64,000 bases of DNA, from positions 20,834,001-20,898,000 of the forward strand of contig CM059432.1 of NCBI GenBank assembly GCA_030390025.1, given 5' to 3'. Source of the DNA: Squalus acanthias. Lineage: Eukaryota. The position numbers and the translations under genes were made by a program. The notes beneath the pieces are model-generated. The model was not told where the DNA came from. It searched no databases and saw only the letters and a program-made list of their open reading frames with translations. Positions within the stretch are counted from its first letter, which is position 1, and each line of letters opens with the position of its first letter. Below, one piece after another: positions 1-64,000 of this stretch.

Positions 1-1980
1 AACTTGAACTGTAACCTAACGAGCGCAATTCCAGGCGGATTTTGCACGCAATTTCCTGATTGCGCCCAAAGCAGAAACTCTACCCCCGGATGTCTGATCA
101 GGCAGCAGTTAACAACCATCGCATGAGTTCCTGAAGTGTAATACGAGGCTATAGATGGAACAGGAGATGTGAAAAATGTACTGAAGACATTTTTGAAGAA
201 AGCTGAATCTATTGGAGAAAACAAAAGTCAAACTACATCTTTGCCATGGAAGAACACAGTAAAATCATTGGACTAGCCAAAGCTGTGAATATGGGTTGGC
301 AGGTGGGACAGTGGATTGATGCACATTGGCATGGAATATTTGGATGTAGCCTGCACATCATTCTCCATGCAAGTTTTCAATTTCAGGCACACGGTCAGGG
401 CACAGTGCCAATAGGTTTGGCATAATGAGGAACAATTGATGGGCGAGTTAAATATTCATGGGATGTGGCTGGGTTTTTCTTGTATCTGTTATTATAGAGC
501 AGAACTTCTGATCAGTGAAGTTCTTGTACAAACATTTAACATGCTCGCACTACATTCCTGTATTTTTAATGCAAGCATTAATCCAATGTATAAACGTAGC
601 ACAACACAGGAATGTGGAATGAGCATCTTAATAATCTGCACGTGAACGCCTGCCTTCATATGTCATTTGTATTTGTTTTGAGTGTTGAGACCTGTATCCT
701 GTATGTTGTATTGCCACAGTATAGAAGAGAAGTAATGTGAAAGTAAAAAAGTTTTGTTAATGATGGAGGAGCTGTCCTACATTTTTCTTGTCTCTTGGGT
801 ATAATAGTTGCATAAGCCATTTAAATAGTATGGTCTCCATCCATGGATTGTATACGTGCCTCCTGTGATAGAGAGTGTTCAGTGTTGGCTTCCAGCTCCT
901 ACACAAACTCTACAAAAGAATATGCCCACAAAGCACGTGGGAGTACGAACGGAGACTGTTTTTATTCTGTTCTCCATGGAAACTGCTAATCTTTTTAAAT
1001 TGCAGTTCATGAAGGTGGAGCCTCTATTTTTATAATGCTAGGAAGGGGAGTGAGGATCAGGCTTGATGCAATGCATTTCCTCAGACTGAAAGATGTCCCA
1101 CAGGAATCTCAGTGTTTATTGTGTGGGTTGCACAACATCTGCAGTATGAAACTTGTTACTAAAAGAACTGAGTGGGTTTATAGGGGATCTTTAAGGCGGC
1201 GTTGAGCATAGATGTAGGATCTAGGAGGATGGTAAGACTCTTCATTGGTTCCGTTAGCTTCCAGGACCTTCATCAAGGGGAGGCAGGGAAGGACCAGAAT
1301 GTAAGCAGTGCAAAGTTTGATCCCAGTTCTGCCAGCACTCATCTGCCAGAGTAGAATGGAATTTATTAGGAGTAGTGAATTCAACTGTCGTTAGGCCTTA
1401 ATAGATAAAGAACGAGTTAACTGGTTGGGCGTAGCCAAACTGTTGGCGACATTGATAGAATAACTCATCCAGTGATTATGCTTATGTATTTAACATGGAA
1501 AAATCACACCAGAGGTTCAAATTGATAAAAAAAAAAATCTTCAGAATTCTAAGACTTTGACTGAAATCCCAGCACAGATTTTCCTCTTCAGTGATGTTGG
1601 AACTAGCGTGAGGTGGGGTTTGTGCCCACCCATGGCTCCTGCTGCTGACCCCAGTGGATTTTCCTGGGTCACCTAACGGTTGGGTGGGCTCCAAGCAGGA
1701 TTTCCAGTGACACCCGGAAGCTTGCCTCTTGCGGAGAGAGGAACATCGCTGCTGCAGGCCTTGGCATCTGTTGCAGCATGATCTCCATCCGTGGATTGCA
1801 TGTGTATCTCCTGTGATCGAGTACTCAGTGTTGGCTTTCAGCTCCTATGCCAACTTTACAAAAGAACATGGCCACAAAGCATATGTGAACACAAGCAGTG
1901 ACTGTTTTTATTCTGCTCAGCATTGAAACTGGTAATCTTCTTACATTGCCGTTCATAAAGGTGGGCCTGTCTTTTTAATG

Positions 1981-3599
1981 AGGCCAGGAATTGTCTGCTG
2001 CCTCCAGGACAACTGAATTGCGCAAAATTTCAACAATTTCATTTGGGTTGTGGGCCATTTAAAATCTAAACACCCCTCCAATCCCACTTCTGCCTCCAAC
2101 ACACAATGGGCCGTATTTGGCAACCCCTATGGGTGGGTGGGTGGAGAGTTTGCCCAACTCCCGCTGAAAGGCCGTAGAATTCTTATGCCTGGTAAAAGCA
2201 TAAGGCCAGCTTTTACCAGCATAAGGGGTAAAAATTCACTTGGTTGCGCCTCCCGTTAGCGCCTTAAGAGGGCGCTAATGGAGCGCAAAGCCGCTAACGC
2301 CCGTGCGCAGCGATGTTTGCGCCACTCGAGAACTTAACTTGAGATTGTGCGGCGGCCCTAAAACTTACCGCTGCGACCACCTGCGCGCGCAGATTGTGAC
2401 GTCATTCCATGGTGCAACGCCCTTGTGGCACCCCGGAGCGGAAATTGAGTGGCGCCCCCTGCCTTACCGCCTGGCGCATCCAACGACCAGAAGACTGGAA
2501 CGCTATCAATCGCTGTGGGGCTGGGGGGGGCGCTATTTAAAGGGGGCCTCTTCCTGTCTTTTATTGTTGGTGGCATTTTTGAACTACGCATTCTGAGAGA
2601 GAGAGGGAGAGACTTCTGGAGAGATTCAACGTTGTGGGAAGGAGTTTTGGGTACTGAGCAGCACTTTGCAGGTTCATTTTGATTTGCCATTCCTTGTATC
2701 GATTTAGCAGAGACTGTGGGAGCTGCACTCTGAGCTCTTTGCCTGTTACTCTCCATTGTTCTTTCCAGCACATTTGATGTGCAAGTCTCTCCAGGCCGAG
2801 ATTCAAGGCTGCAATGAACAGGATGTGGATGGAAAGCAAGATTAACCATCCCCTTTAAGAACTGGCCCGTGCCATTGTGTGTGTGTTTCATTGCTGACTG
2901 ACATTACATGAGCTTCGCCAGCGCTCTGAGTTAGCGCCTCACTCCTTGGCCTTTGCGCCTTAAGAGAGGTGTGCAGCGCCTGCTTTAGCGCTCCACTCAC
3001 CTCCCGGGGCGGTAAAAGTGAAGTTTCCTGTCAGTGCCGATAATTAGCGCCAGGCGCTAATATTTACGTCCAGACGATATTTGCGCCCCAAATGGGGCGC
3101 AACCTAATTTCTACCCCTAAGAGTTTTAAAAAATAGAAAAATAAAATTTTATCACTCACTTATACTTTAAAAACCCTGTCCAATAAGGTAAGTTTATATT
3201 TAGCCCCATTAAAACATATCCATTTTTTTTCAAAATATTAAATTTGTTTAAAATATTTAATTAAATGCCATTTTAATTAATTTTATATGTAATTAAAAAA
3301 ATTATTTAATGTATTTTTTAAGTCATCCCCATTCATATTTATGACAGTTCCGTACGTACAGAATCCCCGTAAGTATGAAGGGGGATTTCTTTCTTTGTTG
3401 GTTGGGCTGACCCATGTGATCCCAGGGGCGCTTGCGAACCGCATGCGCCCCTGGGATACGTGGGCTTCTACGCATTTCTACCAGGAGGTGTCCAGGATCG
3501 CAAGCCTCCATATCTCCCGGACCACTAGGTAAATGCGTAGATTTTTTGATGATCGGAGGCATCCGCCTGCGGGAAGACTACGATCGCAAATTGAGGCCC
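1981..3599. mobile_element. Older non-autonomous TIR element hosting the 2225-3117 insertion
   Basis: Internal motifs (aaggtaagtttat; cccatgtgatcccaggggcgctt) are reverse complements of motifs in the 47924-48687 element; degenerate GGCC-type termini; left end approximate. Confidence 0.6.
2225..3117. mobile_element. Non-autonomous Harbinger-type TIR element with TAA target-site duplication
   Basis: TAA|GGGGTAAAAATT ... AATTTCTACCCC|TAA; CpG-rich; GTTGCGCCTCCCGTTAGCGCC near 2243 recurs inverted near 40459-40478. Confidence 0.85.
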
Positions 3600-6500
3600 A
3601 TTGTCCGATGGCGTACTTCCGTCATCAACATGCAATTTTATACACACCTGTCCATATTTGGTTGGGTGTGTTTCGTCTCTGCCCGTCACTTCCAGAGGGA
3701 AGTAGTGACTGGCAGGAAGGTCAGCGGAATGTCGCCTCAGCCAGTTTCCCTTCCTTGCTCACGCCAGTACCTTCTGAAAATAGGCAGTGAAGGCAAAGAA
3801 AATCTAGCCTTGACCAGTCTTTGAGGCTGACTTTCAGCCAATCAGATTTTGTTTTAACGTGACTTACACCTCCAAAATGGTTGGTGAGACACAGGACACA
3901 CAAGAAAACTGAAAAAGTGTTTTAAAGTTGTATTTTTTTTTGAGGAAATTAGGAATGATATATCAAATACGGTAGATTAGATATGAATTAAGTTGGAACA
4001 ATGGAAGTAGAAGGGAGGGAATAAGGAAGAGAGGGCAGAAAAAATGGAAGACAGGATAAGGAGAAGTAAAGTTTAAACTTATTGGTAGTTACAATTATTC
4101 TTGGAATTGTTTAGTTGTAGAAGGTTAATATTACAGATGTAGAATTGCTCCTCGCATCGGAGTACCTTATTGTTGAAATGCTATGCAATGTTTCAACATC
4201 CTTTAATGCGAACTGAAAATGTTATTAAAGGATGGCTGAGCCAGGGAGACTGGAATTTCCCGGGAGTGCTGACATGCTCAGGTTCAGTGATACATGCCAT
4301 ACAAGTCTCCTGTGATTGAATGAGTACAATACATGAACTTGTATTCTTTAACATGAGTCATGTCCTTCACTGTTTGACTCTCAGCACATGACTGTACCTT
4401 ATGTTTGTTACCAGGTTAGGAGGCATGCTGGAGTTCTAATTTGTGCATCTATTGTACATCAGTCACTCAAACTGACCATGGATAACCTTGTAGTGCCAAA
4501 GGAAAGAACAATGAGATGGAAAACTGACTATTTGATTGCTTTGCATTAAAATAGCTTTGAAACATAAATTGTGTGGATAGGGAGGGTAAAAGGAACATAC
4601 AGTCCTTTAAAGCCCGAGGTATGCAAGTTTCTTCTCATTAAAATATTTATAACTAGCAAACTTTGAAGTGTTTCTTTGAAAAGGCTGAAGGACATTCAGC
4701 ACTCAAAGGACTACAAGGGAGCTCAGCCACAATTAAAGTCTAGGGTTAGCAGAAGTGAACTGCTGTTCTGGTGGGCCTCTGTTTGTACCAAGCTGTGAGG
4801 TGGCTGCTGGTACCTGAAACTACACACAGACATTTCCTTCAAAGATCTCTGCACCAATATTAACTATTTATAATGCAGAGTACTGGCACTGTCAATGATA
4901 GTAATGCCTGTGTCACAGGTTCTCTCTCCTGGGGCATTTTTTTCTGTCTTTTCGCAAATAAATGGTTAGTTGACCTTCTATTGTGGAAATAACAAAATCG
5001 CAGATTTACACCATTGGCTCGCAACGTAACAAATAAAAAGAAACTGGTCAGTTAGAACTTGCCTACAGCAATGTTGAATTCACACTTCCCAAGCACATAA
5101 ATTGGATGGAGGCTGACATAAATGGAGAACATTTTATACATTGCACGACGATTAGTTGAAATATCCTAACAAAAGATTTTGTAATACTGATTTAGAGGCA
5201 AGACAATCCTGTTGGATTGTGTGACTGAATTGCATGGTGAATTTTTTTTGGTTGATCTGATCAGCAAAAGTCCACAATAGGGCAACAGACATCCACAAAA
5301 CATCCGTAAAAGTGGTGGATTTAGGGCAGCCCTAACCCGACCCAACTACCACTGGTGGCCTCAACCTCATGCCCAGTGTCATCTCCAACTTGACTGCTTC
5401 CGGCAGCTCCAACTCGATCAAATTCCAGTTGGCAGCTCCAAACTGACCAGGCTAGTACTGCCAGTGCCAACCTGAACCATCTCTCAATGGCAGCTCACCG
5501 TCTTAATATGGAGAGGAAGAACGTGACCAGGGGGATGAAAGTGTCAACAGTCAGTGCAGTAAATGTCAAAGGAAACAGTAGCTCTGTGAATTATAAAGGA
5601 GGTAGTAGCTAGGGTTTAGTATTTTTGCTTGGGTAATGCTTCTCCTTAGATGTGTCCTACAGTTGTTGCCCCAGCAAAGTCTTGAAAGAATCATTTGTTC
5701 AGAGCTGCTCAGTCCTTATGCTGCCCGGTAAAATGTCCTCCAGTGACATCGTGGAACCCCTTGGTGGTGATGAGTTTGATTGCAAGCCTTAATTTTCTGT
5801 CTTCATCAAACGTATAGGATCTTTACAATGAAAATCAAGAGGAGTAAGAAAAATTGACCTAAGTTTGGTCTGGTTTGGTTCTGATGGAAAGTGGTTACCT
5901 TGTTCCCTCATGTTAGTACAGCAGCGTCTGCACTGAAATAAGTCGAAGGAGAGAATGGGTTTGTAGCTCTTGTCATAGACTGTGATCCTGTGCATTTCGA
6001 TAATTCTATTGAAGAGAAGAAATTCCACACAATTATCGATTTGCAAGCCATCATGTGATGGAAAAGGGTTACATAAAGGACATTTAGTACTACAGACTCT
6101 TCTGTTCAGTCTGTTGGCAGCACCAGCTTGTCCAAGCTCCCTTCAGGACTGCCACTGGCTGCATGCTAATGAGGGTGCCTGGGGGCAGCAGTCTCTCAGG
6201 CTCTGTTGGTAGTAGTTCATTAAGTGTACTCTCATCAGGCACACGCTACAGGATTCCTACCTTCTAAGAGGGCTCCCATCTGCTGTGTTGATTCTATCTC
6301 AGAAATCTGAACAGGTTGAGCTATTATAATTAGACCCAATAAGACTTTTCTACTCATTTGTTTTCCTTTAAAATAACTTACATTAGATATTTCCATTTTC
6401 TTTTCATACCCCACAGTGTAGTTGTTTATTTGTCACCTGCTCTTTTAATTGGCAAGAGTTTTGTTTTTAATTTTCTTTTCAAACTTTTTATTTTTATTTT

Positions 6501-8047
6501 CCAATTTTCTCCTCTTAATCACGGACTCCTGTTGGGTGTGGTTGCAGATTTTTTTTGTACCTTGTTATTTTGTAGCCATTCTTGACATTCAGATTTAGGC
6601 ATTGTGTGTTAGCAGGCTATTGGGTCATAGAGGTCAAGCACAGCTGAGCACCATCATAGCCCCTTGTGACATCCACACGTGTTACAGTTCAGGCTTTCCT
6701 TGTATACGTGACTTGACAATATTTACTTTCTGTAAGCAGACTGAGTCTCCTATGTACTGAAGTATATTCTCTCTGACATCATGTTAGTGTAGCCCCAATC
6801 TAGAAATTAGCAATGATCCCCCTTAAATTGTTCACTGAAGAATAGGTAGGACTCCCATTGCATCTCTGCCAATTTGGATGACAGAAAATATCACACCTTT
6901 AAGTCACTTTATACAGGCTAAGTTACAGTGCAGATTTATTTGTTAATAAAATTATTCAGAGAAGGAAAAACATGGGACAGACACTAACCAGCACAAATAG
7001 CAAATTAAGTTCCAATTAGGTTGACATTTTAAAACAATGTTCCTCAAACTCATGGCCAAGCATACATTCTTGTGTTGCGGACATAACAATTGTGTATGAA
7101 CCTGATATAACTCCCATACATATAATGATGGCAAAGAACAGAAATAGACTAATGGTTACAAAGCCTGATATTGATACATTTGATTTCCTTGATGTAGATT
7201 CACACTCTTTAAAGATTATCACGAAGATTGACATAATCTGAGCAGATAACATCTCATTCAATAATGGGTTGATAACCTGGGAATTATAGGAGTACATTTC
7301 TGCACAGATTCCCCAGCTCGTCTGCCATTACTTCGGTGGGATAGCTATGGAAACCCCAGAGAAATGTTTTCCCGGGCTTTCCAGAGTTCTTCCACCAAAT
7401 TTCTGGCAGACAAGCAGGAAAGCCCCTGCGGAAAGTAACCCTTTATAGCTTTTCTCAGTGGCCTCCACACTGAGACTGTATTTTAACACTCAACAATATT
7501 TTTAGACTACTATTACCAGGATGAATTTACATGGAATAGCCCTATTAAGGATCCCATGGAAACAAGCAAAGGGATATGTTTTGGGTAGCCAGTTGTGGCG
7601 AGGAAACAACAATAAAAATACGTTTAGGTCAGACATACACATTGAATAGGTTGAAGAGGTAATAGTTGGATAATTTCAATTGACAGATGCCCACATTGAT
7701 TGACCACCCACAGACTAACTTTGGCACGGAACAAAGGGAATTTCATACTGACATCCCACAGCACACACAGCTGGCTGATGCTACTTTTCATGTAGCATTA
7801 CTCAAATTATTTAAATCCATATAAACCCAAAGAAAAAAGTTCCAATCTTTGTCACAATGTCCACATTGCGGCAGAAGTCACTGGGAACAACAACTTGCAT
7901 TTATATAGCACCTTTAACGTAGTAAAACTTCCCCAGGAAAGCAATCGGGTGTGAGAAATCTAACTTATTCCTGCCCCTTCCTAGCTCAGAGTCACTAAGA
8001 CCAAGTACAGAGCTGTAGTCCTGTCCTGGTACAGATCAGCTGGATCA

Positions 8048-8839
8048 TGTAAACCTTTCTCTTACTATGGTTTGGACTTCGAGAATTACAAATAAGCGTA
8101 ACAATGACAGACAAGTATGTGATCAATAAAATTGGTCTTTATTCACACTATAGTTCAAAATTTAAGTGTACAATCGCAATCAATATGCACCCAATTTACC
8201 CGCACATAAAAGTATTTCCCAGCAATTTACACGCTACCTCTGGACGATTTATATTCCAAGTCAACCATACATAAAAGTACCCCTTTTAACAATATCTAAG
8301 CTTTATGTCCGACTTTCATACATACCCCTTTATCTCTGGGTGATCGGTCCAGGGAGAGTCGTAAGTCAAAACATAGACTGGCCAGCTTTCTCTGTTTGTT
8401 TGTTCTTCCGTTCTGTCTTCTGTGTTCCTTCTGTGTTCTGAATTTCCTGCCCCTGGGTTACTTCTGTTATAGGGCCTTTCTGCCGGCCCCACTTGTATAT
8501 CACTGTCTGCCCCCTCTGATAGGTCAGTTTCACTCCAAACCTTCCCTGATTGGAGTTCCTTCCGCATGACACGTTCATGTTCCTGTGAGGTGTGTGGGAG
8601 CGGAACTTCCTTGTCAGTCATGTCCCTCCTTCCTGTCCATGTGGCCTCTCAAACAAAGGACCACATGCTGACCACCAGGCAAAGGACCCCCTGCTGACTT
8701 CCGCCATTTTGTGTCTTCACAAACAAACACATGCTGACTTCCTACATTTTGAATCATTTCGTAACCATTTCACAATTCATTCTGAACTTCGATCTCCACA
8801 TGGTAGCAGCGGTTTTATTACAATTTTCAGAATCTTACA
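8048..8839 (-). mobile_element. Solo LTR (792 bp) with 4-bp TSD
   Basis: ATCA|TGTAA ... TTACA|ATCA; minus-strand AATAAA near 8140; YY1-like CCGCCATTTT and ETS-like ACTTCCG motifs near 8697-8710; orientation inferred. Confidence 0.82.
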
Positions 8840-10169
8840 ATCAACACAGATCAGGAATTGAATCATGACCTTCTGTTCTTTATGGTTTGGTGCCACACTA
8901 CACAGTACATTCACCCACTAACCCATCTGGGAGGATGGAAAACCTGCACAAATCATACATAATTGCAAACTCAAGAGAATGTTGATAAGAAATAGAGGTA
9001 GAATATCAACCTTAAAAACCAGGAACATGAACAAAGTTTAAACTGAACAAAAGTACTTCTTTTTTTTTTTAAAAGGCAACAAAGTACACTAAGACATTGA
9101 TTTGCGCAATTTATGTCCATGATCTCAGAATGTTCCATTCACAATCACTAGGTTTCTTCCTGACAATCGAGGTCTATTACAGGCGATTTGCAATATAAAC
9201 ATGTAACATGCAATCAACGTTCAACTCAACATTATAATGCTATCCACGGCACTAACCAACATTACTTAAAACAGTTTATCTGGTCAATCGTCTCATTCTC
9301 TTTGTGGGACCTTGTATGTGCAAACTTACTGCTGCATTTTCCTACAATTATAACATTGATTTGCACTTCAAAATGTTCCACTGGCTGTGAAGCGCTTTGG
9401 GACATCCTGAGGTTGTGAAAGGTGCTATGGTAATACAAGTCCTTTCTATCCAACCGCAAGCCTCATACAGCTGTGAAAACTCTCCGATACAAATAGACCT
9501 CTCCACTTAGACTTTGTTTGCAATATCAAATAAGCTGCAGTCCATCATGATCTATGCGAATTAGTAATGGAGCCAGACAAAACTATTACAAAACTGCAAA
9601 GTACCTGCGGATTTCTCTCCGACTTGTTTGACACCCAGAGATTTTCTTCTATTGTGCTCCCCGGTCCATTCAGGTTTCCTGTTCGGCCAGCGGCCTTCTC
9701 CGAAGCTGACTCATCGTGCTCATTAACTCTCACTTTCACCTTCATAGGGAGGTGAGGAATGTTTTGATTTAATCTACAAAGGAAAAATTGGAATCAGTAA
9801 AATCCTTTATTTTGCATCATCAAGGTGATTCTACTAAAATGCAGCTCAAAATTTTTTTAAATATATAAAACGATAAGGTAGAAATGGCTGTACACAAATT
9901 CCCCCCTCTGCTATTTTAACAGTCTTTAACCGGTTTGAAATAAATTTCTGCCCTCATTTGATTATTTCTACCCTGAAGTTGGCTACGGTTTTTTTTCTCC
10001 AGAAAAATACTCATCTGGTTACTTTTGCTTTGATGTGCTATTGCTTCATTTTGTTCAGAAAAATTAACAATTAATAAACAGATCACCTCATTTTCTAAGT
10101 GTTCTAATGCAGTTTGAACTGCACAACTATGAACATTTTCCATTTACTCAGCAATTAACTCTGTCTCTC

Positions 10170-10368
10170 GGTACTGCTGTAAAACATGTCTCCAGGTGCT
10201 GCTGTAAAACGTGTCTCTGTAGGTACTGCTGTAAAATGTGCCTCTGTAGGTGCTGCTGTAAAACGTGTCTCTGTCGGTGCTGCTGTAAAATGTGTCTCTA
10301 GGTACTGCTGTAAAACATGTCTCCAGGTGCTGCTGTAAAACGTGTCTCTGTAGGTGCTGCTGTAAAAT
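10170..10368. repeat. Minisatellite, about 8 copies of a 25-27 bp unit
   Basis: Unit GGTRCTGCTGTAAAAYRTGTCTCTGTA. Confidence 0.95.
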
Positions 10369-10744
10369 GAACTGTCTCTCAATTATAGTTGTGACCTTTA
10401 GTCAGACAAAGGAGAGCAACATGTGTGACCAGCATTAATTTTTGGCAGCAATTTTCTATGGTTGGAGCCATTTCAGTTTCTTTCTTATTCTCTTGCAGCC
10501 TTTTCAGTGGTATCCTTGTAGTATACAATTCTAAACTGTATTCTTACCATTTAAACATTTGCATATTGGCCTTTCAGTATAACTTGCCTTCTTTCCACAA
10601 TGCATGGGAGGTTTAAAGCTGACATCGACGTTATCTCCGCAGAATGCAGTCTGTTTTCTCTCGTTGAAGTTAGTATATTTGAACACGAGCTGAACCCCAG
10701 AGGACAGGTGAGATTGACCACCTGAACATCATGGTAGCACTCAA

Positions 10745-11665
10745 CCCAGTATGGTACCAAAGAACCTTGGCTAGAGCGAGGTCAAGGGGAAAACTCTCCA
10801 GTAGCTGGAGTTATACCTGGCACAAAGGAAGATAGTTCTGGTTGTCAGAGGCTAGTCATCACAACTCCAGGACATCACTGCAGGAATTCCACAGGAAATG
10901 TCCTCGGCTCAACCATTTTCAGCTTCATTAGTAACCTTCCATCATAACGTCAAGAGTGGGCAGATTACTGATCATTCCACGTTGTTCAGCTCCATTCACA
11001 ACTTCTCCAAAGTATCCCAGACTACAGAAGGACCTGGACAATATCTAAGCTTGGGCTGACTATTGCCAGGTAACATTTGCAGTATGTAAGTGCTAGGAAA
11101 TGATTATCTGGAACAAGAGGAAGTTATCTTGACTTCAGCAGCACCACCATTGGTGAGTCCCTCACCATCAACATCTAGTGACGAGAAGCTAAACTGAACC
11201 GGCCATTTTGCATCATGGCTACAAGAGCAGGGCACAGACTGTGACAAGTGGCTCATCTCCTGATCCCTGAAAGTCTCTTCACCATTGACAAGGCGCAAGT
11301 CAGAAGTGTGATGGAATACATGCCACTTGCCTAGATGGGTGAAGCCACAACAAACCTCAAGAAGCTCAACACCAAATAGAACAGAGCAATTTTCTTGGTT
11401 GGTGCCCTTGCCACTGGACTCGATATCGGCTCCCTTCAATACTGGCGCACTGTAGCTGCAGTATGCACGGTCTACAGAATGAACTGTAGCAATCCACCAA
11501 GGTTATTTTGGCAGCAACTCCCTCCCCTGCAACTTACCACCGTGAAGAACAAGAACAGCAAAGTTATTGCCGTCAACCTCCAAGTTCCTCTCCAAGACCA
11601 TCCTGACTTGGACATATATTACTGTTCTTCATTCCTTGGTGAAGATCCTGGAATTTCCAGCTTAA
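10745..11665 (+). mobile_element. Decayed LINE, same family as 44650-45830
   Basis: Shared motifs gagtccctcaccatcaacatc, gaagctaaactg, caagttcctctccaag...catcctgacttggacatatat. Confidence 0.75.
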
Positions 11666-14119
11666 CACCAGGAAGCAATGCAATGATGAGAAACCCTTTC
11701 AGATTTTGGTGTACAGCAAGGCAGTGGTATCTACTGTTATCCCAGTTATTTGCTGCACATCTTGAAAGAGATTGTGCAGAAGGTCCATATATTTTTGGTG
11801 CTCTGCTGGCATCATTTGTTTCATGGCAGGAACCCTGAGATCTTCATGCACCCGTTCTGTAGCCAGGGGTTGATATATTTTAAGCCTCCACTCAGCTAGT
11901 TTAGGCTCCACTTCCATACCTGCATCTTCTGGTTTCCTTGTGCTCTGTGTCTCACCATATGTCAATTCCTCATCAATACTATTTTCATTTCCTGAGTAAC
12001 TGTCTCCAGACTGCTGAGCTCAAGGGAGTGTGAGAATGGTGGGGGTGAGTGAGTGGGTACCATTGCTGCCAGTGGTAGAGGGGACTGAAATGTCTTGGCA
12101 ATTATCCTCCTCCTCTTCTGTTTCCCAGCTTGTAGCCTCCAGAGGAAAACATACCAACTGTTAGCATGCTAGTCATGCTGTTCCAAGTTATCTTAATCAG
12201 CCAAAGTGTGAATCTTAGGCAGGAACTGTTTAGAAGTTTTGAAAAATGCATAGAAATATTATAAAAGAAAAGGATTATGTGTTCACAAACCCATTGAAGA
12301 CATATTGCCTCCCACATCTACTTCCCCAAATGCCAGACCAGAGCTGCTTACAATGATTGAAAATGCCTCCTCTTCATGATGAGTTCCTGTGTTTCTTCCC
12401 CTAGTGGCCTGCTGTTCCATGACGTTGTATATTGTTTTCTCTTAGAGGGGAAATGCATTGCATTATTTTTTTTTACAGTCTCCAGATTCTGCAGTCATAA
12501 TCTGTCAGGATTTATGGAATGGCAGTAATAATAGGTGGAAGAGAACAAGGGTCGAGGATGTAAGACTTAAATGTGGTAGCATGCATTACAGTATGTGAGT
12601 TGGTTGACATGACTGATGCTAGATTACAGTGTTGTCTGATATACCAAAGAGCATTGCTTGAATATTAGGGCAGGGAATACCAGTTTACTTTTCTGTATTT
12701 CAGTAAGCTTCTCCATTGTTCAGCTGACAACTCACTTATGTTTGCTGACTCTGTGAGGTTATTAAATGTCTTCTAACACTATAAGAGAGTAAGATGTCTC
12801 TCACTCTCGCCATCTTCCACATGACCCATGCTGCTGCATTTGATGGTTTTGTCCTAGCTATTCCAACAATAACACTTCTCCTTTGTCTTATTTATGAGAA
12901 CAAAGCTTCAACACCAGCCTCAGAAAAATGGTCGTCCTTCCTCCTTTGCAGTTGCCCCTGCATGATCTCACCAGAGTCTCTCACCTCTTTAAATGGACTA
13001 AATGCTATAACTCATGATGCTATGTCCTTCCCTTCTGAACTTCCATCGGTGCAACAGGGAACCAAGATTTTCAGAGTTATTAAGTGCAGGGACGTTAAGG
13101 GATTTACCATGGAATATGATGCCACGCCAAATCCCTCTCGTCATGTTAGTCTGATGCAAGAGATTTCAGGTTCATTTCCAATACTATTTACTCACCAAGA
13201 TTCTTTACCTGGATAATTTTGAGGGGTCAGTGGCACTGTATACTTATAGCTAAACAGTACCGTTTGCAATCATTCAACACTGAGCAGTAATTATTGCTAC
13301 TCTGCATTCTTAGTGATTTATTTAAGCAAGTTGTTTTGGAATACTACAGATGGTCTAAAGCACCAATTAAAGCAATTGGTAGCAGACAGATCTGACGAAA
13401 GTAAGCAAGAAATAACCTTAATCTCCATGTATTTAGTCACAATCGAAATAGTGTGAACTACCACTTTCCAGGCATTAAATCAATACTTACTACATTTGTG
13501 AGTTCAAATGCCCTAAGTTATTCGCAAGTTTGCCCTGAATGTTGATGCTGTGGACCACAAATATGATTAAGAATGGAAAAGAAGTGCCTTACTAAGGACT
13601 ATCATTTTCCTTTAAGCGCTGCACTGGCTTAAGATACATAGAGATGTTTGCAATCATGAGCTGCTTGCTCAGGGAGTTCCCCATTCCAAAATGTGATAGC
13701 ACCAGAAGTCTGTGTGTGTGTGTGAGACTGCAGCAACTTTATGATCACAGATGTCTTCCATTCACCATGAGGAAATAAATTACATGGTCAAAAGTGTTCA
13801 CTTACACTGGGGAGATGAGCATCACTTTTCTGTTTCTGAAAGGAAGATAATCCAATTTACCAAGTCAAAGGATCCAATTTACAACCCATTAATAGTTCTT
13901 TGGCATTGATGGTTTGTTTGTTGAGTGGAGGAACACACCTACTTTGAAGTAAGAGCACCTCAGCACAGTTCGGCGGCTTACATCGATCGCGAAGAATAGC
14001 AATGTCGCAATATGGAGGTTTTAGATGTCAAACGTGACATCCTGCAGGTGATTCTAAATTTTCCATACTTAGGTCGCAATACCTTCAATCTGATATTACC
14101 AAGACTTTTTGAACAAAAG

Positions 14120-14215
14120 AACTGCATGAGTGGGTTGCTCCTGGCAGACATTGGTTGCAGCCTGAAGAACTGGCTTATGACAGTCTGCACCCGCCTCACC
14201 AAAACAAAAACACAG
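14120..14215 (+). CDS. Possible upstream linker exon of the ADGRB gene (tentative)
   Basis: 96 nt, open, phase 1-1, weak aaAG acceptor, ACAG|GTataa donor; would read (E)[39 protein letters not shown], recalling the ...[10 protein letters not shown] junction of BAI1/2; no clear sequence homology. Confidence 0.3.
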
Positions 14216-14994
14216 GTATAATGAAACATGTAAGGTTATTTGCAAAATCTAAAACAAATACACAGCATTTTTAAATAAATGTCCCAAAGTTGAAATTGGT
14301 CTGACGGTACCCTCCAGTATGCATCTAATAAGAGAGACTTCAATTTATACATCACGGTATTGTATCTCAGCAATGTTTCAAAGCCCTTCCCAAACATTAT
14401 TATTTTGAAGTGCAAGATTACTTTGAAGTGCAGTGACTGTTTACATATAATCTAATGCATCAGATTATACAAACAACAATGGATAGCAGGTTTTTAAGGC
14501 CCTGATGGTGCTTCAGGGTATTGGACACTCAAAATTGCATTAATAGCCCCATCATGTTTAGAGATCACACTGAATTATTTCAGTAGTCTCACCCCATACC
14601 TTGGGACATGCCATTGGGTTGGGGTAAGTGATACTTGCGTGTCAAGTAGGATTAGCGTCCTCTATGGGGCTGTGTTGCTAAGATCTACCTCTTCATTCCA
14701 TCTAGCCTTCCCACATTACAGCAGTGACTCCACTTCAAATAGTACTTCATTGGCTCTAAAGCACTTTGAGACGTCCGGTGGTCGTGAAAGGCGCTATATA
14801 AATGCAAGTCTTTCTTTCTTCCTTTGCCTTCTCTGGTATTGTGATATTCTCTATGGTCATGGAATACCAGTATTGCTGCCTGGTAACCTAGAGGTCAAGA
14901 ACTGCCTTATTGTACAAACCACAATTTCTGCAAATAAACATTTTGCGGAATAATGAGATGAAAGGATTTATTTGAGAAGCAGCAAAATATGAGA

Positions 14995-15271
14995 GGGTCG
15001 AATTTCTGCAGGGCTACCTCGATCGCCGTTGATACGATGTTTTTGGTGATCTTCTGCCAAAGTTATGGCAGGAAAACCCCATGGAAATGACTGCTGCGGG
15101 CGACTTTGGGGGTGTATTTCCACGGGCGTTCTGACCGATCATTCATCGTAGCTTCAGCGGAAGAGCTGTGGAAAGTCTGGGAACACGGTGTGAACATTTT
15201 TCTGGGGGCCTCGCGGCTCTTCCGCTAAAGTTACAGCAGGAGAGCGGAGAACCTCTGCCATATTTCACCCC
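14995..15271. mobile_element. Short MITE-like element with imperfect TIRs
   Basis: GGGTCGAATTTCTGCAG ... CTGCCATATTTCACCCC; CpG-rich with internal repeats; related fragment near 7285-7441. Confidence 0.5.
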
Positions 15272-18200
15272 CTTTGACTCAGTAACTTACGCAATGAGAG
15301 TTTGGCAATAACATCCTTTCACACGTCTACCTCATAAATTATTTCCCTGAAATTCCTGTACATAATATCCAAGGAGCAATTTACAATGCAGTTGTTTAGG
15401 AAACACACCGGCAGTATTGCACAGGGAGCTAACCCAGGTCAATCAGCTATTTACCAACTTGTATTTTTCTAACTCCCTGTTTGGAAAATATAAGTTACAA
15501 AGCAGGGGTAAAAGGCCATTATGTCTTTGTTTTTAAACCCCTTTTGGGAGTATATTTGGTCTTAAATCAGAGCGGCGTTATATTTCTAAAGATCTTCAGA
15601 GAGTTTTCCGACAGGCTTGGCTCCAACAGCAACCTGTTCTAAAGCACAGAATTGACTCACAGTCACTCTATTGACTGTGGACATTTGTGCTGCAGCAAAT
15701 GCATTTTCTGACATTTATGGCATTTACGAGAGTGAGTCTCAAATGATTTATAAATGTTACTTCAGGCCCAGAGATTGTGACTCAGTCCTGTGCCATTATT
15801 ATTTTTCTAATGTGCAAAATTATCTTATGTGTGAATCACTGAAATATCTGATGATTTACTTGAGCATGGAGGTTTCTCAATGATTTCTGTGAAAGTACAA
15901 CCTTGTGATTAACGCTTATATATAAAAAAAAGCTGGATGATATCTGTTTAGCAATAAGTTTGATGGTTACAAAGATGTAATGCTTCCTGAGGATGGTGGA
16001 AACATGTCAGGGAAGGCAGTTGGCCCAAGTATGTAAAATGCATGATCTGAGCTGCAATAGGTGTTCTGACATTTGGTTTGTTTTACATTTGAGGCATGAC
16101 CGGAGGAGACTTTGCAAATGCTTTCCTCAGGAGATGAAATGGTCTGGGTAGTGCTTGCAATAGAGTTGATCTGGAAAGAATGGTCTCTATGTGTGAAAGA
16201 CTTGGATCTTGTTTCATGCTCTCATTAATTTGAGCAAGTATTAATCAAGATTTGTTTTATGCTCAGGGAAATGCGTTAATTTATTACATTTTCTGCTACC
16301 TAGTTATTTGTCTAACTGTCCATTAAATGACTTGAGAATGGCATGACTAGAGTTACAATATAGAATAAGTATCCTGGTAAAAGATAATGACATGCTTCAG
16401 TAAAACTGCCTTTTAATTGTCTTGTGAAGTCTTTTCTTCCTTTCATATTGATTTGAAGTAATGTGGCAAACCTTTGTGGATATAATGACTTTGGCTGCAG
16501 AGAGAAAAAGGAAATTGGCTATGATAATACAATGTATGAACTCAAGAAGACATGCTCACTAACTGGGAAAATAATGAGATCCCACATGCTATGAAACATA
16601 CAAGATGGCTGGGAATTTGAGGCTGTAATACAATCTCAGATTTTGCTTTCACAGTTTTATTACCACGTCTGAATCTCTTCTTCCCCACCCCCCCACCCCC
16701 CACACAAAAGGTTGTATTTCAACCTACATCAAAGGCCCAGCCGTCTTCTGTCGATGTATTTTTAAAATTGATTTTGAAAGTAACTGTGTACAACTGAAAA
16801 TAGCTGTAACAAGGATCGAATTCTTGCAAAATTACACGGGTGTCATTGGAAGCACAATAAACCAGGGATATGTCATACTTAGATGTCAGTGGGAAACGAT
16901 GTCTACTCCAGGTAGAAAGTAATGGTTGCCACTCCATTGAAACTGCTGCTCACAAGGATTGAACTTCAGGTGATGACAGTGTCTAAGAAAGAGACAGAGA
17001 CAGGAGTTGTATTTGATGCTTTGTTGCTTATATTTTCTGTGGGATTTTGTGGAGCAGTACGGACATTGAGACGAGGGAGGAGCAGCATTTGTGTCTGTGG
17101 CTTACAAAATGGAGGTGTGGATTAAGTCCCAGGAGCTCTCGTTCTGAAGATCATAATTTAGGTACAGTTGGGGAATCCCATTTGGCCTGAGTTAGCAGTG
17201 TGCGAGATTGGATTGTCACACGGTACAGCTGTTTTTGCTATTGTGATGTAGATGCTTTTGGAGAGACTGCTGCAGTTGTTGACTGCATTGTCCCAGATCT
17301 ACACATCATGTCAATTGCCATAAAGAGGAAAATATTCCCTTCACTCCTCAGCACACAATGATGTCTACAAACAAAGCCAATTCTTCACATACCCAGACAA
17401 GTGATGTCTTCTCTGGTTCCTGCAGTCAGTCCCAGAACGTCAGACCGTGCTTGTTAAAATGTAATGAGTTGAGAAGAGTGTTTGAATTCCAGTGTCTGGC
17501 GAGCACACCACACAAATTATCCCCTAGACTTCATTTAATGTAGGTGTTGTTTTATATTTAATAACTAATAGCCACTGCACAATTTTCACATCATTGCAGT
17601 GAACTATGATTTGACATTTGAAGAATAATTGCATTTTTCTTTTTAAAAAGTGAAGTTGGATTCGATTTTCCTTAGTAAGCCTTACTTTAACATATCTGTT
17701 TTCACGAGAATTTGTATTTTTTTTGTGCCAAAGCCTATTTCTGTTAAGGGAAAATTCAAAGTCTGAGGTTATCTGAGGGAAAACACTTTAAAAAAAATAT
17801 TTTGGGCAAACTTATTCAATGCAGGAGATCAAAAGATCATGAAGCAACTTAAAGGAGCAGGCCCAATTTGGGTTCCTTAATGTCCTAAATGTGAACAGTT
17901 TCTGCAGCAAATGCACAATACTGTGGATGATGGAAATCTGATCTGAAAATCGAAAATGCTGGAAATTCTCAGCACGTCTGGCAGCATCTATGGAGAGAGC
18001 TCTGGTTTATGGTGCAGTTGGAACATTAGGGACCAGCAAATTTCCCTCAGTCTGGAGCCGAAGTGGGTGAGGGCAACGGCCCAGAAAACAAAAGTAAAAA
18101 AACACGTTCAAGAAAGGAATTAGGCTGCAGTTGACCAATTGACCCTTGCTTTTTATCATGCCAGTTTAAATCAAAGCCGTTTATTATCACTGTATTCTCA

Positions 18201-19422
18201 AAACCACACAAAGCGGAGCCATTTCCTGTTATTTGTACAGAATCAATAATCTTTTTCTAAGCTAAAAATAGATCCCCTTTTGAAATCACATGATTTATAT
18301 GTCAAGACAAGCATTTCACATAAGCCACAAGTTAGCTCAGTATAAAGGAGAATCTGTTCGATGCACTGGGTGTTAAATCACATCATTCAATAGTTTACTC
18401 ACAAGCAGGATGCTGTATCCAGTTTTCTGACCTGTGTGCTGTTGTGCCGAAATTCAACTTTGACATTTGCAATTTCTCTTTACATGCCAGGTGGCATTTT
18501 GCCATCTTGCTGAATGTCTGAAGACTTCCTTGTACCCAGGTTGCCCGGTGCATAAGCTCCAAATGCCATGCCCTATTTTGAGTAGCGGACCCTGAAATAC
18601 TCAGTCCCCTTCAGAGCTCGATGGACAATAATTTACAGCTGAGTTGAGCTGTCAGGATCAGGGATCTAACTAAACGTCTGAGCCTTGACTGAATGACTGA
18701 CATTCCGGTTGGGCTTTAATAGAATGGATCTGAGCTGTCTAATTGGGAAACCTGCCAATGTAATAATAGTCAGACAGAAATTAGGGCACGATTGACATTC
18801 TGCCACTTGCTGTTACTTGTATATCGAGACATCTAAAGGCATGAATAGAAGATCACCACTGCACCAATACATTTTCTCTACTTTGACTGTAATATTAAAT
18901 TCTTGGAAAGTGACCATGGAAATGTGGCTGGAATATTTCAGAACCGTAGGTATAACAGTTATGACAGTACAAGGCAAATTTTGCACAGCATGATAGCACA
19001 CAGTTCAAAAGATTTTTGTTTTGAGTAAACTATTGATTATTTTGAACTGGAATTCCCCATTGACATGAAAAATTGTCCAAACGTTTTCACATTTAGCCTG
19101 GGTATACTTATCCTTGTGAGCACCCTTACTAGCATGTGACCAATGATGCATTTCCAGTTCATTTTTTTTTAATCCCTTTCCTTATCTGTTTGTAACAATT
19201 CTTCAGTTTTCTTATTTCTTTGTTTTCCCTCATTCTCCCTTTAATCCTCATCTGCTTTGTCTTCTCATTTTGTGTATAGTCCTCTTCTTAAAACTATTTA
19301 TTGACCTACTTTATATCATAATCTATTTAATATCATTCACCGTGACTGACAAATGATAATAAAAAGGCTCCACCGCAACAAAACCGTAACTGAGTAACAA
19401 TCAAATGAATCTTCTTTTTCAG

Positions 19423-19587
19423 GTGACCCTGCAGCAGAGGAATGGTCCCCCTGGACTGTCTGTTCTTCGACTTGTGGGCAGGGTACACAGACCCGGATGA
19501 GATCCTGTGTATCATCTCCATATGGCACCTCGTGTAGTGGACCTCTGCGAGAAATGAGACTATGCAACAATTCAGCAGTGTGTCCAG
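19423..19587 (+). CDS. ADGRB1: ADGRB1/BAI1-like adhesion GPCR exon, thrombospondin type-1 repeat (equivalent to human BAI1 TSR2)
   Basis: cttctttttcAG|GT GAC CCT ... TGT CCA G|GTttgc; 165 nt, phase 1-1; encodes (G)[54 protein letters not shown], matching recalled BAI1 [19 protein letters not shown]...[18 protein letters not shown]. Confidence 0.95.
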
Positions 19588-22500
19588 GTTTGCTTGAACT
19601 AATGGAAACACTTGTTGTTGCCGTGCATTGCCTTGACTTATTTATCCCAGCTCTCTTTTCATTTCGATCTGTGCTTGTGAGCTGTCAAGGTATTTGACCA
19701 TGACAGCGCTGGAAAATTGCCAGTGACTGCATCAAAGTTCCAAAGTCAAGAATGACTTTGGTCTGATGCAACGCTGATGTCCTTTCTGATTGCCCCGACA
19801 GTATGCACCAACCTCAAAGGCAACACCAAAGCCACCAATGTGACATTTCCATCCCCTGCACCTTCATTTCCTCTAACCATCTATGCAAGTGAAGGTTTCT
19901 CGCTCAGTCCTCAGTTTTCAGAACTGTGTTGAGATGTGGACTTCTACCGTGGATGCGGGTTTAAAACTTGACAGACTGTCTTTGCTTAAGACTCTTAGCA
20001 GATGTTGGATAAAGGAAACCTTCATCATCTCTGGTCTGCCCTGGCTTTAATCTTGGTTCCAGAGTTCAAAGAATAGTGTTCTCATAAATTCCCCAGACTT
20101 CAACTTATTCAGTGTAGTCATAATTCCTGATCTTTAGTTTTCATTGCATAATTTTTACTTTGCTGTAATGCAATATCACCTAAAATTTGGAAAGTGCCTT
20201 CCTTCCTTTTGTATGTGCTTTTCGAGAAAGGTAATATGATTTTTTTTTTGTTAAGCCAGACTATATAATAGTTTGAAATCATCATAAAAGGTAAATACTT
20301 TATCGAAAAATGTTACAAACTTTGGAGAGAAATAAAATCTACTTTTTTTTAACCTTAAGTAATGCTACAGATTGACTGTTGTCAAGTAAAAACAGCATGA
20401 GGTTTCTGCCAAGTTATGGGCAAAGGTGGATGTCTCCCTAATGTTCTGGCTGGACATATATTGCCTTTAAAGGTTATAAGTCATCAAAATGGCTTATCTA
20501 TGACACAAGATTTACAGAATTTTCTTTTACTGATTTGCTGAAATGTTAGCCTTTGTGATTTTTTTTTGTGTAAAGCATTTTGAAATATTCTTCCAATTAG
20601 TATGGAACTGCAGAAAACTTCATTTTTATGAGTTACTTGGTGAATGTGAGCCGTGGGCTTTTACATTACTTATAGGATTTGGCTTATACTGCAAGGAGTA
20701 GATTTGGACTATTCAATTTGCAATCACCTGTTTTGCATCTCTCCTGATTTTTCTTTCCATTGAAGTCAGCGAGAGATGTAAAACGGGCTACCAATTCACT
20801 ACACCCATTTTACACTATCGCACAGTGTCAAAATCTACCCCCGAATCAATGCATGTGTGATGGCATACCGTATTGTGAGTAAACTACTAGTGATTCCCAC
20901 TGAACCCCCTCCAGGCACTGTCTTTTTCATAGAAATTTGGGTAACTATAGAATGATGTGTTTCTTCCAAGTGATTCCTGGCTTTAAAGTGCTCGTTGCAT
21001 ACTAGCACTAGGTATTGATGCATTACATGCATCAATATTTTTGTTGTAACATGTTTTTTGCATAATTTCTTTATCCAAGGGGCTGGCAAAAGTGTCGCTG
21101 TTAAAACCTCTCTGATGCTGGGCGGACATGTCAAAATACTCCCAGAGGAGGTAGTTGATTTGGATTCAGTTGGCATCTTTAAAATGTGGCTGGATCGATA
21201 TCTGTTGAGTAGCGAGGGAAGGAATTTAGTATTGGATCAAGAGTTGGGTGGCAGAAAGCTCATGATAGAATAATCACACAGGGTCTCTGGATAGAGTGGG
21301 TTTGATGGGCCAAAAAAGCTTTCTCTTGCTCTGGATTTCTTATGTTATTCAACTGGCCTCCACTCTTCATTCTAATTTCTTCAATTCATGGAGCCAGAAG
21401 TTAGAGAGCTTGGAGGGAGATGGTGAGGGGAAGGGTTGTATGAAGACATCTTAAATGTAACATGCTCTTTCTTCAGGCTTTCCTTTCTCGGTTTGTCAAC
21501 AAGAAAATCTTGGGAACTAGAGATCCCTAATAGCACCTGCAGCTACGTGATAGTATATCGTGGTAGATGTTGAAGAAAGATCAATGTTTAATCATTCGGC
21601 CTCAAGGCTTATAAGCAAACAAACAAACTTCCCAATATGCATTCCTGCTGCAAAACATATTTTTTAAAGCAGTTGAACATGGACATTTCCTCCCACAAGT
21701 ATGTTGCTATCAGTCCTAAACTGAATAAGTGTAAAGAAGAAGTAGTACAGAGTAACAGAAAAGCTTCTTCCAGACACTGTGTAGCCTGGGTTTGTTATTT
21801 ATATACACGAGTGTATCTAGGAGTGGAAAACAGTGCATTATTCAATCCATGCCGAAGTGTAAACCAGAGAATACAAACTCTTATATATAAAAAAAAACTG
21901 GTGTGACAGAACCTGTATAAAAATAACAAATTTATTATTTTGTTACACAAATCACACAGAGGAAATCTTCCCTCCCCCAATCAGACTGACTGAATTGTTC
22001 TTGAACTGCCTCACCAGAGATCAATCATTTTTAAAGTGGACAGCCATAAATGGTGGATAAGTGATTGATCCCTTCAACTCATATATATTTTTGAAACTAT
22101 CAATGATTCCCACATGCAGAAAAGATTTAAATTATACCTGACCTACGGGCTTAGGGTTAGGCTATAACTTTATTTCACTACGTAAGCTGTCATTGGTGGA
22201 TGTTGAGGGCTGTCGTGGGAAGGGCAGAGAGTATACTCCGGACTCCTTACAAAGGTTGAGATAAGAACTGAGGTTTGCTCACAGCGCTGCTGAGGTAAAC
22301 ACAGCTAGTGGAGGTCAGGTGAGGGCTCTTAATGGGCGGGCAGTTGAAGACCGATAATGGGGTTGAGATCAGAGTTACTAGCAGGGGTGAAGTTACCTGA
22401 AAGATAATGCTCACCCTGGACAATAAACCTGGATCTATGAAAATGTCCTATTAATTATTGTGTTTTCCTTGCATCTGGGTGAGTAAACTGCTAGATTTAC

Positions 22501-23634
22501 AACTTATTTTCACACTTCTCAACTAGCTAAACAACTTATTAGTTGCTTGAGCAGAATGAATCTGATTATCAGTGTGAGTAGGCCCTTATTGGCCATGGTC
22601 TTATGAATAACGTTATCAAATTTGTAAACTATGAATCTGTGGAGAAAATCAAGACATAATCACCGTGTTGATTGTCGAATGAAGCTTGTGAACAGAATTA
22701 GATGAATTTAAATAATTATTATTTCTAAATCGGCAAAGTATAGGCCATGGTGACTAAAGAGGCTAGAAATTGAGCCAAAACATAGCTCCTGGCCTTTTAA
22801 ATAGGAGTTATCTGTACATTCCAAGGAAGGAAATGTTGCTGTGTATTCACTTGAGCACAGATTTAATAGAATTAAATGATTCTCATTTTAATTTATAGTG
22901 AATAATTTCACATCTGTGTAACATACCTAACATTTGAAGCAAAATTGTGCTTGAGTCGCAGGACTTGTACTTCTGACGTCCACATTATTTTTATATTCTA
23001 GTTTGAGGTAGGAATGTGGGAAAATCAGGAAAAACGTACAGTGACTTTCATTTCCATGCTTGTATTTTCCATTTGTAGTCAGTGGAGAAAAAAAAGCTCG
23101 CCACATCAACCTGTTTGCTAGCCCAGGCACCGTAGTGTAGTGAATATGATACTGGACTAATAATCCAGAGAACATGAATTCAAATCCCACCATGGCAGTT
23201 TGAGAATTTGAATACTGTTTCAAAATTCTGGACAGAAAATGCTGGTATCAGTAAAAGTATCCATTAAGCTGTCGGATTGTCGTAACAACCTTTAAGTAAA
23301 GAAGCCTGCTGGCCTTTATGTGACTCGAGTGTGGTTGACTCGTAACTGCCCTCTCAAGTGGCCTAGCAAGCCAGTATCAGCGGCTCAAGAAGGTGGAATC
23401 ACCAATTCTGTTAAATTTATATATAAAAGGGATTAAAAAATAGTAATCTCATCTGATCATTATCTGATCTATATAGAATGTTATGCTTCACACATTAGTT
23501 TCAGTTAGTTTTGAGATTAATTTGTGTAATGAATTAAACAGGGAAAAGTTATCACTCTGCTTGGTTCTTAGCCCTGAACTATTTTGAAGAGGCTTCAGGA
23601 AAGATTCTGGTACATAGGGCTCTAAATTAGGAGG

Positions 23635-24075
23635 AGAATGGTACCAGGGATGAGGGACTTCAGTTATGTGGAGAGACTAGAGAAGCTGGGATTGTTCTCC
23701 TTAGAGCAGAGAAGGTTAAGAGGAGATTTAATGGAGTTGTTCAAAATTATGAGGGGTTTTGATAGAGTTAATAAGGAGAAACAAGTTCCACTGGTGGGAT
23801 GGTCAATAGCCAGAGGACACAGATTTAAGTTAATTGGCAAAAGAACCAGAGGGGAGATGAGGAGAAATTTTTTTAGGCAGTGCGTTGTTATGATCTGGAA
23901 TTCACTGCCTGAAAGAGTAGTGGAAACAGATTCAATAGTAACTTTCAAAACGGAATTGATATATATTTGAAAAGGAAAAATTTGCAGAGCTATGGGGAAA
24001 AGCTGGGGAGTGGGACTAATTGGATAGCTCTTTCAAAGATAGACTGAATGGCCTTCTTCTGTGGTGTAAGATTCC
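23635..24075 (+). mobile_element. CR1 3' fragment
   Basis: MVPGMRDFSYVERLEKLGLFSLEQRRLRGDL...RRNFFRQCVV. Confidence 0.9.
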
Positions 24076-26547
24076 ATGTAGATATAAACAGGCTGCTTGA
24101 CATAGACTGAGAGCAAAGAGCTAGATGACACAGGTTCAGAATTTACAAACATCAGGTGAGATTGGTGATTGTAAGAAATCTACTTTCTCTTACATAGTGG
24201 TGTAAAAGCAATTGAATTGGGAAGCAAGTCCATTCGTAAGAAAGATTCAGCATCATTGGAATTTCTACTGGCCTGCTAAAGGCTGCACTTCCTATCGCCA
24301 GCTGGTACTACTCAAGAACTGTCGTTCCCAATTGACGTACTAAAATGAAGAAGATGCTAAACACCAGCTTGCTGTGCATGGACGTGCTCTTTGATGTGAT
24401 AGTGTGAGCACAAATTGAAGCTGAAACATTATCTCTTTTTGGAAGAAGAGTGATGGTTACGGGAATTAGTACAGACTGAGATGAGCACAAAGGAACATGA
24501 TGGTTCCTTTGTTGTTGTGTCTGGAGGAAGGGGAATTCTGTCCGTGGAGAGCAACAAACCCCATGTTGAATAGTAAAGATGTGTTGATAGATAGTCAGGC
24601 GTTTTGTTTGATTACATTTGGGGATCAGGGTATATTCATGCAAAACCTTCTTTGAGGGTGGTGTAGAGTCAGATTAAATTGCACATGGGTTGTGACAGGA
24701 GCAGGCTTGGCAGGCTGAATAGCCTTTAGACATTTTATGCTTTCTTGCATTCTTATGCATGCACTAAAACCCGCAGCCATTTATTAAAGAGAGCACTCTT
24801 CTGTAGAATGAAGCAGGATCAAAGTAAAACGCTTCAGTCCCTTACGCCTCCAGAATCAAAGGAATAATTCCGTCCTGAATGGCAGCTCTGGAGTAGGCAT
24901 AAGACTTGGGGAGCATGCCTTTGAGTTAGAAAGGTTCATTATCAGCTTAATTTCTACATGCCTGACAAAAACTGCACTTCATATCATAATCTGCTCTTAG
25001 TCAAGACATTGTGGACTGCAGTTCCCAATTGGCACGCTGAAATGAAAGAGATGCTGAACTCCAGTTTGGTCCGTGTAGGCATGTTCTTCAATTTGATAAT
25101 GTCAGAACAGTGATGGTGGCAGCAGTCCAGTGGTGGCCACACAACAGCCATTTGGTATGGGAATTGCAGAAGAAACCTTCCCCTTTGATAATCCCACAGG
25201 AAACTACTGAATTTTTAAAGGACAAACGAAGCATAAATAGAGGGCAAATGGAGAGGTGACTGGGCAGCACAGTCAGCTTTTCTTTGAGTTCAGTTGAGTA
25301 ATGTCATTGTACTCGGCTACCCTGACTTTATTTGTTAAATTAGCCCCGAACCATATTGTGTTCTTGTGCTGCAGGACATAAAGTTCCCACTTCCTGTAGT
25401 AGAATAAAAATGAAGTAAGAACAAGTAAATTGTTATTTGTAGCAATCGAACAAAACAGCACTGGGACTTGGCCCAAATACTTAGCCTGAGCCCATTGAAC
25501 TGGGAGCCAGATTGAAAAGACTGAAATCACACAGTCAGATCACTAATGCAATTAAGGATCTCCCTTAGCTCCAAGTTTATTTGCCTGGTCTTGGTTTCTT
25601 GTACACTGCACAGTCTGTTTTACGCAAAAAGAGCCTAAACAAGCAAAGTTGGGCTGGACTGAAGCCATCAGATTTGGATTAATTTGAATTTCTTGGATGT
25701 GTGTGTGTTTTCTTTAACTGTGTCCTGCAAAATTAAAGAATCAACAGTGAAGCAGCTTCCCACTCGTGCTTCTCAAAGGCACAGATCAGACAAAGAAGCT
25801 TTATCCACCTTTTGTGTTTTACATTTCAGTGTTAAGTCACTAGCACTGCTTGCTCGTTTATCTCATTGCTGTTGGTGGGAGCTTGCTGTGCGCAGACTGA
25901 TTGCTACTTTTACAACAGTGATTGCACTTCAAAAGCAATTCATTGGCCGTGAAGCACTTTAGGATGTCCTGAGGTTGTGAAATGCGCTACATAAATGAAA
26001 AGTTATTTCATCCTCTTTCTATATGTGAGGCTAGATGATGATTGTTGTTGGCCTCTTTGACCATGAGGGTCCACACATGCACTTTCCTTATGGATCACCA
26101 GATGGTGAGCAGGAGTTGGAACTCTGGCTGACATTTCCCCTATCTGGCCCAGGAATACTGAGGCCAGTTTTAGTGGCCATTATGCTGCTCCTGTCAGCTA
26201 ACTTGGTACAGACATGGATCAAACCTATAACCTTTATGTTCTGTATGGTTTAGTTGAACATGGCAGACTACTTGCCAACTGTGCCATCTGCAGATCTATT
26301 TATGCTATTTCAACGTTTATTATTGTTTAGCCAGTAGGGGAGAGCTAGTGCTGTCAATTTAGAATGCATTCATTCTTCAGGAATATGTAGTGAATGTCGA
26401 AGCAGAGCTGCTACACAGTTTATGTTACGCCCAATTACCAGGTCCACCTGACTGACACTGATTGATTAACTGTCTTTCCTCCTCCCAAATGTTCACAGAT
26501 AGACTTAGCCATAACATGAGATCAAGACCTTGTTATTCTGTTTTCAG

Positions 26548-26712
26548 TCCACGGTGTCTGGGAAGAATGGTCGCCATGGAGCTTGTGCTCCTCCACATGT
26601 GGAAGGGGTCACCGAGATCGCACCCGCTCCTGCATACAACCTCAATTTGGAGGGAACCCTTGTGAAGGACCTGAGAAGCAAACCAAGTTCTGCAACATTG
26701 CGCTTTGTCCTG
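26548..26712 (+). CDS. ADGRB1: ADGRB1-like exon, TSR (BAI1 TSR3 equivalent)
   Basis: ctgttttcAG|TC CAC ... CCT G|GTatgg; 165 nt, phase 1-1; (V)[54 protein letters not shown]; the [24 protein letters not shown] stretch is BAI1-type. Confidence 0.96.
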
Positions 26713-26796
26713 GTATGGTCTTTTCTTTGTTACATTTTCATCTAACTTTGAGACTTAAGGGGTCAATTGTAACTGAGCCCACTCGTTGGAAAGCTG

Positions 26797-29700
26797 ATGA
26801 GTCATAGAGTTATACAGCACAGAAAGAGGCCCTTCGGCCCATCGTGTCCGCGCCGGCCATCAAGCCCTGTCTATTCTAATCCCATTTTCCAGCACTTGGT
26901 CCGTAGCCTTGTATGCTATGGCGTTTCAAGTGCTCATCTAAATGCTTCTTGAATGTTGTGAGGGTTCCTGCCTCTACCACCCTTTCAGGCAGTGAGTTCC
27001 AGATTCCAACCACCCTCTGGGTGAAAAAGTTTTTCCTTAAATCCCCTCTAAACCTCCTGCCCCTTACCTTGAAACTATGCCCCCTGGTTATTGACCCCTC
27101 TACTAAGGGGAAAAGTTCCTTTCTATCTACCCTATCTATGCCCCTCATAATTTTGTACACCTCAATCAGGTCCCCCCTCAGCCTTCTCTGCTCTAAGGAA
27201 AACAACCCTAGCCTGTCCAGTCTCTCTTCATAGCTGAAGCGCTGCAGCCCAGGCAACATCCTGGTGAATCTCCTCTGCACCCTCTCCAATGCAATCACAT
27301 CCTTCCTATAGTGTGGCGACCAGAACTGCACACAGTATTCCAGCTGTGGACTAACTAGCGTTTTGTACAGCTCCATCATAACCTCCCTGCTCTTATATTC
27401 TATGCCTCGGCTAATGAAGGCAAGTATCCCATATGCCTTTTTAACCACCTTATCTACCTGTCCTGCTGCCTTCAGGGATCTATGTACATGCACACCAAGG
27501 TCCCTCTGATCCTCTGTCCTTCCTAGGGTCCTACCATTCATTGTGTATTCCCTTGCCTTGTTTGTCCTCCCAAAATGCATCACCTCACACTTTTCAGGGT
27601 TAAATTCCATTTGCCACTGTTCTGCCCATCTGACCAACCCGTCTATATCGTCCTGTAGCCTGAGGCTTCCTCCTCGCTATTTACCACCCCACCAATTTTC
27701 GTGTCATCTGCAAACTTACTGATCATACCTCCTACATTCATATCTAAATCATCAATGTACACTACAAACAGCAAAGGACCCAGCACCGATCCCTGTGGTA
27801 CACCTATGGACACAGGCTTCCAGTCACAAAAACAACCTTCGACCATCACCCTCTGCCTCCTGCCACTAAGCCAATTTTGGATCCAATGTGCCAAGTTGCC
27901 CTGGATCCCATGGGCTCTTACCTTCTTGACCAGTCTCCCATGTGGGACTTTGTCAAAAGCCTTACTGAAGTCCATGTAGACCACATCAACTGCACTACCC
28001 TCATCCACACATCTAGTCACCCCCTCGAAAAATTCAATCAAATTGGTCAGACATGATCTCCCCCTGACAAAGCCATGCTGACTATCCTTGATTAATCCTT
28101 GCCTCTCCAAGTGGAGACTAATTCTGTCCCTCAGAATTTTTTCCAATAATTTCCCTACCACTGATGTTAGGCTCACTGGCCTGTAATTCCCTGGTTTATC
28201 CCTACTACCCTTCTTGAATAATGGTACTACGTTAGCTGTTCTCCAGTCCTCTGGCACCTCCCCTGTGGCCAGAGAGGTTCTGAAAATTTGTGTCAGAGCC
28301 CCTGCAATCTCCTCCCTTGCCTCACACAGCAGCCTGGGATACATCTCGTCTGGGCCTGGGGATTTATCCACTTTTAAGCCTGCTAAAACCGCTAGTACCT
28401 CCTCCCTCTCAATACTAATTTGTTCAAGTATATCACAATCCCCCTGCCTGATTTCTATGCCTACATCCTTCTCCATAGTGAACACAGATGCAAAATATTC
28501 ATTTAAAACCCCACTTACATCTTCCGGCTCTACACACAGATTGCCACTTTGGTCCCGAATGGGCCCTACTCTTTCCCTGGTTATCCTCTTGCCCTTAATA
28601 TACTTATAAAACACCTTGGGATTTTCCTTTATTTTGCCCGCCAGTGTTATTTCATGCCCCCTCTTCGCTCTCCTAATTTATTTTTTAAGTACCCCCATGC
28701 ACTTTCTATACTCCTCTAGGGTTTCCACTGTTTTTAGTCCTTTGTATCTGCCAAAAGCCTCCCTTTTTTTCCTAATCCATTCTCGCATATCCCTTGACAT
28801 CCAGGGTTCCCTGGACTTGTTGGTCCCACCCTTGACCGTTTACGGGAACATGTTGCCGTTGTACTCTCTCTATTTCCTTTCTGAAAGACTCCCACTGCTC
28901 TGATGTGGATTTTCCTACAAGTAGCTGATCCCAGTCCACTTTGGCCAGATCCTGCCTTATCATATGAAAATCGGCCTTCCCCCAATTTAGAACCTTTATT
29001 TCCGGTCCATCTTTGTCCTTTTCCATGACTACCTTAAATCTCACCGAATTATGGTCACTGTCACCAAAATGCTCTCCTGCTGCCACTTCTACCACTTGCC
29101 CGGCTACATTCCCTAGAATTAGGTCCAGTACCGCCCCCTCTCTTGTAGGACTTTCTACATGCTGGTTCAAAAAGCTCTCCTGGATGCACTTTAAGAATTC
29201 CGCACCCTCTAAGCCTTTCACACTCTGACAATCCCAGTTAATATTGGGGAAGTTTAAATCCCCTACTATTATTACCCTATTATTTCTACACTTCTCTGAG
29301 ATTTATAGAAACATAGAATCATAGAAACATAGAAAATAGGTGCAGGAGTAGACCATTCGGTCCTTCGAGCCTGCACCGCCATTCAATGCGTTCATGGCTG
29401 AACATGCTACCTCAGTACCCCATTCCTGCTTTCTCGCCATACCCCTTGATCCCCCTAGTTGTGAGTATTATATCTAACTCCCTTTTGAATATATTTAGCG
29501 AACTGGCCTCAACAACCTTCTGTGGTAGAGAATTCCACAGATTCACCACTCTCTGGGTGAAGAAGTTCCTCCTCATCTCAGTCTTAAATGGCTTCCCCTT
29601 TATCTTAGACTGTGACCCCTGGTTTTAGTTTTCCCTAACATTGGAAACATTCTGCCCGCATCTAATTTGTCTAAACCAGTCAGGATTTTAAACGTCTCTA

Positions 29701-32700
29701 TAAGACCCCCCCTCATTCTTCTGAACTCCAGAGGATACAAGTTCAGTTGATCCAGTCTTTCTTGATATGTCAGTCTGGCCATCCCAGGAATCAATCTAGT
29801 GAACCTTCGTTGCACTCCCTCAATAGCAAGAATGTCCTTCCTCAAGTTAGGAGACCAAAACTGCACACAATACTCCAGGTGTGGCCTCACCAAGGCCCTG
29901 TACAACTGTAGCATCACCTCCCTACTCCTGTACTCAAATCCCCTTGCTATGAAGGCCATCATGCCATTTGCTTTCTTGACTGCCTGCTGCACTTGCCTTC
30001 CCACCTTCAGTGACTGATGTACCATGACGCCCAGGTCTCGTTGCACCTCCCCTTTCCCTAATCTGCCACCATTCAGGTAATAGTCTGCCTCCCTATTTTT
30101 ACCACCAAAGTGGATAACCTCACATTTATCCACATTGTACTTCATCTGCCATACATTTGCCCATTCACCCAACCTGTCCAAGTCACTCTGTAGCCTCCTA
30201 GCATCCTCCTCATTGTTCACACTGCCTCCCAATTTAGTGTCATCCGCAAATTTGGAGATATTACAATTAATCCCTTCGTCCAAATCATTAATATATAATG
30301 TAAACAGCTGGGGCCCCAGCACCGAACCCTGCGGTACCCCGCTGGTCACTGCCTGCCATTCTGAAAAGTACCCATTTACTCCTACTCTTTGTTTCCTGTG
30401 TGCCAACCAGTTCTCAATCCACGTCAACACATTACCCCCAATCCCATGTGCTTTAACTTTGCACACCAATCTCTTGTGTGGGACCTTGTCGAAGGCCTTC
30501 TGAAAGTCCAAATACACCACATCTACTGGTTCCCCCCCGTCCACCCTATTGGAAACATCCTCAAAAAATTCCAGAAGATTTGTCAAGCATGATTTCCCTA
30601 TCACAAATCCATGCTGACTTGGACCTATCATGTCGCCACTTTCCAAATGGTCTGTTATGACATCTTTAATAATTGATTCCATCATTTTACCCACCACCGA
30701 TGTCAGGCTGACCGGTTTATAATTCCCTGCTTTCTCCCTCCCTCCTTTTTTAAAAAGAGGGGTTACATTAGCCACCCTCCACTCCTTCGGAACTGATCCA
30801 GAGTCTAAGGAATGTTGGAAAATGATCGTCAATGCATCCACTATTTCCAAGGCCACCTCCTTAAGTACTCTGGGATGCAGACCATCAGGCCCTGGGGATT
30901 TATCAGCCTTCAGTCCCATCAATTTCCCCAACACCTTTTCCCGACTGATAAGGATTTCCCTCAGCTCCTCCCTCTTACCAGATCCTTTGATCTCTTTTAT
31001 TTCCGGAAGGTTGTTTGTGTCCTCCACAGTAAACACCGAACCAAAGTACTTGTTCAATTGATCTGCCATTTCTTTGTTCCCCATTATGACTTCCCCTGTT
31101 TCTGACTGCAGGGGACCTACGTTTGTTTTTACTAACCTCTTCTTTTACATATTTATAGAAGCTTTTGCAGTCCGTTTTAATGTTCTCCGCAAGCTTCCTT
31201 TCATATTTTATTTTCCCTGCCCTAATCAAACCCTTCGTCCTCCTCTGCTGAGTTTTAAAGTTCTCCCAGTCCCCGGGTTTGCTGCTACTTCTGGCCAATT
31301 TGTATGCCACTTCCTTGCTTTTAATACTATCCCTGATTTCCCTTGTTAGCCATGGTTGAGCCACCTTCCCTTTTTAATTTTTACGCCAGACAGGGATGTA
31401 CAATTGCTGTAGTTCATCCATGCGATCTCTATATGTCTGCCATTGCCCTTCCACTGATAACCCCTTAAATATCGCTTGCCAATCTAACCTCGCCAATTCA
31501 CGCCTCATACGCTCAAAGTTGCCCTTATTTAAGTTCTGGACCATGGTCTCTGAATTAACTGTTTCCTTCTCCATCCTAATGTAGAACTCCACCATACTAT
31601 GGTCACTCTTCCCCAAGGGGCCTCGCACCACAAGATTGCTGATTAGTCCTTCCTCATTACACACCACCCAGTCCAGGATGGCCTCCCCTCTAGTTGGTTC
31701 CTCAACATATTGGTTTAGGAAACCATCCCTTAAAAACTCCAGGAAATCCTCCTCCACCATATTGCTTCCAGTTTGAGTAGCCCAATCTATATGCATATTA
31801 AAGTCACCCATGATAACTGCTGCGCCTTTTTTGCATGCACCTCTGATTTCCTGTTTCATACCCTCCCCCACCTCACTACTACTGTTTGGAGGTCTGTACA
31901 CAACCCCCACTAACGTTTTCTGCCCTTTGGTGTTCTGCAGCTCAACCCATATTGATTCCACATCCTCCAAGCTAATGTCCTTCCTAGCTATTGCATTAAT
32001 CTCCTTTTTAATCAGCAATGCTACCCCACCCCCTTTTCCTTTTATTCTATCCTTCCTGAATGTTGAATACCCTGGATATTCAGTTCCCAGCCTTGATTGT
32101 TCTGGAGCCACGTCTCTGTAATCCCAATCACATCATATCCGTTAACATCAATTTGCACAGTCAATTCATCCACCTTATTACGGATACTCCTTGCATTAAG
32201 ACACAGAGCCTTTAGGCTTGTTTTATTAACACCCTTTGTCCTTTTAGACTTATGATTTAGTATGGCCCTTTGTGTTTCTTGCCTTTGTTTACTCGGATTT
32301 CCCTTATTGTTTCTCACCCTTCTAACATTTGCCTACATATCTGTTCCTCTATCTCCCCCTGACTGTTTGGGGACCTATAGTACACTCCCAGCAAAGTGCT
32401 TGCCCCCTTTTTGTTTTTAAGTTCTACCCATATGGCCTCATTAGAGGAACCTGCTAAGATATCATCCCTCCTTACAGCAGTAATTGACTCCTTGATTAAT
32501 ATTGCGACACCCCCTCCTCTTTTACACCCCCCTCTGTCTCGCCTGACGATTCTACACCCCGGAATATTGAGCTGCCAGTCCTGCACCTCCCTCAACCATG
32601 TCTCTGTGATAGCAACAATGTCATACTCCCATGTGTTCATCAACACCTTCAATTCATCTGCCTTGCTCGCAAGACTCCTTGCATTAAAATAAATGCCATC

Positions 32701-34060
32701 CAGCCTTGCCATACTCTCTTGTGCCATTACATATTTGCTCTGCCTTCCGGGCTGACTTGGTTTTTCCTCTATATTTGGCTGTGCATCACCCCCTACTATA
32801 GCTCCACTCCGTATCCCATCCCCCTGCCAAGTTAGTTTAAACCCCCCCCAACAGTACTCGCAAATCTCCCCTGCAAGGATGTTGGTCCCGTTCTGGTTCA
32901 GGTGCAACCCGTCTGACTTGTACAGGTCCCACCTTCCCCAGAAGCAGACCCAGTGATCCAGGAAACTAAAGCCCTCCCTCCTGCACCAACTCTTTAGCCA
33001 CGCATTCATCTGCTCTATCCTCCTATTCCTATACTCACTAGCACGTGGCACTGGGAGTAATCCAGAGATTACAACCTTTGTGGTCCTACTTTTTAATCTG
33101 CTACCTAGCTGCCTAAATTCTTGTTGCAGGACCTCATCCGTCTTTCTACCCATGTCATTGGTACCAATGTGAACCATGACCTCTGACTGTTCGCCCTCCC
33201 CTTTCAGAATGCCCTGCAGCCGTTCAGTGACATCCTTGACCCTGGCACCAGGGAGGCAACATACCATCCTGGGGTTACGTCTGCGGCCACAGAAACGACT
33301 ATCTGTTCCCCTTATAGAATCCCCTATCACTATTGCTCTCCCACTCTTTTTCCTCCCCTCCTGTGCAGCTGAGCCACTCGTAGTGCCACAGACTTGGCTC
33401 TTGCTGCATTCCCCTGAGAAACCATCTGCCCCATCAGTATCCAAAACTGAAAATCTGTCGGAGAGGGAGATGGACCCAGGGGACTTCTGCACTACCTTCC
33501 TAGTTCTTTTACTCTGTCTGGTGGTCACCCATTCCCTGTCTGCCTGTGCACTCTTTACCTGCGGTGTGACCACCTTGTTAAACATGCTATCCACGAAGAT
33601 CTCAGCTTCGTGGATGCTCCACAGTGACTCCAGCCGCAGCTCCAGCTCCGAAACGCGGATTTCGAGTAGCTGCAGCTGGAGACACTTCCTGCACATGTGT
33701 TCGCCCTGGACACCTAAAGTGTCCCTGACTTCCAACATAGCACAGGAGGAGCACTCCATGCTGCCGAGCTGCCCTGCTGTGTCCTACCCTTAATTTACTC
33801 CCTTTAAATGAAAGAATATTAAATACACTAGGGACCTTACTTCCCTTTAAACACTACTTACTCTAAACTAGAGACCTTACTTTTACTTTAATGACTGGAA
33901 TGTAGAAATACTGTAGAAATACTCACTGCTGGTTCTCTGTCCCCTCTTGTGCAGCTTTTTAGCTCCTGCTCTCCTGGAAGCTGACAAAGATGGAAAAAGA
34001 AAGGAACACCTCCCTCCCCGAACTCCCTCACTCACCAAACTCGCAGCTTAACACTCTTTG
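26797..34060 (-). mobile_element. Near full-length CR1 LINE (outer element A), split by a nested CR1 at 29305-32326
   Basis: ORF1 with CxxC...CxxC finger, Leu-rich coil and SGNH esterase motifs (IGDS, HIGTND, DGLHLN) from 33759; APE endonuclease (YFNARS, VAITETWL, GDSDHN); RT (PGPD, QHGF, DFSKAFDKV, PQGSVLGP, FADD); CR1 C-terminus (FFTQRVV) and short repeat tail near 26800; several frameshifts/stops; 5' end approximate. Confidence 0.93.
29305..32326 (-). mobile_element. 5'-truncated CR1 LINE (element B) nested in the endonuclease region of element A
   Basis: 8-bp-unit repeat tail (atagaaacatagaatcatagaaacatagaa) at 29305; APE and RT pieces (ORFs 32042-32317, 31374-32111, 30975-31364, 29600-31084); flanked by ATTT at 29301-29304 and 32327-32330; removing it restores ...EQICRQISEKCRNN of element A. 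Confidence 0.95.
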
Positions 34061-34559
34061 GCGCAGTGCTGGTTTTACATGATTTTACTCTCCTTTGAAG
34101 CCCAACCCTGATCCTGTGGATCTCCTGCCTGGCGAGTTAGGCTAAAATTACCCCCTTAGCCTTTGGATATGTTCAAATATACTTCCAATCATTGATGTTC
34201 ATTAACGAGTTTCAAAGCAGTCACACAATTGATGATTTTCAATGACAGCGGGGGAAGACTTCCTCTTGCCATTGTGTGTTAGTCGCATCATTAACATATC
34301 ATAAAGATTTCCTGTGTTGCCTACTTCTGAGGAAATGCTCCAAAAGAACAGATTTTTGATTTCGTCAAAAGTAATTATCAGGGTAACTCTCCCCACTATG
34401 ATTACAATGTCGCTAACACTTAACAGACAGCGATCTCCCCCTATCGTGAACAAAGTCCCTTGAACTACACGTTATGAGTAATTATCTTAAAATCACCAAT
34501 GCTGTTTATTTTACATATTTGCACAGTACTTTGACTTGTTCACTTAAATATGCTATAAG

Positions 34560-34975
34560 GGGCACGGCCTCCATTCCGTTTACGTTCTAGCAGTTCATGT
34601 TTACATCCCTTCATGGTCTCATTCCTCCCTATCTCTGTAAGCTGTTCCATCCCGAAAACCCCTCCACTTCCTCCCTGAAATCTCCATTCCTCTGACTCTG
34701 ACCTCTTGTGCATCACCCCTCCCTTCACTCCACCATTGATGACCACACCATCAGCCATCTAGGCCTCTCACTCTGGAATTCCCTCTCTAAACCACACTGC
34801 TTCTCCATCCCTCTCTTCTTTTAAGACCCTTCTTAAAGCCCACCACTTTCACCAAGCTTTTGGTCACCTCTCCTAATTTCCAGTCCTTTCGCTCAGCATC
34901 CATTTTCTAAATTACACTGCTGTGAAGCACTTTGGGATTTTTTTTTATGTTGAACGTGCTATATAAATGCAACTT
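34560..34975 (+). mobile_element. L2-like LINE 3' end fragment
   Basis: ctctggaattccctctctaaacc...accaagcttttggtcacc...gtgaagcactttggg...gctatataaatgca tail, shared with the Deu-SINE tails. Confidence 0.6.
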
Positions 34976-35624
34976 GTTAATAGTAATGAAGGATCAGGAT
35001 TCGGGATGTTGTTTAGGTTAAACTGTTGTGGAGACAACCCCATGAGTTCTGTTATGTTAAATGGGTAAGTACAGACATAGACGATTAAGTACTTTATTGA
35101 GCATGATGAACCTAATCCCAGATGTCTGATTTTTGGTTCTGAATCTTTACTTGTACACATCAAAAACAGATGATGAGATCTGTATGAATATGAAACCAGC
35201 ATAAGACGTTTCAAGGTCTAGAAAGTTTGTGAAGAAATTTGGGTTTGATTTAGGGAATTATTAATTACAGACAAGTTTCAAGCCTTTCCTAATAGCTTAG
35301 TGGGTAAATACACTACCTGAGCACTAATTCATAAATCAAGTAGGTGTCAATTTTGATCCCTGGCCTGATTTCAACAAGAGTGACAATGGTGCAGCGCAAT
35401 TGGCTTCTTTCAATGGGAGAGAGGAGGTTTCCACTCCTGATTTCTATCCAGTGGCCACCACTGAAAGTGCATGTCACGTGAGGACAGGTTCACCTGGTAA
35501 GTAGTTTGTTTCATTGCGATACGAAATTGCGACAGCAACAACTTGCATTTATGTCACGTCTTTAGCATAGTAAAATGACCTAAGCAGCTTCGCAGGAGTG
35601 TAATCAGACAAAAATGGACTCTGT

Positions 35625-38600
35625 TTTCAGAATCCTCAAAGGGGAGGGGGAACAATCACAAGTCGTGGTACACATCGGTACCAACGACATAGGTAGGAGA
35701 AGGGACGGGGATTTAAAACAGGAATTTAGGGAGCTAGGTTGGAAGCTGAGAGCCAGTACAAACCATGTTGTAATTTCTGGTTTGTTGCCGGTGCCACGTG
35801 CTAGCGAGTTGAGGAACAGGGAGAGAGTGCAGATAAACACGTGGCTGCAGGGATGGTGTAGCGGGGAGGGTTTCAGTTATGTGGATAATTGGAGCACATT
35901 CTGGGGAAGGTGGGACCTGTACAAACAGGACAGTTTGCACCTGAACCAGAGGGGCACCAATATCCTGGGAGGGAAATTTGCTACGGCTCTTCGGGGGGGT
36001 TTAAACTAATTTGTCAGGGGGATGGGAAAAAGGGCTGTAGTCCAGGAGCCAGTGGTGAGTGTAGGGAGGTACTGAGGAGGGTATCAAGGTCGCAGGAATG
36101 TACCGGCAGACAGGAAGATGGCTTGAAGTGTGTCTACTTCAATGCAAGGAGCATCCGGAATAAGGTAGGAGAACTTGGAGCGTGGATTGGTACTTGGGAC
36201 TACGATGTGGTGGCCATTACGGAGACATGGTTAGAACAGGGACAGGAATGGTTGTTGGAAGTTCCGGGGTATAGATGTTTCAGTAAGAGTAGGGAAGTTG
36301 GTAAGAAAGGTGGAGGAGTAGCATTGTTAATCAAGGATAGTTTAACAGCGGCAGAAAGGCAGTTCGAGGGGGATCTGCCGTCTGAGGTAATATGGGCTGA
36401 AGTTAGAAATAGGAAAGGAGTGGTCACGTTGTTAGGAGTTTTCTACAGGCCCCCAAATAGTAATAGAGATGTGGAGGAAGAAATTGCAAAGCAGATTATG
36501 AATAGGTGTGGACGTCACAGAGTAGTTGTCATGGGTGACTTCAACTTTCCAAATATTGATTGGAACCTTTATAGGTCAAACAGTTCGGATGGGATAGTTT
36601 TTGCACAGTGTGTGCAGGAGGGTTTCCTGACACAATATGTGGATAGGCCGACAAGAGCTGGGGCCACGTTGGATTTGGTACTGGGTAATGAACCGGGCCA
36701 AGTGTTTGATTTGTATGTGGGAGAGCACTTTGGAGATAGTGACCACAATTCGGTAACGTTCACTATTGCAATGGAGAGGGATAGGGCCATACGGCAGGGC
36801 AGGGTTTATAATTGGGGGAGGGGTAATTATGATGCGATTAGGCAAGAATTAGGGAGTATAAGATGGGAACAGAAACTATCAGGGAAAGGCACAAACGAAA
36901 AGTGGAGCTTTTTCATGGAGCAATTGCTGCGTGTCCTTGATAGGTATGTCCCTGTCAGGCAGGGAGGAAATGGCCGAGTGAGAGAACCATGGTTCACAAA
37001 AGAGGTTGAATGTCTAGTCAAGAGGAAAAAGGAAGCGTATGTAAGGATGAGAAAACAAGGTTCAGTTGGGTCGATTGAGGGGTACAAGGTAGCAAGGAAT
37101 GAGCTAAAAAAAAGAGCTTAGGAGAGCTAGGAGGGGGCATGAGAAGTCCTTGGCGGGTCGGATCAAGAAAAACCCCAAGGCCTTTTACTCTTATGTGAGA
37201 AATAAAAGAATGACCAGGGTGAGGGTAGGGCCGGTCAAGGACAGTAGTGGGAACTTGTGCATGGAGTCAGAAGAGACAAGAGAGGTGATGAATGAATACT
37301 TTTCGTCAGTGTTCACCGAGGAGAGGGGCCATGTTCTTGAGGATGAGAGTGTGATAAAGGTGGATAGGCTGGAGGTGGTAGATGTTCTGAGGGAAGATGT
37401 TTTAGCAATTTTGAAGAACCTGAGGGTCGATAAGTCCCCTGGGCCAGATGGGATATATCCTAGGATTCTTTGGGAGGCAAGGGAGGAGATTGCAGAGCCT
37501 CTGGCTTTGATCTTTGGGTCCTCACTGTCCACGGGAATGGTGCCAGAGGACTGGAGAGTGGCGAATGTTGTTCCTCTCTTCAAGAAAGGAAATAGGAATG
37601 ACCCTGGTAATTATAGGCCGGTTAGTCTTACTTCGGTGGTTGGTAAGATAATGGAAAAGGTCCTGAGGGATAGGATTTATGACCATTTGGAAAGGGGCAA
37701 CTTAATCAGGGATAGTCAACACGGATTCGTGAAGGGTAAGTCTTGCCTAACAAATTTGATTGAATTCTTTGAGGAGGTAACTAAGTGTGTAGATGAAGGT
37801 AGAGCAGTTGATGTCGTATACATGGATTTTAGTAAGGCGTTTGATAAGGTTCCCCATGGTCGGCTCATGAAGAAAGTAAGGAGTTGTGGGATAGAGGGAA
37901 ATTTGGCCGATTGGATAAGTAACTGGCTATCTCATAGAAGGCAGAGGGTGGTGGTGGATGGAACATTTTCGGACTGGAGACCAAGTACCAGCGGTGTGCC
38001 ACAGGGGTCGGTGCTGGGTCCTCTGCTGTTTGTGATTTTTATCAATGACTTGGAGGAGGGGACTGAAGGGTGGATCAGTAAATTTGCTGATGACACCAAG
38101 ATTGGTGGAGCAGTGGATGAGGTGGAGGGCTGTTGTAGGCTGCAAAGAGACATTGATAGGATGCAGAGCTGGGCCGAAAAATGGCAGATGGAATTTAACC
38201 CTGATAAGTGCGAGGTGATTCATTTTGGTAGGGCAAATTTGAATAAGGATTACAGGGTCAACGGCAGGGTTCTGAGGAACGTGGAGGAGCAGAGGGATCT
38301 GGGGGTTCATATTCACAGATCTCTGAAGGTTGCCACTCAAGTGGATAGAGCAGTAAAGAAGGCCTATGGTGTGTTGGCGTTTATTAACAGAGGGTTTGAG
38401 TTTAAGAACCGTGAGGTTATGCTGCAACTGTACAGGACCTTGGTGAGACCAAATTTGGAATATTGTGTGCAGTTCTGGTCACCTCACTATAGGAAGGACG
38501 TGGAAGCATTGGAAAGAGTGCAAAGGAGATTTACCAGGATGCTGCCTGGTTTGGGGGGGAGGTCTTATGAGGAAAGATTGAGGGAATTGGGGCTTTTCTC

Positions 38601-38997
38601 TTTAGAGCGGAGGAGGATGAGAGGCGACTTAATAGAGGTTTATAAGATGATGAGGGGGATAGATAGAGTGGATGTTCAGAGACTATTTCCTCGGGTAGAG
38701 GCAGCTGTTACAAGGGGGCATAACTATAAGGTGCATGGGGGGAGATATAGAAGGGATGTCCGAGGTAGATTCTTTACTCAGAGAGTGGTTGGGGTGTGGA
38801 ATGGACTGCCTGCTGTGATAGTGGAGTCGGACACTTTAGGAACTTTCAAGCGGTTATTGGATAAGCACATGGAGCACACCAGAGTGATAGGGAGTGTGAT
38901 AGCTTGATCTTGGTCTCGGACAATGCTCGGCACAACATCGAGGGCCGAAGGGCCTGTACTGTGCTGTACTGTTCTATGTTCTATGTTCTATGTTCTA
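35625..38997 (+). mobile_element. 5'-truncated CR1 LINE (element C): esterase end of ORF1 plus near-intact ORF2
   Basis: ORF1 remnant ending at TAA 36007-36009 (HIGTND, DSLHLN); ORF2 APE (to 37121) and RT (37150-38907) joined by one frameshift at the A-run near 37106-37113; (TGTTCTA)n tail; inserted into an older L2/SINE-tail fragment. Confidence 0.95.
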
Positions 38998-39484
38998 TTA
39001 GGACAGGTGACTAAAAGCTTGGTCAAAGTGGAAGAGACATATGATCCAGAGGCAAGTACAAATAGTATGCTTTAACAATACAACATCATGACAAATTTTA
39101 AGAACAGGATAAGGCCATTAGGATTAATAAGCAAGTCCCTTTTGTTGACAGATTGAGTCCACCTACCTATCTTCTCATTATCCCCCTTAGTCCAATTTTT
39201 CTCCGGAAAGACAACCAATTATTTCTTCAACTCACTCATACTGAGCACTTCAGTGATCTTCTCTGGTAACTTATTTCATAACTCTATAACCTTTTGGGTA
39301 AAAGAGTTCCACCTACCTTACTTTCGTGTTCCCAACTTCATAATTTTAGCCTTTGCATTCTGATAGTTAAATCCTTCACCATAGCAAGCAATTTGCCCGG
39401 AAGATATTTGCTCATTCCCATCATAATCTTAAAAATGTATTGTTTTATTTATATTTATATTCCTTTGTTTTCTTTTCCAATAAG

Positions 39485-39649
39485 TGGATGGGAACTGGAA
39501 TGATTGGTCTAGCTGGAGTCAATGTTCTGCCACCTGCTCAAATGGGACACAGCAGCGGACAAGGGAGTGCAATGGGCCTTCCTTTGGTGGAGCTGAATGC
39601 CAGGGTTACTGGTCTGAAAACAGGCCGTGCTTTCCAGGACAGTGTCCAG
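39485..39649 (+). CDS. ADGRB1: ADGRB1-like exon, TSR (BAI1 TSR4 equivalent)
   Basis: long pyrimidine tract then taAG|TG GAT ... CCA G|GTaggt; 165 nt, phase 1-1; (V)[54 protein letters not shown]. Confidence 0.95.
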
Positions 39650-39734
39650 GTAGGTTTCATTCATTCAAAAAGTCAGTTCTGTGCTTTTTTGTGGATAGTT
39701 CAAGCTATGACTAACAAATCATTAAAAAAACATA

Positions 39735-40498
39735 GGGGGAAAAATTCGTCAGCGACCATTTTGGGTCGCTAACATCGCCTGGGCACTAAATTTAGCACCC
39801 GGCGAAAAATAGCGCTGGTGATCGCTAAATTCGGTTTTAGCGCCCCAAGAGGGAGATGGAGCGCTAATTCAGGTGCTCCACTTCCTTAGAGCGCTAGCCC
39901 TGAATATCGGGGCGGTGCGTTCTGCAGCGCTGCGCACTGGACTACGTAGCGTTGCCGCATGGAAGGGCTCCTTCCCTCATGAAAGGGGAGGGCCCAAGCC
40001 CACAACTCTGCGGGGCCCTACCTGGACCACCGGGGAGTGGGGTGCCGTGCCAGCAGCCTGGCACTCGAGAGGAGTGGCGGGCTGCCAGATCGCGGCACGG
40101 ACCCCGCGTTGAAAGACGCAACAGGCCGCGACAAGTAAGTGGGCCGATTTTATTTTCCCCCAGCCCGCCACCTCCCCTTTAGTTAGCGCCCCGAGAGCCT
40201 CCTGCTGCTCCGTTCCCGCCCCCTGAATTGGTCGCTGTCATCGCCCGGCGCAGATTCAGGGGGCGCGGGCTAATTTTGCAGATGGGACGAAAACAGGGCG
40301 CTGCGCACGATGATGATGTCGTCATCGCCTGCGCAGCGGAGCGGGGCACTACTGGTTACCACCGACACTAAACTCCCGCTGAACTTAGTGGGAGCCGTTA
40401 GCGGCGCCGCGCGCAGGCAAAAAGTAATTTGCGCCCCGTTATCGCCCCCCCCCCGGTGGCGCTAACGGGAGGCGCAAATGCACCGAAATTTCTAGCCC
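39735..40498. mobile_element. Non-autonomous Harbinger-type TIR element related to 2225-3117, opposite orientation
   Basis: GGGGGAAAAATTCG ... CGAAATTTCTAGCCC termini; many TTAGCGCC/GGCGCTAA subterminal motifs; GC/CpG-rich. Confidence 0.75.
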
Positions 40499-42166
40499 AA
40501 GTTTTAGCTGGCAGGGATGAACTTCAAGATTTCAATCTAAGCTGGAGTGTGACGTTAAACCCGAATTTTCCAATTATTTCTTTTATTAGCTTCTAATCTG
40601 TGTTCCTAATGCTACTGGGAAAGCATCCAGGCCCTGAAAGTCCTCAGTCCTTCCTCAGTGTAAGTTCTGGCGTGTGCCCACCAGGAATTTCCACCACTGA
40701 CTCTGTCAAAGTATCCAGGGCCATGGGGAGGTTCTCTAATTTGAATATGGCTTGGAGGTGCCCGTGCCATTATTGGTATATCTTGGGCTCCACCAGAGCA
40801 GGGGGGTGGGGAGGGGGGGTCAGATAATGCGGTGCTGGGCAGCCTCTCTTCAGGCAGGAGTCCTGTACACGAGAAATTCATTGAAGGACCTATTGGCCCC
40901 CTTTTTAATCTCTCCCCGGATAGATGTTTCCTCAGGGGTCCAGGTCAGGAACCAGGACCACCAGATGATCCCACACACGTTGAGTGCGCCAGTACGTTTT
41001 GTTCATCCTGGCATACCGGCAGCCCAGTGTAATGCAAGCTGGAGCCAAGGAATTTCTCAGCTTGGGAATTCCCTCCTCCTGGCTCTGACATAAGTGGTTA
41101 TGTTTGGGACAGATGGAGGTTACACTGGAAACTGGCCTCACTGGAAACTCACCAACAAGACTGGGACCCGATGTATCTGGGTCTTGGCCTAATTCCTGGA
41201 CCTTCTGCTGCACTCTCGGCAAATTTGTGATCTGCATATTTTTGGGAACCATTGTCTGAGTGGGCGCTTGCCTCATTTATGTCCATGGAGTCTGTCAACA
41301 GCTGCAAATCTCAAAACATATTGGTGAAAGGGCCATTCCATATCCTCTTTTCGGGACTATAGCTAGATGTTATTAGTTATATTTTTCTTGATACTGACAA
41401 AGCATTGCCCAGTGGCATAGTGAATCAGAGTCCAAAAACACTTAGATTATGTAAGTGACCTGGGCCATTTCGAATATGATGGGGTTAATAATAGGAAGCT
41501 GGTAATGTTGCATAGCAACTGTTGGCTCGTGAAATGATCTCTGCTTTGGCAGGGTTGTTCCAAGCAATAGTTTGTTGTCAGGACTATTGAAGTGAGCACC
41601 CTGCACTAATGTACCATTATAATATGATTGTCTCCCTTGATTGGTAAGGAAGGATTTTCTGATTAAAAGTACACTGTTTTAACATACTGGGGACATAGTA
41701 ACATCTTAACAGTGAAGAAATATGATGTCAATCTGACAGTCAATTTCACCTCCTGTGAATAGTGAAATTGGATTAGTTGAAGGGTAGCTTCAGTTGAGAC
41801 TTCACCCTCACTGACAATACTTTGGTGAAGTCTAAATGATGGTCTGATGTTATACTAAACTCAACCACAGTCCATTTGATAAGATGAGCTGCAAGCCCAT
41901 TTTCTCTCCACAGTGTCTTCCTCATAGATAACAAGGGCTGAATATGGGCAGCATCGTAAGTGAAGTCCCTTTTTTTCCCTTTTGATATGTAAGATAATGC
42001 TGAAAAGAGGTAGCAGTAAAACCAATGAAGCAGCAGAAACCTCTGCTTCCTCGGTCCAAATACTTTCAGAAAAGCAAAACACTGCGGATGCTGGAAATCA
42101 GAAATAAAAACAGAAAACGCTGGAAATACTCAGCAGGTCAGGCAGCAATTGTGGCGAGAGAAACAG

Positions 42167-42203
42167 AGTTAACGTTTCAGGTCGATGACCTTTCGTCAGA
42201 ACC
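42167..42203 (-). ncRNA. Minimal type-I hammerhead ribozyme motif in a Penelope-like terminal repeat
   Basis: Minus strand reads GGUU-CUGACGA-A-AGGUC-auc-GACCU-GAAAC-GUU-AACU: both core boxes, stem II, palindromic ACGU stem III, short stem I. Confidence 0.7.
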
Positions 42204-42638
42204 TCCAAATACTTTCATATAGGCTAGTTCCTGAAGTATCTTGTACTTTTCACCCAATATGCCCACACTGTTATTAGTAAGCTCTCATTGTGCTGGTATT
42301 GCTGATATTTTCTTCAAAAATATTTTTTTTTCCCCTGTTTGAAATCTGATGTTGAATTTTCTTGTCAGAAAGACCTGGAACTCGAACCCGTAGCTATCTG
42401 GCTATGAAGCGAGCATTCTTACTGTCATGTGCTGAGTTGCTTTACGCAGTTTTATGTTCATTACAAGAATAAAAGCTAATACAACTGTCTCGGCGCAGGC
42501 TACAGTCAGCAGATGCCATGTGATGCTGGAATGCGGAGGGTGCTGGAGCTCGAAACTTGACGCATTCCTGATGACTAAGACTTTAAATGTACCGGGTAAA
42601 TTGAGGTCTATTAGCAACATTGATCTCTTGTGTTACAG

Positions 42639-42803
42639 TGGATGGAAAATGGCAAAAATGGAGCAGTTGGGAACCATGCACCAAAAGTTGTGACGGTGGG
42701 ACACAGCTTCGAATCAGGGTATGCACTGGGCCGTTTTTTGGAGGACTGCTGTGTGATGGACTTCAAGAGGAGTACAGGTTGTGCAACGACAAAAAATGCC
42801 CAG
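42639..42803 (+). CDS. ADGRB1: ADGRB1-like exon, TSR (BAI1 TSR5 equivalent)
   Basis: tgttacAG|TG GAT ... CCA G|GTaaat; 165 nt, phase 1-1; (V)[54 protein letters not shown]. Confidence 0.95.
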
Positions 42804-42949
42804 GTAAATATTTTGGGCTGTGTCTATGTTGTAATCTAGAATTAACGAGGGTGGCGCATTTGGGAAATACCTTTGTGCCTTAACATTCTGTGCCATAAAA
42901 TGATGACGATGTTGGTTTATGGTTGCTATTCCACAAATGGTAAGCCACT

Positions 42950-43790
42950 GAGGGTCTGCAGCATAGATTTACCAGCATGTTACTCGTGATGAGAAATTAG
43001 AGTTTTGAGAGAATTGAGATATGGGATTATTTCCTCTAAATTAGAGAATAAGAAGAGATTTAGTAGAGGATTTTTAATATAAAAAAATAGAAAATGAAGG
43101 GTTTTAAGAGAGTGAGAAGACAGTTTACGAGAAATACAATTATCAGGAAAGACTGAACAGGCTGGGCCTCTTTATTCTAGAAATGAGAAGACTGAGAGGT
43201 GACCTGATAGAGGTTTTTAAAATTATGAAGGGGTTCAATGGGGTAGATGTAGAGAATATATTTCCACTTGAGAGGGAGTCCAAAATTAGGGACCATAAAA
43301 ATAAGATCGTCACTCATAAATCCAATAAGGAATTCAGGAGAAACTTCTTTACCCAGAGAGTGGTGAGAATGAGGAAGTAATTGAGGTGAATAGCATAGAT
43401 GCATTTAAGGGGAAGTTAGATAAGTAGATGAGGGAGAAAGGGGTAAAAGATATGTTAATAGGGTGAGATGAAGTAGGGTGGGAGGAGGCTCGTGTGGAGC
43501 ATAAATACCGGCATTGACCTGATGGGCCGAATGGCCTGTTTCTGAGCTGTAAATTCTATGTAAATTTCTTTACACAGTTGTTTGAGTTTGGAATGCTTTG
43601 TTACTGGGAATAATTAAGGTACAGACCAGTGCATCAAATGGATAATTATTTGAAGCAGAGGAAAAGACAGGGTTATGGGGTGATAGGAGAGCAGAAGGAT
43701 TAGTTTTAGATGGCTTTTGCGAAGAGCTGGCACAGATGCAATGGACTGAATGGCCTCTTGTGTTGTAAATGTCCTACGGTTCTGTATGTC
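42950..43790 (+). mobile_element. Two interleaved decayed CR1 3' fragments
   Basis: RRLRGDLIEVFKIMKG...FFTQRVV at 43183-43380 with its 3' UTR, inside an older CR1-like remnant. Confidence 0.75.
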
Positions 43791-44649
43791 TATTTCACCA
43801 GAGGAAGCACAGAGGATGAAGGGAGGGAGTCGGCCTGGGTTATCCTAGCAGCTGCTTTCAAAATGTCACTGGCAGGAGAGGAGACTTGGGAGTAGTTTAC
43901 TGTAAATCCCTTTCATTTAGCAAACTTTGTGTAATGAGACAGAGCTAGAAAGAAGCAAGAAGCTAAATAACGGCATCAATAATAGAGAGCTATGAATGGA
44001 GCACAAGGTATTAACGCATTCAAGGGACTCTGATGATGTTCAACTCATCATGTTATTACAAATAGTTGCTGACAGTTGCTGCTGTGAGACACAATCATCA
44101 AATTGCTCAGACTTGCACCCAAATTAACCGTATGCGTTGTTACTTAGCAACCGATAGATAGTGTCTCCATGACCACCGCTTCAAAATGGTTGTCAAGGTA
44201 AAACCCACAGAAAGTAGTGACAGAGATAATTACAATAAAAAAGCAAACATCAAGGTCAGGGAAGGAGGGATTGCATTTTCAGATTAAATAAAGCAATCTA
44301 TACAAGGTTAGAAGTGCAAAATTAGGCTACGAGTTCCTTTGAGTGCCAATGTCTCATAGCTCTGCAGTACATGACGAACTTTCAAGACTATATCCATATC
44401 ATAACAAGAATGTTTGCATGGCCTCTGAAGGTCAAAGGTAAAGGAATAAAAGATGTCAATATATGAATAGGGTGGCCCTACCCCCTCCCCTGAATTTCAT
44501 GGAGTCTCCTGATTTGGAATTAACACTCTCTCCCATGTTCTTTCAGTGACCTGAAATCCACAGTAAATGCAGATAAGACTATGCATAGTCTCAAAATCTC
44601 CCTAATTATAAAGAAGAAATGACAAGAACAATTTGCATTTACACAGCAC

Positions 44650-45830
44650 TTTAGTTTTTTTTTATTCATTCTTGAGATGTCGGCTTTGCTGGCAAGGCTG
44701 GCATTTATTGCTCACCCCTGGCTGCCCTGAGGCCTTCTTCTTGAACCACTGCAGTCGCTGTGGTGAATGTGCTCCCACAATGCTGTTAGCTAGGGAGTTC
44801 CAGGATTTTGATCCAACTACAATGAAGGAACGGCGATATGTGTCCAGATCAGGATGGTGTGTGACTTGGAGGGGAACTTGGAGGTGATAGTATTCCCATG
44901 TGGCTGTTGCCCTTGTCCTTCTACGTGGTGGAGGTCGTTGGTTTGGTTCGGTGCTGCCGAAAAGGACTTGTGGAGTTGCTGAGTGCACCTGCATATAGTA
45001 CCCGCTGCAGCTACAGTATGTTGCTGGTGGTAGGGGTGGATGTCAATCAAGCAGACTGCTTTGTCCTTGATGGTGTCGAGCTTCTCGAGTGTTGTTGCAG
45101 CTGCACCCATCCAGGCAAGTGGAGAGTATTCCATCACACTCCTGACTTATAAACATAGAAACTAGGAGCAGGAGTAGGCCATTCGGCCCATCGAGCCTGC
45201 TCCACCATTCAATACGATCATGGCTGATCATTCAAATCCAGTACCCTGTCCCTGCTTTAATCCCCACAGTACACATATCCCACCCTACCCCCGTAACCCC
45301 ACGTATTTAATTCCCCCTAACATATCCCATCCTATCCCCATAACCCCACATATTTAATCCCCCCCTAACACTAAGGGTCAATTTATCATAGCCAAATCAA
45401 CCTAACCCACACATTTTTGGACTGTGGGAGGAAACCGGAGCACCCGGAGGAAACCCACGCAGACACGGGGAGAATGTGCAAACTCCACACAGACAGTCAC
45501 CCGAGGTCAGATTCGAACCCGGGTCCCTGGCGCTGTGAGGCACCAGTGCTAACCACTATGCCACCGTATGCCTTGTAGGTGGTGGAGAGGCTTTTGGGAG
45601 TCAGGAGGTGAGCCACATAGTGCAGAATGCGTAGTCTCTGACTTGCTCTTGTAGCAAGAGCATTTATGTGGCTGGTCCAGTTGAGTTTCTCGTCAATGGT
45701 GAGCTCCAAAATGTTGATGGTGGGGGACTCGGAAATGGTAATGCCATTTAATGTCCAAGGGGAAATGGTTTTGTTCTCTCTTCTTAGAGATGGACATTGA
45801 ATGGCAATTATGTGGAATAAATTTGCCATG
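44650..45830 (-). mobile_element. Decayed CR1/L2-group LINE 3' portion (family distinct from elements A-C)
   Basis: ESPTINILELTIDEKLNWTSHI, LLTPKSLSTTYKA and MEYSPLAW...LDTIKDKA peptides. Confidence 0.8.
45151..45566 (-). mobile_element. Second copy of the same HE1-like SINE
   Basis: Close reverse complement of 58554-59008; TAT at both flanks; interrupts an older LINE. Confidence 0.88.
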
Positions 45831-46618
45831 CTGCTCCTGCCAGCCTGATTCGGCACATTCAGCGGTGTTACACCGGGATCGGGCCCTAATTCGAGCATGA
45901 TCCAATAACTCGGCCGTTAACTTTCCACTATGAGTTTGGCTCGTTTCAGTGGATACTTTGCATTGTATTTCTACACTTGTACCTTTCCTTCCTCTATGGT
46001 CTCTCTCTTTCTCTCTCTTTCTCTCTCTCCCTCAGTTAGGCATGGGACTTAGCCGACTCTGGTTAAAAACAACTTTTATTGATCACCAAGTGATTTTATC
46101 AAAGCCAGCCACACTACAATTGGCACATAAACAGACTGTTAGAAAATAGGCATTTTCTAAGCAAATCAAAAGTCACAGATATTAAATAATCTACTTTACA
46201 ATTCCTGCCATGAACTCTGCATGGTTAAAGGTGCAAAATATGAAGTCCTGCTCATAATTAATGCAAATTATAGTACATTCAGAGAGAGACATTGAACCAG
46301 ATCTTACCTAAACAAAGCCTTCAATCAGGCTAGAGAGTGGGTTTTTCCTTGTGAGAAATAACCAAAACAAAAATATATGATTCTAACTTTCATAAAACAT
46401 CTGTGATAGTATTTATTGGGGGGAATCAAGTCAAATAGCACAAAAGATCACGGAATTTTAAGAGTAAATGAGTTACGGCTGTAACTACAATGCGCCCAAG
46501 TAGTCGCGATCTTTTAAGTTCGACTATTGAACCCTTCACCCCATACCAGACCCCGCCCACAAAACAGGCCCCCCGCGCCCAGTAACCAAGCGCGTCTTTT
46601 CTCCAATTGTGCTTGGTC

Positions 46619-46638
46619 GTGGGGTGGGGGGGGGGGGT

Positions 46639-46671
<33 letters not shown>
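46619..46671 (+). repeat. Poly-G tract with a few T interruptions
   Basis: About 50 nt of almost pure G. Confidence 0.95.
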
Positions 46672-46672
<1 letters not shown>

Positions 46673-47730
46673 GCATTACATTGCGCCCAGAGTCTCAGGC
46701 CCACAGGCACCCGTGCTCATTCTGAATCCAGCGCAAAGCAGCTGACCAGCGGTGAATGAAAGCCTCAGACCTGCCCCGCTGCTGCAGACATCAAACATCT
46801 TTCATAAAACTTTGACGGAGGGCTCATTTTCTGACTATTCCTCTGCAGAGAGGGAAACGTTAAAAATACTGCAGACTCCATACAGGGCAATTTAAATTAA
46901 TTACAGCAAAAGTTTGCAGGACAGAGAGATAAGTGTTGCTTACCTTGTAGTCTCCAGTCTGAAGGGGAATTCTTTTTCTTCACCTTTTACACTCCCCCAC
47001 CTTGAGGCTCTATGGGCTCTGTTCCAGTCACGATTCCATTACGCCCGTTTACGCTGACTGCGCTGATTCATGGGCGGTATTACATTGGGCGCCATCTCAC
47101 CACGGCCAGACGGTCGCAGTGTCGGGCGCATTTTGGACACAATTCGCTGATAGCGCCCTTGGAGGAAACTCAGGGCCACGTTTACGTTCAAAAATCAGGT
47201 TTATACCATGTCTATATCCGGTCCTCTCCTCAAATAATGGTAGAGTTCTTCCAGTGTTCTGGGCTTAGTGTTCTCTCACAAATACGCACATACATAGAGA
47301 TTCCATCACCCTCTATCACACAGAACATAATAACAATAAGTTAATGTGCAAACGCATCGCTGTTGGGAATTACTCAAGGTCACTTGCAAAATTTGTCAAA
47401 GTAATAGCCAACCTGTACTTACTATGAATATCAAAAGATTTGTCATGAAAGAATGTGTGTGCTCACTGATTTCAGTAGTTACGGACTCTGTACAATGTTC
47501 GGGAATTCAGCATAGGCAGATAGATCTAATGTACGAAAGTTCAGCTGCAGTTCTTCAGTTGCCTTGTGTTAATCCCAATCCTCTTAATGAGTTGCAGTTA
47601 GAGTCCAACATTGCTATCAATCACAGTCTCAGTTAAAGTTCAAGCTCTGTTCCCTTGGCCACAGCATTAAACATTGACAGATAATTCTCCACGATATGCC
47701 AAAAGGGGCTGATGAAATGACATTTTGTCA

Positions 47731-49075
47731 TAAGAACATAAGAACATAAGAAATAGAAGCTGAAGTAGGCCATTCGGCCCCTCAAGCCTGCTCTGCCATT
47801 CAATAAGATCACGGCTGAACTTCTACATCAACTCCACTTTCCTGCCCGATCTCCATATCTCTTGATTCCCTTAGTGCCCAAAAATCTATCGATCTCAGTC
47901 TTCAATATACTCATTGACTTAGTGGGCCAGCAATTCGGCTCTCCGGCTTCCCGCGGGTGCAAGTATCGCACGCGTACTTACATACCGCGCCTGCCGTTGT
48001 GCTTCGGCCCCGCGTGGAATTCGGCTCCTGGGCCTCCTGCAGCTGCCGGCGCGCAGTGCTTGTGTATCCCAGGGGTGCAGTTAGTTTGAAGCGTCCCCTG
48101 GGATCACGTGGGCCATGGAGAGCCAATCGGAGCAGGGAATCTTCATTCATAGATTTGACAGGAAGGCCTGTCAAATCTATGAATAGAGATCGGCCCCAAA
48201 ACCTCACTAAAACTTCAAATAAATTTTAAAAAAACATCACATTTTTAAAATAACTATAAATTACATAAATTAACTACTTTAAACAAAAATTTAAATTAAA
48301 AAAAAAATTAATTACACTTTTTAACGGTGCTAAAAATAAACTTACCTTTCTTTAAAGTATGTAAAAAAGATAAACCTGTTGAAAATGTTTTTAAATTGTA
48401 CTTAATTCACCACTTACCTTGTTAAAAGCAGGCCTTGCGCCTCCTTTTTCCCCGCGCAGCTTCTCCGTACTTACCCTCACGGAGAAACCTGAAAAAAAAA
48501 ATGAAGTTTGAGGTCTACGCGCTGCCTCTCCGGCGCACGCATTCGACCTCTGAACCCCTTCCTTCAGGGGAACGGAAGTTCCGGTTTCCAGTGCATGCGC
48601 AGTGCATGTGCGAAACCGGCACTTTCGTTGGGTCTACGGGTGAGTACCCAGCGCGTACTCACCCGTGGAGACCCGAATTTCTGGCCCATTATTCACAGCT
48701 CTCTGGGGTAGAGAATTCCAAATATTCACAACCCTCTCAGTGAAGAAATTTCTCCTCATCTCAGTCCTGAATGGCTGACCCCTTATCCTGAGATGATGAT
48801 CCTTAGTTCTGGAATCTCCAGGCAGGGGAAACAACCTCTCAGTATCTACCCTGTCAAGGCCTCTAAGAATTTTGTACATTTCAATGAGATCACCTTCTTC
48901 TAAACTCCAGAGAATATAGGCCCATTCTACTCAATCTCTCCTCATAGGACAGCCCTCTCATCCCAGGAATCAATCTAGTGAAGCTTCGTTGCACCGCCTC
49001 CAAGGCAAGTATGTCCTTCCTTGGGTAAGGAGACCAAAACTGTGGACAGTACTCCAGGTGTGGTCTTATCAAATC
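47731..49075 (-). mobile_element. CR1 3' fragment, split by the TIR element
   Basis: (AAGAACAT)n tail at the left; RPHLEYC...WSPY, FFTERVV peptides. Confidence 0.9.
47924..48687. mobile_element. Non-autonomous Harbinger-type TIR element inserted into a CR1 3' fragment
   Basis: 15-bp TIR GGGCCAG(C/A)AATTCGG with one mismatch; 3-bp flanks AGT/ATT; CR1 sequence resumes on both sides. Confidence 0.85.
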
Positions 49076-49430
49076 GCTATACTGATTCTACATCCTGATT
49101 TTCTGGGCTAAGATCCTTTCTCCCTACTGCCTTTATCTTATCCTTTATTATCAGGGCTACCCCACCTCCTTTTCAATTTTGCCTGACTTTTGTAACAGTC
49201 AAATATCCTGGAATATTTAGGCATATGGCTGAGTCTTGTGAGCGCACCTTCAACAATACCATAATCAAATATAAATACGCAGCATTTCAGGGTCAAGGCA
49301 GGGTATATTCGAACACCGCAGTTGAATCCTCCTATTTCTCTTTTCCATTACCTGAATGGCATGTAGGACTGAAAGAAGTGTTGGCTTAAACAATTTATCC
49401 GTGTTAACCAAGGCATAATTTCTGCTTCAG

Positions 49431-49532
49431 AACCTCATGAATACTGTCAGGAAGAAAATTACAACTCAGTAGTGTGGACGAAGACACCAGCAGGAGAGTC
49501 CGCAGTGGTCAGCTGCCCACCAAGTGCTGCAG
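49431..49532 (+). CDS. ADGRB1: ADGRB1-like exon, N-terminal half of the hormone-receptor motif (HRM); absent from the ORF track
   Basis: tttctgcttcAG|AA CCT CAT ... GCA G|GTaatt; 102 nt, phase 1-1; (E)PHEYCQEENYNSVVWTKTPAGESAVVSCPPSAA versus recalled BAI1 [34 protein letters not shown]. Confidence 0.93.
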
Positions 49533-51293
49533 GTAATTATTGCTGGCAGGGAGTTTGATGGGGAGATCTAACCTCCACTTGAAAATTGGACATTCTGAAC
49601 AGGTACGCTGCTGGAAGTGGGGAGGAAAGTTAATTACTTTCAGACACTTTCTGAAATACATTGGCCTCAATAGTAACACCCACACGGTGGGCCAGAGAGG
49701 AGTCGGGGTGGGGGTTAAAAATTAAAAATCGGGGACCGTGTCCCCAACATGCTGCGTACGTAACTGCTGCCGTTTTTACGGGTTGCATGGTGTCCGTGTG
49801 TCCCGTCTTGGAGAGGTGGGAAACTTCATTATCATAATTAAATGAGGCTCCCACAGTGCAATTGGGAAACTGATTTACGGCCAGGTTTCCCAGGGCTCGG
49901 GAAACCGAGCAGCGAACTGGAACTTCTGGCTCCAGCAAGTTAATACTTTTTTATAGCACTCCTTGTGGGCCAGGAGGATTGCGGTCGATTGTGGTCTCTC
50001 CTCACGGCCACGATCAGCGACTTCCCCCCCAAGCCCTGATCTCTCCCTCGCCAGCTCCGCAACCCCCCTCCGCCACCCACAAAGCCCCGATCTCTCCCCC
50101 ATCATTGTTAGGCTCTCCTCCCACCCCTACCCTCACCAAGCCCCAATCCCAAGCCCCGATCATGCTCTCCTGATTGCCGGAGGCCATCCCCAAGGGTCCC
50201 CGGCTGTGGCCTTCTGCCGCTGGTTTTCCAGCCAGCCTGTCGATCTGGCTAACTTCCAGACGGGAAACGGAAGATTAAAATTGTAATGAGGTCCTGACAT
50301 TAAATGTAGGAGGTCCTCCACGCCCCGAACTCTCCCCGTAAATATCGCAGCCATGTCTTTGTTGAGAGTAGTAGTCACAATTTAAATAGATTTGTTTTCC
50401 ACTTTTGCCAATTGGGTCTTTTGGCACCACATAACATCCATGGCTAGTTTTATATATGATTAGTGTAGTTGGATATTGGGAGGGGATAAAAACCTTAATC
50501 TTACTCATGGAGAACCATGTAGGTCATGAACATTCATCGCTGTCACACGGGTGTGTGGTCTTCGGAAATCAGAAGGAGCATAAAAATGGTGGGAGGGAAT
50601 TGTTACTAATTTTCCAAGCAGAAAACCAATATACCTTTAATATACCTGGGGTTATCATCAAAACAGAGTACTTGAGGCAGAAGATACTGAGAGAGCAGCA
50701 AACATTGTTGCCTGAATCATGGACCACCGAGATAACATATTCTGAAAAAGTAGCAGTGAAGCGTAAGAGAATAGGTTGAGGCACTAGAATCTGGGACAGT
50801 TGATTGTGAGTAGAAGTGGAAAGGTGGAGACCCTCAACCAGGGTATACAAGTCATGGGATCTTCAGAGTTCATCACAGGGGAATGCACTATAACATGATT
50901 GTTTTGTACAGTAGGTCAAATTGCTTCACAACTAAGGGGACCTGCTATCTATTTCCGCTTAATGTGATGAATTTCCCTTGAGTGGTTACCATGGAAGAAC
51001 AGTACTGGGTCTCAGATCAGTAATTAAGAGTATATTATTTTGACTTTATAGGGTAGAAATAATGAACCGCATTGTCCTTGTACAAACATTTAATATGTTC
51101 TTGGCAAATTCAATCTGTGCTGTTTAAATGCAGGCTCAACCCACAAATAAGTGGATTAACACCTGCATTAAAATGGAGCGGAGAGGAATTTTTTACATGC
51201 ATGTTAAGCATTTGTACGGGAACAACGGCAATTGTAATTTCTCCTTATAATGACATTGAAGAATGCCACAACTAATAATTTTAATGTTCTCAG

Positions 51294-51400
51294 GAATAAT
51301 CCTGAGAAATTGTGTCCTAGATGATGAGGGAATCGCTTTTTGGGAGCCTCCGAGTTTTACCAAATGTGTTTCCAATGACTACCAAATGTTGCAGTTAGAG
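51294..51400 (+). CDS. ADGRB1: ADGRB1-like exon, C-terminal half of the HRM
   Basis: gttctcAG|GA ATA ... GAG|GTaagt; 107 nt, phase 1-0; (G)[35 protein letters not shown]. Confidence 0.95.
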
Positions 51401-52099
51401 GTAAGTGTATCACTTGATACTCTGTGCAGAAGGTATATTGTGATCGAGGAGTTTATGACCAGTAAGAGGAGAATTTCTCTGCCGACTCTCGTTGACGATG
51501 CCTGTTACTCACTTCTTCCTTTTCACTGTTCCACCATATATGGGAAAATGCACCATTTGTGCAATAACTGGATGGTATTTTTGGGGTATTTTTCTCTCCA
51601 TCCTGTTGCTTTTCTAAATCTCCTCCTACATTAGAGCTTTAATGAAATCTCCTGGTGATAGACAGGTAGGGGGCCATGGCAGTTGTCCATTTAAGAGGCT
51701 TAGATGTTATGTAACGTCCTTGAATCTTAACTGCCTTCTGAAGTGGCCCAGCAAGTCACTCGGTTGTACCAAACCATTACCAGCGGTTTAAGAAGGCCCA
51801 CCACCATCTTCTCAGGGCAACTAGGGATGGGCAATATTGCTGGCCTAGCCAGCGACGGTCCACATCCCGACAATCAAGAAAGAAAAATAAAACACCAGAG
51901 ATTCTGAAAGGATCTTGCATTTACCATGAAATTTCTATGTTGTAGAATTGACAAATTTGATTTCACGTTTCAATGAATTACAAAATTTTAAAAATCTTTC
52001 TCAAATTAACAAGTTTATCACTACCAACATCTTTAATGGGTAGATTTAGTTATGTAGCATCAGTGAATTTGAAATATAAGCTCCCACAACTATTTCTGC

Positions 52100-52618
52100 C
52101 CTCATCTCTGTCCTTGGCCTCCTACACTGTTTCAATGAAGCTTGAGGAACAGCACCTCATCTTTCGATTAGGCACTTAACAGCCTTCTGGACTCGACATA
52201 GAGTTCAACAATTTCAGACCATAACCGCTGCTCCCATTTTTTTGGACAGAAGTTGCTGGTAATGATTCTGCTGTTGCCATTTACAGCTCCTCTAGACCCA
52301 TCTTTTGTTTCTTGACTTGACCCATTACCGCCCCCTTTTTGCCTTGCTCCATCATCCCTTTTGTCATTTAATCACTCCTGCCTTCCACCCTATCACAGAC
52401 CTTCCCATTTATTCTTTCCTCCCCTCCCCACTTTCCCTGCCTCTGTAATTGCTTAAAACCTGTTACATCTCTAACCTTTGCCAGTTCTAATGAAAGGTCA
52501 ATGACCTGAAACGTTAACTCTGTTTCTCTCTCCACAGATGCTGCCTGACCTGCTGAGTTTTTCCAGCATTTTCTGTTTTTATTTCAGATTTCCAGCATCC
52601 GCAGTAATTTGCTTTTGT
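52100..52618 (+). mobile_element. Penelope-like element 3' fragment (GIY-YIG C-terminus plus terminal repeat)
   Basis: KLEEQHLIFRLGT*QPSGLDIEFNNFR resembles the end of PLE GIY-YIG domains; followed by a hammerhead-like motif; inverted terminal-repeat fragments at about 17910-18000, 42070-42204 and 61622-61695. Confidence 0.75.
52483..52519 (+). ncRNA. Hammerhead motif with mutated core (CUAAUGA)
   Basis: AGUU-CUAAUGA-A-AGGUC-aau-GACCU-GAAAC-GUU-AACU. Confidence 0.6.
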
Positions 52619-53096
52619 TAAAGACAAATTGTGTTTGACTAAATTGATTGAATTCTTTGGTGAAGTAACAGAGGGGGTTGATGAACGTAATACAGTTGAT
52701 GTTGTTTATATGGACTTTCAAAAAACATTTGATAAAGTACCATATAATAGAAGCCATATAATTAAAGAGGTAGTGGCTGCATGGATACGTACTTGGCTAA
52801 GGGACAGAAAACAGAGAGTAGTGGTGAGTGGTTGTTTTTCTGACTGGAGGGAAGTGTTAAGTGATGTCCCCCAGGGGTCGGTATTGGGACCACTGCTCTT
52901 TATGATAGATGTTAATGACCTGGACTTGGGTATACAGGGCATAATTTCAAAGTTTGCATATGACACAAAACTCGGAAATGTAATAAACAGTGAGGAGGGT
53001 AGTAACAGACTCCAGGAAGACATAGACAGGCTGGTGAAATGAGCAGACACATGGCAGATGAAATTTAATGCAGAGAAGCAGAAAGTGATTAATTTT

Positions 53097-53517
53097 GTGT
53101 CAGCCATCGCTCGGTGGGTAGCACTCTCACCTCTGCGTCAGCAGGTTGTGTGTTCATGTCCCACTCCGGAGACTCGAGCACAAAAATCTAGGCTGACACT
53201 CCAGTACAGTACTGAGGGAGTGCTGCACTGGCAGAGGGTGCCGTCTTTTGGATAAGATGTTAAACCAAGACCCAGTCTGCTCTCTCAGGTGGATGTAAAA
53301 GATCCCATGGCACTATTTTGAAGAAGAGCAGGGAAGTTATCCCTGGTGTCCTGGCCAATATTTATCCCTCAATCAACATCACTAAAAAAACAGATTATCT
53401 GGTCATTATGTTGCTGTTTGTGGGACCTTGCTGTGTGCAATTGGTTGCCACGTTTCCTACATTACAACAGTGTTTACACTTCAAAAGTACTTCATTGGCT
53501 GTAAAGCGCTTTGGGAC
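53097..53517 (+). mobile_element. Deu-domain SINE (SacSINE1-like), inserted in a CR1 fragment
   Basis: tRNA-like head, then gatgttaaacc...caggtggatgtaaaagatcccatggcactatttt...ggtgtcctggccaatatttatccctcaa, matching the recalled DeuSINE core. Confidence 0.8.
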
Positions 53518-53820
53518 TTTATTTAATTTCTTAGGAAGAATGAGGAGAGGCAATATAAACTAAATGACACAAGTCTTTGAAGGTGGCAGGACAAGTTGAG
53601 AAGGCTGTTCAAAAGGCATATGGGATCCTTTGTTTCATAAATAGAGGCATTGAATACATAAGCAAGGAAATTATGCTAAACCTTTATAAAATACTGGTTA
53701 GGCCCCAGCTGGATTATTGCGGCCAATTCTGGGCACCATGCTTTAGGAAGGATGTCAAGGCCTTAGAGAGGATCCAGAAAGATTTATTAGAATGGTACCA
53801 GGGGTGAAAGACTCCAGTTA

Positions 53821-54468
53821 CATAAGAACATAAGAACATAAGAAATAGGAGCAGGAGTAGGCCAATCGGCCCCTCGAGCCTGCTCCGCCATTCAATAAGA
53901 TCATGGCTGATCTGATCCTAACCGCCAATCTACTATCTATCACAGAACCATCTCCTGCATCTAACAGAATTGCACACACGAAATAGGAGCAGAATCAGGC
54001 TACACAGTCCCTGGGCCCGCTCCACTACCCACAGGGCCATGACCGATCCGAACCTAGACTCATGTCCAAATTCCTGCCCGCTCCCCGTAACCCTTAATGC
54101 CCTTTACTTCTAGGAAACTGTCTATTTCTGTTTTAAATTTAATTAATGTTGTAGCTTCTACAGCTTTTTGTGGCAGCATATTCCATGGACCTACCACCCT
54201 CTGAGTGAAGTAGTTCCTCCTCATCTCAGTTTTGAAAGAGCAGCCCCTTATTCTAAGACTATGTCCCCTAGTTCTCGTCTCACCCGTCATCGGGAACATC
54301 CTCCCCGCATCCACCCGATCCAACCCCTTCACAATCTTATATGTTTCAATAAGATCGCCTCTCATTCTTCTGAACTCCAATGAGTAGAGTCCCAATCTAC
54401 CCAACCTCTCCTCATATGACCACCCCCTCATCCCCGGGATTAACCGAGTGAACCTTTTTTGCACTGCA
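53821..54468 (-). mobile_element. Short 5'-truncated CR1 nested in opposite orientation
   Basis: (CATAAGAA)n tail at 53821; VQKRFTRLIPGMRG...YFTQRVV; host sequence gactccagtta|cgtggagagact rejoins across it. Confidence 0.88.
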
Positions 54469-55264
54469 CGTGGAGAGACTAGAGAAACTGGGATTGTTCT
54501 CCTTAGAGCAGAGAAGGGAGATTTGAGAAAGGTGTTCAAAATCATGAAGGGATTTGATAGAATAAATGAGGAGAAACTGTTTCTAGTGGCAGAAGGGTGG
54601 GTAACCAGAGAGCACAGTTTTAAGGTAATTGGCAAAAGGACCAGAGGCGAGATGAGGAGAATTTTTTTCTTGTAGCGAGTTGTTATGATCTGGAATGCAC
54701 TGCCTGAAAGGGTGGTGGAAGCAGATTCATTAGTAACTTTCGAAAGGGAATTGGACAAATACTTGAAAGGGAAAAATTTGCAGGTCTCTGGGGAAGGGTG
54801 TGAGGCTAATTGGATAGTTCTTTCAAAGATGCACGATTGGCTGAATGGCCTCCTTCTGTGCTGTATAATTCTACATGTCCTGGCCAATATTTACTCCTCA
54901 ACAAACATCACTGAAACAGATTAAATTATCATTATTACATTTGTGGGACCTTGCTGTGCACAATTTGGCTGCCGCGTTCCCTACATTACAACAGTGACTA
55001 TGTTTCAAAAGTACTTCATTGGCTGTAAAGCACTTTGGAACGTCCTGAGGTTGTGCAAAGTGCTATATAAATGCAAGTCTTTTCTTTTTTTCTTTCAAGA
55101 CAGCAAATCCATTTCAACAGTAAACCAGATCTTCCAACTCTTACATCTTGAGTTCTGTGACACAATGTAAATATTTTCATCTCCAATAGTCACTATAAGG
55201 TTTTAATCCAAAATACCTGCTGTCAAACCTCTCCCAGGTTGGTACCACGGTACTCTTCAGGGTC

Positions 55265-55562
55265 GGTTACCAGAGGACACAGATTTAAGGTAATTGGCAA
55301 AAGAACCAGAAGCGACATGAGGAAAAAGAAAATTTACACAGCGAGTTGTTATTAATCTGGAATGCACTGCCTGAAAGGGTGGTGGAAGCAGATTCAATAA
55401 TACCTTTCAAAGGGGAATTGGATAAATACTTGAAGGGGGGGAAATTTGCAGGGCTATGGGGAAACGGTAAGGAAGTGGACTAATTGGATAGCTCTTTCAA
55501 AGAGCGTCTCAGGCACGTTGGGCCGAATGGCCTCCTTCCGTGCTGTATCATTCTATGATTCT
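55265..55562 (+). mobile_element. CR1 3' end fragment
   Basis: accagaggacacagatttaaggtaattggcaaaagaaccaga ... gggccgaatggcctcc ... ttctatgattcta; near-repeat of 54600-54870. Confidence 0.85.
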
Positions 55563-56217
55563 ACTCACTAAATCAGGGAGAACTCCTGAATCAAAGAAAT
55601 TTATTTACTGATTTTATATTAAAGGACATGGGTTCAGATACCCAGCACTCGTCTAATCAAAAGGGGCAAGAGTGAAAATATGATACAGTATTCAGTAGAG
55701 TTATTCACACGAAGTCGCTGTACAGCGATGTATTCAGTCTCAACATATTTGACTATTTTTCTAAACTAGATAGTGTGAAGGTACAGTTGTAGCTAGTTCA
55801 TTCATTATATCAGGTCATAAGCTTGAAGAAAATTTGTTAATATGACTGCAATCCACTGGTTGAAGTAGCCAATAAAAATAGACTATGATGCCTTCCATAT
55901 TTATCTTTTTTTTTTAAATAGACCACTGAGTTCAGTTGAGAGTGGCAAAGCCAGGGAAATTCTTGTTGGATTCTGCTTGTAGTAGAAATTTTGCAAATTT
56001 TTATTGGGATCACAAAACAGCTTAATAATTCTTAAATGATTTGTACACAGACCACCATTATTATTTTTTAATTATCTTTATTTTTTTTGTAAACACCTCT
56101 CGTGATTCTACCACTACTCAGCATTCTCTGAAAATTCAATTTCATGTCACTTAAAATTCATCCATTTTGGAAATACTGGATTAAATTGGGATACTCCTGG
56201 TACACTTTTACACATGA

Positions 56218-57390
56218 TGTAGGGGGTGGTGTGGTAGGGGTCAGCCTCACCTCTGACTCAGTGAGCGGTTCGAATCGCTCCCACGCCCCTGGTTCTAGAC
56301 CTTGGACTTATTTAGGGGTTGTGAATAAAGGTGCAGTAGACAACAGGTTTAATGAAAGAACTTTGACTCTTATTAAAGGAAGTAAAACACAACACAAACA
56401 CTCTTATCACTCTAAAGGTGGGGAACACTTCGGTACAAGCGAGGGAAATAACATTAGAAGAATACTTCACCCCTCCCAATCCCACTTCACTAGCTAGGTT
56501 GGACTCTGGAGAACCAGGGATAATGCTCACCAAACAAATCCTTGACAGTTTAGAGTTAGGATTTAGAGTCTTTTGAGTAAAAGGTTTCGTAAGGCCCTTG
56601 TTGCCGCGAGGTGTCTGATGGTCGCTGAGGCAGTCGCTCTGGTTTCTTCTTGCGTGTCGGTCTGCTTGTGAAGTTGTTGGCCTTTGTTGAACTTCTTGCT
56701 GTAACTCTGCCTCTGTTTAAACTGTCTTCTTCCGAGCTGTGGAACTGCCTTCTTGCAGAACTGTGGAAACTGCCTTCCGCCTGCTTGTCCTGAACTCTGT
56801 AACTCCAGCCCTGACTTCTGTTCAACACAGGCTTTGAATTCTGTTGAACTTGAACTCCCTTCTTACTGAACTGCCGTAACTGCTTGATGGGCCTTCAATA
56901 ACACTAAATTGAAGTGGCCTTGTCAAAACCAAATCAAATCCTGGTCATTGTAAGACCTCGTTAACAGTAACCACTTTACTAGCATGTTAACTGGTTTTGT
57001 AAATGTGTGAAGTGGTTCTCCATCCTGTCGATCTGTTGTTTAATCGGAGTTTGCATTGTCCTCGTGTTTTGGGTTTCTTGACTGGGCCTGGGGATTTTCA
57101 AAAGGTGTCTTGAATTATTCAATTTTGGATGTGTTGTGAGGTTTTGGGTGAGGTTCTTCCTCCTGCCTGGATTGCAGTGCAAACAAATTCCAGACAGCTT
57201 GACTCCAAAAGCTGTCCACTGCCTCGCCACACCCCTTCGCAGCCTGTCTTGTGTCTGTGAAAGGTGTTTTTCCCCATAGTCATTTTCAAAAGTCATTTTT
57301 CCTCAGGGTTTTTCTTCCCTGATCTTTAAAATGTCCAAAACTGAGGTTTTTACCTCAAATCAAATATTTTGCATTGTGGCCAAGAGGACA
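56218..57390. mobile_element. Possible LTR-like insertion
   Basis: Starts TGTA after ATGA and may end ACA before ATGT (imperfect TSD); composition differs from flanks; no coding homology seen. Confidence 0.35.
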
Positions 57391-57469
57391 ATGTGATGGT
57401 CAGTGACAGAGGGAAATTAAGGAGTGTGGTACTGTTGGTGAATGGGGAATTGGGGCTGCAGTTACTGGT

Positions 57470-59181
57470 ATCACACTCGAATTAGTTCTTCACGTACAGC
57501 CTGGGCAGCAAGGGGCGGTCTCGGTTGTCGCCTCCCTTCCCCTTCTTCCTCTTCCACCTCCTTGTGCTCCTGCTCCTCAGTTTTTCGCCTGATAGCTGGT
57601 GGCAAGAGCTGTCCTCTCATGATGGCAAGGTTGTGCAGCATGCAGCATACCACCACGAATCTTGAGACCCACTCAGCAGAGTACTGCAGGGCTCCTCCAG
57701 AGCGGTCCAGGCAGGGGAATCATTGCGGACAGCCGCAGAATGAAAGCATCATAACTGCTGCCAGGATACCGGGCATTGACCTGCATGATGCGCTGCCTAT
57801 GCTCACACACCAGCTGGACGTTGAGGGAGGGAAATTCTTTTCAGCTCCGGTACATGGCAGAGTTGACATGCGGTGCCCGCAAAGCGATGTGCGTGCAGTC
57901 AACGGCACACTGTACCATGAGGAAGCCTGCAATCCTTGCCAACCCTCATGCTCGCTCCGCCTGCTTGTCTCGGGCAAGACAGAATGAAATGTAGTCAGCT
58001 CTATTTGAATAAAGAGCCTCAGTGATCTCCCTTATGCAACAGTGGATGGCAAACTGCGAGATGTTGCTAATATCTCCAGCTTCAGCCTGGAAGGAGCCAG
58101 ACGTATAAAAGTTAATCGCCACGGTCACATTCACAGCCACTGGCAATGTGGTCCTTGCCTTGCTCTGAGGCTCCAGTTGCGGCTGCAGCAGTTGTCAGAA
58201 TTCAGTGAGGACGTCCTTAGTGAAGTGCAGACGTCTCACACACTGTTCCTTGCTGAGGCTCAGGTAGGAGACTTGCTTCCTGAACACCCTGGGCTGATAT
58301 GGCCTCGTGCTGAGAGCCCTTCTTCCCCCCCCCCCACCGCCCCCCCTCCCTCTTCTAGCAGCTGTCCTGCTCTGCATGGCCTCTGCTCATTAAGTAGTTG
58401 ATGATCGCTTTAAATAGCGCTGGTGGCGGGTCCTGCCTGCTGCTTAATGCATGTTCAGCTGTGTGAGCTTAAGAGAGGACATGACTGGAGCACCAAAATG
58501 GCAGCGCTGGCATCAAATCAACGTTGCACGCTGATTGACGTCATACGCTGATTGGGCAACACGGTGGCATAGTGGTTAGCACTGGTGCCTCACAGCGCCA
58601 GGGACCCGGGTTCGAATCTGACCTCGGGTGACTGTCTGTGTGGAGTTTGCACATTTTCCCCGTGTCTGCGTGGGTTTCCTCCGGGTGCTCCGGTTTCCTC
58701 CCACAGTCCAAAGATGTGCGGGTTAGGTTGATTTGGCTATGATAAATTGACCCTTAGTGTTAGGGGGGGATTAAATACGTGGGGTTACGGGGATAGGATG
58801 GGATATGTTAGGGGGAATTAAATACGTGGGGTTACGGGGATAGGGTGGGATATGTGTTAGTGCAGGCTCGATGGGGATTCTGTGTGAGAAAGCAGGAATA
58901 GGGTACTGGATTTGGATGATCAGCCATGATCATATTGAATGGTGGAGCAGGCTCGACGGGCCGAATAGCCTACTCCTGCTCCTAGTTTCTATGTTTCTAT
59001 GTTTCTATGATCTGCCTGCTCTGCATACTTTCGCCGGACGTTCACTGCGCGCACGCTAATGCCTGTACCAAGATGGCATCCGGCGCGCTTCGTGTCACGT
59101 GCGCCATGGATGCCATTTTGCAGCTCTAAGGGCACCAGTAGCACCCAAAAAACGGGCCCTGCCTAGCCCAAATCCTCGCCC
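57470..59181 (-). pseudogene. Decayed PIF/Harbinger DNA transposon with HARBI1-like DDE transposase remnant
   Basis: Minus-strand peptides RPYQPRVFR...EQCVRRLHF, VAVNVTVAINFYTSGSFQ...ISQFAIHCCIREITEAL, AVDCTHIALRAP, SLNVQLVCEH...NARYPGSSYDAFIL, LDRSGGALQYS...CCMLHNLA; stops, frameshifts and apparent loss of the GDxGY segment; TIR-like GGGCGAGGATTTGGGC at the right end; other end not found. Confidence 0.88.
58554..59008 (+). mobile_element. tRNA-derived SINE with CR1-type 3' tail (HE1-like), inserted in the Harbinger element
   Basis: A box TGGCATAGTGG, B box GGTTCGAATC, internal tandem duplication, tail shared with CR1 3' UTR and (GTTTCTAT)n; possible TGAT duplication at the flanks. Confidence 0.88.
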
Positions 59182-59699
59182 TAGGTGTTTAATTCATTCA
59201 ATGATCAATATTCAGTAATTAATGCATTTGCATTTCTATAAATATGGTATTGTTAAAATGGCTGAGACAGTAATTTAATGTGTAATATGTTAACCAATCC
59301 ACTAAGAAGAGGAAGTTAAACCCCAAGATCTGATTTTAAACATAACAGCTGTTGCACAATAAGTACTTTCCCAGTCAATAACTTTACTGCAAACTAATTT
59401 AAATTAGTTTTAGAAATCAGAATTGTTGTTTCCTTTTTGAAAGCCAACCATTTTGGTATTCATTTGGTGCATTGCAAGTGGTGAGAGATATAAAATATTA
59501 ACTGAACACTTAAGTACATAAAGGGTCACCTGAATAAGAGCTGTTGTCTGATGATAAAAAAAATGCTCCATGTTGTTTCTGTCAAAAAATAAAATATGCC
59601 TTTTACAACAGTTCCTACTGCTACTGCTAGCAATCATTGTATCGGCCTTAGTTTTGATTTTTTTGTTTGTGAGAAAAGTCACAGGATATATGTGACGTG

Positions 59700-60225
59700 G
59701 ACTGTCTGTCTTCTCTGCCTGTCTCCCGAATCTCCCACTTTCTCTCTTCCCTGATCACTGCTTTTCTGCCTACGATCTTTCCCTCTGTCGCTTGAATTAT
59801 CTGCACATCTTTCCCCCTCTCTGATATTGCTTTCTCCTTTATTGTGCTCTTTCTTTGCCCTGATCGCTCTCCACTATTTCTGTCTTTCTGAAATCTCTTC
59901 TGTCTATCTGTGTGCCCCAATATGCTTTTTGCCATCTTTCACTTTCCCCTGCTCTTAATTCTCTTTCATATCCCTATTGCTCTTATCTTTATCAAACCCT
60001 CTTTATTCTTTCCCCATTTCTCTTCAATTTCTCTTATGCTCATGTTGCTCTCACTCCATCTTTCTCTATCCTCCATCTTTCCCCTTCTCTCTCCCCACAG
60101 TGTATCTCTGTCGCCATTTCTCCCTCAGTCTCTTTGTCTCCCATGTCTCCCCCTGTGTCTCTCCTCCATCTCTTCCCCTCTTCCACATCCCAACCTTTCA
60201 TCCCCCTGGACTTTCTGTTGCTCTG
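59700..60225 (+). repeat. CT-rich low-complexity tract
   Basis: Strongly pyrimidine-biased; source of several spurious ORFs. Confidence 0.85.
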
Positions 60226-62003
60226 AGATGGACAGGTCAGAACAGACAAAATATAAATTAAATCTCTTTAGATGCCAGGACATATCAGACTGGGATGACC
60301 GAGGAGATGGTGGGAATACATTTTAAATGGCCAATAGGGCCGAAGAAAGAGGAAGGCCGGAGCCAGGAGGGAGCGGGTGCAGACCTAGGTAGAGCAACAA
60401 GAGCAGAGGAGAGTGTGGAGCAAGGCCAAGGTGGCCTAGTATGTAGTCTAAATTTTGTGTTTGGCTGGGAGCAAAGGGCAGGGAGAAGGGAGTTGGAAAT
60501 AACAGGTCTTTTCAAATTTTGCAGTGGGGTCAGGAGCAAGAGAGAAAAGCCATCAACGAAGGAGCAGGGCATAATGCAGAGAGGAGCATTAATGGCCCAA
60601 TATGTTTTTTTTTTAAGATGTGAGCTAGGAAAAGGAGACTGAGCGGTGGTGCTTTTCAAATGTTACAGTGGAGCCAGAAGCAAGGACATGGGCCTGGGCA
60701 GGAGCAGAAAGGGGCGAGCAAAGGGACCTAAATGGCCCAGTAAGTTATTTTGAAATAGGTGGAGGACTAGCAGTGTCAAACATAGCAGGATTTTTTAAAT
60801 GGGAGCGGGGTAGAGCCAAAGAAAGACGCAGTGCGGTTAGGGCCAGTGTCAGGGGGCTGGGTCAGCTGTGAGATGGAGATAAGAGGTGCTGTAGCCCCAG
60901 TTATCTTTGGGAGGCCTGAACTGCAAGGTAAATAATCATTTTAAAGTTTGAAATGGAAGGTAGTTACCAAGTCATTTCACCCCAGGTGATATCTCAGGCG
61001 TTGCTAACTGTCACACAGGTGCGACAAAGTTGTGACACAGGAAGTACAAGTAATTGCAAGACTTTTAACAAGGTGGCCTAGTAAATAGTCTAAATTTTGT
61101 GTTTGGCTGGGAGCGAAGGAATAGGGCAGGGAGAAGGGAGTTAGATAGATATACGTTCTCCACTATTCTTCTTGTCTCCTGATTCATGCTGGCCAATGGA
61201 CCTTTGTACGTTACCTAAGAGGCCACTCTTCAAATGCAAGCCTTTATAGTGAGTGTTAGCAGAGTATTTAACCGTGGCGGGAAATGCAGCCAAACATGAT
61301 GCATTTTGCAGTAGGGGATGACTAGATAGAAAGCAGGAGTGAGATCACCGGCTATCCCTATCCCAGGGGCACTGAGGCAGTTTGCATCACCTTACACCAG
61401 CAATCATAGCTTTGGTGGGGGAAAAAAATATAGCTAGCTCCATGTAGCAGAAATTTGGATTGTAGCAAATATTACATCAGGAGCCGTACAAACTTTGCTG
61501 GTGGGATGAATTTCTCCAGTTTCTAGGTGGAGTAGTATCATAAATGCGTTCAAAAAGAATGGGCTCCCACAGTAACCAAAGCAATTTACTTCCAAGGTGA
61601 CCAATATGCTGGCAGGAAATGAAAAGCAAAATGCTGTAGATGCTGGAAATCTGAACTAAAAACAGAAAAAGCTGCAAAGACTCAGCAGGTCATGCCCCGC
61701 GCTGCCTGATGGCAGGGACGCTTGAGTTTTTCGAGCAGTCTGCCCCAGAAACCGAGCCTGCTCAAACACCCCTGGAGCCTGTTCACAACAAATTCTCTTC
61801 ATGAGGTGACAGAGGACATTTTCACAAAATCCCTCCCCAAGCCTGTCCCAGTCAAACAGCAACAAAAAGCATTTATATAGTGCTCCTCTTGTGGAGAAAC
61901 CTCACAGCGCACTTTACAAAGGGGAAGGTGATCATCCAGCAGGACGTTAAGACATTTAGAGAGGGTTTTACTGAAGGTGCAGTCGGAGAAAACATTTTTC
62001 AGG

Positions 62004-62436
62004 AAAAAAAAGAAAGACTTGCATTTATATCGTGCCTTTAACGACCACTCAAAGCACTTTACAGCCAATGAAGTACTTTTTGAAGTGTAGTCACTGCTGT
62101 AATGTGGGAAACGCAGCAGCCAATTTGCACACAGCAAACTCCCACAAACAGCAATGTGATAATGACCAGATAATCTGTTTTTGTTATGTTGATTGAAGGA
62201 TAAATATTGGCCAGGACACCGGGGATAACTCACCTGCTCTTCTTCGAAATAGTGCCATGGGATCTTTCACGTCCACCTGAGAGAGCAGACGGGGCCTCGG
62301 ATTAACATCTCATCCAAAAGAGGGCACCTCCGACAGTGCAGCACTCCCTCAGCGCTGCACTGGAATGTCCGCCTAGATTTTTGTGCTCAAGTCCCTGGAG
62401 TGGGACGTGAACCCACAACCTTGTGACTCAGGCAAG
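62004..62436 (-). mobile_element. Deu-domain SINE (SacSINE1-like)
   Basis: Reverse complement of the 53097-53517 family with the full tail; shorter tail fragments near 9320-9445, 14705-14820, 25860-26000 and 54876-55095. Confidence 0.82.
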
Positions 62437-63149
62437 AGGAGGCTTTTGAAGACAGGGAGAGAGGTAGCAAGGTGGAGTAACTTTGTGAGAGAATTCCAGA
62501 ATGCAGAGGTATAATAGGGTACAATTAGGAACACTTTTATTTGTGCAGTGTTTTGGTGACAATTAACATTGAAAGCACTTCATATTCCTGTATATAAGTA
62601 TTGTTCTCCTTCAAATAAAATGGCTGAATGATTAGATTATAGCCAACAAACAATGCAAGGCTCGGCTGCTCATTGTGAGATCTTTGATTAGTGTGTGATA
62701 GATGTTTAAAATCTCTGTTTATAACAGAGATATTAAATAGCAAGTGTAGCCCACAAGGGGCATAGATTAATTCATATACATCCCACATTTATTCTACTTT
62801 TATAACATGGTGAAGGTAGTGTTTGTGTTTGAAGAAATAAGAAAAGATTAAATTGAGGGGAAACAGTATTACACAATTAAATGCTTTAAAAATAAAGATG
62901 AGCATTGCAAGTATGAAAAATATCCGTACTCACCTAACCACAACTTAATTCCATTGTTTACTGCCCATGTGATCAGATTGTCATGTAGTACTTCCTGATA
63001 TTTTCATGGATATTAGCGGCATCCCTTATTAATTCCATGAAGCATATAGGAAAAGGATATGTTGTGTATGAAATCAATTTATACTCCTAAGATTTTGCAT
63101 ATCTTCGCCCAGTCTTGTGCATTATGCAGAATGTTGCTTTAACCTGCAG

Positions 63150-63344
63150 ACAAGAGAACACCTGTCGAAGGCCCAGCGAGGGTTAATAGGAGAAGGAGTG
63201 TCAGCAATCATAAGAAAGCTGGCAGACACGTCTGAGGGAGGGACCAGCTACAGTGGAGACATCTTAGCCTTAATTGACATTTTGAAGAACATGACAGAAA
63301 TATTCCGCAGAACTTATTACACTCCTGTCTCTGGAGATATCCAG
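63150..63344 (+). CDS. ADGRB1: ADGRB1-like exon, start of the GAIN domain
   Basis: aacctgcAG|ACA AGA ... ATC CAG|GTtagt; 195 nt, phase 0-0; [65 protein letters not shown] versus recalled BAI1 TREHLAKAQRGLPGEGVS...[19 protein letters not shown]. Confidence 0.96.
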
Positions 63345-64000
63345 GTTAGTAAAATGTGATAGTTGATTGATGGAAAAGGTGTGGGATGGAAGTTCCCCAC
63401 TCACTCCCATTTACAGCCTATCGAGTATATAATCCAACTCTGTACCTTTATAAATTGATTATGTGCTTTTCAAACCATACTTGTGAGAAAGGGGTTACAG
63501 TCGCACTTCCGGCGAAGTTGCAGAGGTGGAGAGTGAGCAGGTCCAAGGAAATTCCCGACCTTTGACTCACTTTAGCTATTGTAGTCTAACAGCCAATAGA
63601 TTGAGGAGACCTTTGTGCCAAGAATTGAGATGATGATGCTCTAACTCACTGTTGTACTTAATGCATATAAAACTGTTTTGAATGAGTTTGGACCTAGTCC
63701 CTAGTGGGTATGGGTCCACAGTACGAAACCGTCTCTAATTTGGACTTAGTGAACATTCAATTGACAGTTTCACTCAGACAAACCCACAAGGATGACTTGT
63801 GCGAGTGAAACAGAAATGCCATGTTGGTGCTCTGGGGACAGCTCTTGTGAGGTTGTGTTTGAGGCACATAATTGACAGACTTTTACCCTGCGCCTAACCT
63901 GACATTTGAATGCTGGATGCTGACATTGGGTGCAAGAAAGTGTTTCACTCCCCAGTCCTCACCTGGAAGAACAGACTAAAGTTACCAGCAAATATATATT

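What the first reader, a model, noticed from the sequence alone, without database searches (positions are those of the whole stretch)
35990..36040. Candidate programmed -1 ribosomal frameshift joining CR1 ORF1 and ORF2 (U_UUA_AAC plus stop)
Seen: ORF1 ends GGG GGT TTA AAC TAA, so the heptamer T TTA AAC (36000-36006) is in exact X_XXY_YYZ register. The -1 frame (TTT AAA CTA ATT TGT CAG GGG GAT GGG) is the open endonuclease/RT frame. That frame has no Met between the junction and the first APE motifs (YFNARS, VAITETWL); the first Met is at AKQIM, deep inside the domain. Known: UUUAAAC is the coronavirus-type -1 slippery site, whereas LINE ORF2 is usually thought to be made by reinitiation. Inference: these CR1s may make a gag-pol-like ORF1(esterase)-ORF2 fusion by frameshifting, perhaps stimulated by the adjacent stop codon and the G-rich CAGGGGGATGGG block. 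I could not identify a clear pseudoknot and cannot say whether this has been reported.
Basis: partly seen in the sequence, partly recalled or inferred. Interest (0 to 1): 0.82.

Follow-up and report, generated by a model that had tools for sequence, protein, structure and literature searches.

The report
Frameshift signal in CR1 jumping genes
In a widespread family of animal jumping genes (CR1 LINEs), the first gene ends in a virus-style slippery sequence, a stop codon and a G-run at a fixed distance, all kept letter for letter from sharks to bird-like and non-vertebrate-like relatives, so the second gene is likely made when ribosomes slip back one base.

Summary
Observation confirmed. T TTA AAC (36000-36006) plus TAA ends an esterase ORF1. 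The -1 frame is open from the heptamer into the endonuclease, and its first AUG is codon 167.

The site is conserved as nucleotides. In 22 representatives (28-69% ORF1 identity to this family) the terminal Leu is TTA in 22/22, Asn is AAC in 20/20, and the base before is T in 21/22. Control Leu, Asn and Asp columns vary freely. Linkers have 0 stops in 914 codons in the -1 frame, against 62 and 96 in the other frames. A G-run starts 11 nt after the heptamer in 19/25.

Distant ORF1 proteins end X-L-N (never E/K/Q/M/W, 0/37) or mostly Q-G-N, the pattern expected if U_UUA_AAC is swapped for G_GGA_AAC.

Against: no shared hairpin; an in-frame AUG precedes the endonuclease in 10/17 representatives, 2 nt after the stop in 6/12 bird-like loci; nothing tested at the bench.

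Best reading: programmed -1 frameshifting with a linear G-rich stimulator (about 0.8). Ten literature searches found no CR1 report, but the original CR1 papers were unreadable. This scan noted the idea before on other DNA (e1-8041403, e1-9568866).

The parts
35616..38998 (+). 5'-truncated copy of a young CR1-type LINE (family A here)
   Evidence: 99.3% identical over 3379 nt to a natural copy with both frames open; 3' tail of TGTTCTA-type repeats at about 38970-38998
35616..36009 (+). 3' part of ORF1 (SGNH esterase), ending G-G-L-N-stop
   Evidence: full ORF1 is 308 aa in longer copies
36000..36006 (+). slippery heptamer U_UUA_AAC in ORF1 register (G_GGU_UUA lies in register one codon earlier, 35997-36003)
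   Evidence: TTA 22/22, AAC 20/20, preceding T 21/22 across representatives
36007..36009 (+). ORF1 stop codon directly after the heptamer
   Evidence: TAG 16, TAA 5, AAG 1 of 22 representatives; no TGA
36017..36026 (+). G5 run after a 10-nt spacer, followed by a second short G tract; candidate linear stimulator
   Evidence: G at the five positions in 21, 21, 19, 21, 19 of 21; longest run starts at nt 11 in 19 of 25; not in a shared hairpin
36006..36134 (+). -1-frame linker between shift site and endonuclease, without AUG or stop
   Evidence: linkers across families 111-264 nt, 79% polar/small residues
36135..37121 (+). ORF2 endonuclease part; first in-frame ATG at 36498 lies after the N, E and Y motifs
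37108..38907 (+). ORF2 reverse-transcriptase part; this copy is broken in an A-run near 37106
32820..32841 (-). same heptamer+stop+G5 junction in a second, different CR1 family (B) in the window

Best explanation
The CR1 ORF1/ORF2 junction is likely a programmed -1 ribosomal frameshift site that makes an ORF1-ORF2 fusion protein. Shown: an in-register U_UUA_AAC, an immediate stop, a -1 frame open from that point into the endonuclease, no AUG before codon 167 in this family, and a G5 run after a 10-nt spacer, all conserved as nucleotides across very divergent families. Inferred: most ribosomes stop and release ORF1p; a minority slip back one base and would make a fusion of about 1270 aa (ORF1-linker-APE-RT), which would set the ORF1p:ORF2p ratio and draw the polymerase into the ORF1p particle as Gag-Pol does. 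More weakly inferred: the G-run is a linear 3' stimulator, likely a protein-binding site or an element acting at the mRNA entry channel, because it has fixed spacing and no shared fold.
For: (1) Codon fixation: terminal Leu TTA 22/22 (TTA is 11% of Leu codons in the same stretches), Asn AAC 20/20 (47%), base before T 21/22 (24%) under six different amino acids. Control columns vary: Leu modal share 0.31-0.81, Asn 11/10, Asp 9/9. (2) -1 linkers: 0 stops in 914 codons against 62 and 96 in the other frames (17 in-phase representatives); 531 of these codons lie before any in-frame Met, where the other frames hold 35 and 45 stops. (3) The -1 frame is closed by a stop 1-6 codons upstream in 20 of 26 representatives and has an upstream Met in 1 of 26, so it must be entered at the heptamer. 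(4) No AUG before the endonuclease motif in 7 of 17 representatives from sharks, a bird-like locus and two non-vertebrate-clade families; 14 of 14 long family-A copies. (5) Protein imprint: before terminal L-N, residues that cannot end in T (E,K,Q,M,W) occur 0 of 37 times, expected 7.2 (P 3e-4; 1 of 126 before dereplication); before terminal G-N they occur 9 of 11 times. This fits G_GGA_AAC; K-N and F-F ends also occur. [quoted passage not shown] (6) G-run: third bases of -1 codons 6 and 7 are G in 21/21 each although codon 6 encodes Q, K, R, W, G, E or M, and GGG is 31% of ORF2 Gly codons. PRRSV uses a linear motif after a 10-nt spacer (PMC4937337 passages).
Against: No experiment. No stable or shared hairpin downstream: z-scores +0.5 and +1.7 for this copy; only 1 of 9 folds beat shuffles (L090, z -2.7) and its stem does not use the G-run. 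No common long-range partner, no three-tier quadruplex motif in any of 25, no Rfam match. In-frame Met before the endonuclease motif in 10 of 17 representatives; family B has one just ahead of the domain; 6 of 12 bird-like loci have AUG, and 3 more GUG, 2 nt after the stop. The linker shows little amino-acid constraint (differences 31/34/42 by codon position). Representatives are related and several were chosen for intact frames: 2 were out of phase, 7 had no recognisable endonuclease motif, and in old family H only 3 of 10 copies with a motif were in phase. No DNA was obtained for the G-N, K-N or F-F classes, so the heptamer swap is inferred from protein only; many distant ORF1s end in none of these patterns.
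Confidence: 0.82

Rival explanations
1. Termination-reinitiation: ribosomes stop at the ORF1 stop and restart ORF2 at a nearby AUG or near-cognate codon, helped by the G-rich element, as described for L1 and SART1; the heptamer would be part of that signal or a relic.
For: AUG 2 nt after the stop in 6 of 12 bird-like loci and GUG in 3. In-frame Met in 10 of 17 linkers. AUG-independent initiation is favoured for L1 ORF2 (PMC5009743 passage); SART1 uses a stop-start overlap with a downstream structure (PMC3708506 passage). Family A has ATT, CTG and TTG in frame in the linker.
Against: The same codon is TGT, TGG, AGA, AAT, AAA, AGT, GGG, TCG or GCG in shark and non-vertebrate-clade families. Linker Met frequency is 19 in 914 codons (my count), about what chance gives. 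Reinitiation does not predict an X_XXY_YYZ rule upstream of the stop or the L-N versus Q-G-N split. It may still operate in some bird families alongside or instead of frameshifting.
Confidence: 0.12
2. Protein-level or other constraint: L-N-stop in ORF1 and F-K-L in the -1 frame are kept as amino acids, or the motif serves at DNA or RNA level (promoter, splice or processing site).
For: L307 and N308 are invariant in a 35-protein alignment. If both L-N and F-K-L were selected they would fix six of the seven bases (reasoning from the code).
Against: F-K could only be translated by ribosomes already in the -1 frame, which is closed 1-6 codons upstream in 20 of 26. Distant relatives end G-N, K-N or F-F. 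The seventh base is free under this model yet AAC is 20/20.
Confidence: 0.04
3. Transcriptional or reverse-transcriptase slippage in the G-run before the heptamer yields in-frame RNAs, so no ribosomal shift is needed.
For: Families A and B have a G7-G8 run before the heptamer, and some family-B genomic copies are in-frame fusions (6 of 40 anchors read GGG TTT AAA CTA at the expected stop).
Against: Most families have no run there (GCT, ACT, TCT, TGT, TAT, TTT). In-frame copies may be later mutations or assembly errors.
Confidence: 0.02

Closest known systems
Dictyostelium TRE5-A and TRE3-A non-LTR retrotransposons
   Same: Two-ORF APE-RT LINE-type elements said to need a -1 frameshift for ORF2 (PMC5911963, figure-legend passage; lead from e1-8041403).
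   Different: Different host and ORF1. I saw only the review sentence, not the primary evidence or a signal. Here the signal is defined and traced across animal CR1 families.
Coronavirus 1a/1b and retroviral gag-pol -1 frameshift sites
   Same: U_UUA_AAC in register; structural or upstream ORF fused to a polymerase ORF; G_UU(A) variant as in equine arteritis virus seen in L086 (PMC5009743 passages).
   Different: No hairpin or pseudoknot stem found 5-9 nt downstream; no protease encoded to cut the fusion (RT and APE only); host is a non-viral LINE.
PRRSV nsp2 -2/-1 frameshift and Semliki Forest virus 6K/TF (unstructured 3' stimulators)
   Same: Conserved linear motif at a fixed spacer (10 nt in PRRSV) with no obvious structure (PMC4937337; PMC5009743).
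   Different: Motif is a G-run, not CCCANCUCC; no trans-acting protein identified.
Mammalian L1 and silkworm SART1 ORF2 translation (reinitiation)
   Same: Bicistronic LINE RNA that must express ORF2 behind ORF1.
   Different: Those have a spacer or a stop-start overlap; here the frames overlap at a slippery heptamer and many families have no usable AUG.
CR1 subgroup 7, ORF1 type IVB (zinc finger/leucine zipper + esterase) of Metcalfe and Casane 2014
   Same: Esterase ORF1 with APE-RT ORF2.
   Different: That paper has no occurrence of 'frameshift' and calls the type exclusively vertebrate (PMC4120745 passages); related ORF1s here also fall outside the vertebrate-named cluster, hosts unknown.

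Membership tests
canonical eukaryotic -1 PRF signal | X_XXY_YYZ heptamer in zero-frame register | tested here: met
   19 of 22 representatives exact U_UUA_AAC, one G_UUA_AAC, two altered copies
canonical eukaryotic -1 PRF signal | -1 ORF open from the site and not enterable upstream | tested here: met
   0 stops in 914 codons; upstream stop within 6 codons in 20 of 26
canonical eukaryotic -1 PRF signal | conservation of the site beyond amino-acid need | tested here: met
   synonymous fixation against control columns; protein-end imprint
canonical eukaryotic -1 PRF signal | stem-loop or pseudoknot 5-9 nt downstream | tested here: not met
   no shared local hairpin, no common long-range partner; no pseudoknot-specific program was run
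canonical eukaryotic -1 PRF signal | measured transframe product | not testable with these tools
   needs reporter, MS or ribosome profiling
PRF with a linear 3' stimulator (PRRSV, SFV type) | conserved unstructured motif at fixed spacing | tested here: met
   G-run starts at nt 11 in 19 of 25, nt 8-10 in 5, nt 13 in 1
PRF with a linear 3' stimulator (PRRSV, SFV type) | trans-acting protein or rRNA contact | not testable with these tools
   no candidate tested
termination-reinitiation LINE (SART1, L1 type) | start codon at or near the ORF1 stop | tested here: inconclusive
   absent in this family and all shark families; AUG 2 nt after the stop in 6 of 12 bird-like loci
CR1 clade with esterase ORF1 | SGNH esterase ORF1, APE and RT ORF2, short tandem-repeat 3' tail | tested here: met
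CR1 clade with esterase ORF1 | RT phylogeny places it in CR1 rather than L2 | not tested

The most novel reading that the evidence does not exclude
The whole esterase-ORF1 branch of CR1, from non-vertebrate hosts to sharks, amphibians, lizards and birds, makes its reverse transcriptase as a Gag-Pol-like fusion by -1 frameshifting, has exchanged one canonical slippery heptamer for another in different lineages, and uses an undescribed stimulator: a single-stranded G5 run 10 nt behind the site, bound by a protein (possibly ORF1p itself, giving feedback control).
Probability: 0.35. Interest if true: 0.9.

Novelty: new variant of a known kind. Interest (0 to 1): 0.78.

Why it matters
How LINEs translate ORF2 is a long-standing question, and the vertebrate model is reinitiation as in L1. 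CR1 is the main repeat of birds (11.8% of chicken chromosomes, PMC11835228 passage) and abundant in this shark-like genome. If true, a major LINE clade uses the retroviral solution, its ORF2 has been annotated from the wrong start (here a Met-started ORF2 would lack the first 166 codons and part of the endonuclease), and screens for intact elements that require an AUG miss active copies. The 30-nt signal is directly testable, and the G-run would be a new kind of frameshift stimulator.

Tried and rejected
Local hairpin: nine folds, one better than shuffles and not involving the G-run. Long-range partner of the G-run: best duplexes fall at unrelated places in 13 stretches, many outside the element. 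G-quadruplex: G4Hunter scores are high relative to ORF2, but no three-tier motif in 25 and a two-tier motif in only about three fifths; not excluded. Rfam: none. A TURBS-like UGGGA was considered (motif recalled): it lies downstream of the stop and is absent in bird-like and non-vertebrate-clade loci.

Expression: no RNA holder listed. Contigs of four runs cover the stretch; the five joints listed are single contigs without GT..AG ends, and 110 differences were not shown, so nothing is concluded.

Natural fused ORFs: 4 longer proteins found. P0108 looks like a copy-level fusion; P0110 and P0111 have the esterase behind the RT and look like chimeras. Not used as support.

Linker dN/dS-like test: weak. 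Tree (quick method): L-N needs 2 changes and G-N 3, with many open nodes, so the number of independent swaps is small and unsure.

Papers not held: Haas 1997, Kajikawa 1997, Kapitonov and Jurka 2003, Alisch 2006, Kojima 2005, and an id recalled for Burch 1993. Repbase and Dfam notes were not available. No supplements were read.

Full report
Observation. The sequence at 35992-36009 reads CGG GGG GGT TTA AAC TAA in the ORF1 frame, so T_TTA_AAC (36000-36006) is in register with the stop directly behind it. The -1 frame is open from 35889 to 37121 and its first ATG is at 36498. Pfam gives an SGNH esterase for ORF1 and endonuclease and RT domains for ORF2; the endonuclease also matches L1 endonuclease structures weakly. 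A protein started at 36498 would lack the N, E and Y motifs of the domain. The heptamer alone is common (23 in the window, 14 expected). Heptamer+stop+7 nt+G5 occurs only at the two CR1 junctions in the window (pattern written after the fact).

The family. The window lies in a 3.7-Gb genome whose ORF1 relatives are named from sharks and rays. The window copy spans about 35616-38998, is 5'-truncated and is broken in an A-run near 37106. The family is young: 40 of 40 scored matches are about 100% identical, and all 30 loci have the same junction. Of 14 longer stretches, picked for a long ORF1 or ORF2, 4 have both frames open (308 aa and 968 codons), and all 14 have their first ORF2-frame Met at codon 167. 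The missing AUG is therefore not decay of one copy.

Other families. Searches with ORF1 pieces, four of which left out the last residues, brought other shark families, labelled B to H here (parsed in 16, 29, 35, 64). A metagenome scan gave 37 loci, most with bird-like ORF1 ends; 12 bird-like junctions were used, and the rest ended early or were broken. One more distant locus, L086, came from that scan. Host-like DNA in prokaryote assemblies gave two further families outside the vertebrate-named cluster; their hosts are unknown.

Synonymous fixation. I took 22 natural copies as representatives (28-69% ORF1 identity to family A; two planned ones were missed by the pattern and added only in later calls). 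The terminal Leu is TTA in 22 of 22, Asn is AAC in 20 of 20 (two copies altered), and the preceding base is T in 21 of 22 under six different amino acids. Background shares are 11%, 47% and 24%. Conserved control columns in the same alignment vary: Leu modal share 0.31-0.81, Asn 11 AAT/10 AAC, Asp 9/9, Cys 13/9. The exception, L086, reads G_UUA_AAC; the review lists G_UU(A) for equine arteritis virus. The copies are related, so these counts are not independent trials, but the control columns show that synonymous sites have had time to change.

The -1 frame. In 17 representatives with the endonuclease motif in phase, linkers of 111-264 nt hold 0 stops in 914 codons, against 62 and 96 in the other frames. 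Two representatives were out of phase and 7 had no recognisable motif. In old family H only 3 of 10 copies with a motif were in phase, with length variation in A and G runs. 531 codons lie before any in-frame Met. Upstream, the -1 frame is closed within 6 codons in 20 of 26 and has a Met in 1 of 26. In family A it is open for 37 codons and holds near-cognate codons, so an upstream start is not excluded there. The linker is 79% polar or small residues, with little amino-acid constraint, as a flexible tether would be.

AUG. Seven of 17 have no in-frame Met before the motif; ten have one. Most positions are scattered, but family B has a Met just before the domain, and 6 of 12 bird-like loci have AUG and 3 GUG two bases after the stop. 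This keeps reinitiation open, above all for birds.

Protein imprint. ORF1 relatives named from sharks, rays, frogs, an eel, a sturgeon, lizards, a snake and a penguin end X-L-N. Among 84 non-redundant tails from 300 proteins, 37 end L-N and none has E, K, Q, M or W before it (7.2 expected; internal X-L-N has 15 of 70). Eleven end G-N, nine of them Q-G-N. This is what X_XXY_YYZ predicts for U_UUA_AAC and G_GGA_AAC. K-N and F-F ends also occur. [quoted passage not shown] Limits: no DNA for those classes, 36 tails end otherwise, and a quick tree puts G-N in one region with 2-3 changes. One well-supported group that includes a teleost-named protein has no such ending.

The G-run. Eleven to fifteen bases after the heptamer, G is found in 21, 21, 19, 21 and 19 of 21. 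Two of these positions are third bases, and codon 6 encodes seven different residues. The run starts at base 11 in 19 of 25. It is in no shared hairpin, has no common distant partner, forms no three-tier quadruplex motif and matches no Rfam family. PRRSV uses a linear motif after a 10-nt spacer with protein activators (PMC4937337, passages), and Semliki Forest virus an unstructured 3' element (PMC5009743, passages). That the G-run works this way is inference.

Mechanism. Most ribosomes would stop and release ORF1p. Some would slip back one base on U_UUA_AAC and continue at CUA, giving a fusion of about 1270 residues. I put this at 0.82, reinitiation at 0.12, other constraints at 0.04 and polymerase slippage at 0.02.

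Literature. Ten full-text searches found no report of frameshifting in CR1. I read passages, not whole texts, of PMC11835228, PMC5009743 (CR1 0 occurrences in the first 300,000 characters held), PMC4120745, PMC3708506, bioRxiv 10.1101/788562 (62), PMC4937337, PMC5911963 and PMC5006619. PMC5911963 states that Dictyostelium TRE5-A and TRE3-A need a -1 frameshift, so the idea is not new for non-LTR elements. The original CR1 papers were not held, and Repbase and Dfam could not be checked; an earlier proposal there is quite possible. This scan reached the same idea before at another place in this genome (e1-8041403) and in another genome (e1-9568866). These are unchecked notes, not independent support.

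Verdict. Real, conserved, and most likely a programmed -1 frameshift with a non-canonical stimulator. New variant of a known kind; interest 0.78.

Noticed in passing
window 32314-33783 (-): Second CR1 family (B): this copy has one extra base upstream of the heptamer, so ORF1 runs in frame into ORF2 (489-aa ORF). Several other family-B copies are in-frame fusions through G-run length changes; mutation or assembly error not distinguished.
   Followed up: partly
window 35997-36003: G_GGU_UUA lies in register one codon before U_UUA_AAC in families A, B, C and G, and U_UUU_UUA in L222: possible tandem shift sites.
   Followed up: no
L086:680-700: G_UUA_AAC variant with the G-run three bases closer; ORF2 open to the contig end; in-frame Met at codon 29.
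   Followed up: partly
all representatives, stop codon: The stop is TAG or TAA, not TGA, in 21 of 22 (one copy AAG), so the first codon after the shift is CUA; one C-family copy (L128) has TGA.
   Followed up: no
L218-L220, G001-G003: Prokaryote assemblies carry animal-type LINE DNA; G003 (17.8 Mb) holds at least 21 ORF1 matches, i.e. host contamination.
   Followed up: partly
P0110, P0111: Predicted proteins with an esterase ORF1 behind an RT; likely chimeras of adjacent elements. Esterase ORF1s outside the vertebrate-named cluster sit badly with the 'exclusively vertebrate' statement in PMC4120745.
   Followed up: partly
P0006: A shark-type CR1 ORF1 is annotated as a Pseudomonas aeruginosa SGNH hydrolase; likely a contaminated record.
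   Followed up: no
window 26876-33783 (-): Cluster of at least three nested or adjacent CR1-type fragments.
   Followed up: no
L262, L265, L267, L272, about 1166 nt upstream of the heptamer: Shared 5' end of family A with short repeats in the 5' UTR (several self-matches).
   Followed up: no
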